This document shows, one piece after another, positions 1 to 41,426 of a DNA stretch of 41,426 bases (its first letter is position 1; the number at the start of each line of letters is the position of its first letter). The DNA is from a virus (Duplodnaviria; Caudoviricetes). The translations under genes were made by a program, and so were the position numbers. Location of the stretch: positions 1 to 41,426 of IMG/VR virus record IMGVR_UViG_3300033485_000041; one strand, written 5' to 3'. Below the pieces are notes generated by a model. It was not told the origin of the DNA and searched no databases. It saw only the letters and a program-made list of their open reading frames with translations.

Positions 1-73
1 CCTTTTTTCTCACGTCCACGTTTCGTAGATATTTCACTAACTTTCACGATATTTCATCTTATTTCATTAATCT

Positions 74-547
74 ATGAGCACAACGAATCAACTTGTTTGG
101 ACCAACGAAAAGCCGACTAAGCCGGGCTGGTATTGGTACAAGTATAGGCAATACGAACCGAGGGTAGTAGAAATTATTCAGTGCCTTCATGGGCTAAAAT
201 TTCCATACTGGGGTAATCCCGTTAAAATAGAAGACGCAGACGGCCAATTCGCTGGCCCGATTCCTGAGCCTGACGGAATTCCTGCGCTTACAAAAGCCGT
301 AATAGATGATGTCGTTAAGCAATGCGTCGCTGAAATTACCAAGCAATTTCTTGCCGGTGGGATCAATAACGCAGGCCCAATTCATGGACCTGTAGCAAAT
401 GACATATTCCGCGATCTACTCACGGAGTTAGCTAGCAACGAAGACATCGTCGCATATGATACGGCTATCAACGTAGAAATGCCAAATCGCGCTGGTTTCA
501 ATGCGGATGAGTGGATGAGGCGTGTAAGGGCCGCGCTTAAAAAATAG
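74..547 (+). CDS. hypothetical phage protein (N-terminal WT..KPT.PGWYW motif)
   Basis: 157 aa ORF, AATCT-ATG start context, abuts terS. Confidence 0.7.
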   Translation: MSTTNQLVWTNEKPTKPGWYWYKYRQYEPRVVEIIQCLHGLKFPYWGNPVKIEDADGQFAGPIPEPDGIPALTKAVIDDVVKQCVAEITKQFLAGGINNAGPIHGPVANDIFRDLLTELASNEDIVAYDTAINVEMPNRAGFNADEWMRRVRAALKK

Positions 548-549
548 CC

Positions 550-1011
550 ATGCCAGCCCACCGTAAGCCAACCAATCTGCTGGAGTTCTCAGGCGCGTTC
601 GCCAAGAACCCACAACGCAGGCGTGAGCGCGAGCTTGAGCCAAGGTTCGTGGCCGGTCTCAGTGAACCGCCCGACTTTCTTGATGCGGACGCGCAAGAAG
701 AATGGCGGCGCGTCGTCCCTGATCTGGAGGCCGCTGGAGTGACCGCCAGGGTCGAAGCAATGGCAATGGCCACGTATTGCATAGCCGTGTCGCATCTAAA
801 GAAAGCGCAGGCTGAAATCGCACGGGATGGTATCACAATTCAAACGGACAGTGGGCTTAAGAAGCATCCGGCGATGAACATTATCAAGGATGCCAGCCAA
901 GTCATCAAGTGCTTCACGGCAGAGTTTGGCATGACGCCAGCCAGCCGCTCGAAGGTTAAGGCTCAGCCGACATCAAGCGAAAAGCCGAAAAGCGGATTTG
1001 CCGCCGTATAA
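550..1011 (+). CDS. terS: terminase small subunit, P27 family
   Basis: PP..L...A..EW.RV, YC, K.HPA and EFGMTPASRSKV motifs; upstream of TerL. Confidence 0.93.
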   Translation: MPAHRKPTNLLEFSGAFAKNPQRRRERELEPRFVAGLSEPPDFLDADAQEEWRRVVPDLEAAGVTARVEAMAMATYCIAVSHLKKAQAEIARDGITIQTDSGLKKHPAMNIIKDASQVIKCFTAEFGMTPASRSKVKAQPTSSEKPKSGFAAV

Positions 1012-1014
1012 TCT

Positions 1015-1350
1015 ATGAAAAGAGACTGGAAATTGATACGCGCCATAGTGCGCGAGGAAGGCACGGGCTCATGGCCCGAAGATACTGTACTTGAGCACAA
1101 GGTGCTCTGCGTGGAAGCTGGCTATATTCGCGCGCTTGATCTGCGTTCAATGGAGGCAGATCAAATTCAGATAGTACAATGTGGGCAACCTTGGCAAACA
1201 TTCAGTTGGCTGAAGGCCGCCGAAGTGCTTGCCAATTATGATGATTTAGAAGCCGTGCTTCGAGAACTCGAAGAAAAAAACGTAGGAACATTTGAGGAAG
1301 TAGTTTTCGAGATGATGAAGATAAAGGCTCGTAGTCGCATAGGCCTATGA
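1015..1350 (+). CDS. hypothetical protein, DUF2513-like N-terminus
   Basis: MKRDW.LIR.I start resembles DUF2513; tightly packed after terS. Confidence 0.6.
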   Translation: MKRDWKLIRAIVREEGTGSWPEDTVLEHKVLCVEAGYIRALDLRSMEADQIQIVQCGQPWQTFSWLKAAEVLANYDDLEAVLRELEEKNVGTFEEVVFEMMKIKARSRIGL

Positions 1351-1565
1351 AACATAAAAGAGCAATCCTCAGTATTCTCGCCAATTTTCATCGGTCATGG
1401 TTTAGCGATGAAGAGCGGCAAGAAATGAATCGCTGGCTTCTGAATGCGATAGGAAAGACCATGGAGCAAATCGACAAAGATATTGAGACCGGAATAAAAA
1501 ACGGGTATCCAATAGAACAGCAAATGGAGATCGTGCGAAGAGTGATTGATTCTATATACCAATGA
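1347..1565 (+). CDS. hypothetical protein
   Basis: 72 aa, ATGA overlap with upstream ORF. Confidence 0.65.
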   Translation: MKHKRAILSILANFHRSWFSDEERQEMNRWLLNAIGKTMEQIDKDIETGIKNGYPIEQQMEIVRRVIDSIYQ

Positions 1566-1566
1566 T

Positions 1567-1776
1567 ATGCATATTATGGAATCCAATCTCACAATAACCA
1601 TCAGGCCATCATGGCGCGACGTCTATGCAGATGGGTCTAAATGTCTATGCTGCGGAGATAAAATATTCATGATGCAAAAACGGCTATGTTTAGCAATTGA
1701 TAGCCGCACGATTGTTGAAATGGACGGCGTAAATCTATGCGGTTCTTGCGCTGATGCGGTCATTGATAGCCCATGA
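1567..1776 (+). CDS. small Cys-rich (putative Zn-binding) protein
   Basis: CxxC...CxxC; ATGA overlap with terL; exact start uncertain. Confidence 0.6.
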   Translation: MHIMESNLTITIRPSWRDVYADGSKCLCCGDKIFMMQKRLCLAIDSRTIVEMDGVNLCGSCADAVIDSP

Positions 1777-3464
1777 CCTATACCGAAAAGGCCAACAAGT
1801 ACGCCCTCGACGTAGTCGATGGGCGCATATTGGCATGCAAGTGGGTGAAGCTCGCGTGCAAGCGTCATTTCGACGATATAGAACGGTCGAAGGATGACTG
1901 GCCGTATGAATACGACCAGAAAAAAGCCGAGCGAGTCTGCCGGTTTTTCGAGATGTTGCCGCACGTAAAAGGAAAATGGGCCAAGAGGGATGCTAAAACA
2001 GGCAATGCAGCGACCATTAAACTAGAGCCGTGGCAATGTTTTATAGCCTGTTCGTTATATGGGTGGATCAACAAGGCAACAGGACAGCGCAGGTTCCGGC
2101 ATGCGCGACTTTACGAGCCTCGCAAAAATGCTAAGTCAACATTTGCCGCATCAATCGGTTGGTGGATGTTTCGCAAAGACGCCGAGCCTGGCGCAGAGGT
2201 GTACTGCGGAGCGACGAATCAAAAGCAGGCATACGAGGTTTTCAAACCAGCGTGGCAGATGGCCAAGAATATTCCTGCGCTCGCAGTTGATCTTGGCGTA
2301 ACGCTGACAGGTAAGACTGAGCCTGGGCCGATGCTCGCGATGGACGACGGTTCTAAGTTTGAAACGGTAATTGGCAAGCCGGGCGATGGTGCAAGCCCTC
2401 ACTGCGCCATCATAGACGAGTACCACGAGCATGATACGAGCGAACAACTCGACACTATGGTTACTGGCATGGGCGCGCGTGAACAGCCGCTTTCCCTCGT
2501 TATCTCAACCGCTGGGACGAATATCGCCGGACCATGCCGAGCGGACTGGAAGCAATGCGAGAAAATACTAGAGGGAATCATAAATGACGATACAACTTTT
2601 GCAATAATCTACACTATCGACGATCCAGACAAATGGGATACCGAAGAAGCATTGCGGATGGCGAATCCTAACTTCGATGTATCGGTCAGCCGAGAGTTCC
2701 TGATGGCTCAACTCGCGAAGGCACGCCGCGATCCGCGCGAGCAGGCGATTTTCAAGACGAAGCATCTCAATCTATGGGTAACGGCTAAGGCTGCGTATTT
2801 CAACACGCTAACATGGCAGAAGTGCGAAAACAAAAGCCTGAGCATCGACGATTTCACAGGGCAGCCATGTTTCCTGTCTGGAGACCTTGCGTCAAAGCAT
2901 GACATCGTTCCGTTAATGGCGCTATTTCCTAAGCCAGATGGCCGATATGCCGTGTTCGGGAAGTACTATTTGCCGCGCGCAACGGTCGAGCTTCCGGAAA
3001 ATCAACATTACAGGGCATGGGAAGCGGACGGCTTACTGACTGTCACCGAAGGAACCGTCACTGATTTGACTATTTGGGCGGCTGACGTAGCCGAATTGAA
3101 CCGAAAATTCGCTGTAGTCGAGATGCCAATCGACCCGGCTAGGGCATGGGGCATTTCTCAGGTACTGCTAAATGAGGGCGTGCCGGTAGTTGAATACAGA
3201 AATACGGTCTTGATGATGAGTGAGCCGATGAAACAACTCGACGCGCTTATACGTGCCGGTAAAATTGAACACAACGGCGATCCTATTTTGGCGTGGGCCT
3301 TGTCTAATGTGACAGGACAGCTTGACAGAAAAGATAACGTGTACCCAAATAAAGAGCGATACGAGAACAAGATAGACCCAGTGGTATCGCTCATTATGGC
3401 TTTGGGTCGAGCTATGCTGGCACCACAATCAACGAACGTTGTACCGCAGGTTTTTAGTTTTTGA
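1773..3464 (+). CDS. terL: terminase large subunit (HK97/Terminase_1 type)
   Basis: LEPWQ, Walker A PRKNAKST, Walker B IIDEYHE, GDLA..HD and KIDP nuclease motifs. Confidence 0.97.
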   Translation: MTYTEKANKYALDVVDGRILACKWVKLACKRHFDDIERSKDDWPYEYDQKKAERVCRFFEMLPHVKGKWAKRDAKTGNAATIKLEPWQCFIACSLYGWINKATGQRRFRHARLYEPRKNAKSTFAASIGWWMFRKDAEPGAEVYCGATNQKQAYEVFKPAWQMAKNIPALAVDLGVTLTGKTEPGPMLAMDDGSKFETVIGKPGDGASPHCAIIDEYHEHDTSEQLDTMVTGMGAREQPLSLVISTAGTNIAGPCRADWKQCEKILEGIINDDTTFAIIYTIDDPDKWDTEEALRMANPNFDVSVSREFLMAQLAKARRDPREQAIFKTKHLNLWVTAKAAYFNTLTWQKCENKSLSIDDFTGQPCFLSGDLASKHDIVPLMALFPKPDGRYAVFGKYYLPRATVELPENQHYRAWEADGLLTVTEGTVTDLTIWAADVAELNRKFAVVEMPIDPARAWGISQVLLNEGVPVVEYRNTVLMMSEPMKQLDALIRAGKIEHNGDPILAWALSNVTGQLDRKDNVYPNKERYENKIDPVVSLIMALGRAMLAPQSTNVVPQVFSF

Positions 3465-3476
3465 TAAAGTACTCCG

Positions 3477-3986
3477 ATGGGAAATAAACTAACCCCCGAG
3501 CATCTAAAAGAGATGCTACACTACAATCCTGAAACCGGAGTTTTTACGTGGCGAGTTTCGCGACGGGGTACTGCAAAGCAAGGCACCGAGGCTGGTTCGG
3601 TTAATGGTGACGGCTATCGTCGTATCACGATCAATGGATCGAAGTTTCTTGCCCACCGGCTCGCATGGCTTTATGTGCATGGCGTTTTGCCAGAGAATGA
3701 ACTGGACCATAAGAATCGCGACAAAGACGCTAATTGGATCGCTAATCTACGCGAAGCGACGCGCGTAGAGAACACGAGAAACAAGCGCCGCAATTCCAAC
3801 AATACGAGCGGTTTCAAAGGCGTAAGTTGGCATAGGGCAGCAAAGAAATTTTGCGCGGATATAGGAATCGCTGGAAAGACTATCCATCTCGGCTTATTTG
3901 AAACCGCCGAAGCTGCAAGCTCCGCCTACGAGGCCGCAGCCGCCAAGGCTTTCGGAGAATTCTACAGACAATCGCAAACCAATTAA
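3477..3986 (+). CDS. HNH homing endonuclease with C-terminal AP2 domain
   Basis: AHRLAWLY..G, DHKNR...N...NLR, N.SGFKGV, LG.F.T.E.A..AY. Confidence 0.92.
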   Translation: MGNKLTPEHLKEMLHYNPETGVFTWRVSRRGTAKQGTEAGSVNGDGYRRITINGSKFLAHRLAWLYVHGVLPENELDHKNRDKDANWIANLREATRVENTRNKRRNSNNTSGFKGVSWHRAAKKFCADIGIAGKTIHLGLFETAEAASSAYEAAAAKAFGEFYRQSQTN

Positions 3987-3993
3987 ATAACAT

Positions 3994-4215
3994 ATGAATA
4001 CTGAGAGTTTCCAAACGCCAAAAGAGCTGAGTGAGACATTTTCTAGAGATTACGATATTTTGATTTCCTGTGACTACATTTGCAGAATTCGCATGGAGGC
4101 CGGACTTGATCCTTCATCTAACATATTTGTTAGAGGGCTTGCGAGGGCGTCCGATTTACTTGAGTGGCTAAAGCGCCATCCAAACTTCAAGCCAAGAAAG
4201 CGCAATCCGCGTTAG
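3994..4215 (+). CDS. small putative DNA-binding protein
   Basis: 73 aa, TPKEL..WLK, basic C-terminus; directly before portal. Confidence 0.5.
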   Translation: MNTESFQTPKELSETFSRDYDILISCDYICRIRMEAGLDPSSNIFVRGLARASDLLEWLKRHPNFKPRKRNPR

Positions 4216-4270
4216 TTTGCGTTAGCTATAGTATATTGATAGGAAGCGCACCTGCCCACACACATTACAT

Positions 4271-5536
4271 GTGGGCCGCTCGCTCAAGGAACGACTTCAA
4301 GTAATTGGTGCTAAAATAGCGCCGTTATTTTTCGCGCCCAAGAATGCGACGTTGACTGACACGCAATTTTGGCGGGAGTTGATTAACATCGGTACGGCGG
4401 CTGGAGTGAATGTGACGCCGATGGCTGCACTAGGTGTTCCGACCGTTCTCGCGTGTGTCAATGCTATTTCGAGGTCGATGGCATCGCTGCCACTCAAGGT
4501 CTACCGCAGACTACCATCGGGTGGAAAGGAAGTGGCGACCGATCACCCGCTTTACTACCTGCTGCACGATGCGCCTAATTCTGAGACGACTAGCGTAAAA
4601 TTTCGTCGTGCACTTTTTGCAAATGCGGTCCTGCGCGGAAATGGATACGCGCTTATTGTGCGTGATGGGTTTGGCGAGGTAGCTGAATTGCGACTCATAG
4701 CGAACAAGGATATTGAGGTTAAGCGTGAAGAGGTGACGAATAAACTTTACTACGTCTTAGCTGGAAGCCGAGTGGAGAAAGAGCGGATTCTTCATATCAG
4801 CGGCCTCACGTTCGACGGCACTATTGGCGTAGATACAATGATGGCAGTACGTGAGGCAATCGGGCTCACGATTGCGCTACAAGATCACGGCTCACGATTC
4901 TTTTCCAACGGGTCAACGCCCGGCGTCGTACTTGAAATGGCTGCTCAGCTCACGCCAGAGAAGCTGAAGGATTTCGCAGACGCTTGGGATAAGGTGAACA
5001 CTGGGAACAAGAATGCGCACAAGCGCATGATTTTGAACGGTGGTGTTAAGGCAACGACGCTCACCAATCCCAGCAACGAGCAGAGCCAATTTATCGAGGC
5101 CAAGGTGCATCAAGATAAGGCAATCTGCTCGGCTTTCGGCGTACCTCAGATCAAGGCCGGCATCACTGATGCGGCTCATTTTAATAACGTATGGCAGGAA
5201 AACCAGAGCTACATCGACGACTGTTTAGGTAGTTGGTCGGCTGAGTTCGAGCAAGCCAGCAATCAGCGTCTATTCAGTCCTCAAGAGCGTAGGCAGTATT
5301 TCGTTTCATTCGTATTCGACGGGCTTCTTCGTGGCGATGCTAAAACCAGGGCAGAGGTTCAGCAAATTAGACTGCAAAATGGGATCGTGAATCGAGATGA
5401 AGTGCGCGCATCCGAGGACATGAATCCAATACCGGGTGGCGACAGATTTTTCATATCTCAAAACGTCAAGTTACTCGACGAAGAAGGCCGACCGATTGAG
5501 CAGCAAACAAGCATGGCTGGAGGAAATAACCAATGA
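4271..5536 (+). CDS. portal protein, HK97 family
   Basis: V.ACV..I...ASLP, HPL..LL...PN, GNGYA, FGVP, NPIPGGD; GTG start uncertain. Confidence 0.96.
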   Translation: MGRSLKERLQVIGAKIAPLFFAPKNATLTDTQFWRELINIGTAAGVNVTPMAALGVPTVLACVNAISRSMASLPLKVYRRLPSGGKEVATDHPLYYLLHDAPNSETTSVKFRRALFANAVLRGNGYALIVRDGFGEVAELRLIANKDIEVKREEVTNKLYYVLAGSRVEKERILHISGLTFDGTIGVDTMMAVREAIGLTIALQDHGSRFFSNGSTPGVVLEMAAQLTPEKLKDFADAWDKVNTGNKNAHKRMILNGGVKATTLTNPSNEQSQFIEAKVHQDKAICSAFGVPQIKAGITDAAHFNNVWQENQSYIDDCLGSWSAEFEQASNQRLFSPQERRQYFVSFVFDGLLRGDAKTRAEVQQIRLQNGIVNRDEVRASEDMNPIPGGDRFFISQNVKLLDEEGRPIEQQTSMAGGNNQ

Positions 5537-5841
5537 TGACTGGACCTATAACAGTAGATACAACGGCAGGCGGTATACAAATATTAGATTCTAACAATGT
5601 TCGACGGTCTGCCGTTTTAGAGAATAGAGGAAGCATCGACGCATATATAAAGTATGACGGTAGCGCAACTGCCCTAACCGCATCAAACGGACAACTGCTC
5701 AGAGCTGGTCAAACAATGACGATTACAGCTGACTATATCTGCGGAACACAGGATGCATATCTTGGATATGCAGATATGCGTTATGCTATTAAAGCAATAG
5801 TGGCATCTGGATCAACAACTATTATTGCAAACGAAGTTTGA
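5533..5841 (+). CDS. small beta-rich virion (head decoration-like) protein; paralog of 39222-39497
   Basis: Inserted between portal and protease; shares P.TV.T / R.S..L.N.G / T..NG..L..G pattern with 39222 ORF. Confidence 0.6.
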   Translation: MMTGPITVDTTAGGIQILDSNNVRRSAVLENRGSIDAYIKYDGSATALTASNGQLLRAGQTMTITADYICGTQDAYLGYADMRYAIKAIVASGSTTIIANEV

Positions 5842-5844
5842 TTT

Positions 5845-6423
5845 ATGGGCAATATAATCATAAATGGAGCATTGTCGGGGATCACGCCAGCGACTGGAGT
5901 TTCCGAATTTCTAGCGACTCCTTCGTCTGCAAATCTTCGTGCTGCTTTGACAGATGAAACAGGCACTGGTGCTTTAGTTTTTGCAGGGGGTGCGTTAGGC
6001 GCAGCTACGGCAACGACTCCGGAATCGTTTCAAAATAATACAATGGTAGCTACAACCGCGTTTGTGCATGATGTTCATGATGCAACGCGAACAGGAACGC
6101 ATGCAATACCATCAACCACAAATCCATTATCTCCGACTTGGAGCGGCCCAATGCGCGTGGTTTGGTATGGAGCAACAGGGACTATTAATCTTCCTGCAGC
6201 TTCGGGGTATGACGGTAGGGGTATCTTGATTTACAACACTGGTGCATTTACGATTACTATCGACTCCAATGGAAGCGAGGTTATTGTGCGTGATGGAAAT
6301 GTACAGACTGGTGGTGTTTCTATGACACTTAGTTCAGGAGCTGGGAATTATGTGTATATCATAAGCGACGGAGTCAGATGGATTACGCTTTGGTATAAAG
6401 GAACCATTGCTGAGGGTACTTGA
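5845..6423 (+). CDS. putative head fibre/spike protein
   Basis: Gly/Thr/Ala-rich; TPSSANL.AALTDETGTGALVFA and ATTAFV fibre-type motifs. Confidence 0.6.
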   Translation: MGNIIINGALSGITPATGVSEFLATPSSANLRAALTDETGTGALVFAGGALGAATATTPESFQNNTMVATTAFVHDVHDATRTGTHAIPSTTNPLSPTWSGPMRVVWYGATGTINLPAASGYDGRGILIYNTGAFTITIDSNGSEVIVRDGNVQTGGVSMTLSSGAGNYVYIISDGVRWITLWYKGTIAEGT

Positions 6424-6474
6424 TACCGAAATTACGAACACCACGATTGAAATATTAGAATTATTTATAATAAA

Positions 6475-7239
6475 ATGAGCAAGATCGTGCAATTTCCAAA
6501 ACGCGCAGATGGAGCAAAGTGGTTCGACATCAAGAATGCCACCGAAGACAGCGCTGACGTTTTTATTTACGACATCGTTGGCGATTCTTGGATTGGCACC
6601 GATGCGGGAACATTCGTAAAACAGCTAAATGCTCTCAAGACGAAGAAAATAAATCTGCGCATTAACTCGCCGGGTGGTTCGGTTTTCGACGGAATGGCGA
6701 TTTATAATGCTCTCGCCCGCCATAGCGCTGAGGTTACGAGCTACATTGACGGACTTGCTGCTAGTATTGCATCTGTAATCGCGCTCGCAGGAAAGAAAGT
6801 AGTTATCGCCGAAAATGCGATGATGATGATTCATAACCCATGGTCATATGCCGCAGGGAACTCCGATGAGTTGCGCAAGGTAGCCGATGTTCTCGACCAG
6901 ATCAAAGAGACAATTATCAATACATACGCGACGCGCACAGGATTAAAGCGCGATGAAATCGCCAAGATGATGGATGAAGAAACATGGTTCACAGCCGAGG
7001 AGGCAATCATGAAGAAATTCGCCGATGAATCTGTCGAGGGCGTAAAAGCGGCTGCTCAGTTTGATCTTTCAATTTTCGGCTACGCTAAGGCTCCGACTTC
7101 TGGCAACGGACAGTCTACGGAGCAAACTGCGGCCACGGCCTCGATTGAGGCCACCATTTCGGCAACAACGCCAGAAACGATCAGCCCGCCAGCCCGCCTC
7201 AAGCGGAGGCAGGCACTAATCGAAAAACTAAACAAGTGA
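6475..7239 (+). CDS. head maturation protease, ClpP-related
   Basis: INSPGGSVFDG, LAASIAS, MMIHNP, ETWFTAEEA motifs. Confidence 0.95.
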   Translation: MSKIVQFPKRADGAKWFDIKNATEDSADVFIYDIVGDSWIGTDAGTFVKQLNALKTKKINLRINSPGGSVFDGMAIYNALARHSAEVTSYIDGLAASIASVIALAGKKVVIAENAMMMIHNPWSYAAGNSDELRKVADVLDQIKETIINTYATRTGLKRDEIAKMMDEETWFTAEEAIMKKFADESVEGVKAAAQFDLSIFGYAKAPTSGNGQSTEQTAATASIEATISATTPETISPPARLKRRQALIEKLNK

Positions 7240-7254
7240 AATAGGAAACCTACC

Positions 7255-8490
7255 ATGACTATTGATGAACTCAATAAGCTGAAAGGCCAGCGGGCGCAAC
7301 TCGTTAAAGATATGCGCGCGCTTTCTGACAAAGAGGCGAGCGGTCCATTGTCCGCCGACGATCAAACTAAATACGCCGCGATGGAAAAGGACTTCGACGC
7401 GAAGACCGAAGCCATTAACCGTGCTGAGAATCTTAGCGCCCGCGAAACGCAGCTGCGCAACGAGCGTGATAGTAATTATCGTGCCGACGTTGGATCGTCC
7501 GACAAGAAGCGCAAGGTCCGCGATACTGCCGACTATAAAGAGGCGTTTTTCGACGGCTTCATCCGCAAGGGCCCGAATAACCTAGGCCCGAAGTTCCACA
7601 ATGTTCTCACCGAAGGCGCTGATGCTGACGGCGGCTTTCTTGTTCCGACCGAACTGGAGACCGCTATCGTCAAGAAAGTCTACGAACAGGATATAATGCG
7701 GACGCTTGCGACCGTTCGCACGTCCTCGCTCGATAGCTCGATTCCGATTCGTACCGGCATTCCGACGTTTGCTTGGCTCGGCGAAAGTGGCACCTATGGT
7801 AACACTGGTCCTACTTATGGCAAATTGTCGATGCAGGCGCACAAGTGCGGCGGCATCATTCCGATTTCCGACGAGTTGCTGTTGGACTCGATGGAAAACA
7901 TGGAAGCCGAAATCAACGAGACCGCTGGCTTGGCTTTCTCGGTTCTTGAGATTGCTGCTCACGGCACCGGCAACGGCGTCGCTCAGCCGCTCGGCCTTTT
8001 CTCGACTCCGGCCACTCTTGGCGGTGTGACGGTTGGTGAGGTAATCGGTGGCACGTCGGCTACGGCTGCTATCACCGCTGACAACCTCGTCGATACGTTT
8101 CATACGCTGGCTCCTCAGTATCGTGCGCAGGCCTCTTGGCTGCTCAACGATTCCGCTATCAAGCTGATTCGTAAACTCAAGACCGGCGTTAGCGGCGATT
8201 TGACGTACCTCTGGCAGCCCGGTTTGATCGGTGGCCAGCCCGATACGTTGCTCGGAAAGCCTGTATATGCCTACAGCGGTGCGCCAACCCCCGCCGTTTC
8301 TACTCGCTCGATTGCTTTCGGCAATATGCGAGCCTACAGAATCCAGGATCGTCTCGGCATTGCCGTGAAGTACCTGAACGAACGTTATGCTGAACTCGGC
8401 CAGGTCGGGTTCCGCTTCACCATGCGCACCGATGCTAAGCTTACCGATGGCAACGCCGTCGTATTCTTCAAGCACGGTGCCGCTAGCTAA
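7255..8490 (+). CDS. major capsid protein, HK97 fold with N-terminal delta/scaffold domain
   Basis: Coiled-coil N-terminus, DGGFLVP, IRKLK, YLWQP, TLLGKPV, FG.M..Y.I.DR. Confidence 0.97.
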   Translation: MTIDELNKLKGQRAQLVKDMRALSDKEASGPLSADDQTKYAAMEKDFDAKTEAINRAENLSARETQLRNERDSNYRADVGSSDKKRKVRDTADYKEAFFDGFIRKGPNNLGPKFHNVLTEGADADGGFLVPTELETAIVKKVYEQDIMRTLATVRTSSLDSSIPIRTGIPTFAWLGESGTYGNTGPTYGKLSMQAHKCGGIIPISDELLLDSMENMEAEINETAGLAFSVLEIAAHGTGNGVAQPLGLFSTPATLGGVTVGEVIGGTSATAAITADNLVDTFHTLAPQYRAQASWLLNDSAIKLIRKLKTGVSGDLTYLWQPGLIGGQPDTLLGKPVYAYSGAPTPAVSTRSIAFGNMRAYRIQDRLGIAVKYLNERYAELGQVGFRFTMRTDAKLTDGNAVVFFKHGAAS

Positions 8491-8510
8491 CAACTAAGGA
8501 GAAACTAAAA

Positions 8511-8954
8511 ATGCAACTCTCTAAAAACTGCAAAGTAATCCAAGTCATCACGCCTACTGCTGGCGCTGCTGGCACTACCGCAATCGAAGGTACAGTCGTA
8601 GATACCCAAGGTTACGGCGGTGCTATGTTCATCACTACGTTTGGCGCTATCGTCACCGGCGCGGCTACTTCGCTGAAAGTTCAGCAAGGAACCGATGCCA
8701 CTGTAACCGATGCCGCCGATCTTGCCGGAACATCCCAGACTATCGCCGATGATGACGACGGTCAGGTATTCGTTTCCGACATCAAAAAGCCGCTTGAGCG
8801 TTATCTGCGCCTGTACGTTTCCCGTGCAACGCAGAATGCTACTGTCGCCTCTGCCGAGGTCATTCTTTATGACCCCGTTGATGCGCCAACTACCATGACG
8901 TCTGCTACCGTTACGTGCGAATCGTTCGTTAGCCCCGCTGAAGGTACAGCCTAA
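8511..8954 (+). CDS. putative capsid decoration protein
   Basis: Follows capsid gene, strong AAGGAG RBS, beta-rich with RYLRL motif. Confidence 0.65.
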   Translation: MQLSKNCKVIQVITPTAGAAGTTAIEGTVVDTQGYGGAMFITTFGAIVTGAATSLKVQQGTDATVTDAADLAGTSQTIADDDDGQVFVSDIKKPLERYLRLYVSRATQNATVASAEVILYDPVDAPTTMTSATVTCESFVSPAEGTA

Positions 8955-8968
8955 CTAGCAATACATAC

Positions 8969-9002
8969 AGCGCCTACCGCTTCTATTGCGGTAGGCGCTT
9001 TA
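8969..9002 (+). terminator. intrinsic terminator after head genes
   Basis: 12-bp perfect stem AGCGCCTACCGC/GCGGTAGGCGCT, 7-nt loop, short T tail. Confidence 0.75.
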
Positions 9003-9006
9003 TAAA

Positions 9007-9597
9007 ATGATACCGATCTACCAACGCACAGAAGGACCAGCATCAGAGCCTGTAACTATGGCCGAGCTGTTCGATTTCCTGAAGGCAGCGCAAGAAGACT
9101 CAACTCTTGTTTCTGCACTTGGCGCTGTTGCTCGTGAATATGTCGAAGAGCAGACTGGGCGTGCACTTATTACTCAGACATGGAAGATTACTAGCGATTC
9201 ATGGCCAACCGAAAAGCTGATTCTTGAGAAATGCCCTCTAGTTTCAGTCACATCGGTAAAATATTACCCGGAAGATGGGTCAGCGCAGGCTACTCTTAGT
9301 AATAGCCTATATCGAGTAATGATAGCTGGCGATAATTCATATGGGTGGATTGAACTGCTGGACGGTGAAACATGGCCTGACTTGGCAGTTAGATCGGATG
9401 CTGTTCAGGTTATATTCGTTGCCGGTTCCGCTCTGGGCTCAGTTAAAAAGCAGATTGTGCAGTCGATATGCCTTCTTGCAAAGCATATGTACGACGATGG
9501 CAGAAATCCAGTAGCAATCGGGCAGATAATCGCAGAGATACCATTCACGCTTCGTGATTTGATTGCGTCTCAGCGTGTAGCAGGATGGACAGCATGA
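9007..9597 (+). CDS. head-tail connector (adaptor) protein
   Basis: P..EPVT, AREYVE..TGRALITQTW, P..SVTSVKY. Confidence 0.9.
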   Translation: MIPIYQRTEGPASEPVTMAELFDFLKAAQEDSTLVSALGAVAREYVEEQTGRALITQTWKITSDSWPTEKLILEKCPLVSVTSVKYYPEDGSAQATLSNSLYRVMIAGDNSYGWIELLDGETWPDLAVRSDAVQVIFVAGSALGSVKKQIVQSICLLAKHMYDDGRNPVAIGQIIAEIPFTLRDLIASQRVAGWTA

Positions 9598-9923
9598 ATT
9601 TAATACTAGATACGCCTATTACAATCGACGTGCCATCCGAAGAAGTTGGAGCGATGGGCGATGTCACAACTACATGGGTGACAATCGGGCCTATCTGGGC
9701 AGACCACAGGAACCTAACAGGGCGCGAGCTGATTGAAGCAAAGCAATTAGTAGCCGAGGTAGATTCAAAATTTGTTATTAGGTATTCTGCGCAATTCGAT
9801 TCTGTGAATGCGAAGTGCAGACTTACGCGCGGCTCTCGCGTTCATGATATTCTTTGCGCAATCCCACAGCCAGGCGGGCGCCCAAACAGCATCGAGATTT
9901 TCTGCAAACGGAGGGCCGACTAA
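9594..9923 (+). CDS. head closure/stopper protein (SPP1 gp16-like)
   Basis: W.T...WA, GRE...A, FVIRY; position in neck module. Confidence 0.85.
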   Translation: MNLILDTPITIDVPSEEVGAMGDVTTTWVTIGPIWADHRNLTGRELIEAKQLVAEVDSKFVIRYSAQFDSVNAKCRLTRGSRVHDILCAIPQPGGRPNSIEIFCKRRAD

Positions 9924-10378
9924 TGCCGTCGATCTACGGTAAATTTAGAGCTTCGTCAGTGATGGATTTCGAGCGCAATATCAATAAACTCGCTTCTGAT
10001 GTTGAAAAACAGGCTATGCGTGAGGCCGTGCGAAAGGCATCGACGCCGATGCTACAGGATACGCGAGCTAAAGCTCCGGTTAGGACTGGAGCATTGAAAG
10101 AAAGCCTAGCCGTAAAGGTAAAGACATACAAGCGAGGTAATAACGCAACGGTCATGGCCATTATAGGGCCAGACAGCAAATTCGTTGGTGCCAATGGCGA
10201 CACGCCAGCAAAATATGCACATCTTGTTGAGTTCGGCACTGAACATTCCGCCGCTCATCCATTTCTAAGGCCAGCATTCGATGCAACCAAAGACGAATCT
10301 CAGCGCGTTTATGCAGCATCTTTGAAACCAGCTATCCAGCGAATAGCCGCCAGAGTAAATAAGAGGAGACCCATCTGA
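9923..10378 (+). CDS. HK97 gp10-family tail/neck protein
   Basis: APVRTGALKES, YAHLVEFGT, A.PFLRPA; ATG at 9923 overlaps upstream stop. Confidence 0.92.
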   Translation: MPSIYGKFRASSVMDFERNINKLASDVEKQAMREAVRKASTPMLQDTRAKAPVRTGALKESLAVKVKTYKRGNNATVMAIIGPDSKFVGANGDTPAKYAHLVEFGTEHSAAHPFLRPAFDATKDESQRVYAASLKPAIQRIAARVNKRRPI

Positions 10379-10794
10379 TGGCATCGCTAGGCGCAACTTT
10401 TAAGACAGAAATGGTTTCGTCACTTCTGACGTATGCTCCTTTGTATGCGTTAATCGGGAATAGGCTATATGCGTTGCGTGCTGCTCAGAATCCAACGACT
10501 CCATACGTCGTGTGGCAAACAGTTAGCGCAGGATCGCAGCATGCGCATAGCGGGCCAACAGGAATGGAGGAACAACGGATACAATTCAGCATCTTTTCCG
10601 CAACATCCGCATCATGCGAGGCTATCCGTGATGCAATTAAAGACAGGTTTGACGGATTTAAAGGAACTATATCAGGACTAGTTCGATGCGAGTCATGTTT
10701 TTTCGATAATGAGATAGACATAGACCCAGAATTAGCTACGAATTTGAAGCAGAAGGTCATAGATTTTCGGTTCATGGTAAAACTTATATCATGA
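10378..10794 (+). CDS. tail terminator/completion protein (DUF3168-like)
   Basis: G.R.Y...A, PYVV, R.QF.I; position before tail tube. Confidence 0.85.
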   Translation: MASLGATFKTEMVSSLLTYAPLYALIGNRLYALRAAQNPTTPYVVWQTVSAGSQHAHSGPTGMEEQRIQFSIFSATSASCEAIRDAIKDRFDGFKGTISGLVRCESCFFDNEIDIDPELATNLKQKVIDFRFMVKLIS

Positions 10795-10822
10795 CCACTA
10801 AAATAAAATATAAGGAACAAAC

Positions 10823-11251
10823 ATGAGCGACAAATATGCAGCATATGGGGCAAAGCTCCAATATTTAGACGGTGCGACATGGACCGACATCGCAGGGGTC
10901 AGAGATATTAGCGGTCCAGGTTTTTCGGCGGATATGATTGATGTCACATCCCATAGTTCGGCCTCGGCTATGCGCGAGAAAATCAAATCTTTGATTGATG
11001 CCGGTGAGCTTTCATTCGATCTTGTATGGGATCCGGAGGATATGACCGGCCAGCGCATTCTTCTTAATCGTATGCTCACGGTTTCAACTTCCGCCGTTGA
11101 TGCCTACAGACTGGTTTTCAAGACCACGAATTCAAAGACATGGCAATTTAACGCCGCCGTTTCCAAGTTTGAGCCTAGCAACCCTGTTGAGGGTGAAATA
11201 TCTGCAAGCGTTACGCTGACCATTACTGGCCTTCCTACGCTCGACCTCTAA
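10823..11251 (+). CDS. major tail tube protein
   Basis: I..V.DISGP...D.IDVT, L.D.GE.SF, S.TLTITG.P. Confidence 0.9.
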   Translation: MSDKYAAYGAKLQYLDGATWTDIAGVRDISGPGFSADMIDVTSHSSASAMREKIKSLIDAGELSFDLVWDPEDMTGQRILLNRMLTVSTSAVDAYRLVFKTTNSKTWQFNAAVSKFEPSNPVEGEISASVTLTITGLPTLDL

Positions 11252-11272
11252 TAACAATCAAACTATAATAAA

Positions 11273-11758
11273 ATGAGTGTATCAGCAAAAATCATCAGCC
11301 GACTCGATGTCGTCGAAACATTGTCAGCAGGCGTCGCCCTCGCATCCGATGCGCAGGTAACGCACACTGGCGCATCTACAGAGAAACAAATCCAGTCGGG
11401 CACTACGGTTCCTGCAACTAAAGTTGCCGCGTTCCTTCAAGCCCTTACTGCCGGTGCCGCGACGATTGACCTAACTGCGCTTACCGGAACCAATGGTGCG
11501 GCCGTAGACTTCACCGGCCTCAAGGTTCAGGCTGCGAAATTTATTAATCCTGTCGGCAATTCCGCAATGACCATCACCTTTGGCGCTACCAACCCGTATC
11601 TTTTGGGCGGTACAGCGTTCAAATGGATTCTGTCGGCTGGTCAGGAAATGCTCGTTTATCTCAACGACGCTTCCCCGGACGTAGCTAGTGGGGCCAAGAA
11701 TATCGACATCTCAGGCACATTGGCGCAATCGCTTACCTGCGTGCTTGTCGCCGGATAA
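11273..11758 (+). CDS. putative tail-associated virion protein
   Basis: 161 aa Ala/Thr/Gly-rich with TIDLT.L motif; between tube and chaperone genes. Confidence 0.6.
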   Translation: MSVSAKIISRLDVVETLSAGVALASDAQVTHTGASTEKQIQSGTTVPATKVAAFLQALTAGAATIDLTALTGTNGAAVDFTGLKVQAAKFINPVGNSAMTITFGATNPYLLGGTAFKWILSAGQEMLVYLNDASPDVASGAKNIDISGTLAQSLTCVLVAG

Positions 11759-11763
11759 ACAAC

Positions 11764-12075
11764 ATGAACCCATCAAACAAACAAGTTGAATTCCGTTTCG
11801 ACTTCGGTGCCATTCTGGCGCTGGAAGAGAAAGGTATCAATATCATGGACGGAGGAATCAAGGAAGAAGACCTTCGTAAAATGAAAACGTACATGCTGCT
11901 GGTATGGGCAGGTCTGCTTTATGCCAACCCGGATATCACGGAAAAGCAGGCCAGAGAATTGGTAAAGGGCATGACGCCCAAGGAAGTCATTGAGCAAGTA
12001 TCATCTGCATTGAAGGATGCTGTTGTAAACGATGACGTCAAACCAGAGAAAGAGAATTCTACGACTGCAAGCTGA
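11764..12075 (+). CDS. tail assembly chaperone (G-like)
   Basis: F..I..LEE..G, L.WAGL; position before tape measure. Confidence 0.8.
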   Translation: MNPSNKQVEFRFDFGAILALEEKGINIMDGGIKEEDLRKMKTYMLLVWAGLLYANPDITEKQARELVKGMTPKEVIEQVSSALKDAVVNDDVKPEKENSTTAS

Positions 12076-12391
12076 GTCATTCCGCACACACGGAATAACT
12101 CATGAGCAGTTTTTGGGAATAACCCCGGCAGAGCTAACCGCGTTAAATGCGGATGCTCTCCGGGAGTTCGATTATGACAGGCAGTTAGAAGATAGAAGAG
12201 TGGCAAGATTGATCGCTGCAATCTATAATGCAAGCCCTAACAAGAAGAGAGGTAAGATATTCAGCGAAACAGATTTCCTACCACAGTCTAAGGCCAAAGC
12301 ACAATCTGGAAATAGCGCAGATAATCTTTTGGCAAAGGCAAAGTGGATTCACAACTCAATCCTAGCTAGTACAGGCAAAACTAAAAAATAG
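12032..12391 (+). CDS. tail assembly chaperone (T-like)
   Basis: F...TP.E, D.R.A...A...N, K.F...DF.P; overlaps G in the +1 frame. Confidence 0.75.
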   Translation: MTSNQRKRILRLQAESFRTHGITHEQFLGITPAELTALNADALREFDYDRQLEDRRVARLIAAIYNASPNKKRGKIFSETDFLPQSKAKAQSGNSADNLLAKAKWIHNSILASTGKTKK

Positions 12392-12392
12392 C

Positions 12393-14621
12393 ATGGCTGC
12401 CAGTATCGGCACACTAATTCTAGATCTTCGCGCTTCTACGGATGGATTTTCCAAGGATGCGGCTAAGGCCGTGCAGAAGGCGCGCAGAATGGGCAATGAC
12501 ATTGCCAAGGCTATTGCCATTGGTGCTGCTGCTGTTGGTGCTGGTCTATCAGTTGTAGTAAAAGAGGCCAATGAGCGCATCGACGCATTGGCAAAATCAG
12601 CCGACAGGATGGGAATACCGATTGAGCGCCTTAGGGCGATTCAGGAGGTTGGCGATAAGGCTGGTGTTTCGATTGAATCGACGAATGCGGCGATGCAGCA
12701 GATGCAGAAGAATGTTTTTCTCGCAGCTGCTGGTAGTGAGAAGGCTGGATATGGATTCAGGGCATTGGGTCTTAACGTCAAGGAGATGCTTGCATTATCG
12801 CCAGACAAGCAATTCGACAAAGTAAGCGATGCACTAGGACGCGTTGAGAATCAGACAGCGAAGGCGGGTATAGCTACGAAGATTTTTGGCGATGCTGGCG
12901 CGGCAATGCTTAATGTGATGAAAGATGGATCGGCTGCAATGGATGAGGCCGATAAGAAGCTTAGAAGCCTTGGCGTTACTGTCTCACGAATAGATGCCGC
13001 CAAGATAGAAATTGCGAATGACGCGATGTCAGATTTGAAGCTAATCGCGGAGGGCGCAGGAAATCAACTTGCTATTGCGCTGGCTCCTATACTGGCTGGA
13101 ATCTCGCAACAATTATTGAAGCTGGCTGGAGATACGAAAGGGTTTTCCGATTGGATTCTAAAACTGGTTGAATGGGGAGTAACTGGTGTAGGTTATTTGG
13201 CCGACGCATTCAGAGGTTGGCAGGTAATCATTAAGGCCGGTGAAATTGCGTTTATTGCGATGTATAGCGCGATAGACTGGGTTTTCAAAAATATAAAGGT
13301 GGCAGTTCTTTCCGTTGGCGCTGTCATCGCAGAATCATTGCGCGGATGGCAGATGATTTCTAAAGTGGTTGAAATCGCGTTTTATACGGTAATGGATGCG
13401 ACTAAGGGCGCGATCCAGCCAGTTCTTGATTTCGTTTTAGCTGGCGTCAATAAACTGATAGTAACGATAAATTCGCTGGCTGGGACTAAGTTCGATCAAG
13501 TAAAATTAGATCTTACGAAAACGGACTGGGATGCTAAGATAGCCGAGGCAAAAGCTGATTTAGCTAAACTTTCCACTACGCCAACTGGTACATCTAAGGC
13601 ACTTGATTCAGCAAAGGCAGATTTAGCTAAATTTAATTCACAACTCAGAGCAGGAACAGACCAATATTCTGCTGCAATTAAAAGTACGTGGGGTGAGCTT
13701 GAGAAATTATTGCTAAAGCAGCTTCCATCTGATCAATTGCAGCAATGGCTGGCTAAAGTTCGGGCTGCAACAACTGCAACCGCTAAAGGCATCGCTGAAT
13801 CTACGAAGCCGATTTTCCAGCCAGAGGTAAAAGTAGAGCCGTTGAAAGAGTTGCATGGCTATCTTTGGGACATATTGGATACGTCTCAATTGGTGTTCAA
13901 TGGAATCGAGGACGTTGCCAAGTCCATGTCTGACTCCATCGGGAAACTAGTCCGTGGCACAATGACATGGAATGAGGCACTACTTGAAATATCTAACACG
14001 ATTATTACGAGCGTTCTTTCGTCTTTGATTCAGATGGCAGCGCAGTGGTTGGCCTCGCAAATAGCCGCGATGGTCGGTATCCAGACTACACAGGCAGCAA
14101 CGATGGCGGCATCTACATCGGCCACATTGGCCTCAGCGCAGTCTATACAGGCCGCATGGATACCAGCAGCCATAGCCGCCTCAATTGCCACCTATGGAAC
14201 CGCAGCATGGACTGGCTTGGGTTCGTTCATTGCTGCTACGGCGCTAGGAACTGCCGCTGCGGTTGGCATCGGCGCAATTGGTTCATATGCTGGAGCCGCA
14301 CTAAATGCTAGTGCGTCATCATCTGGCGCTAGGGCTCAAGGTGGGCGTGTCAATTCAGGTTCACTTTATCAGGTGAACGAAAAAGGCGTCGAGATGTTCC
14401 GGCCCGATGTTTCCGGCGAAGTAATCCCTATGGGGAAATACGAGAAGGATATGAACGGCGGAAGCGGTGGCCAATCCATTAACATTACGCAGACTTTTAC
14501 TGGAGGAGTAACAGAGCGCGATTTAGCCACTCAAGCAGCCAAGACTAAGCGAGAAACTATAGAGGCCGTGGTTGACGGTATCAATCGTGGAGGCCAGTTC
14601 CGCAAGGCGATGCACAAATAA
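12393..14621 (+). CDS. tail tape measure protein
   Basis: 742 aa Ala-rich helical; C-terminal RA.GG.V..G..Y.V.E.G.E.F.P. Confidence 0.93.
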   Translation: MAASIGTLILDLRASTDGFSKDAAKAVQKARRMGNDIAKAIAIGAAAVGAGLSVVVKEANERIDALAKSADRMGIPIERLRAIQEVGDKAGVSIESTNAAMQQMQKNVFLAAAGSEKAGYGFRALGLNVKEMLALSPDKQFDKVSDALGRVENQTAKAGIATKIFGDAGAAMLNVMKDGSAAMDEADKKLRSLGVTVSRIDAAKIEIANDAMSDLKLIAEGAGNQLAIALAPILAGISQQLLKLAGDTKGFSDWILKLVEWGVTGVGYLADAFRGWQVIIKAGEIAFIAMYSAIDWVFKNIKVAVLSVGAVIAESLRGWQMISKVVEIAFYTVMDATKGAIQPVLDFVLAGVNKLIVTINSLAGTKFDQVKLDLTKTDWDAKIAEAKADLAKLSTTPTGTSKALDSAKADLAKFNSQLRAGTDQYSAAIKSTWGELEKLLLKQLPSDQLQQWLAKVRAATTATAKGIAESTKPIFQPEVKVEPLKELHGYLWDILDTSQLVFNGIEDVAKSMSDSIGKLVRGTMTWNEALLEISNTIITSVLSSLIQMAAQWLASQIAAMVGIQTTQAATMAASTSATLASAQSIQAAWIPAAIAASIATYGTAAWTGLGSFIAATALGTAAAVGIGAIGSYAGAALNASASSSGARAQGGRVNSGSLYQVNEKGVEMFRPDVSGEVIPMGKYEKDMNGGSGGQSINITQTFTGGVTERDLATQAAKTKRETIEAVVDGINRGGQFRKAMHK

Positions 14622-15229
14622 TGATAACCTACCCAATAGATCATCCTACTAGCCCTGGATTCACAGGCATAAAGTGGAGCCCTAGGTCTGCGGTTGCCAC
14701 ACAGGAAAGCCCATTCACTTTTCACGAGAAAACTTATGTATGGGCAGGGCAACAGCGAATAGTCGGAATAGAGCTTCCTGCGATGGCTATGTCCGACGCT
14801 AAACAATGGTCAACTTTTGGGCTGGAGCTCAACGGCTCAGAGGGCACTTTTTATTTGCGTGATTCATTGGGTAAGTATGCGCAAGGAGCTGTCACAGGCA
14901 TTGGATACGTTAAAGGCGCTAGCCAGACCGGCCAAGACTTGATAACCGATGGATGGGCCGCGAATGTATCTGGCTTATTCAAAAAAGGCGATTGGATACA
15001 GGTTGGAACTAGGCTTCACACAGTATTGGTGGATGCCGATTCAAACGCATCTGGCGAAGCAACGCTTTCGCTATGGCCCAAGATTAGAACTGCTCCCGCC
15101 GATAATCTTGAATTGCCGTATGGAGAAAACGCAAAAGGCCTATTTAGATTAACGTCATTTCCTGAGTTCGGCTGGGACGTATCACGCTTAATGGTTGGGT
15201 TCACGTTCCAAGCTAAGGAGGTAATATGA
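14621..15229 (+). CDS. distal tail protein
   Basis: Directly after tape measure; SPFT, L.G..GTF, GD..Q.G, G.ATL..WP..R. Confidence 0.75.
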   Translation: MITYPIDHPTSPGFTGIKWSPRSAVATQESPFTFHEKTYVWAGQQRIVGIELPAMAMSDAKQWSTFGLELNGSEGTFYLRDSLGKYAQGAVTGIGYVKGASQTGQDLITDGWAANVSGLFKKGDWIQVGTRLHTVLVDADSNASGEATLSLWPKIRTAPADNLELPYGENAKGLFRLTSFPEFGWDVSRLMVGFTFQAKEVI

Positions 15230-15804
15230 GCGAGCGGACACTTTCAGCCGAGTTAATATCTCGGATTTCTGCCAATATTGTAAAACCAGCTATTTTACTT
15301 AGCGCCGAATTCCCTAGCGGAACAAAGCGTTACTGGTCAGGGCTGCACGATATAACCTATGGTGGCAATACGTATCTAGGCGTTGGCGGTGCTATCGGAT
15401 ACGAAACATTTTCCGAAACTACCGACACGTCCGCAAAGGGAATAACTGCGCGAGTAAATGGGCTTGATCCAGAATTCGTAAATCTGTTATTGAACAGCAA
15501 CTATCAGGGCGGAACGGTAATAATTTATCTTGGTTTTTGGGATCAGGCCGAAAGCAATCTTGAGGTTATGTCCGATCCGCTATGGAGGGGTATTCTTGAT
15601 TCTGATGACATCGAGGACACTGGAGAAACCGCTAATATCTCAGTCAAGGCTGAACATCGCATGGTAGATATTCTACGCAAACGCGAATTCCGATGCACAG
15701 ATCAAGACCAACAGCTTCTATATCCAGGGCAGGGCGATACATTTTTCAACAAGATCGAGCAAATTCAAGATGTCTCGATTCCTTGGGGGAGGACTCAAGC
15801 ATGA
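15226..15804 (+). CDS. minor tail/hub protein
   Basis: WSG, Y.G.G, G..D, TD.DQ...YPG..D.FF, I.WGR. Confidence 0.7.
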   Translation: MSERTLSAELISRISANIVKPAILLSAEFPSGTKRYWSGLHDITYGGNTYLGVGGAIGYETFSETTDTSAKGITARVNGLDPEFVNLLLNSNYQGGTVIIYLGFWDQAESNLEVMSDPLWRGILDSDDIEDTGETANISVKAEHRMVDILRKREFRCTDQDQQLLYPGQGDTFFNKIEQIQDVSIPWGRTQA

Positions 15805-16226
15805 CCGTGCAACGTCTTCCTGATTGGCCTGAACTTCTATGCGCTGCTATTGAAGAGCGCCGCTCAATACAGTTCCAATGGGGGCCGAATGATTGTGTAT
15901 CATGCGCTTCGTCAATCATAGCAAAATTCACCTGTACAGATATTATGAAAGCCTATCGTGGCTCTTATTCGTCAGCACTCGGGGCGATGCGATTATTCAA
16001 GGAGCATGGAGGATTTTTGGATTTGGTCGATAAGACATGTGAGGAGCACGGGGTGCTTACAATACCGAATGGATTCGCAGGACGCGGAGACCTATCCGCG
16101 CATAAATTAGACGGGCGCATTTCTCTAGCTATCGTAAGCGGAGCCGGTTGGTCATGGGCTCCATGTAAGAATGGACTGACAATTCTTCCAATGGAAACAG
16201 CGATAAAATCGTGGAGGGTAAACTAA
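15801..16226 (+). CDS. tail tip assembly protein, NlpC/P60-like (DUF6950-like)
   Basis: RL.DW...L, F.WG..DC, RGD motifs; ATGA overlap. Confidence 0.75.
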   Translation: MTVQRLPDWPELLCAAIEERRSIQFQWGPNDCVSCASSIIAKFTCTDIMKAYRGSYSSALGAMRLFKEHGGFLDLVDKTCEEHGVLTIPNGFAGRGDLSAHKLDGRISLAIVSGAGWSWAPCKNGLTILPMETAIKSWRVN

Positions 16227-17905
16227 TGCCAATGATCCCGGCATGGGTTGCATATGTTTTGATTGCTGCTGCAATGGTGTATTCCTACACCGCTGCGCAA
16301 CAGGCGAAGAAGGCTGCACAACGTGCGCTTGGCCGGTCATCTACTCAGGAAAAACGTGGGCTGCTTTATCAATCGCGGGCATCATCGCAGCCTAGGCGTC
16401 TCGTATATGGACGTACTAGAATTGGCGGGCTTGAAGTGTATCTAGGTAGCTCAGGAAATGACAACGAGTATTTTCACTACATACTTTATTGGTGCGAAGG
16501 ACCGGTTGTAGGTGTTGAAAAGATATTCTTCGATGACGAGGAAGTTATTTTTGATTTGAGTGGTAACGCTGTAGGTAAATATGCTGGACACGTAAAAATC
16601 GTGAATAGGCGCGGCGTTACAGGACAGGCTGTAATATCTGAGGCCGTGGCAGAACTGCCGGGATGGACTACTACTGATATTGGCGTAAATTGCTGCTACT
16701 CTTGGATAAGAGTTAAGTTCAGTGAATCACTATTCCCGAATGGTATGCCATCGATTTCTTCGGTTATTCAGGGGCGAGATGACGTTATTGATTACAGAGT
16801 ACCTATTGCGGCGTATTCCAATAACGCTGCGCTTTGCTTGGCACACTATTTGAGCCTTGAGAGAATAGGCCCAGATATTAGCCCGTATTACGAACTGGAT
16901 CAGACTACACTTAATGCAGCGGCGAATGTATGCGATGAAAACGTTTCGCTGTCAACCGGCGGGGCTGAGAAGCGATACACATTCGACGGTATAATCCAGT
17001 TGGACGAAGAGCCAGAGAGCATAATCGAATCGTTCAGGACGGCAATGGCCGGTACTGCTGTCTATTCCGGAGGGCGCTGGAGGATTTACGCAGGGGTATA
17101 CATCACGCCAACGTTTGAATTGACGGAAGACATGATAGTTGGCCCTGTTAATCTAAAAACTAAGGTATCGAAATCGGACAAGTATAACACGGCTAAGGGC
17201 GTCTATTCTTCAGAATTATTCAAATGGCAACCGACCGATTTCGTCGCGTATGTCGATACGACCGCATTGGCTGACGACAAAGAGGAGCTTGTTACCGACA
17301 TAGAGCTAATCAATACAAACTCTCCAACCAGATGCCGTAGAATAGCCAAGATCGACACTAAGAGGTCGAGGCTATCACGGACGATAACAGCCGATTTTAA
17401 CGTAGAGGCCTTGCGCGTTCAGCCAGGGTTGCCGGTTCTTTTCACGTTCGCTAGATACGGGTTCAACCAACTGCCAATGGACGTGCTTGAATACGGAATG
17501 AGCATTCAGGAAAATCAAATACGAGTTCGCCTAACATTGCGCGAAACTAGCTCTGATGTCTACGCATGGATAACCGCAGAGGACAAGGCCAGCGAAGTCG
17601 TGGCTGGCGGCGAACCTTCGATTCAAGACCCAAATCAAGTATCCCCTGTTCTAGTTGACCCTTCTGGCGGGTCATATAGTGCCGATGTAACGGTTAGTCT
17701 CGCCTGCGCTACTATAGGAGCGACTATCAAATATCAGATTGTTGCATATCAAGCCGACGAAGGAGTAGCATGGACTACTTACACGGCCCCTTTTTATGTT
17801 CCTAAAGATTTATCTGGAGCATCACTGTGGGTATATGCTACAAAGGCTACGCTGACAGATAGTGCACACGCTAGATATGATTACGAATTTTACGACGAAG
17901 TTTAA
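16226..17905 (+). CDS. tail tip/host-specificity protein with C-terminal Fn3-associated (CHB_HEX_C-like) domain
   Basis: PRR.VYGR.R.GG, YSNN.ALC...YL, AANVCDE.V, KRY...G; C-terminal P.GG.Y....V.L...T.GA.I.Y...YT.P. Confidence 0.85.
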   Translation: MPMIPAWVAYVLIAAAMVYSYTAAQQAKKAAQRALGRSSTQEKRGLLYQSRASSQPRRLVYGRTRIGGLEVYLGSSGNDNEYFHYILYWCEGPVVGVEKIFFDDEEVIFDLSGNAVGKYAGHVKIVNRRGVTGQAVISEAVAELPGWTTTDIGVNCCYSWIRVKFSESLFPNGMPSISSVIQGRDDVIDYRVPIAAYSNNAALCLAHYLSLERIGPDISPYYELDQTTLNAAANVCDENVSLSTGGAEKRYTFDGIIQLDEEPESIIESFRTAMAGTAVYSGGRWRIYAGVYITPTFELTEDMIVGPVNLKTKVSKSDKYNTAKGVYSSELFKWQPTDFVAYVDTTALADDKEELVTDIELINTNSPTRCRRIAKIDTKRSRLSRTITADFNVEALRVQPGLPVLFTFARYGFNQLPMDVLEYGMSIQENQIRVRLTLRETSSDVYAWITAEDKASEVVAGGEPSIQDPNQVSPVLVDPSGGSYSADVTVSLACATIGATIKYQIVAYQADEGVAWTTYTAPFYVPKDLSGASLWVYATKATLTDSAHARYDYEFYDEV

Positions 17906-17923
17906 CAATCAAAATTTACACCA

Positions 17924-20143
17924 ATGAGCGCAAGAACGATGTGGATAGCAGCCGATGCGGCGAAACTAAAAACAACTGTAACGGATCGCCACGGCAATTC
18001 GCTACAGGCAGCAATCGGTGCAACGCTACGGCTTAGGCTTGGGCTATTTGAAAATGCTGCGCTTGATTCACTGGCTGGTTTCACGGCAATTACAGTCGAG
18101 GTTAAGCCTTTCAACGCTGACGAAAACACGGTGGCAATAATTCAGTCTGTTCTTGATTCTGGCGACATAAATTCAGCACTAACGCTCGCTCAGTGGTCTG
18201 CAATGTCGGCTTCACATCTTGACGTTACTTTTAGCGGAGCAGAAACAAACAATGCCAATGCGCAGAAATATTTACTGTGTATATGGGGTACAGACGGCAC
18301 AGTTAAGAAGACGTGGTTCAGCCAGATAATCGAATTCATAGAGGACGGATGCGGCGAGAACACCACCGCTCCTTTGCCAGTTGAGTCGTATTACACAAGC
18401 ACGGAAATTGACGCCAGTTTTCAGGTAGTGCCATTGGTAAAGGAAACCGTAACACTAATGAAGAGTACGTCATATGCTAGCATAGCTGATAAACGCGACA
18501 TCGAACTGCTTGGTTACAACTTCGCAGGCGACGAAGGAGGCGGAAAGTTCCGCGTTGACAAGGCTGACACGACTACGGCGGATAATGGCGTAACTGTATT
18601 TGTGGCGAGTGATGGGACGCGATTAAAATCTATTAATCCTATTACATCGCTTAAGCAAGGTGGAGCAATCGGAGATGGAACCACAGACGACACTGCTCGA
18701 ATTACATCGATCATTGCCGCGATTCCATCGTCGTATAAATTAAAAACCGGTACAGGGAATTATAAGATAACTGCTGCAATACCTATAACATCGAAGAACA
18801 TTTCGATTGACGCGACTGGATCGACTTTTACACTCGTTGGAGATAATGCAGGATTTAATATACGAGGAACTGTAACTAGTTTCGATTGGATGTGTGGTCA
18901 ATTCATAGGTGACTCAGTTAATAGAGATGCAGACTCTAGCAAAATTCAGCTTGGAATACTTATCGGTAATAATGCGGGCGATACAATCTCAAATGTTACG
19001 ATATTTGGCGTGAAAACTAAGGATACGAATAATGGCATTAAGATCACAAACGGAACAGTTGGCAATCCAGGGCTTACGAAGAATGTTTCGGTTATAAACT
19101 GCTTCGCAGAAAATCAAATAGGTGCTGTGGGCGGTACAGGTTACGGGTTTATATTTGCCGGAGTTTACGATGTTCGAATTTCAAATTCTGTGGCTGATGG
19201 ATGTAAGCGACATGGGATATATTTTTCGGGAGGAAAGGGAGCTCAGGCCGTAAACTGCACAATTAAAAATTGCGGCACTACATCATTGATACGCGGGGCG
19301 TTTGCTTCCTCCAGGACGGCCGATGTATCAATTTCAAATTGCGTTATTCGCGACAATGTAGATGTGGGTATGTTCATAGATCACGATGGCCAAGGCGTCG
19401 CTCCAGACAATGTATGTAAAAAGATAGCAGTTAGTAACTGCATATTTGATAACAATTCAGTCGGAGATATTAGCATCGGGGCGTCGAACCCGGCAACGGT
19501 AACACCGATTGAGGATGTCATCATATCATCGTGCACACTTCGAGGTACTTCAAATAGCGCATCAATCAAAATATATTCGGGTTTGAATATCAAACTCGAC
19601 AACATAACATCCGACTATACTGGCGGCTCTGGTTCAACGCACGTCATTATCTACGCTTCAGACGGAGATACCTACATAAGCAATCTAAATATCACAAATT
19701 GTCATTTCATCGGTATGACTTGGGGAATAGAAATACCTGTCAGTCTGGCCACAGGAACTAGCAAGGGATTTATTATAAATAATCGCTATGACACCACAGC
19801 CCCTATAAATATGATAGGCGGTAACAATTCTCAAACAAATCCGAATCTAATAATTCGTCGCAGTGATTGGGAAGTTCGAGATTATCTGGCAGGATCGGCA
19901 ACTCCATGTGTTGCTGGTCTTGATTGTTTGGTTGTGGCCAATGCCGGCCCGACGACGATCTCCGATCTTTTTGGTGGCCAGGAAGGCCAGCGTGTCACGC
20001 TTTGGTTTGCCGATGGTAACACCACGATTTCAAACGCCAACTTCCATATTGCAAGTGCGTCGTACACGCCTACGGCAGACGACACACTAACTTTAGTTAT
20101 GGCTAACTCTTCATGGCGTGAGATTTCAAGAAGCGCGAACTAA
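17924..20143 (+). CDS. tailspike / putative depolymerase (right-handed beta-helix)
   Basis: GY..AGD.GGG.F..D....T.DNG, GAIGDGTTDDT, repeated I.N/S.C..(N) rungs. Confidence 0.88.
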   Translation: MSARTMWIAADAAKLKTTVTDRHGNSLQAAIGATLRLRLGLFENAALDSLAGFTAITVEVKPFNADENTVAIIQSVLDSGDINSALTLAQWSAMSASHLDVTFSGAETNNANAQKYLLCIWGTDGTVKKTWFSQIIEFIEDGCGENTTAPLPVESYYTSTEIDASFQVVPLVKETVTLMKSTSYASIADKRDIELLGYNFAGDEGGGKFRVDKADTTTADNGVTVFVASDGTRLKSINPITSLKQGGAIGDGTTDDTARITSIIAAIPSSYKLKTGTGNYKITAAIPITSKNISIDATGSTFTLVGDNAGFNIRGTVTSFDWMCGQFIGDSVNRDADSSKIQLGILIGNNAGDTISNVTIFGVKTKDTNNGIKITNGTVGNPGLTKNVSVINCFAENQIGAVGGTGYGFIFAGVYDVRISNSVADGCKRHGIYFSGGKGAQAVNCTIKNCGTTSLIRGAFASSRTADVSISNCVIRDNVDVGMFIDHDGQGVAPDNVCKKIAVSNCIFDNNSVGDISIGASNPATVTPIEDVIISSCTLRGTSNSASIKIYSGLNIKLDNITSDYTGGSGSTHVIIYASDGDTYISNLNITNCHFIGMTWGIEIPVSLATGTSKGFIINNRYDTTAPINMIGGNNSQTNPNLIIRRSDWEVRDYLAGSATPCVAGLDCLVVANAGPTTISDLFGGQEGQRVTLWFADGNTTISNANFHIASASYTPTADDTLTLVMANSSWREISRSAN

Positions 20144-20144
20144 C

Positions 20145-20813
20145 ATGACACGCAGCAACGATACCTCTAAGTTCAGCCTTCCGCTTATGGTGGTGTTGCT
20201 TGCGCTATCGGGCTGCAACACTCCGCAGTGGCGAGTCTTTCAGTCGAAGGTGCCTGCGCCTTTGGTAAAGTCGGAGGTGCAGGTTGAGGCGGAGCGGGCC
20301 GGGGCTGACTTGGTAGCGCGGACTGTAACAGCCCCGCCAGAGATCATCCCAGTCGCTCAGAAGCTATCTGAGAGCCTTGGTGCGCCGGAGTATCCCATCA
20401 TACAGGTCAACGCCGCGAAGGCTAGCAAAGAGGCGCTGAACGGCCTGCAAAGCGGCATCATACGTGCACAGGAATCGCGGGTTGAGCTAAACGAACAGCT
20501 TGCCAAGTTCGACGGCAAGAAGATCGAAGGAACGGGCGTAAACGTGTTCGGCTTCGCGGTATCGCTGCCAGTACTAGGCCTGATTGCGCTGGCGATCTTC
20601 TGTCCTGGCGTCTTTGGCTGGCTGTGGTGGTGTGCAAAGAAGGCCGGTAAACTGGCTGAGGGTGCTTTGACCGCAACCGTGTCGGCGGTGCAGGATTTCA
20701 AGGCTGAAAACCCAAATTCAAAATTGGCGATAAACCAGAAACTTGACGGGAAACAGGACGAAGCGCATAAGGCGCTAGTCCGTAAGATAAAACTCAAACT
20801 ACCATCGAAATGA
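20145..20813 (+). CDS. lipoprotein with second TM segment; putative unimolecular spanin
   Basis: Signal peptide with lipobox LSG-C, helical body, hydrophobic VFGFAV...WLWW segment. Confidence 0.55.
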   Translation: MTRSNDTSKFSLPLMVVLLALSGCNTPQWRVFQSKVPAPLVKSEVQVEAERAGADLVARTVTAPPEIIPVAQKLSESLGAPEYPIIQVNAAKASKEALNGLQSGIIRAQESRVELNEQLAKFDGKKIEGTGVNVFGFAVSLPVLGLIALAIFCPGVFGWLWWCAKKAGKLAEGALTATVSAVQDFKAENPNSKLAINQKLDGKQDEAHKALVRKIKLKLPSK

Positions 20814-21208
20814 CCTCACAACGCAACAGCCTAAACGGACGCACGAAATTTGCCCAGCCTGCCGTCGAGCCTGTTGCCCAAACGCCTATTACTGCGACAG
20901 GGGAAACTGAGATCAAGACAACGCCCAAGGTTATCGGCGCGCTTATCACGGTATGTGTTGCAGCCGCCATTATGTGGGTTACGCTCAGCCTGAACGTCTC
21001 GGCACATGGGGTCAGGATTGGACAGACTGAAGGCGACGTTGCAGAGATCAAGCGGGAGGCCATCAACTCAAATAGGCAGATCGAAAAGCTAGATGACCGC
21101 ACCGCCAAGCTTGAGGAATGGCGGAAGGAGATGGAGCAGCAACGGGCCGATATTAAGGCTATTCGGGCGATGCTTGAGCAGTCAGTTGCGAAGAAGAGCG
21201 CTCCTTAG
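20810..21208 (+). CDS. single-TM coiled-coil membrane protein; putative holin
   Basis: TM VIGALITVCVAAAIMWVTL then coiled coil; last late gene. Confidence 0.5.
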   Translation: MTSQRNSLNGRTKFAQPAVEPVAQTPITATGETEIKTTPKVIGALITVCVAAAIMWVTLSLNVSAHGVRIGQTEGDVAEIKREAINSNRQIEKLDDRTAKLEEWRKEMEQQRADIKAIRAMLEQSVAKKSAP

Positions 21209-21389
21209 TTTTGCGTTTTAGCCGACCTAACCCCATCATCGCGAAGCTAAATCCTTCGTCGATGCTGCGCTTCCATTCGTCAATGCTAATCCATTTGCCA
21301 TCTTCAACCAGTATTTTACCTCCTCGATCTGCGAATCCAGACAGTCTATTCAACTTAGCTGCTGAAGTAGCCGCGCCGGTTGTTCTCAT
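21159..21389 (-). CDS. hypothetical protein
   Basis: GAGG RBS upstream; converges on and overlaps end of late operon. Confidence 0.45.
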   Translation of the reverse strand: MRTTGAATSAAKLNRLSGFADRGGKILVEDGKWISIDEWKRSIDEGFSFAMMGLGRLKRKTKERSSSQLTAQASPE

Positions 21390-21413
21390 GGTGATTCCTC
21401 GTTGTGTTGATTG

Positions 21414-21737
21414 TTATTTGTGCTGAGCGTAAAAGCATTGGCCGATGGTGCCGAGAGTTGCCGTTGTCATGAGTTGCTGAGGCGTAAACTTGAGCACGCG
21501 CCATCCTAGTACTGCGGCGGCGTTAAATTTCTCCATTGAGGCGATTATTCCGCTACCGGTTGAGTGCCTACCTTTAGTCCACAGGGAGCCGTCTACCTCA
21601 AGCGCTATGCGATATTCTGGCCATGCGAAGTCGAATCTCCATTTGCGCTCTGGGTGAAACTTGAGTTCAGCGACCGGCCTAGGCAAGCCCATGGAAACGC
21701 AGAGCGGGGCAAACATCGGGTATCGTTGCTTGCTCAT
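21414..21737 (-). CDS. PD-(D/E)XK endonuclease (DUF559/Vsr-like)
   Basis: E..FHP.RKWRFDFAWP...ALEVDG, K.N.A...GWRV..F. Confidence 0.85.
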   Translation of the reverse strand: MSKQRYPMFAPLCVSMGLPRPVAELKFHPERKWRFDFAWPEYRIALEVDGSLWTKGRHSTGSGIIASMEKFNAAAVLGWRVLKFTPQQLMTTATLGTIGQCFYAQHK

Positions 21738-21997
21738 TTTGCATCATCCTCGTTCCAGAGCGGAACTCCTAGTACCATTGCAGCTTCTTCGATTGCCTCA
21801 TCTTCCGTATCCATACGAATGCAGTAATGCGGATTTCTATAACCTCCAATTACAGCCTGCCAACGCGGTTCGTCTGAACCCTCAAAATCGGTGCCAGTCC
21901 AATCATGCTGCACAACTCTAACGCCATGCTTCTTCATCCAAGCCAGTTTTGGCGAGTCCATGCGCACGTCGTCGAATGGGAATAGTTCGTCGCTCAT
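21734..21997 (-). CDS. hypothetical protein
   Basis: 87 aa, 4-nt overlaps on both sides, AAGGAGG upstream. Confidence 0.7.
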   Translation of the reverse strand: MSDELFPFDDVRMDSPKLAWMKKHGVRVVQHDWTGTDFEGSDEPRWQAVIGGYRNPHYCIRMDTEDEAIEEAAMVLGVPLWNEDDAK

Positions 21998-22398
21998 GGT
22001 GTAGCCTCCTTCTTATCGTGCTCCAAATCCTGCTTGATTATGGCCTCTATCGCACGAAGCGCTTTAAGAGAAATGAGATATTTGCTAGTGTACATATTAA
22101 AAATATCATTCCTAAGCCAATCAGTAATGATTTGCCGGTCGCGCTCGTCGAACCATTCCTGCTCGGTTTCATACAGGTGATTTCTAGCGCAGTAACCGCC
22201 CGCCTCCTCACGCCAAGTATCGAGGTGGAACTTCACCTCTCTTGGGTAACCATTGACTGCATTGCACTCGAAATACTTTCGGCCGACTTTGGTGACTTTG
22301 ACAGGCGTCAACACCTGCGGACAGTTACGGGCGGCGTTTCCGACGTTAAGGCTGTACAGTATTTGCCCAACTACGGGCTTTGGTTTTATGTTATTCAT
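21994..22398 (-). CDS. hypothetical beta-barrel-type phage protein
   Basis: V.KVGRKYF motif; GGAGG upstream. Confidence 0.7.
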   Translation of the reverse strand: MNNIKPKPVVGQILYSLNVGNAARNCPQVLTPVKVTKVGRKYFECNAVNGYPREVKFHLDTWREEAGGYCARNHLYETEQEWFDERDRQIITDWLRNDIFNMYTSKYLISLKALRAIEAIIKQDLEHDKKEATP

Positions 22399-22479
22399 AC
22401 GCCCTCCATATAGTGATGTTGCCCGATTTTGCTATTCAGTCTTTGCACGGCCTCGTCTAGTTGCGTGTTTTTCATGGCG

Positions 22480-22770
22480 TTAGAATCCCGCGAACTCAGG
22501 AAGGTTTTCATAAATTTCGCGGTGCATTTTCTTTTTGGTGATTACTAGCGGCTCGTCGTCTTCCGATTCGTTAGCTGCGTATATTTTAGCCGACTCTTCG
22601 CTATCAACGATACAGCCGCCATTTTCGCCTGGCAGACTTACGAGCCAAACGTCGATAAGAGATTCACCCACGTACTGGCAGTGTGGGTGGTGATTCGTCA
22701 TTGGCCCGCTACCATCGCGGCACCAAGTCATGCAGTTATCGGGACACGGCCAATTTGGTTTAATGCTCAT
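22480..22770 (-). CDS. hypothetical protein
   Basis: 96 aa, Cys/His N-terminus, LPEF.GF end. Confidence 0.7.
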   Translation of the reverse strand: MSIKPNWPCPDNCMTWCRDGSGPMTNHHPHCQYVGESLIDVWLVSLPGENGGCIVDSEESAKIYAANESEDDEPLVITKKKMHREIYENLPEFAGF

Positions 22771-23384
22771 GACATCTCTCCTTTCGCGTCGGCTTTCGGG
22801 GCGATGGCTTGCCCTATTCCATAATCTGCAATCTGTCCAAACTCGTCACGATTAATAGCACGTACAGCTGAAATGACAGTCTGTAGCCTAGCGATCTCGT
22901 CAGCCTGCTTTTCGATAGTTGCTGTCAATTCGGATACAAGTCCGCACGTACCATGACTGATTCCTTCGCTGACAGCTAGGGATCGTTCATCATCACATGA
23001 CGAACGAAGCGCGCGTTCAAGTTCCGCCGCCTCGGCCTCGGCGGCTTTGTGTCCTTCACGCTCTTCTGCGGCATCGTCTATCGCCTCCGCAATCAGCTTG
23101 TCCTTTGCGGCTAGTTCGTCGTCACGTTTCTGCGCTATCGCTTTCCATTGACATAGATCGGCCTTCAGATTTCTAATGGCTTCGCTCCTAATAAATGGCA
23201 GCCCATTAGCGTTCTTTAGATCGGCAAGTTCGCTTTGCGGCGCGGCTAGTTCGTCCGCGACGTGCGCCGTGATTAGCGCGGCGGCTTCGTTGATGTCCAG
23301 CTGTGGCACGTTGCGTTGATCGAGCACATACCAGTATGTTTCGCGTATCTTCGCGACGATCTGCTCTACTGTTTGTTTGTTCAT
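22767..23384 (-). CDS. hypothetical coiled-coil protein
   Basis: 205 aa, 4-nt overlaps on both sides. Confidence 0.65.
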   Translation of the reverse strand: MNKQTVEQIVAKIRETYWYVLDQRNVPQLDINEAAALITAHVADELAAPQSELADLKNANGLPFIRSEAIRNLKADLCQWKAIAQKRDDELAAKDKLIAEAIDDAAEEREGHKAAEAEAAELERALRSSCDDERSLAVSEGISHGTCGLVSELTATIEKQADEIARLQTVISAVRAINRDEFGQIADYGIGQAIAPKADAKGEMS

Positions 23385-24028
23385 TGAGTTGCCTTTATTT
23401 TGGCGATACGTTTTTTCGATGTTATAGCCTGCTCGATAGTCAGGCCCTTTGCGATTCGTTGCCTTACTGTTTTTCTCGATATCCCTATCTTTTTACACCA
23501 ATCTGTAAGGCATAATTTTTCTCCATTTATCGTTATCCAATTAACACGACGGCAATTTCTTCTCTGTTCTGCGCGGGTAGCCCACTTGCAGTTTACTGCG
23601 GTGTAATCTCCGTTGTTATCTATCCTTTCAAGAGTGTGTGCGTTGGTTGGTCGCATACCCATATCTTTAATGAAGTTTACAAATTTCATCCATTTGTCCG
23701 ATACCTTTATGCCACGACCGCCATAATTGCAGAAACTTTTATTGGTTGGTTTAGTGCATCGTTCTATCATTGCGCACCAGACTTTATATTCTTTACTCTT
23801 ACTAAGGCCATGCGTTTTCATCATGTCGGATAGCTGCTTTTTATGCAAGCAACCGCATGATCTAGTTGTTCCAGCTCTTAGAGAACATGTGGTAACTTTC
23901 TTCGTGTTACCGCAGTCACATTTACATATCCATGAGCTGGCATCTTTTTCGGCATCCCACACGTACTCAATACATATAATATTCCCGAATCTATAACCTA
24001 ACAAATTCAACTTATTGGGTGGGTTCAT
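23381..24028 (-). CDS. HNH-type homing endonuclease (CxCDCG family)
   Basis: W.CKCDCG, SCGC, W..M..RC, YGGRGI, RIDNNG.Y...NC.WAT..EQ..N. Confidence 0.9.
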   Translation of the reverse strand: MNPPNKLNLLGYRFGNIICIEYVWDAEKDASSWICKCDCGNTKKVTTCSLRAGTTRSCGCLHKKQLSDMMKTHGLSKSKEYKVWCAMIERCTKPTNKSFCNYGGRGIKVSDKWMKFVNFIKDMGMRPTNAHTLERIDNNGDYTAVNCKWATRAEQRRNCRRVNWITINGEKLCLTDWCKKIGISRKTVRQRIAKGLTIEQAITSKKRIAKIKATQ

Positions 24029-24648
24029 AATTTCAAAAGCGGGATCGCGCGTTCGTATTCTGCTTTGTATCCAACGACGAAAGCGGATAAAGCATCCTTT
24101 AGTTTCTCAGTGAAATCATCGGGCTTTACGATGACGTGAAGCGGCTTCATGCCTGGATAGTAACTCCAAAAATGCCATTCGCTCAAACCCGTTATGACCA
24201 GTCCGCCGTGAATCTGCGCAGTCACATCAGGCGGAAGAATACCGTCCATTACGTAATCGGTGTGAACCATCGGGCTTTTACACTTTATTTCTAGACCGGC
24301 TACGTAGCTACCGCATTCAGTGATAAGCGAGTCTGGCGAGCATCCGCAAATACCATCATCCGCCAAGCAGAATCCTACCTGTTCAAGAGTAAGTCCCGTG
24401 TGCTTGGCGAACGCTTCGCGCGCTTCCGGTTCAAGTGCTGTACCTGCATCCGTATATTTGTTGCCCTTCCACTGCTCGTAGGTTGGGCAGAATGTTTCAG
24501 CGATTAACTCACGCATGTATCCATTGGCTGATGACGATGGCTTTTCCTTTGGCGTTATAATCTCAGAAAACCGTGAGGCTGATGGCCTGCCCTTTCTCAG
24601 CATGAGCCATTCCGGTGTCCCTTGAATTATGTCTTTGTAGACTTTCAT
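24025..24648 (-). CDS. YqaJ/lambda-exonuclease-family recombination nuclease
   Basis: QGT.EW...R.G...AS, G..LEP.AR, SPD, LEIKC; adjacent to RecT. Confidence 0.93.
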   Translation of the reverse strand: MKVYKDIIQGTPEWLMLRKGRPSASRFSEIITPKEKPSSSANGYMRELIAETFCPTYEQWKGNKYTDAGTALEPEAREAFAKHTGLTLEQVGFCLADDGICGCSPDSLITECGSYVAGLEIKCKSPMVHTDYVMDGILPPDVTAQIHGGLVITGLSEWHFWSYYPGMKPLHVIVKPDDFTEKLKDALSAFVVGYKAEYERAIPLLKL

Positions 24649-25424
24649 TCTGTGGGTTCCCCTTCCTCAATCGAAACGGCTGGCGTAATCGGCGGTTGAG
24701 TGAATGGATTGATTGGTTCAGCGCGCGCGGCATCCGGCGTGATATTGATCGGCTCGTCATCCTTCTCGATCTTCTCGCGCAGTTCGGCTGACAGAGGTAG
24801 CCACTTGGAGCAACGACGGAATGCCGTTTTCTTGGCCATCTCGTTGTAATCAGTTACCCACGGGCCAGAGTTTGCGGCGCGCGAGCGTTTGCGGATAGCG
24901 TCAACGTCATCCTTCGAAAGAACTTCATCCTTTACGCTTCCGTCCTTCATGACGACATGCGCATAAGCGGCATACATCGCACAGCGAGGTTTCTTGAAGT
25001 CGATTTCGTGCTTTTCGATTTTGCCCATGTTGTAGGCGAAAACATCATTTTCGCAAACGACATCCGCGTGGATCGTGGAAATCTCACCCGAGCGAATGGC
25101 AAGCTCAACCAGACCCTTGTAGTCGATTACGAGCGTTGCTTTGTCGCCGTAGGGAATCAGATGGGCTCGGCGTCCATCTGGCTCCAAGCCAAGCGCAGAC
25201 AGGTCCATGAGACACTGTAGGAGGCTTTGCTGCGTGCATTCTGCCAGCTTTGGCGTGCGGTTGAGCGCAGTAAGCGCGACCCTGGCGAAGCGGTCTGGCG
25301 TGCAGTGTTTTGGAAGCGCAAGCGCAACCTGATCTTTGAAGCGGTCTGAGGAAATCAGATCGCGAATTGTCTTTGGCTTTGCCTCTTGAGCGGCTAGCGG
25401 CAGTTGTGGGTCGGTTGGGTTCAT
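24645..25424 (-). CDS. recT: RecT-family single-strand annealing recombinase
   Basis: P.L.EC...S, LGLEP, LIPY, I.YKGL..L..RSG, GPW.TD..EMAKKT..RR..K.LP.S. Confidence 0.95.
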   Translation of the reverse strand: MNPTDPQLPLAAQEAKPKTIRDLISSDRFKDQVALALPKHCTPDRFARVALTALNRTPKLAECTQQSLLQCLMDLSALGLEPDGRRAHLIPYGDKATLVIDYKGLVELAIRSGEISTIHADVVCENDVFAYNMGKIEKHEIDFKKPRCAMYAAYAHVVMKDGSVKDEVLSKDDVDAIRKRSRAANSGPWVTDYNEMAKKTAFRRCSKWLPLSAELREKIEKDDEPINITPDAARAEPINPFTQPPITPAVSIEEGEPTE

Positions 25425-25442
25425 AAGTAAAAACTCAGTCCG

Positions 25443-25724
25443 TTAAACGACAATCCCCGTTTCTGCTTCGTATGGTTGAAGCTCGATTTCTCCACTATAA
25501 AATAGCGGATCAAAGGCTTTGAATTTCGGGAATAGTGAGCCTTTGACTTGCTCGCGAACTTCGTGAGTTCGGGCGATAAGGTTATTGCACAATGTAGCGG
25601 TTTTACTTTTCGCTAGGATATTGCCGTCCTTTACTATGACACCAAGCTCATGGAAATCGTATGATATGAAGGCCGGTTTACCGTCTACGGTAACGCGGTA
25701 GTTTAGTTTCTGTTTTTTGCTCAT
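25443..25724 (-). CDS. hypothetical protein
   Basis: 93 aa, AACCT-ATG start. Confidence 0.7.
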   Translation of the reverse strand: MSKKQKLNYRVTVDGKPAFISYDFHELGVIVKDGNILAKSKTATLCNNLIARTHEVREQVKGSLFPKFKAFDPLFYSGEIELQPYEAETGIVV

Positions 25725-25771
25725 AGGTTAATTGTGCCTCAGATTACGCGCTGAGGCAACGCGCTTACTAC

Positions 25772-25978
25772 TTACGAGCTGAACGAACAGCCGGATACTA
25801 CTGTGTTATTCACCTGGAATGCTGAACTTAGCGCCTTCACTGCTTCGATCTTCACGCTGTCGCCTGCGCTGGTGTTGATGATTGCGATGATAGCCTTTTG
25901 CATTGCCTGCACTGTCATTGGAGTAGCGCCGCCAATTTGGAGGCCTACGGGGTTACTTTGTTTGGTTTTGTTTTTCAT
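25772..25978 (-). CDS. hypothetical protein
   Basis: 68 aa in co-oriented gene string. Confidence 0.65.
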   Translation of the reverse strand: MKNKTKQSNPVGLQIGGATPMTVQAMQKAIIAIINTSAGDSVKIEAVKALSSAFQVNNTVVSGCSFSS

Positions 25979-25988
25979 GGGATGAAAA

Positions 25989-26213
25989 TTACTGTGTTGG
26001 TTTATTCTTCGTTAAAACGGTTCCGTCGTTGGCTACAATGGCGTCATGATCGACGTAGTACGTGGTGTACTTGCCGTTTAGCAGTACTTCAACGCTAACT
26101 GGCTTTGTCTTGGCGTCCATTTCATCTCGCAGCCTATCTACGCGCTTTTCTATCTGGCGCACGATTAAGGCGAGCAGGACGATTGAGATCAGGAGTAGGA
26201 ATGATGTAATCAT
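25989..26213 (-). CDS. small membrane-anchored protein
   Basis: N-terminal hydrophobic segment. Confidence 0.65.
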   Translation of the reverse strand: MITSFLLLISIVLLALIVRQIEKRVDRLRDEMDAKTKPVSVEVLLNGKYTTYYVDHDAIVANDGTVLTKNKPTQ

Positions 26214-26229
26214 GGTGATTTTTGATTAA

Positions 26230-26493
26230 TTAACCGTCACCGGAACCGGAACCGTCACCGGAACCGTAACCGTCACCGTCACCGTAACCGTAACCATAAC
26301 CGTCACCGTAACCGTAACCGTAACCGTAACCGTAACCGTCACCGGAACCGTAACCGTAACCGTAACCGTCACCGGAACCGTAACCGTAACCGTAACCGTA
26401 ACCGTCACCGGAACCGTAACCGTAACCGTAACCGTCACCGGAACCGGAACCGTCACCGTAACCGTCACCATATTTAGTTTCTGTCGCACTCAT
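26230..26493 (-). CDS. Gly-X (GY/GD/GS) dipeptide-repeat protein
   Basis: ATGA-coupled to upstream ORF; every second residue is Gly. Confidence 0.7.
   Translation of the reverse strand: MSATETKYGDGYGDGSGSGDGYGYGYGSGDGYGYGYGYGSGDGYGYGYGSGDGYGYGYGYGYGDGYGYGYGDGDGYGSGDGSGSGDG
26233..26469 (-). repeat. hexamer array GGTTAC/GGTGAC/GGTTCC
   Basis: ~39 tandem 6-nt units; invariant GGT plus TAC/GAC/TCC (one TAT). Confidence 0.95.
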
Positions 26494-26828
26494 TTTTCAG
26501 TAGTAGAAAGGTTCACACCTGCGACTACAGGGATGATTTCGATTGCCTGCAAAAGCGTGATTTCCTGCACGGGTTTGCTGATTTTGCTGCGCTCGCGGTT
26601 CACTCCAAGACTGCTAACTTCATTCAGCGTAAGCGCGCCTTGCCAACTCCAAAGGCGTCGGGCGTTGCCTAATTTTATCTCTTGGCCAGCACGTTCGATA
26701 ATAGAGCCGATGTGAACGCCAGCACTGTACGTGCGGACAATAACCTCTGAGCCGAGTTTAACAGGCTGCTGCACAGAGTCAGCCCGGATATATTCTACGT
26801 CATCAATCTTTAGTGTATTTGGTTTCAT
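26490..26828 (-). CDS. DUF6948-like small beta protein
   Basis: VIVRT.SAGVH.G, L..ARRLW.W.GA.TL.E....G, IEIIP motifs. Confidence 0.75.
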   Translation of the reverse strand: MKPNTLKIDDVEYIRADSVQQPVKLGSEVIVRTYSAGVHIGSIIERAGQEIKLGNARRLWSWQGALTLNEVSSLGVNRERSKISKPVQEITLLQAIEIIPVVAGVNLSTTEK

Positions 26829-26834
26829 GCGAAA

Positions 26835-27089
26835 TTATTTGTTGCTTAGTAGTCTGTGAGCTTCGAGAATGTGAGCCATCTGCTGCATCGCCCATCCGGT
26901 CGGCCTGCGACCTGCGTACCAGCCGTTTACCGTGCGGACAGATGCGCCGGTCGCGCGAGCTAGTTCCTTGGCTGTAAAGCCGGTTTCTTGGCGGAATAGG
27001 CGCATACCGATTCCAGTAGGAAGCGGATTGCCGTCATCGTCTACGAAGATTGGTTTTTTAACCCCAGTGGTTAGAATTGTTAGTTTCAT
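26835..27089 (-). CDS. XRE-family HTH regulator
   Basis: R...G.T..ELA...G.S.RTV.GW..GR.P. Confidence 0.8.
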   Translation of the reverse strand: MKLTILTTGVKKPIFVDDDGNPLPTGIGMRLFRQETGFTAKELARATGASVRTVNGWYAGRRPTGWAMQQMAHILEAHRLLSNK

Positions 27090-27499
27090 TTCGTGTCGTT
27101 CCATAGGTTGAGCGTGCGCAGTAAGGCCTCGGCGCGCTGGGCTGCGTTGGCGTTCGATATAATTGCTATGTCTGCGGTGGAATAGTCTGGGCTATGTGGA
27201 TAGCTTCGTGCGCCTACCCTCTTCACAGAAACTAATAGATAATGAGTAAATGCATCTTCAAGATCATCCTTGTTGCGAATACACTTGTTCCATGCCTCGT
27301 GCATGGCGTTTAGGTCGTTTAGGTAGTCGGGTACTACGGCAATCGATTCAAATCCGGGGAACTCAACAGGATGAACCGGCGTAAGATGCGGATTATTTGC
27401 CCAAAACTGAGCATCGAACATCACGATCCGACCGTTGTAGGTTGCCCATCGCCACCCGCAGGCTTCGGCAATGGCGATTCGTTGTGCTTCAGGAGTCAT
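27086..27499 (-). CDS. conserved phage hypothetical protein
   Basis: AIAEACGW, PDY.NDLNAM..A, A.QRAEA.L motifs. Confidence 0.75.
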   Translation of the reverse strand: MTPEAQRIAIAEACGWRWATYNGRIVMFDAQFWANNPHLTPVHPVEFPGFESIAVVPDYLNDLNAMHEAWNKCIRNKDDLEDAFTHYLLVSVKRVGARSYPHSPDYSTADIAIISNANAAQRAEALLRTLNLWNDTK

Positions 27500-27626
27500 G
27501 GTTATTGTCTTCTAGGTTTTTGTTAAACGGAATGCTAACGAGCACGCCGACGATTAGGCCGATGCAGAACGTTAGCCACAGGCAGATGGCCAGGAATAGG
27601 GGTGAGATAGTTATTAGCGATAGCAT
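27489..27626 (-). CDS. 45-aa membrane peptide (below ORF-track cutoff)
   Basis: Translated by eye: MLSLITISPLFLAICLWLTFCIGLIVGVLVSIPFNKNLEDNNHDS; fills the gap. Confidence 0.6.
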   Translation of the reverse strand: MLSLITISPLFLAICLWLTFCIGLIVGVLVSIPFNKNLEDNNHDS

Positions 27627-27627
27627 G

Positions 27628-27876
27628 TTATGCGAAAATTTTGCACGCTGCAATTACCTGTTCTCGGTATTCCTCTTTCCAGTTCTTCGCGTTCGGGCTC
27701 ACGGCGATTTGGTTTCCATACATCATTGGGTCTTGGATGCGCACGATGTCACGCTCCACTAAATCAAGCAGAGGCCCGGCGCAATCAGGCATATCTGTGA
27801 TGGTTTTCGACGGATAGACTTGCTGAATGAAGCTAAGAGCGCGGCGGCGCTCGCACGTTGCGAATTCGATATTCAT
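27628..27876 (-). CDS. hypothetical protein
   Basis: 82 aa, co-oriented. Confidence 0.7.
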   Translation of the reverse strand: MNIEFATCERRRALSFIQQVYPSKTITDMPDCAGPLLDLVERDIVRIQDPMMYGNQIAVSPNAKNWKEEYREQVIAACKIFA

Positions 27877-27892
27877 ATTTTTAGTGTTTAAT

Positions 27893-28117
27893 TTAGTCGA
27901 GTGCCGCGTTTTGCAGCCACTCCATTTGGTATGCGGTTGGTGAGTGCTCTTCGCCTGTTTCGGCGTTTACGCACTCGTGAAGCTCTAGGCAAATCTGACC
28001 AGCGAACTGGCTAGCGTGGTTTACAGGGCAGCCGATTGCGTCGGCCATGCTCTCAGCTGAGAACGTAGCACGCAGACTGATGCCGTCGTCGTCAAAGTAT
28101 TGCTCGACGGTTATCAT
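27893..28117 (-). CDS. hypothetical acidic protein
   Basis: 74 aa, AGGAGG upstream, 4-nt overlap. Confidence 0.65.
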   Translation of the reverse strand: MITVEQYFDDDGISLRATFSAESMADAIGCPVNHASQFAGQICLELHECVNAETGEEHSPTAYQMEWLQNAALD

Positions 28118-28374
28118 TTACCCTCCTTTGCCTTTGCCGCGTTGTAGCGGGCGAACGCGTTTCGGGCCTCATCTACTTGCGTAATTGATATAAAATATGT
28201 GCCGTGCAAAACGGGCTCTAGGCATTTGGCCAGCTCGTCGGCTATCGCGTTAGTGTGCGCGTCGATAATACGGGCCCAGTCTTCAGTAGGAAGCCCCTTG
28301 GAGTCCTGCGCGGCTTGGATAGCTCCAGCCGTTGTTATAGCGCCTGGGCTCGGCTTGTTTTCGTCGGTTTTCAT
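28114..28374 (-). CDS. hypothetical protein
   Basis: 86 aa, AATCT-ATG start. Confidence 0.65.
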   Translation of the reverse strand: MKTDENKPSPGAITTAGAIQAAQDSKGLPTEDWARIIDAHTNAIADELAKCLEPVLHGTYFISITQVDEARNAFARYNAAKAKEGK

Positions 28375-28377
28375 AGA

Positions 28378-28614
28378 TTATTTTACTTCAGTCGTTTTCC
28401 ACACTGTTAACTTTTCGCTGTGCTTAGGCGTTACGCACTGGAGCCCAATTCCGGTTTGATTGAACAGCGGCTTTAGTAGGAACTCACGATGGCCTTCGTC
28501 GTCCCCGGTAAGGGCGCGGACCACTTTCCAAAGGCATCCGTTAACCTCCGGTGTAGTTATCGCCAGCATATCGCCCAAGTTAATCTCGCAGGCGCGTATT
28601 GTTTCGATTTTCAT
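28378..28614 (-). CDS. hypothetical protein
   Basis: 78 aa, ATGA overlap. Confidence 0.65.
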   Translation of the reverse strand: MKIETIRACEINLGDMLAITTPEVNGCLWKVVRALTGDDEGHREFLLKPLFNQTGIGLQCVTPKHSEKLTVWKTTEVK

Positions 28615-29345
28615 GAGAATAGCGCCTCCACGCGCTTCTGGAATTCATCGCGAGCCCACACGTAGATTTTGCTTCGATTGCTTCGGGCGAGGGCGAGGGC
28701 GCGGTCGCTGGCGAGGGCGAGGGCGCGGTCGAGGTCGAGGGCGTGGGCGAGGTCGAGGTCGCTGGCGAGGGCGAGGGCGCGGGCGAGGGCGTGGGCGAGG
28801 TCGAGGTCGAGGGCGTGGGCGAGGTCGAGGTCGCTGGCGAGGGCGAGGGCGCGGGCGAGGGCGCGGTCGAGGTCGAGGGAATGTAATTTCGACGCGGCAC
28901 TACGTGCCGCTATAAGCCCGTTCATGCTTCCGCTTGCAGCGAAATCACGAACGAACTTTGTCACCGTTTTCAATTCATCGCCATCTAAACCGACCCCTAC
29001 AAACACCCGGTCAAAAACATCGGCGACAAACTCCAATACCATGCGCTTGGAATCGCGGATCGCCATGCAGGTCCGCGTGCGGCCTGCCAGCTTGTCGGAC
29101 TCGCGAACGATTTCGCCGGAGACCTCGACATGGCAGAGAAGGAGCCCCGGCGCGTATTTGAGCGCATCGAGCGGATGCTCGCTGGCGTGCAGGCCGTTGG
29201 AGCAAGGAGCGATTTTACCCTCGGCGAAGAGCGTCGAGCCGACTTTAACCGGCTCGTCACTGTAGCGCGTGCGTGAGTTGTCCGTCAGGAAATGCCATGC
29301 TTTCACGGTCTCCGTCTGTTTATCGGAATCGATTTTTGAATTCAT
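28611..29345 (-). CDS. protein with C..GLHA....DAL.Y domain and DL/AL/AR/AH repeats
   Basis: First gene of leftward block; recurrent phage N-terminal domain plus low-complexity tract. Confidence 0.8.
   Translation of the reverse strand: MNSKIDSDKQTETVKAWHFLTDNSRTRYSDEPVKVGSTLFAEGKIAPCSNGLHASEHPLDALKYAPGLLLCHVEVSGEIVRESDKLAGRTRTCMAIRDSKRMVLEFVADVFDRVFVGVGLDGDELKTVTKFVRDFAASGSMNGLIAARSAASKLHSLDLDRALARALALASDLDLAHALDLDLAHALARALALASDLDLAHALDLDRALALASDRALALARSNRSKIYVWARDEFQKRVEALFS
28684..28877 (-). repeat. hexamer array GCCCTC/GACCTC/GCCCGC/GCCCAC/GCCAGC/GACCGC
   Basis: ~32 tandem 6-nt units in higher-order blocks. Confidence 0.93.
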
Positions 29346-29519
29346 AGGTTATGTTTACGCCGACACTAGATGCGCAAAAGTGGTCAATCGCAAGAAAAAT
29401 CTCCGCGCTATTATTTCTCGCGATCTAAGTCGTTGTCCGCAGGTATTTAGGATGCGAAGAAAATCTTTAGAGTTGAATTTGGCGAATGGAAGACTCACCG
29501 TTTGTGCGCAATGATTTCT
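29346..29519. promoter_or_regulatory. divergent promoter region
   Basis: AT-richer non-coding gap between leftward and rightward blocks; exact promoters not resolved. Confidence 0.5.
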
Positions 29520-29633
29520 GCCTAACACCGCGGATGAGCCGCGACCCTGAGAACAATCCTATGAAAAAGAAAACACTGAAGACTCAAGCCCAACGACCCG
29601 TCAGGGTCGTTGGCTCTGGACGCCTGGTTAGCG
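29520..29633 (-). mobile_element. attC-like site 1 (114 bp, degenerate)
   Basis: GCCTAAC...GTTAGCG ends; inner inverted repeat 29536-29550/29601-29616 with extra base. Confidence 0.6.
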
Positions 29634-29881
29634 GTCAATGCCGCGCCTGTGAAATATTCGGCGATGGGCCATGTTCGGCCAAGGCGTTCGAGCACATGCA
29701 GGAAAAAGCAGCACGAGCGATACACGCAGAACACAACCGCCACGAAGGCCAAGACATTCCGTGGATCGGACTGCACCGTTTTCAGCGCATAAAATATCGC
29801 CTGAAAGGCTACGCCGTGCTGATCGCACTCGGAATACCTGCACCCAAGACCGCTAACATCCGCCGATCAGACACGCCGTAG
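29561..29881 (+). CDS. cassette 1 hypothetical protein
   Basis: ATG inside site 1 (AATCCT-ATG); stop in loop of site 2. Confidence 0.65.
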   Translation: MKKKTLKTQAQRPVRVVGSGRLVSGQCRACEIFGDGPCSAKAFEHMQEKAARAIHAEHNRHEGQDIPWIGLHRFQRIKYRLKGYAVLIALGIPAPKTANIRRSDTP

Positions 29882-29909
29882 GGCGTTGTCTGTATCGCGC
29901 TGGTTGGGG
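29851..29909 (-). mobile_element. attC-like site 2 (59 bp, canonical spacing)
   Basis: Minus strand: CCCCAAC-N5-CGATACAG...CTGATCG-N6-GTTAGCG, with two extrahelical bases. Confidence 0.75.
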
Positions 29910-29954
29910 CTCCGATTTTAACGCAACGACAACAATCAAATAACAGGAAATATT

Positions 29955-30266
29955 ATGAGTGGTGGAAGCTGGGATTACTTTTACGGGCGACTTGAAGAAG
30001 TCGCTTCACGTCTTCAATGCGGGCGCGACCCGCTCCGCAAAGCATTTGGCTCGCATCTCCAAAAATGCGCGAAGGCGCTCCACGACATCGAGTGGGTGGA
30101 CTCGTGCGACTCTGCGCCGGGCGACGAAGTGAAGGCGATCAAGGCCGTGCTCGGCACCGACGGCCCGGCGCTCGTTCTTTCTGAATCTCGCAAGCAGGCA
30201 GAAGCGGCGCTAGAACAACTCAAGGCGGCGCTGGCAGATTGCCCTAACAACCCGCAACAGCCATGA
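29955..30266 (+). CDS. cassette 2 conserved phage hypothetical protein
   Basis: MSGGS.DY, ALHD.EW..S.D motifs; stop inside site 3. Confidence 0.8.
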   Translation: MSGGSWDYFYGRLEEVASRLQCGRDPLRKAFGSHLQKCAKALHDIEWVDSCDSAPGDEVKAIKAVLGTDGPALVLSESRKQAEAALEQLKAALADCPNNPQQP

Positions 30267-30327
30267 CGACGCCCAATAAAACAGAACGGGCCAAGACAGG
30301 GCTAGGCGCTGTGGCCGCTGGTTCGGC
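30242..30327 (-). mobile_element. attC-like site 3 (86 bp, degenerate)
   Basis: CCCTAAC...GTTCGGC ends; GCAACAGC/GCTGTGGC inner arms; CGCTG-GTT end shared with site 2. Confidence 0.5.
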
Positions 30328-30526
30328 TGGGTCAACGTTAGTCGATGCAACACTGCTTATAGAGCGAATCATCACGCACATCGCTGCGAACAAAAACACG
30401 CCGTTTCTTCAGGAGCAGATTATGCTCGCTAAGTGGAGCGCCGAAGAAATCGGACCTAGACTAGCAAAGCTAGCAGGATGCCGATGGATGCCGAATAAGG
30501 CGACCAGTACGCCCCGCGCTAGGTAA
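30263..30526 (+). CDS. cassette 3 hypothetical protein
   Basis: ATG inside site 3; runs through terminal core GCCGAAT (30490-30496). Confidence 0.6.
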   Translation: MTTPNKTERAKTGLGAVAAGSAGSTLVDATLLIERIITHIAANKNTPFLQEQIMLAKWSAEEIGPRLAKLAGCRWMPNKATSTPRAR

Positions 30527-30538
30527 CCGGAAACCGAT

Positions 30539-31186
30539 ATGACCGACGACATGTTCAGGCAAGTTTCTTCGCCAGAAGAGCGCGAGCCTAATAAGCAAAC
30601 GCCAGGGCAGGCCATCGCGGGCCGGCTCTGGCAAGAAAAGGCCAGGGCCGGCAAGCCGATGACTGAAGCCCAAGTCGGCAATGTCATTGACGGCATGCTC
30701 AAGGAGCTTGGCATGTCCAAGAAGCGGGCGCGCGTCGGGGGCAGAGATTTGCTTTTTGACGCCCTTTGCGTGTCGTGCGGTATAAACCCTCAAGAGGTGA
30801 CGCGCATGGCCGCTACTGGGATTGGAACGGCCCTAGCTGACATCGCAGCGGTGACGCCAAACCTTACGCCGGAGGAATTCGGCATTCGGGCGTCGAAATA
30901 CCGTCGAGAGCATCCCGACTGGGAATTGACGCCAACCGCGCTTTGCACGCACTGGGGGGAGCTCGGTACGGGCGACGCTGGGCAGGCCGTGGCCTCAATG
31001 CACGCGGCGGAGCCTAACGGGTGGCAGGAAGTGGCGATGCGCATGTTTCAAGAGGCTGAATGGGATGCTGGATCAATAGCCGTCATCCTGCAAAACGGAT
31101 GGGGTGGCATGTCGCTCGGACACCGCAAGGCGATCCAGAATCGAATCGCCCGTTCAGCCGTCGTCACAAGAAATATTTCAGATTGA
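30539..31186 (+). CDS. hypothetical protein, possibly replication-initiator-like
   Basis: 215 aa; TP.AL..HW..L helical motif; function inferred weakly from position. Confidence 0.6.
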   Translation: MTDDMFRQVSSPEEREPNKQTPGQAIAGRLWQEKARAGKPMTEAQVGNVIDGMLKELGMSKKRARVGGRDLLFDALCVSCGINPQEVTRMAATGIGTALADIAAVTPNLTPEEFGIRASKYRREHPDWELTPTALCTHWGELGTGDAGQAVASMHAAEPNGWQEVAMRMFQEAEWDAGSIAVILQNGWGGMSLGHRKAIQNRIARSAVVTRNISD

Positions 31187-31236
31187 TCGAAAATTTGCTT
31201 GCAAATCTAAAATCTCGATGACTACCTATCTCCTCA

Positions 31237-31317
31237 ACAGCAGGCTTGCACCCGCTGATTTTTCAGTGGGACTTTCCTGCCGAGAAACCACCGCCCGCAA
31301 GCCCGGTGGTTTTTTTG
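31237..31317 (+). promoter_or_regulatory. kissing-loop leader/attenuator A
   Basis: Loop GGCTTGC (31243-49) complements terminator loop GCAAGCC (31297-303); stem AAACCACCG/CGGTGGTTT plus T run. Confidence 0.65.
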
Positions 31318-31319
31318 TT

Positions 31320-31555
31320 GGTCAAATTAACCGCCGCTCTAATGCCTCGGCGTTGGCTACCTCAAACGCTGGTTTTTTGGCTAGCGTCTCAAGTCCTGAA
31401 GGTGTGGTAGAGCCCCTACTTCAGGCAGGGGGTTCAGATGGAACTCACAGATTGGGCAAACGATGACGCGACAAGCACAGCAGATGTGCGCAAAAAGGCC
31501 GGACCTCACCTAGTCCGCTAGGGGGCTCTGTATTTCTCCTGATTGGGCAAACTTT
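31320..31555 (+). ncRNA. candidate structured RNA / long leader
   Basis: No convincing ORF; 5-6 hairpins; AGAGCCCC/GGGGCTCT long-range pair. Confidence 0.4.
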
Positions 31556-31578
31556 AAACGAAGTTAAAACTTAAACCT

Positions 31579-31806
31579 ATGAAACCGATAACATACGACA
31601 GCGACATGAGAGTCACCCTGAAATGGGATTCTTGTTCAGGCGACGGAAAACGCGCCTTTGTAGTGGCAGACCAGAACGACGGATGGCGAGACCTCAGAAT
31701 TGAGATCGACACCGACGACTGCGACGGCGATCACGCCAAGAAGATGATGCAAGCTGTAATTGACCGCGTAAACGCATTTGCGAAATCCCATGAAACCCAA
31801 AATTGA
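31579..31806 (+). CDS. hypothetical protein
   Basis: 75 aa, AACCT-ATG. Confidence 0.7.
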   Translation: MKPITYDSDMRVTLKWDSCSGDGKRAFVVADQNDGWRDLRIEIDTDDCDGDHAKKMMQAVIDRVNAFAKSHETQN

Positions 31807-32071
31807 AATTATCTCTGTAATAGACCGAATAGACGACTGTAATTGGTCCGAATGGGAGTGCAGTTATTCACTAGACGGAGAGACATGGCATGCAGGGTCA
31901 ATCCAGTCGGATGGCCACGATCACGCTATTGAAACGCTGCGTGATGAAAACGGAAATGAGCCTAAGCCGCCCGGTGAGGCACCGTGGCCCGAGGTAGAAC
32001 AGCTCGGCGGAAAACATTGGCCGCGCCCAGATCACGGGCAAAAACTGATAGACCAAGAACTGAAATCCTGA
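31790..32071 (+). CDS. hypothetical acidic protein
   Basis: ATG at 31790; ends in the direct repeat. Confidence 0.65.
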   Translation: MKPKIEIISVIDRIDDCNWSEWECSYSLDGETWHAGSIQSDGHDHAIETLRDENGNEPKPPGEAPWPEVEQLGGKHWPRPDHGQKLIDQELKS

Positions 32072-32116
32072 TCGGGCAAACTTCGACAGACAACCAAACC
32101 TATAAACCAAATCAAA

Positions 32117-32302
32117 ATGTCGCCATCTGATATTTCAAGAATGCTACGAGCCCAAGCATGGGAGCGTGCTAAGGGCGAGCTTAACTCAATGCTTCACACG
32201 TTTATGAGCCCAGAAAATGCCAACGAAGGTCAGTTCGATAAATTCGATGAGGTGCTGGAGATATTTATCAAAGACGTAGAAGGCAACGGACTTCACGAGT
32301 AG
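32117..32302 (+). CDS. hypothetical protein
   Basis: 61 aa; AWERAKGEL. Confidence 0.7.
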   Translation: MSPSDISRMLRAQAWERAKGELNSMLHTFMSPENANEGQFDKFDEVLEIFIKDVEGNGLHE

Positions 32303-32310
32303 GCATCACC

Positions 32311-32526
32311 ATGCGCGACAAAATCACCCTAGAGCTGCACGAGGTCGCCGTCGAGCTACAGCGAGCGCACATGTCGCTCGTCCATATCGGCAAAATTCTC
32401 GGCATACACCACTCGGCGCTTTCGTTCGACCTTTCGGGACAGCGAAAAACGCCTTACAGGCCATCGCCTGAAACAGCAATTCCAATTTTAGAAACAGCGC
32501 TCGCCAAGCTCCGCGCAAACCTATGA
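32311..32526 (+). CDS. small putative HTH protein
   Basis: MSL..IGK.LGI..S.LS..L.G. Confidence 0.55.
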   Translation: MRDKITLELHEVAVELQRAHMSLVHIGKILGIHHSALSFDLSGQRKTPYRPSPETAIPILETALAKLRANL

Positions 32527-32542
32527 AACCGCAATCAGAACT

Positions 32543-32767
32543 ATGAGTAACTCTGTAAAAGTATCGTTCGACGCAACGTCGAAAGAACTTTGGTGCGTCA
32601 TGAAAAACTACAAGTGGAGCACGTTAAGCATTCAAGGCTTCGACTTGAGCTTAAAACAGCTTGGAAGCGTAGGCTTTATTCCTATCTTCGACAATCGTGA
32701 ACAGGCCGTCGCATGGGACGATGGCTCAGATGAGCACGTTTTCAGACTAACCACGCAACAAAATTGA
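32543..32767 (+). CDS. hypothetical protein
   Basis: 74 aa, co-oriented. Confidence 0.65.
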   Translation: MSNSVKVSFDATSKELWCVMKNYKWSTLSIQGFDLSLKQLGSVGFIPIFDNREQAVAWDDGSDEHVFRLTTQQN

Positions 32768-32773
32768 ATCACT

Positions 32774-32974
32774 ATGAAAAAACTGCTAATGCACATATAC
32801 TCAATATCCAGAAACCGCAGGAAAGTCACGGTATGGACGGCGGAATCAATCACAGGAATGCGAGTTTGCACATCAACATGCACGCCCGTCATGGGTCTAT
32901 CTAAATCAGAACGGCGTATAGTGATAAGCAAATACCTCAAAGAGAGATTTAACATAAAATATCCATCATCATGA
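32774..32974 (+). CDS. hypothetical basic protein
   Basis: 66 aa, ATGA overlap downstream. Confidence 0.55.
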   Translation: MKKLLMHIYSISRNRRKVTVWTAESITGMRVCTSTCTPVMGLSKSERRIVISKYLKERFNIKYPSS

Positions 32975-33264
32975 ACACATACCCGACATCGCAGTTCCAC
33001 GGAACGCACCCGAGACTTGGCAACAATTGCCACCACCGCCAGCGGAAAGACATAGACCCGCAACGGCTTTGGTTAATGCAAGAAGAGGTATCGAGAATAT
33101 TCACAATTTCACGACTTTCTAGCGGACTTCCTCATGGCTCAGTTGTTCATCACGCAACAGGAGACTTTGTGGTAGACCGCAGTGACGTTGCGGTAGCCGA
33201 TAATGGCGGCGCTCTGATTCAGCCAGCAACCACAGCCGACTCGGCCAACAGCGTAACAGCATGA
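32971..33264 (+). CDS. hypothetical protein
   Basis: 97 aa, ATGA overlaps on both sides. Confidence 0.55.
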   Translation: MNTYPTSQFHGTHPRLGNNCHHRQRKDIDPQRLWLMQEEVSRIFTISRLSSGLPHGSVVHHATGDFVVDRSDVAVADNGGALIQPATTADSANSVTA

Positions 33265-33434
33265 AGCCCGACCTATGTGATAAGTGCGCCAAGCGTGGCA
33301 TAATCGCCACAAAGCATGGACCAACGTGCGAGCACTCGACGCATGCCGGTTTAAGCTGGTGGCCAGCAAATTGGGCGACCATGCTAGAGGCGCAGAGACT
33401 TGCTTGGATTAATAAAAACTATCATACTAAATAA
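33261..33434 (+). CDS. 57-aa Cys/His protein (below cutoff)
   Basis: Translated by eye: MKPDLCDKCAKRG...NYHTK; ATGA overlap. Confidence 0.55.
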   Translation: MKPDLCDKCAKRGIIATKHGPTCEHSTHAGLSWWPANWATMLEAQRLAWINKNYHTK

Positions 33435-33437
33435 CCT

Positions 33438-33581
33438 ATGAAAGATATGCTAAAAATAATCGGCATTGCGATTCTGTTAATGCTCATCATTGTTGGAATC
33501 GGCAGTTGTAATTACAAGCTATGGCGCGCCGAACATCCTAACGCGGCGACTTGGACATTCTTCATTCATTCACATAAATGA
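33438..33581 (+). CDS. 47-aa membrane peptide (below cutoff)
   Basis: MKDMLKIIGIAILLMLIIVGIGSC...; AACCT-ATG. Confidence 0.6.
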   Translation: MKDMLKIIGIAILLMLIIVGIGSCNYKLWRAEHPNAATWTFFIHSHK

Positions 33582-33585
33582 ACCT

Positions 33586-33717
33586 ATGAAAATTGAACTA
33601 AACGATAACGCCGCATTTGCGGTTTTAGTTTTGGCAATATTGACGATTTCAATCGTCGGATTGACAATGAGTAATCATGAACAGCCAGCTCCAGTAGAGC
33701 AGCACCAAACAAAATAA
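33586..33717 (+). CDS. 43-aa membrane peptide
   Basis: AACCT-ATG; one hydrophobic segment. Confidence 0.55.
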   Translation: MKIELNDNAAFAVLVLAILTISIVGLTMSNHEQPAPVEQHQTK

Positions 33718-33720
33718 TCT

Positions 33721-34044
33721 ATGAGCACACAAAACAAATGGATCGCACTAAAAGATCAACAGCCCGGCGACGACCAGTTTCCAGTTACCTACGGTTACTG
33801 GGATTCAACAGAATGGATGGCTTCGCGTGATTGGTGGCATTGCGCCATGGAAGGCCAGAAATTCACGCACTGGTTTTCGACCAAAGTAGATCTTCCGCCG
33901 CCGCCTAAGAGAGAGCCGACGCTCGCTGAGTTGGATAAGCAGGCTTTTGCCGAATGGTATGATAGCACTCCGCGCGTAACTGGTGAGAATTCATTCATTG
34001 CGGGCGCGAATTACGCGCGCGCCCGCGTGAAAGGCAAGCCATGA
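33721..34044 (+). CDS. hypothetical protein (DUF551-like)
   Basis: WI..KD..P...THW...P.PP. Confidence 0.65.
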   Translation: MSTQNKWIALKDQQPGDDQFPVTYGYWDSTEWMASRDWWHCAMEGQKFTHWFSTKVDLPPPPKREPTLAELDKQAFAEWYDSTPRVTGENSFIAGANYARARVKGKP

Positions 34045-34271
34045 GCGACACACCACGAACTGACGCAGAAGCTAGCGACGGATGGAGCGGCGATGCAGTA
34101 TGTGTTTCGGCCGACTTCGCCCGCCAACTAGAACGCGAGCTAAATGCCTGTCACAATGAAACGCTAGCAGTGTATGACGGTAAAGACGGACGCCGCGAAT
34201 GGTGGACCGGGGGTACTTGGCTATATCCATGGCAGAAGATAGTCGTAATTGACACCGCAAAAGGAGACTAA
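34041..34271 (+). CDS. hypothetical protein
   Basis: MSDTPRTDA...ADFARQLEREL, a recurrent phage motif. Confidence 0.7.
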   Translation: MSDTPRTDAEASDGWSGDAVCVSADFARQLERELNACHNETLAVYDGKDGRREWWTGGTWLYPWQKIVVIDTAKGD

Positions 34272-34474
34272 TGAACAACCAAAAAACTGAAGCCGCCGTC
34301 CGGCGCGCCGGACGAATAAACGACCAGGTATTATACGAACTCGCCAGTACATTTGAAAATGAGGTGCATCTATTGCGAAGCCAGTTGGCTAGCGAAATGA
34401 ACCGATGCCAAGAGCTGGAGCGTTTGTTGCGTTCGAGCGAAAGCACCTACTGCCACGCCCGATGTGACGTGTAA
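34271..34474 (+). CDS. hypothetical protein
   Basis: 67 aa, AAGGAG RBS. Confidence 0.6.
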   Translation: MNNQKTEAAVRRAGRINDQVLYELASTFENEVHLLRSQLASEMNRCQELERLLRSSESTYCHARCDV

Positions 34475-34521
34475 AGAAATCGCCAGATTCTATGCACGTC
34501 CGCCTGACATGCATACTAAAC

Positions 34522-34552
34522 AAAAAGAACCGCTAGCGTAAACTAGCGGTTC
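34522..34552 (-). terminator. intrinsic terminator at convergence point
   Basis: 10-bp stem GAACCGCTAG/CTAGCGGTTC; T5 tail on minus strand. Confidence 0.8.
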
Positions 34553-34573
34553 CTTGGGTATATTGTCTTAAAT

Positions 34574-34750
34574 CTACTTGCCAAGGTGGAATGCAATCCA
34601 CCTGATAGCGCAAACTGCTTCCTCCGAGATCGGGTGTATACCGCGCTCCCTTCTGCATATAGTCGAGCGCCTTAGCTCAAGCAGCTCGGCCAACTTGGCC
34701 TGACTCAGCCCCAGGGACTTTCGAACGGCTCGATACTCGGCGGGGCTCAT
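34574..34750 (-). CDS. 58-aa XRE-family HTH protein (below cutoff)
   Basis: MSPAEYRAVRKSLGLSQAKLAELLELRRSTICRRERGIHPIS... Confidence 0.85.
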   Translation of the reverse strand: MSPAEYRAVRKSLGLSQAKLAELLELRRSTICRRERGIHPISEEAVCAIRWIAFHLGK

Positions 34751-35106
34751 TGACGGCCTTTGCTTGTATTGCTCTCTAAATCGCCCTCACACCACACCCA
34801 GAATGCGTATGAAACGGTCCCCATCTTGGCTTCATAGGCTGGAGCCCAACTTGATAACCAAGCTCGCGTCGCAGCCATGGCTTCCCCGCGATCAACTTCC
34901 GGCTTCATTTCGGGCAGTTTTCCTCCACGGAAAAACAACGATTCAACCATGTTTTCATATTTCTTCGGTATATCTGGGATGTCGTACCTATTGAAATATC
35001 TCGATTTGTCGGCTCCGAATATTTGCGCTGGGCCGTCAAATGTAGGGATCGGGAAAAAGGTAAGTCCTTTTATTTTTAGCTGCGGTTTATTGTCGGAGTT
35101 TTTCAT
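34747..35106 (-). CDS. hypothetical protein
   Basis: 119 aa; LFF.GG, S.AP..E.K. Confidence 0.7.
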   Translation of the reverse strand: MKNSDNKPQLKIKGLTFFPIPTFDGPAQIFGADKSRYFNRYDIPDIPKKYENMVESLFFRGGKLPEMKPEVDRGEAMAATRAWLSSWAPAYEAKMGTVSYAFWVWCEGDLESNTSKGRQ

Positions 35107-35110
35107 GGGC

Positions 35111-35362
35111 TCAGTCGAATTTCAGGCTCTTCAGTTTGGCGATCTGCTTCTCTAACGACTCGATCCGATTTAGGCGCATCTTATCAGCCTGTATTCGGGC
35201 CGCCGTTTCAGAATAATGGAATTCGTCGCCATGGTAATATTTCCTACCCCATCCATCGTTATCAACTACGGCCGTCGTTTTACCGAGCGCGCCATCAACT
35301 TTAATGGCATCGTCCTCGATTATGCCTTTGGTCAATGCGTATTTTGTAATGTATATTTTCAT
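35111..35362 (-). CDS. conserved phage hypothetical protein
   Basis: ITKYALT.GI...I.SLEKQI.KL. Confidence 0.75.
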   Translation of the reverse strand: MKIYITKYALTKGIIEDDAIKVDGALGKTTAVVDNDGWGRKYYHGDEFHYSETAARIQADKMRLNRIESLEKQIAKLKSLKFD

Positions 35363-35392
35363 TGGGTTTTGGCAGGGTTGGTTACTGGGCTC

Positions 35393-35677
35393 TCAGAGAG
35401 ATTCAGGCCTGTATTTCAATACGGCATTTTCGCATCTTTTTATATCCCATTCTATTTGGTCGGCCTTAGATTGCATGCCAACCCATGGAGGAGATGATTT
35501 GCCGCGAAGATATGCGGCTGCATTCTCGCAGATACATGAAAAACGACGGCGCGCAGATTTTGGCGCAGATTCAGGCAATCCCTCAAGCGTAGCTGCGTGG
35601 CATGACGCAAGATAAGCAGCCACGAATTTCCAATGCTCGATCTCATTTGCCTGTTCGGTGATTTCTATTTTATTCAT
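35393..35677 (-). CDS. hypothetical protein
   Basis: 94 aa, co-oriented. Confidence 0.65.
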   Translation of the reverse strand: MNKIEITEQANEIEHWKFVAAYLASCHAATLEGLPESAPKSARRRFSCICENAAAYLRGKSSPPWVGMQSKADQIEWDIKRCENAVLKYRPESL

Positions 35678-35681
35678 GATG

Positions 35682-35867
35682 TTATGAAGCTTTCAGCGAG
35701 ATTCCAAGGGCGGCGCGGATTAAGCCTCGGATAGCGCGAAAAGCTACTTTGGCCTGATGCTTAACCATCGCGCGACGCAGTACGCTCCAGTTTAGGCGGG
35801 CCTGCTCGTATCGGCTAATCTCAGCGGTGTCGCAGACGGGGGTCGTGATGATTTCGGCGGTATTCAT
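35682..35867 (-). CDS. hypothetical protein
   Basis: 61 aa; first gene after promoter. Confidence 0.55.
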   Translation of the reverse strand: MNTAEIITTPVCDTAEISRYEQARLNWSVLRRAMVKHQAKVAFRAIRGLIRAALGISLKAS

Positions 35868-35910
35868 AGTTTCGATTGTCTCGGGGCTCCATTGCCTCTT
35901 TGACGTACGA

Positions 35911-35939
35911 AAAGTACGCTTTCAGCACACTTCCGTCAA
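35911..35939 (-). promoter_or_regulatory. sigma70-type promoter
   Basis: Minus strand TTGACG-N17-TACTTT. Confidence 0.7.
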
Positions 35940-36007
35940 GGGCCGTATGTGATATTTTCCAACATATTATGCAACTAACGATGTCTTGGGAGATTACGAT
36001 GCTAATT

Positions 36008-36511
36008 TTAGCCTTCAAATTTTCTGTAGAACGCTCCGAATGCCTTGGCCGCAGTTGTTTCGTATGCGTCAGAAGCTTTTTTTGCGGTGGCAAAGTATCC
36101 GATGTGAAAATACTTTCCGGCGACCGTAATTTGCGCCTGCCATTTTTTTGCATCCTTGCGCCAGCAAACGCCTTTGAAACCGCTCTTATTCGTGGAATAA
36201 CGCCCAGTATTCCATAAGTTTTCCATGTTCGTCGCCTCCCTTAAATTCGCAATCCAATTGGCGTCCTTGTCTCTATTCTTATGGTCAAGATCATTCTTTG
36301 GCCATGCGCCGTATACGTAGAGCCATGCCAGCCTATGCGCTTGGTAGGATTTTCTGTCGATTTTGATATAACGATAGCCATTTTTCCCAACCGTCCCAGC
36401 TTCGTCGCCACGTCGGATAACTCGTTTCGAAAAGAGCCATGTGAATCTTCCTGTATTCGGGCAATAGTGTAATAGCTCTTTTAGCCGTTCGGTAGTGAGT
36501 TTTTGCTTCAT
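36008..36511 (-). CDS. HNH-AP2 homing endonuclease; paralog of 3477-3986
   Basis: Start MKQKLT; identical LDHKNRDKDANWIANLREAT segment. Confidence 0.92.
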   Translation of the reverse strand: MKQKLTTERLKELLHYCPNTGRFTWLFSKRVIRRGDEAGTVGKNGYRYIKIDRKSYQAHRLAWLYVYGAWPKNDLDHKNRDKDANWIANLREATNMENLWNTGRYSTNKSGFKGVCWRKDAKKWQAQITVAGKYFHIGYFATAKKASDAYETTAAKAFGAFYRKFEG

Positions 36512-36598
36512 AAAATAGAAATGCCCCGGAGCCGCTAGACAGCCGGAGCATTTCCTATGAACACAAACCAAAGAATGTTTTCTGGCGCTAGCGGGCGC
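36512..36598 (-). promoter_or_regulatory. kissing-loop leader C
   Basis: CCGCTAG in 5' hairpin complements CTAGCGG in loop of hairpin 36518-36554 abutting the HNH start. Confidence 0.55.
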
Positions 36599-36708
36599 GA
36601 TTGACAAATGATAAAGTGTACAATGCGCGGATAATTTCAACATCTTTTTTAGCTATTTCTTCTCCGATGCCGCTTGAAAAGCCATGCGTAATAGGTAAGC
36701 CTCGCGCG

Positions 36709-37164
36709 ATGGCATACCTAAATCGTGTATTTTTAATAGGCAACCTAACGCGCGATCCCGAGCTACGGGTTACGCCAAAAGGCACAGCAATCTGTCAGTT
36801 CGGCCTTGCGGTCAACCGCCAGTTCAAGGACGAATCCGGCCAAAATCGCGATGAGACGACCTTTGTCGACATCGAAGCCTGGGGCAAGCAGGGCGAGCTC
36901 GTTGCGAAATATCTCACCAAGGGCAGCCCGGCCATGGTTGAAGGCCGCCTCAAACTCGATCAATGGGAGGACAAACAGACTCAGCAGAAGCGTAGCAAAC
37001 TAAAGGTTGTGCTCGATAACGTGCAGTTTCTCAGTTCAGGCAATGATAAGGTAAGGGGCGACAATCAAAACGCCGTAAATCAAGCGGAACGGCCTGCGGT
37101 GGGCCAGCCAACGGATAAGTCTAAGCCAGCAGCAAGCGACGTTGATGAGGACGTGCCATTCTAA
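36709..37164 (+). CDS. ssb: single-stranded DNA-binding protein
   Basis: LNRV.LIGNLTRDPELR, VEGRL, acidic DEDVPF tail. Confidence 0.97.
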   Translation: MAYLNRVFLIGNLTRDPELRVTPKGTAICQFGLAVNRQFKDESGQNRDETTFVDIEAWGKQGELVAKYLTKGSPAMVEGRLKLDQWEDKQTQQKRSKLKVVLDNVQFLSSGNDKVRGDNQNAVNQAERPAVGQPTDKSKPAASDVDEDVPF

Positions 37165-37174
37165 GCGCGAAAGA

Positions 37175-37200
37175 AGCCGCTCCCAGTTACGAGAGCGGCT
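37175..37200. terminator. stem-loop after ssb
   Basis: 8-bp stem AGCCGCTC/GAGCGGCT; no good + strand T tail. Confidence 0.45.
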
Positions 37201-37337
37201 ACCCCTATGATATGAATACCCTTTTCTCCGGCGAGAACGAAGAAACGCCATCGCGAGTTTGGCAAGCGGAAAAGAAAAAATAAGATTTCGCGAAGAAAGT
37301 TCTTGCAAAGTCCGCGAAGATCGGCACGGTGTGCATC

Positions 37338-37434
37338 GTTTTCGGGGTGAAGCCGCAAAACCTAGTCAATTTCTCAGGTCTAAAAGCCTTTGGAAAGCCC
37401 GGTTCCACTGCTTCACCCAGTGACCGGGTTTTTT
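37338..37434 (+). promoter_or_regulatory. kissing-loop leader/attenuator B
   Basis: Loop GGTGAAG (37346-52) complements terminator loop CTTCACC (37411-17); T6 tail; TTGCAA at 37303. Confidence 0.7.
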
Positions 37435-37439
37435 GTTCC

Positions 37440-38230
37440 CCGGATAACAAACAAAGCCTGCGCCATGTAAGCGGGTCGCTACTCCGAAATGGAATACACC
37501 GATCTGCAACTGCTGAAAAATAGCAATGCACCTGCGGGCAAAATGAAGGTTCCATATGGCGTCAGCGCGGAAAGCTGTTCCGGACTAGAGACGCGCAACA
37601 TCAACGTGTGCCTATGGGAAGTTGAACAAGAAATCGCATAGGATAGCCTGAGTAGCGTCAGGCACGCCATATAGAGCCTTCATGAAACGGTGCCCGCAGC
37701 GTGGGCATTGTTTAGCTTCCACCGTATAGGACCAATACCCAAGCGCGTTTGGGTAAAGGATGAAAGGCTATTCTCAGACTCGCAAGAGGGGCTGGCCGAA
37801 CTTCCGAAAGAAGGCATTCTTAGGAGACGGAAATGAGGAGACGGAAGCTAAACAATGCCCATGACGATGGCGCTGTTGAGTTATTCAGATGGAGGCTGCT
37901 GAGTAGAGAGCGTTTCCGGTGTCGAGTTATATCGTATGCGCGACTATTCACCACCCCGAAAGGGAGAAAGCCCGAATTTAAACCGGTAACTCAATAGCGC
38001 CATCACCGGCCACCGTTTCAATCACCGTCAGGGCGTCGCGTCCCGATCTATTGCCAGCGCGACTTAAAAGTAACAGGCTGCTTAAACAAGCAGGGGTGAT
38101 GACGAGAGACGAGCGCTTAACTTTACTGTTTAGCCAGCGCGTTGACCCTCTCGTGAGTAGTAACGCGAATCCATAGTCCAATGCGATTTACTTCAACACA
38201 CCCTCGCTCTTGGATGGGCGAGGTGTGAAC
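37440..38230 (+). ncRNA. candidate large structured ncRNA
   Basis: No credible ORF; three tandem domains closed by 18-28 bp helices with G-U pairs and GNRA-type loops on + strand. Confidence 0.7.
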
Positions 38231-38276
38231 GCAGATTTTCCATGAACCAACACGATGAACTCCAAAACTAAAACCT

Positions 38277-38519
38277 ATGAAAATACCAAAACAAACATTA
38301 CGTAAAATCGGAATAATTCCTTTGCATGGAATCAAAGAAGGTAAAAACATTCGCAGCGCTGTCATAGATTGCAGTGATTGCAAAAACGATATCGAGCTTG
38401 AAGAGCTTTTGAGGCAACTTGCAAATATGGCATATGCGCAGGGCGTAAAAGACGCTTTATATAAAACTGAAATTGCGCTTGGGTCATTGATTCACGATGC
38501 CAATCCAAACACTCTATGA
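38277..38519 (+). CDS. hypothetical protein
   Basis: 80 aa, AACCT-ATG. Confidence 0.65.
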   Translation: MKIPKQTLRKIGIIPLHGIKEGKNIRSAVIDCSDCKNDIELEELLRQLANMAYAQGVKDALYKTEIALGSLIHDANPNTL

Positions 38520-38998
38520 ACAAACTCACAATCGAGCTAGTCGAACAGGCTTCCAAGCAAATCGGAATCTCCGACGAACAACGTCGCAATTTAGTTTCTA
38601 TGATTTGCGACATGACAGCGGACGAAAACGACGGCGCAGAAGAAAAACCCCCCGCAGTCAAAAAGCAGTTCGTGATTCTGGTCAGCGATCCCGCTGGCGT
38701 GCTTACCAGGCATGATTTAGTCGGCTGGGTTGGCCAAATCGCCGAGAACGAAAGCCCGGCGACTACTCAAGACCGCATTCATCAAGCGGCCTATGATTTC
38801 AATGTCACCAAGCGCGGGCGACTCTGCCCAGTCCAGACCGTTGGCGAGGCAATTGAGAACGTGAAATCTAAGCAGTTTAAGGAGCACGGCATCTGGATTA
38901 AGACAAAGGAGCCTGTCCTAGTCCTTAGGACAAATAACGAAATCCCGAAAACCGATAGCTTGCTTGGCGACAATAACCGTGGAGGATCGGCATCATGA
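38516..38998 (+). CDS. hypothetical protein
   Basis: 160 aa, ATGA overlaps. Confidence 0.75.
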   Translation: MNKLTIELVEQASKQIGISDEQRRNLVSMICDMTADENDGAEEKPPAVKKQFVILVSDPAGVLTRHDLVGWVGQIAENESPATTQDRIHQAAYDFNVTKRGRLCPVQTVGEAIENVKSKQFKEHGIWIKTKEPVLVLRTNNEIPKTDSLLGDNNRGGSAS

Positions 38999-39165
38999 AA
39001 AAGACGATAAAGTTAAAATTCTGGCAGCGAATTTGCCTATTCATACTATGGCCGCTAATAACAGCGGCTATCGGGCTCTTCCTAACAGCCGCATTCCTGT
39101 CTGTCATGGCTGTAATAGCTCTCGCATGGCCATTCGTGCTGTGCAAAGGTTCATGGAGTAAATAG
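38995..39165 (+). CDS. 56-aa membrane protein (below cutoff)
   Basis: MKKTIKLKFWQRICLFILWPLITAAIGLFLTAAFLSVMAVIALAWPFVLCKGSWSK. Confidence 0.6.
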   Translation: MKKTIKLKFWQRICLFILWPLITAAIGLFLTAAFLSVMAVIALAWPFVLCKGSWSK

Positions 39166-39196
39166 CTCATAGGGTGTAAATTTCATTGCAATAATG

Positions 39197-39227
39197 CGCC
39201 ATATGCGGCAATTGTTCGCATATGGCG
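39197..39227 (+). promoter_or_regulatory. 11-bp inverted repeat covering a start codon
   Basis: CGCCATATGCG-N9-CGCATATGGCG; ATG 39222 lies in the 3' arm. Confidence 0.6.
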
Positions 39228-39497
39228 ACACCACGGAGCGTTACAGTAACGTCAACTGAAACTTTGATCTACGGCGGCGGAATTGGCCGTAGTCTGACAA
39301 TCTCGAACACGGGAGCGAATCGGCTTCATTATTCGGTCAATCCAGATTCTACCGTTACGCCTGAAAATGGAATACCTCTCGACCCTGGCGGCTCTTATGA
39401 ATTCATCGCACCGCTCTACTGCACCGAATCGCTGCCGATAATTCGCGGAGTTACCCGCTTAGCTTCAACTACGGTCGGCATTTCAATAACCCAATAA
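39222..39497 (+). CDS. small beta-rich virion-like protein; paralog of 5533-5841
   Basis: Shared motif pattern with 5533 ORF. Confidence 0.65.
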   Translation: MATPRSVTVTSTETLIYGGGIGRSLTISNTGANRLHYSVNPDSTVTPENGIPLDPGGSYEFIAPLYCTESLPIIRGVTRLASTTVGISITQ

Positions 39498-39501
39498 TCC
39501 C

Positions 39502-40263
39502 ATGCCAATCACGAACTCAGGATTCGCCACAGATTTTTACCTCAATGCCGCGCGCGGTGAAATAGCAGGAACATCATTGCGCATCAAGACAGGCCGCAAC
39601 AAGACAATAGACAGTACTACCGATCCCGAGGATATTTGGGCGGGCGGCGGGCTATACACAGGATTTCCTACGGCTGGCGTTGCAGAGACGCTGTCAATCG
39701 TTTCTACGAGCACAGACGATGCCGCTGCTGGCACAGGCGCTAGGACGATACGAATTACCGGCCTAGACGCAAACTGGCTTTCACAAGAAGAAACAGTCAC
39801 GCTTAACGGTACCACGCCAGTTGTTACAGCAACCCTCTGGCAACGCTGTGAGTTCATGACTGTCTTGACCGCAGGATCGGGCGGCGCAAATGCGGGAGAA
39901 ATCAGTGTCAAGCATTCGACCACAACGGCAAACCTTTTCATAAAAAGCGATGTTGGCGACAATCGCTCAGCCGTCTGCGCATGGACTATCCCCGCTGACA
40001 AAACAGGCTGGCTCGCTCAGATTACGGCATCGTCTAAGACTAAGCTTGCCGACATTGAACTCGTTTTCTTGTACCGACCATTTGGCGGAACATGGCAGCA
40101 ATTGGTATCATTCACGCTTACGGCTGAGAGCACAAACTACCTACAGAATTTCCTAGGCGGACATAAGCTTGAGCCAAAGGGAGATGTTGTCATGCGCGCC
40201 GTTACAGTAACGCAAGTGTGTGACGTTTCGGCATCGTTCACGGTTGTGCAGATGAATTTGTGA
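39502..40263 (+). CDS. putative virion spike/fibre protein
   Basis: Thr/Gly/Ala-rich; S.S.DD...GTGART..I.GLD.N....E...LNGTT.V motif. Confidence 0.65.
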   Translation: MPITNSGFATDFYLNAARGEIAGTSLRIKTGRNKTIDSTTDPEDIWAGGGLYTGFPTAGVAETLSIVSTSTDDAAAGTGARTIRITGLDANWLSQEETVTLNGTTPVVTATLWQRCEFMTVLTAGSGGANAGEISVKHSTTTANLFIKSDVGDNRSAVCAWTIPADKTGWLAQITASSKTKLADIELVFLYRPFGGTWQQLVSFTLTAESTNYLQNFLGGHKLEPKGDVVMRAVTVTQVCDVSASFTVVQMNL

Positions 40264-40739
40264 TTGGATTAGAGCTTGATCTAATGAAATACACTGCTCG
40301 CTATCTCTGCTGCCCTGGTTCGCGATTGGATGACAACCCATCCGACTTGATGGCAGCAATAGAGGCCTATGATCCGCGTGAGATCGCCGAGTTTCTTCGC
40401 GGATTAGCATACAAAGATTTCTTGCGTACCCCGTACTGGGCTGCCGTTGTTGTAGCAAAGAAAAGGCAGGCGCGATGGAAATGTGAACGCTGCGAAGAAA
40501 AACGCGAACTTCAGGTTCATCATAAGAACTATAAGCATCGATGTCTTGAGCATATCAACCTTACGAGCTTGGAGTGCCTCTGCCGAGTATGTCATGCGAA
40601 AGAGCACGGAAAGCAAACATGGTCAATGCCCCCAACACTCAAGCAGCGTTTTGATGCGCACAAAAAGAAAAACGTGTATCACCATGAGTTCTATCATGAT
40701 TGGAATGTTCCAAAGACTTACATTAAGATTCCGGAATGA
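40260..40739 (+). CDS. HNH endonuclease
   Basis: Y..FL.T.YW, C..C, L.VHH..Y, L..LC..CH...H; start uncertain. Confidence 0.85.
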   Translation: MIGLELDLMKYTARYLCCPGSRLDDNPSDLMAAIEAYDPREIAEFLRGLAYKDFLRTPYWAAVVVAKKRQARWKCERCEEKRELQVHHKNYKHRCLEHINLTSLECLCRVCHAKEHGKQTWSMPPTLKQRFDAHKKKNVYHHEFYHDWNVPKTYIKIPE

Positions 40740-40835
40740 GTTTTTGCTTGACTATTTCAAAAATCAGCACGGTACAATCGAATACGCGCCCCAGACACTG
40801 AACTGCTACAACTCGGCAGAATCCATTGAACAGCT

Positions 40836-41303
40836 ATGGCCATTTCTCCAAAGCACCCATGTAATCACCCTGGTTGCCGCGAACTAATCATCACCGGCTC
40901 ATACTGCCAGCAGCATCAGCATCTAGCGCCAGACGCGCGAAAGACGTACGACGCCACGACCCGCAAGAACACCCCAGAACTGGCGCAGGCAAAAAAAATA
41001 AGAGACTCGGCACGCTGGCAAATCGTACGACGTTTGCACAAGTCACTCAATCCATGCTGCTGCGATCCGTTCGACATTCACAGCATCGGCGCACTAACAA
41101 AAGAGTCGCATCACATCATGGGACTGGCCAAGCGTCCTGAGCTGGCATTTGACATGAGAAACCTAGCGCCTCTATGCACCGCATGCCACGCACGAGTCGA
41201 AGGCATGCAGAGAAGAGGGGATGATGCACTCAGTATCTTCAGAGGGCGCACAGTGAATACGCCAATGGGATTGGAGTTGCTATATTGCGAAAATGTAGCA
41301 TAG
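40836..41303 (+). CDS. packaging-associated HNH endonuclease (HK97 gp74-like)
   Basis: PC..PGC..L....YC..H, RW..VR, HH, NL..LC..CH; last gene before terS on circularisation. Confidence 0.88.
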   Translation: MAISPKHPCNHPGCRELIITGSYCQQHQHLAPDARKTYDATTRKNTPELAQAKKIRDSARWQIVRRLHKSLNPCCCDPFDIHSIGALTKESHHIMGLAKRPELAFDMRNLAPLCTACHARVEGMQRRGDDALSIFRGRTVNTPMGLELLYCENVA

Positions 41304-41418
41304 GTGGCAGGTACCCCTGCTAACTCAGTGCAGATGTAAAAAATATAACCTATGCCCGTAATGAAATGTAAAAATAATAAGGGGGAGGGGCTTAAGTTGC
41401 CATGTAGTGCCCCTACAC
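41304..41418. other. probable cos-proximal genome end
   Basis: Non-coding, GGGGGAGGGG tract; lies between packaging HNH and (via position 1) terS. Confidence 0.55.
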
Positions 41419-41426
41419 AGATCGGA
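41419..41426 (+). other. probable Illumina adapter remnant
   Basis: Terminal AGATCGGA equals the first 8 nt of AGATCGGAAGAGC. Confidence 0.75.

Follow-up and report, generated by a model that had tools for sequence, protein, structure and literature searches.

Integrons are regarded as bacterial tools. The closest systems described from phages are the 17 CALINs found in 10,705 phages by Qi, Rajabal, Ghaly, Tetu, and Gillings (2023, PMC9892861), in whose study five of six tested phage attC sites recombined with IntI1. Those arrays resemble the one described here in being clusters of attC sites without an integrase and in carrying small genes and DNA methyltransferases as cargo. The main text of that paper contains no use of the words reverse, antisense, opposite, or in trans and speaks of arrays in "divergent directions"; unlike the present analysis, it describes neither cassette-precise variation between phages nor a matching host integron. 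When sequences from that work were re-examined, the TJE1 array had canonical polarity, and in P12002L_attC1 the bottom strand was the coding strand. The MW202573 array is probably reversed too (by eye and from two weak model matches), so that reversed arrays were already contained, unremarked, in those data. P12002L_attC1 is the tested site whose junctions with IntI1 were unverified (PMC9892861).

For bacterial genomes, attG insertion, SALINs, and small CALINs have been described, in which GWT sites outside integrons receive cassettes through IntI (Loot et al., bioRxiv 10.1101/2022.09.11.507474). Insertion of this type could have been the route by which a first attC site entered a phage. The cassettes treated there are canonical, and no separate mirror-image pool with phage genes is described. 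The chromosomal integrons of Opitutaceae (Nibricoccus and others) share with our array the attC sequence family, the per-cassette complementarity of cores, and a similar cassette size, but differ in having their own intI and attI and in carrying genes on the top strand that end before the site. The literature searched, which lay mostly outside subscription journals, yielded no description of reversed-polarity phage cassettes. Phage CALINs as such have already been published (Qi 2023).

The locus was studied in a stretch of viral DNA of 41,426 nucleotides, referred to below as the window. A family scan of its 82 ORFs identified it as a 41.4-kb HK97-like tailed phage with recognizable terminase, portal, capsid, tail, RecE-like, RecT (RecE/RecT genes at 24025-25424), ssb, and several HNH genes; it opens with the terminase region and closes with an HNH gene. 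The record is linear, with a CheckV completeness of 54%. The array sits after an intergenic region at which genes diverge (29345/29486). A promoter search gave no rightward sigma-70 consensus at the array, and its promoter is therefore unplaced. The DUF7666 gene on the minus strand (28611-29345) contains low-complexity hexamer repeats at 28700-28880, which encode runs such as LDLARALA. No match to the array was found among 50,697 cultured phages, an Rfam scan returned two weak hits, both unrelated, and a 215-amino-acid gene of the window had a single relative.

With a probability of about 75%, judged from sequence, the locus is an array of three integron-type cassettes in a phage without an integrase, with Opitutaceae-type attC sites and every gene on the recombining strand, the cassettes likely being excised and inserted between the AA and C of their cores by the integron integrase of a likely Opitutaceae host. 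It is a real CALIN of a mirror-image kind: at least two attC sites lie in one orientation (two significant and one weak, on the same strand), with no integron integrase nearby (no PF00589 match in the record). Its working is integron-like, but it is not a complete integron, as no intI and no host-type attI were found. The sequence-only inference, that accessory genes are acquired or shuffled with a host IntI-like enzyme in trans, is supported.

Re-reading of the sequence placed three sites and a lone core exactly where the sequence-only reading had put them. Site 1 occupies 29520..29633 on the minus strand, which is its canonical top strand, the plus strand being the bottom, recombining strand. 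Site 2 (59 bp, 29851..29909) and the degenerate site 3 (30242..30327) also lie on the minus strand, and the lone core, GCCGAAT, is at 30490-30496. Sites 1 to 3 have inverted AAC/GTT cores whose separation lies within the 55 to 140 nt required of an attC site. Paired L boxes with extrahelical bases opposite the bottom-strand AAC were found in full in site 2, in the inner stem of site 1, and in part in site 3. For site 2, the reported length of exactly 59 bp, the order R''-5-L''(8)...L'(7)-6-R', and the two extrahelical bases all held, with the correction that this order is read on the minus strand. The extrahelical bases are two T residues on the plus strand, at about 29886 and 29893. The first of them is 10 nt from GTT, compared with 9 nt in 28/28 bacterial sites, and, relative to 28/28 bacterial sites, the R-L spacing is longer by one base in sites 1 and 2.

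A covariance model was built from 28 nonredundant of 57 bacterial (Opitutaceae) attC sites. In its alignment, 94.7% of cells fit the pairing of the named structure, which had been read from the same sequences, and two-sided changes occur at 8/17 pairs. Sites 1, 2, and 3 took ranks 1 to 3 of 25 matches in the window, on the plus strand, with 37.2 bits (E 6e-8), 28.0 bits (E 2e-5), and 13.3 bits (E 0.13), respectively, these E-values being rough. Against this independent bacterial model, the scores of sites 1 and 2 stand far above background. The score of site 3 is by itself not significant; relatives of this site in the partly related record L001 (41,364 bp, terminal repeats) and in L071, L080, and L093-L095 scored better. 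In related arrays, too, the model detects numerous sites. Scanning generically for AAC/GTT proved too loose (15 matches per strand), and two 17-nt patterns returned mostly chance matches in viral contigs, with 0/10 and 2/21 being sites outside the L001 record.

The predicted share of the recombinogenic fold was 0.30 for site 2 in the array and 0.50 for the same site as a circle, 4e-5 for site 1, and 1e-4 for site 3; the bacterial median was 0.10. In this genome, site 2 looks recombination-competent; recombination may be slow or dead at sites 1 and 3 as well as at the AAT core that ends the array. In site 1, an inner hairpin competes with the site fold, 29587-29615 being an inverted copy of the right arm. 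A homologue of site 1 in L174 (3760-3873) accompanies another gene, shows matched changes in both arms, and keeps the inner hairpin, the inner inverted copy changing jointly with both arms. This copy may point to a fold-back copying step when the site or cassette formed; alternatively, it may damp recombination.

The lone core belongs to a terminal half-site (30490..30541, minus strand) that consists of a core and one arm only and ends at the ATG of the next gene. The core reads AAT instead of AAC, a change that leaves the encoded Asn of ORF3 intact, and has no partner core. The L001 array ends alike, and 24 nt of its arm match a full L094 site exactly. Half-sites with a core and one arm were seen at the right end of several arrays (L173:4560-4600, L174 about 3250-3330, and L001:3287-3338). 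Such ends may be first sites that have decayed or, alternatively, an entry site of phage type, and the terminal half-site of the window could serve for cassette entry. Its assignment as a host-type attI was rejected, since it resembles an attC arm and is unlike the attI of five Nibricoccus integrons (read by eye).

In the window, the genes lie on the bottom (recombining) strand, each preceded by its own site, which is the opposite of the arrangement in bacterial integrons and a feature absent from the sequence-only reading. Extrahelical bases opposite the AAC arm mark the bottom strand (Nivina et al., PMC5027507). The unpaired T residues of site 2 are on the plus strand opposite AAC, and hence the coding strand is the bottom strand. 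A canonical, plus-orientation reading was ruled out by the extrahelical bases, the strand of the model matches, and the unit shared with L001. With site pairs more than 1300 nt apart skipped, 12 phage-type arrays (4 of them metagenome or bin contigs of putative viral nature) gave 37 intervals: 28 bottom-coding, 6 ties, and 3 top-coding, two of the last being artifacts that were kept in the count (a GTG start and an Acb2 gene). One Nibricoccus integron gave 0 bottom-coding and 27 top-coding intervals and 1 tie among 28. At 56 other loci of the ORF2 family, most of which have no detected site, the model matched 15 times in 6 loci, always on the coding strand, so that the layout reaches other attC types. 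Between reversed sites at L093:930-1330 (a 1.5-kb contig), one gene lies on the other strand and begins in the manner of a bacterial cassette; it may be a cassette of host polarity within a phage array. The cassettes of the window thus depart from the canonical order, a gene on the top strand followed by attC, and share with canonical cassettes the complementary cores at both ends.

Measured from the cut between AA and C to the next such cut, cassette 1 (29526..29856, 331 bp) consists of site 1 and the ORF1 body, cassette 2 (29857..30247, 391 bp) of site 2 and the ORF2 body, and cassette 3 (30248..30495, 248 bp) of site 3 and the ORF3 body; cassette 2 is the unit common to L001. All three ORFs are on the plus strand. 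ORF1 (29486..29881; 131 amino acids from 29486, 106 from 29561) has a leader encoded by site 1, within which in-frame starts lie (ATG 29535 and 29561), and a stop in the tip of site 2; it matched no PHROG or Pfam family. ORF2 (29955..30266, 103 amino acids) belongs to a widespread phage gene family with 57 viral loci, its atlas look-alikes being viral hypothetical proteins, and its stop codon and the start codon of ORF3 share an ATGA within site 3. ORF3 (30263..30526, 87 amino acids) stops in the terminal half-site. The ORFs had been described as alternating with the sites; instead, they start and stop inside them. A start codon lies within 2/3 window sites (ORF1 in site 1, ORF3 in site 3), and 32/41 phage-type sites, versus 7/28 bacterial sites, contain a start from which the frame stays open across the arm.

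The cores flanking each cassette are complementary, as the sequence-only reading had it: 10/10 contiguous bases in cassette 1, 7/8 with one G:T in cassette 2, and 6/7 in cassette 3, where AAT replaces AAC. This complementarity had been called an established footprint of IntI-mediated insertion; it does show cassette origin and says nothing of present activity. Across the 12 phage-type arrays, adjacent cores matched at 4/4 variable bases in 27/37 cassettes, against a mean of 4.8 and a maximum of 13 in 20000 shuffles. Cores within one site matched at the variable bases in 6/37.

Cassette-precise variation among relatives had been anticipated, and L001 indeed exchanges one unit at AAC cores. It matches window positions 29855-30252 with 99.5% identity, with unrelated sequence on either side. 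The shared stretch begins with the site 2 AAC, ends a little beyond that of site 3, and contains the whole of site 2 and ORF2; the unit is therefore a site plus its downstream gene, as predicted for a minus-strand crossover between G and TT. At the left boundary of cassette 2, AAC alone is common to the window and L001, and at the right boundary AAC(AACC). Other cassettes lie to the left of the shared unit in L001 and a half-site to its right. A neighboring gene shared with L001 is about 90% identical versus 99.5% for cassette 2, which indicates that cassette 2 moved recently. In L001, an HNH gene (L001:1173-1688) precedes an array of five cassettes. The 9-mer directly before the first core is common to the window (29486-29526) and L001, and the window may have lost an L001-type HNH gene ahead of its array.

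Part of the region is contained in 15 sequencing runs, and the contigs of 8 were examined, with run X4 giving none; L099 (the window's own record) and run X1 (possibly its source) were left out of counts. In run X2, both flanks were present with 2175 other letters between them, a third array version that departs from the window at 29489. The L001 arrangement of cassette 2 recurred in runs X5 and X6, from two studies. On low-depth contigs, gene 1 led into a different site immediately after the AAC at 29857 (run X8), and the gene 3 body was followed by other site-like sequence after 30491 (run X7). In run X8 and in protein P0002, gene 1 retains the right arm of site 1 (22 nt shared) but has another loop, in run X8 before 29608, so that the break lies inside the site. 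Among 14 ORF1 homologues, 10 have the same body with different ends, and in 4 the site-encoded leader alone is shared; in P0012-P0015, the site-1 leader stands on unrelated bodies. Five ORF3 homologues have the same body up to PN, which is the core, with differing leaders and tails. By these contig and homologue boundaries, most breaks fall on the AAC core, and a second class falls on the other core or close to it. No cassette circle junctions were found in the contigs of the 8 runs, although contigs cannot show their absence. In a tree of 40 ORF2 proteins, built to count cassette captures, the branch leading to the window was long (p-AU 0.31), and L033, which duplicates L024, is unlabeled. 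Within the L080 array, near-identical sites at 1692-1779 and 3457-3544 are accompanied by repeated downstream sequence, which suggests a duplication or deletion product.

Exchange of this kind could also be produced without IntI if the sites, though host derived, were now short shared repeats at whose arms the phage RecE/RecT swap genes by homology. We consider this unlikely. The phage does encode a RecE-like exonuclease and RecT, one break falls within site 1 at a shared 22-nt arm, and the predicted folding of sites 1 and 3 is poor; however, only AAC is common to both phages at the left end of cassette 2, and swapping by homology leaves unexplained the persistent pairing of both arms with extrahelical bases as well as the origin of each cassette's own complementary cores. 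Less probable still is that the sites are former IntI substrates in an array that has become fixed in the lineage, where they are retained as start, leader, and stop signals. The AAT at the last core, the truncated last site, the weak site 3, the competing hairpin in site 1, and the higher share of phage-type sites with a start and open frame would suit such a relic, but the recent movement of cassette 2 and the third array version between the same flanks in run X2 argue against it.

The sequence-only statement that no tyrosine recombinase is recognizable in the genome agrees with our search, in which neither PF00589 nor PF00239 matched in the window. As the window is linear and 54% complete, this result alone falls short of proof. 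PF00589 likewise had no match in 8 other array-bearing virus records, two of them with terminal repeats; L001 showed none. It is very improbable that another recombinase acts on these sites, whether a phage-borne or prophage integrase or host XerC/D: although the link to a host IntI is only indirect and the window possibly incomplete, no tyrosine recombinase was found in 9 virus records, and the sites resemble host-integron sites in sequence as well as shape.

Hosts were sought with a two-arm pattern, drawn from the phage sites, over 185,579 species genomes. This yielded 70 loci, often with multiple matches, of which 47 (many overlapping) were titled Verrucomicrobiota or Opitutae; 22 loci without Verrucomicrobiota titles, L146 apart, were left out of inspection. 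The Verrucomicrobiota loci are arrays on chromosomes whose genes occupy the other strand, and a structural scan of 21 loci found types matching window sites 1 and 2, from which the pattern had not been built. The search for intI in candidate hosts, as had been proposed, was positive: matches over the TIGR02249 cutoff lie beside the arrays in 3/5 genomes and occur in 124/301 Opitutaceae-family genomes. Several family genomes have 2 to 4 intI genes, and Nibricoccus L113 and G001-G003 contain large chromosomal integrons in which an attI motif is conserved and gene-poor cassettes recur. The phage ssb (36697-37032) has a DNA-level match in 242/251 family genomes, the comparison being confined to the family. 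Its best match, 87% identity over 336 nt, is in Nibricoccus G003 and is usable as a host marker. The host family is likely Opitutaceae. An Opitutia bin with IntI includes a phage-like contig, L164, with a reversed array and a Dam gene. ORF2 was absent from the 301 family genomes in a search run without a positive control.

In the mechanism that we propose for IntI-driven exchange, the coding strand would fold into attC hairpins during infection, and the host IntI would cut in AAC, releasing circles of a site and its gene. The circles would reinsert at other attC sites of the same or a coinfecting phage; this attC x attC insertion is proposed because no host-type attI was seen. Owing to the mirrored polarity, inserted genes would face the phage rightward early transcription, from which they would be expressed, and since the sites provide starts, leaders, and stops, any cassette order would stay translatable. 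A rarer exchange at the other core or at shared arms, by top-strand recombination or RecE/RecT, would pair one gene with different sites. Top-strand recombination is reported to be 1000- to 10,000-fold rarer (PMC5027507), and the second class of breaks may therefore need RecE/RecT; given that some breaks lie inside a site, phage RecET may contribute. The lagging-strand template favors attC folding (Loot et al. 2017, PMC5371416). Speculatively, if gene direction and fork movement coincide, the lagging-strand template would be the coding strand, favoring attC folding. Equally speculatively, the mirror polarity would silence cassettes that cross between the host and phage pools.

Integrons have lately been seen, in two preprints, as stores of anti-phage genes. 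Phages appear to use integron machinery for accessory genes of their own. A reversed cassette on the minus strand of L080 (1822-2145) encodes a protein with an Acb2/Tad1 hairpin domain, over the Pfam cutoff, and by its sequence is likely a counterdefense gene. Other cassettes carry a Dam methyltransferase (L164:8022-8525, over the cutoff) and a probable SAM-dependent methyltransferase (L173:4006-4566). We suggest tentatively, at rather less than even odds, that phages run their own mirror-image cassette pool on host IntI, that reversed polarity separates the two pools, that having the recombining strand as the coding strand may raise turnover, and that the arrays show ordinary phage genes becoming cassettes. 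If so, host cassettes, many of them anti-phage, would be silent in a phage array, and phage cassettes such as those for Acb2/Tad1 and methyltransferases would be silent in a host integron. Use of integron machinery by phages would give part of phage mosaicism a site-specific mechanism, with short, testable substrates and a named host integrase. The arrays also bear on how cassettes arise, one site leading different genes and the ORF2 family being mostly without a detected site, and they would be a place to watch cassette birth.

Follow-up and report, generated by a model that had tools for sequence, protein, structure and literature searches.

An integrase-less integron-type array in a tailed phage, its three cassettes carrying genes reversed relative to bacterial cassettes and likely built by an outside integron integrase

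A tailed-phage genome fragment contains what we are confident is an integrase-less, three-cassette array of the integron type, with genes reversed relative to bacterial cassettes and likely built by an integron integrase from outside. The analyzed DNA (the window) is 41,426 nucleotides long and corresponds to positions 1 to 41,426 of IMG/VR record IMGVR_UViG_3300033485_000041, a record classed as linear and 54% complete. It encodes terminase, portal, major capsid, tape measure, RecT, and RecE-like proteins. By sequence comparison we establish the family to which the sites belong, their orientation, unit ends that run from AAC to AAC, and protein tails that depend on the neighboring unit.

The array is at the beginning of a rightward run of small genes, and the recombination genes (RecT and RecE-like, 24025-25424) diverge from that run. 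It comprises three two-armed sites (29520-29633, 29851-29909, and 30242-30327) and a one-armed junction at 30490. A CALIN is defined by two or more attC sites that share a strand within 4 kb, with no intI nearby, and the window array fits this description. It lacks the intI gene of a complete integron, a gene that other phages with this layout do carry: no tyrosine recombinase or intI was found in the 41.4-kb window of this 54% complete record, and IntI is also absent from G001, a related phage genome with terminal repeats. A canonical gene cassette has its ORF on the top strand and its own attC after it; the window ORFs are instead on the strand with the bottom layout, each with its own site in front.

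Site 1 (29520-29633) shows the bottom-strand layout of an attC site on the plus strand and has a long loop that holds the ORF1 start codon at 29561. The first stop of the frame that reads AAC as Asn is at 29548-50, 10 nt ahead of this ATG. Site 2 (29851-29909, 59 nt) has the same layout on the plus strand and holds the ORF1 stop and no start. Site 3 (30242-30327, plus strand) is a degenerate attC-type site in which the cores and L arms are kept and the inner stem has decayed; an ATGA overlap joins ORF2 to ORF3 here, and sites of this type also occur in G001 and L063. The terminal junction (30490-30538, plus strand) includes a core, an imperfect inverted repeat, and the leader of the fixed downstream gene. 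It has only the left half of a site, and its core is AAT here and AAC in G001 and L063. It is likely an orphan attI-like dock, as it occupies the position that an attI-like site has ahead of intI in phages with an integrase, with weak sequence likeness. We also considered a host attI and dropped it on sequence, finding no match to the host attI consensus.

Using the integron anatomy described in Cury 2016 (PMC4889954) and Nivina 2016 (PMC5027507), we find the inverted R and L boxes, the AAC/GTT triplet, and spacers of 5-6 nt. Read on the plus strand, site 2 reproduces the published aadA7 bottom-strand layout (a 7-nt core, a 6-nt spacer, the L arm, two extra bases on the arm opposite AAC, a 5-nt spacer, and GTT). 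Extra-helical bases on the arm opposite AAC are on one strand only, the plus strand, in sites 1 and 2. Assigning the strand by folding energy fails, the two strands being nearly equal at all three sites (-21.2/-21.4, -15.6/-15.1, and -12.0/-10.8 kcal/mol for sites 1, 2, and 3). A generic search for repeats missed the sites, and Rfam gave nothing close to a gathering score. Site 1 has a rival to its recombinogenic fold in an inner inverted repeat: the loop (29587-29616) contains a 10-bp copy complementary to the right arm, also kept in L076, and the fold of lowest energy is for this reason non-recombinogenic, with the ATG exposed. Given this preference, the decayed site 3, and the AAT of the dock, the window array may be frozen.

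Sites of this family were found by a consensus pattern scan of bacterial genomes, which returned 39 loci, 35 from Verrucomicrobiota. Twelve of the 39 have IntI matches (all three tested exceed the TIGR02249 cut-off), and genes are in canonical orientation in 122 of 125 host array intervals. We built a covariance model from 37 bacterial sites only, all from Verrucomicrobiota chromosomal integrons. In the 41.4-kb window, the top two of its 12 matches are sites 1 and 2, on the plus strand only (32.5 and 21.4 bits, E 5e-6 and 4e-3; the third best has 12.3 bits), so the significant matches are on the sense strand in two of two cases. Both sites align over all 61 positions of the model; site 3, which retains the boxes and not the inner stem, falls under its threshold. 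In ORF2-bearing loci the model again finds the sense strand (29/29 at E<=0.1 in 13 close loci, and 20/20 in 98 distant loci).

Two looser patterns returned 87 viral loci, and a strict short-site pattern returned no viral locus. The bottom strand is the sense strand in 51 of 66 viral intervals and the top strand (canonical) in 12, with three ties, although a coverage rule leaves 18 of the 66 sites without a clear call and the counts are not independent, the sites being related. The published TJE1 array, used as a control, comes out as canonical, with its top strand as the coding strand. None of 204 phage cassette bodies matched a host cassette in the 39 host loci; the matches were to IntI and to one stretch outside the arrays. 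On these sequence grounds, we assign the window sites to the attC family found in chromosomal integrons of Opitutae, and this one site family has opposite orientations in host and phage. A preliminary description of the window had proposed that the sites are inverted relative to the ORFs, and the site 2 layout and the host-only model bear this out, both on the plus strand only.

The phage arrays share with the sedentary chromosomal integrons of Opitutae and Verrucomicrobiota the site family, the core rule, the extra-base layout, and Asn-frame read-through. In both, intI follows an attI core and is on the strand with the bottom layout. The host genes point away from intI and are each followed by their own site, unlike the phage genes. 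Host sites have a median length of 61 nt and phage sites a median of 99 nt, the latter often holding a start codon.

We delimit three units on the plus strand. Unit 1 (29526-29856) is site 1 with the ORF1 body and would result from crossovers at AA|C on both sides; unit 2 (29857-30247) is site 2 with ORF2 and its own AT-rich leader, and it recurs between other neighbors; unit 3 (30248-30495) is site 3 with the ORF3 body, delimited by core complementarity. Unit 2 is found at 99.5% identity over 29855-30252 in G001 and, among the 80 metagenome loci kept for ORF2, at 90-92% in L065-L069, with different neighbors on both sides. The copies break at AAC cores, and the sequence upstream of AAC is unrelated in G001, L065, L066, and L069. 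G001 has flanks as in the window around a different array, with only this segment in common. A contig of run X2 keeps the flanks and replaces the array with 2175 other letters. The right anchor is a fixed downstream gene (30539-31186, plus strand; 215 aa, no family) conserved in G001 and in this X2 contig.

The cores point to the same limits. The right core of unit 1 (GTTAGCG) is fully complementary to the left core that follows it (CGCTAAC), and that of unit 3 (GTTCGGC) complements GCCGAA at 30490; both score 4/4 against the next left core and 2/4 against their own. Across the three units, the scores against the next left core are 4/4, 3/4 plus a G-T pair, and 4/4, compared with 2/4 each against the own core. 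Right cores that match the next left core are expected if a unit runs from AAC to AAC with its site at the 5' end. The next left core beats the own core in 76 versus 9 of 125 host cases, 33 versus 5 of 47 phage cases, and all three in the window. The unit 2 breakpoints and the core complementarity together argue for crossover in the AAC triplet, which yields composite cores. The proposal that each unit is a site with the ORF downstream of it is upheld. No match to unit 2 was found in 50,697 GenBank phages. Contigs of four runs contain no core-to-core excision joint, although contigs cannot show its absence.

Not all exchange is at the left core. Of the distinct internal ends of shared segments, most of them from unit 2, 20 of 29 starts and 23 of 40 ends coincide with a left core, while eight segment ends fall at the right core. 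Site 1 is found at 92.6% identity on a different gene body in L076, and the ORF1 body at 99% with a different leader in P0128. From these comparisons, exchange also occurs at or near the other core and joins sites to other bodies. The site is thus at the 5' end of the moving unit, as had been suggested, but as a leader it is not bound to one gene.

One reading that we consider improbable is that the sites are decayed attC copies serving as homology islands for the phage RecT/RecE system, with no integrase now. The window does encode RecT and RecE-like proteins and no integrase, and whole sites or leaders occur on other bodies, with ends in the conserved right arm. Counting against it are the start of unit 2 at AAC with unrelated sequence upstream in four loci, right cores that pair with the next left core, the retained extra-helical bases, and the same layout in integrase-bearing phages. 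Quite improbable, in our judgment, is comparable recombination of both strands, with site plus leader and body moving separately and both protein ends shuffled. The eight ends at the right core and the ORF1 body with another leader would fit, and sites with two extra bases are described as less strand-selective (Nivina 2016, PMC5027507). Against it, sharing of sites alone is mostly at 87-94% identity and that of unit 2 reaches 99.5%, core complementarity favors the next left core 33 to 5, and bottom strands of phage sites recombined better than top strands in the assays described in Qi 2023 (PMC9892861).

In seven loci (L070-L076), ORF2 with the same leader is directly behind a helicase-like gene and has no site. 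The likeness begins about 36 nt ahead of the ORF2 start, at an AAC triplet at 29919 (window 29919-29954). In L070 and L072 the array finishes in an attI-like sequence, and an intI was not seen in either locus. Genes that read as DNA methyltransferase-like are frequent among phage cassettes (L065:5456-6467, L073, L190, L200, L254, and L255).

ORF1 (29561-29881, plus strand; 106 aa, no family) starts in the loop of site 1, from which it takes its leader, and ends at TAG 29879-81 in the loop of site 2, which supplies the tail IRRSDTP. It has 13 homologs, and those of the cassette type vary before VSG and after AN. ORF2 (29955-30266, plus strand; 103 aa) is a predicted three-helix protein of a large unnamed family. 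Its ATG is 46 nt past site 2 and its stop (TGA 30264-66) is inside site 3, overlapping the ORF3 ATG at 30263. ORF3 (30263-30526, plus strand; 87 aa, no family) has homologs whose sequences vary ahead of the right core and past W[ML]PN. The three ORFs pass the cores as TAN, CPN, and MPN. The positions of starts and stops in the sites, and these crossings, are as first described; the claim that the sites supply both starts and stops holds for the starts from sites 1 and 3 and not for ORF2, whose start is outside site 2. We found no PHROG, NCBIfam, or significant Pfam family for the three ORFs or the anchor gene, no match in PDB at E<=0.001 for the ORF2 model, and no relative of the ORF3 body among viral contigs. 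With an in-frame upstream ATG (29486-29560), ORF1 reaches 131 aa, and the frame in which it then crosses the left core is unusual. Resemblance to the X2 allele stops at 29489, and the upstream extension may be the stub of a lost gene.

The next unit writes the end of the protein. Among 29 near-copies of ORF2 there are 27 different tails, many recognizable as left arms, with Asn at the junction in 27. Homologs of ORF1 and ORF3 behave in the same way, diverging right after the core Asn and showing no conservation past the core, as predicted for a C-terminus set by the neighbor. The tails, 1-28 residues long with a median of 7 across 66 phage sites, lie past the last predicted helix. In the ORF2 model (mean pLDDT 92.5) the fold ends at residue 94, the core corresponds to residues 96-98, and the tail has a pLDDT of about 52. 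Distant ORF2 homologs without a site end at about the same place. Classical cassettes had been described as usually stopping at or before their own attC, but read-through is not peculiar to inverted ones: among canonical cassettes, 31 of 111 host ORFs and two of three in phage TJE1 run on into the attC that belongs to them.

We regard the tails as likely by-products that are tolerated. Since the core comes after the end of the predicted fold, shuffling likely trims the protein ends and does not edit function; what remains of the idea that shuffling edits proteins is a modest effect on short, variable ends. That the neighbor-dependent tails are the purpose of the array, making it a protein-diversifying device, seems to us very improbable. 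Twenty-seven tails among 29 copies and occasional long extensions or fusions (P0013, P0021, and P0030) could be read in this way, but the tails are short and lie past the last predicted helix with a low pLDDT, and the site-less homologs stop near the same residue.

The sites also appear to organize translation. Before phage sites, 202 distinct gene ends include 109 that cross in the Asn frame, 40 that stop in the core, eight that cross in other frames, 27 with an earlier stop, and 18 with no ORF. For 480 random AAC triplets of the same loci, the numbers are 126, 15, 133, 57, and 149, showing a milder bias to the Asn frame (126 of 259 crossings). The Asn-frame rule is not specific to phages; it is also found in canonical host cassettes (17 versus 1 of 67) and probably reflects the way in which cassettes are made.

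Among 68 sites that hold an ATG of their own, 45 place the first stop of the Asn frame within -8 to +12 nt of it. Shuffling gives an expectation of 16.8 when the frame is free and 30.6 when it is fixed, and 45 was never reached in 20,000 draws. When similar loops are collapsed, the count is 40 of 60, with 23 as ATGA. In the window the gaps from stop to ATG are +10 at site 1, -4 at site 3, and +12 at the dock, with no inner start in site 2. ORFs were called with a simple ATG rule; this crude rule places the start inside the site in 41 and after it in 66 of 124 phage sites, and likely undercounts those inside. The placement of stops, in agreement with the earlier proposal that coupling depends on the next site, suggests that the sites act as a standard coupling interface, and this coupling may be selected. 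It would fit the known behavior of attC hairpins, which are described as blocking ribosomes until translation into the site relieves the block by termination-reinitiation (PMC8876359).

IntI matches are present in 14 of the 87 viral loci (13 strong), including the near-copy pairs L235/L265 and L214/L222; L267 and L186 look partial. Most of these loci have cassettes, then an attI-like core, then intI (316-338 aa), all on one strand. Seven of nine tested phage IntI exceed the TIGR02249 cut-off, and the catalytic R, K, H-x-x-R, H, and Y columns are invariant in 12 of 12 aligned rows. An attI-like core that resembles host attI sites is just upstream of IntI in nine. Phage IntI proteins are short and lack the long N-terminal extension of the host proteins. 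Of six integrase-bearing contigs examined (15 large ORFs tested), four have head or packaging genes and two, with few ORFs tested, have no phage hallmark; Terminase_6N was not found in 10 integrase-bearing records. In a tree of 16 IntI rows, six host proteins are on one supported branch and one is among the phage proteins, and phage and host IntI are not cleanly apart. Inverted arrays leading to an attI-like core and a short co-directional IntI are seen in L265:3789-4781, L254, L215, L249, L200, L199, L222, L255, and L190. L169, from an Opitutales genome bin, has a canonical array; its IntI groups with a phage IntI (L200) and its attI is unlike that of other hosts.

For the integrase-less array of the window, we propose that IntI would be supplied in trans by a Verrucomicrobiota host or another phage and would cut the folded coding strand at AA|C, a model based on the cleavage site and strand rule given in Nivina 2016 (PMC5027507). 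Units would be excised and inserted, and new ones would dock at the fixed downstream junction. The array genes point towards the dock, and a Pc reading from the attI side could not read them. Phage transcription from the left would read all genes, so that no Pc would be needed. Any unit could be coupled in translation to any other, because a gene either enters the next site in the Asn frame or terminates in its core, and a site that has an inner ATG mostly holds a stop of that frame close to it. Ribosomes passing through the left arm may also melt the mRNA hairpin in which the ATG is hidden. If the genes run with replication, the coding strand would be the lagging-strand template, a position reported to favor excision (Loot 2017, PMC5371416). 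A slower second process may join sites and leaders to new bodies; cassette birth, top-strand recombination, and RecT-type recombination in the right arm are candidates.

Tentatively, and with slightly more doubt than belief, we extend this to Verrucomicrobiota phages that run their own mirror-image integrons. An early operon would have at its far end an attI dock followed by a phage-type IntI, the coding strand would be recombinogenic, and the sites would be translation connectors that serve at any position. Integrase-less phages, including the present one, would draw on a shared pool, and ORF2, which is found both behind a site and, in L070-L076, without one, may exemplify the conversion of ordinary phage genes into cassettes.

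Phage attC clusters are already published, and the inversion was not found in print in the open-access literature. Qi 2023 (PMC9892861) describes phage CALINs, integrase-less attC clusters in phage genomes as here, and five of six tested sites recombined with IntI1, the bottom strand best; in the sections consulted, TJE1 is called a typical array and gene inversion is not reported. In the window array, unlike in those CALINs as described, genes are coded on the bottom strand, and start codons and the stop of the next gene lie within the sites. The complete phage integrons described there are captured bacterial ones, unlike the inverted phage versions here. In the Treponema inverted-integrase integrons (Cury 2016, PMC4889954), intI is also co-directional with the cassette genes, but according to that description the integrase is flipped relative to attC, whereas in the phages the relation of attC, attI, and intI is usual and the genes are flipped. 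Translation control by ORF-11 and attC in class 1 integrons likewise involves a hairpin block relieved by termination-reinitiation, and the gcuF1-blaOXA-28 fusion likewise shows that cassette order can alter a protein end (both PMC8876359). The class 1 case is occasional in that account, while phage coupling looks built into most sites, on the opposite strand. Our search of the open-access literature, which did not cover subscription journals, returned no report of gene-inverted arrays, of starts in attC loops as a rule, or of inverted integrons of the phage type.

These arrays extend integrons from a device of bacterial adaptation to one of phages with reversed logic, and they explain a variable region of many uncultured phages. 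Annotation tools misread the N-terminal leaders and C-terminal tails, which are recombination-site sequence. Near-identical genes with different sites or none are natural material for the question of cassette origin, and sites with the double role of recombination and translational coupling offer synthetic biology a ready-made scheme for gene shuffling.

A sigma-70 promoter scan gave nothing above chance. The window and G001 have the early region and array site in common, and their structural modules are largely unrelated (window 1-21000 against G001 1-30000). The anchor gene (30539-30600 against G001 36472-37897) looks like a fusion: its start resembles one G001 gene and its body another, 0.94 kb further on, and the G001 interval facing it contains an HTH-like gene and an HNH gene. 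Behind the anchor gene, about 390 nt without a long ORF (31250-31560) contain several hairpins. Imperfect tandem repeats with a 6-nt unit are in coding frames at 28684-28880 and 26190-26519, and a DUF7666 gene (28611-29345) has LA/LD repeats.
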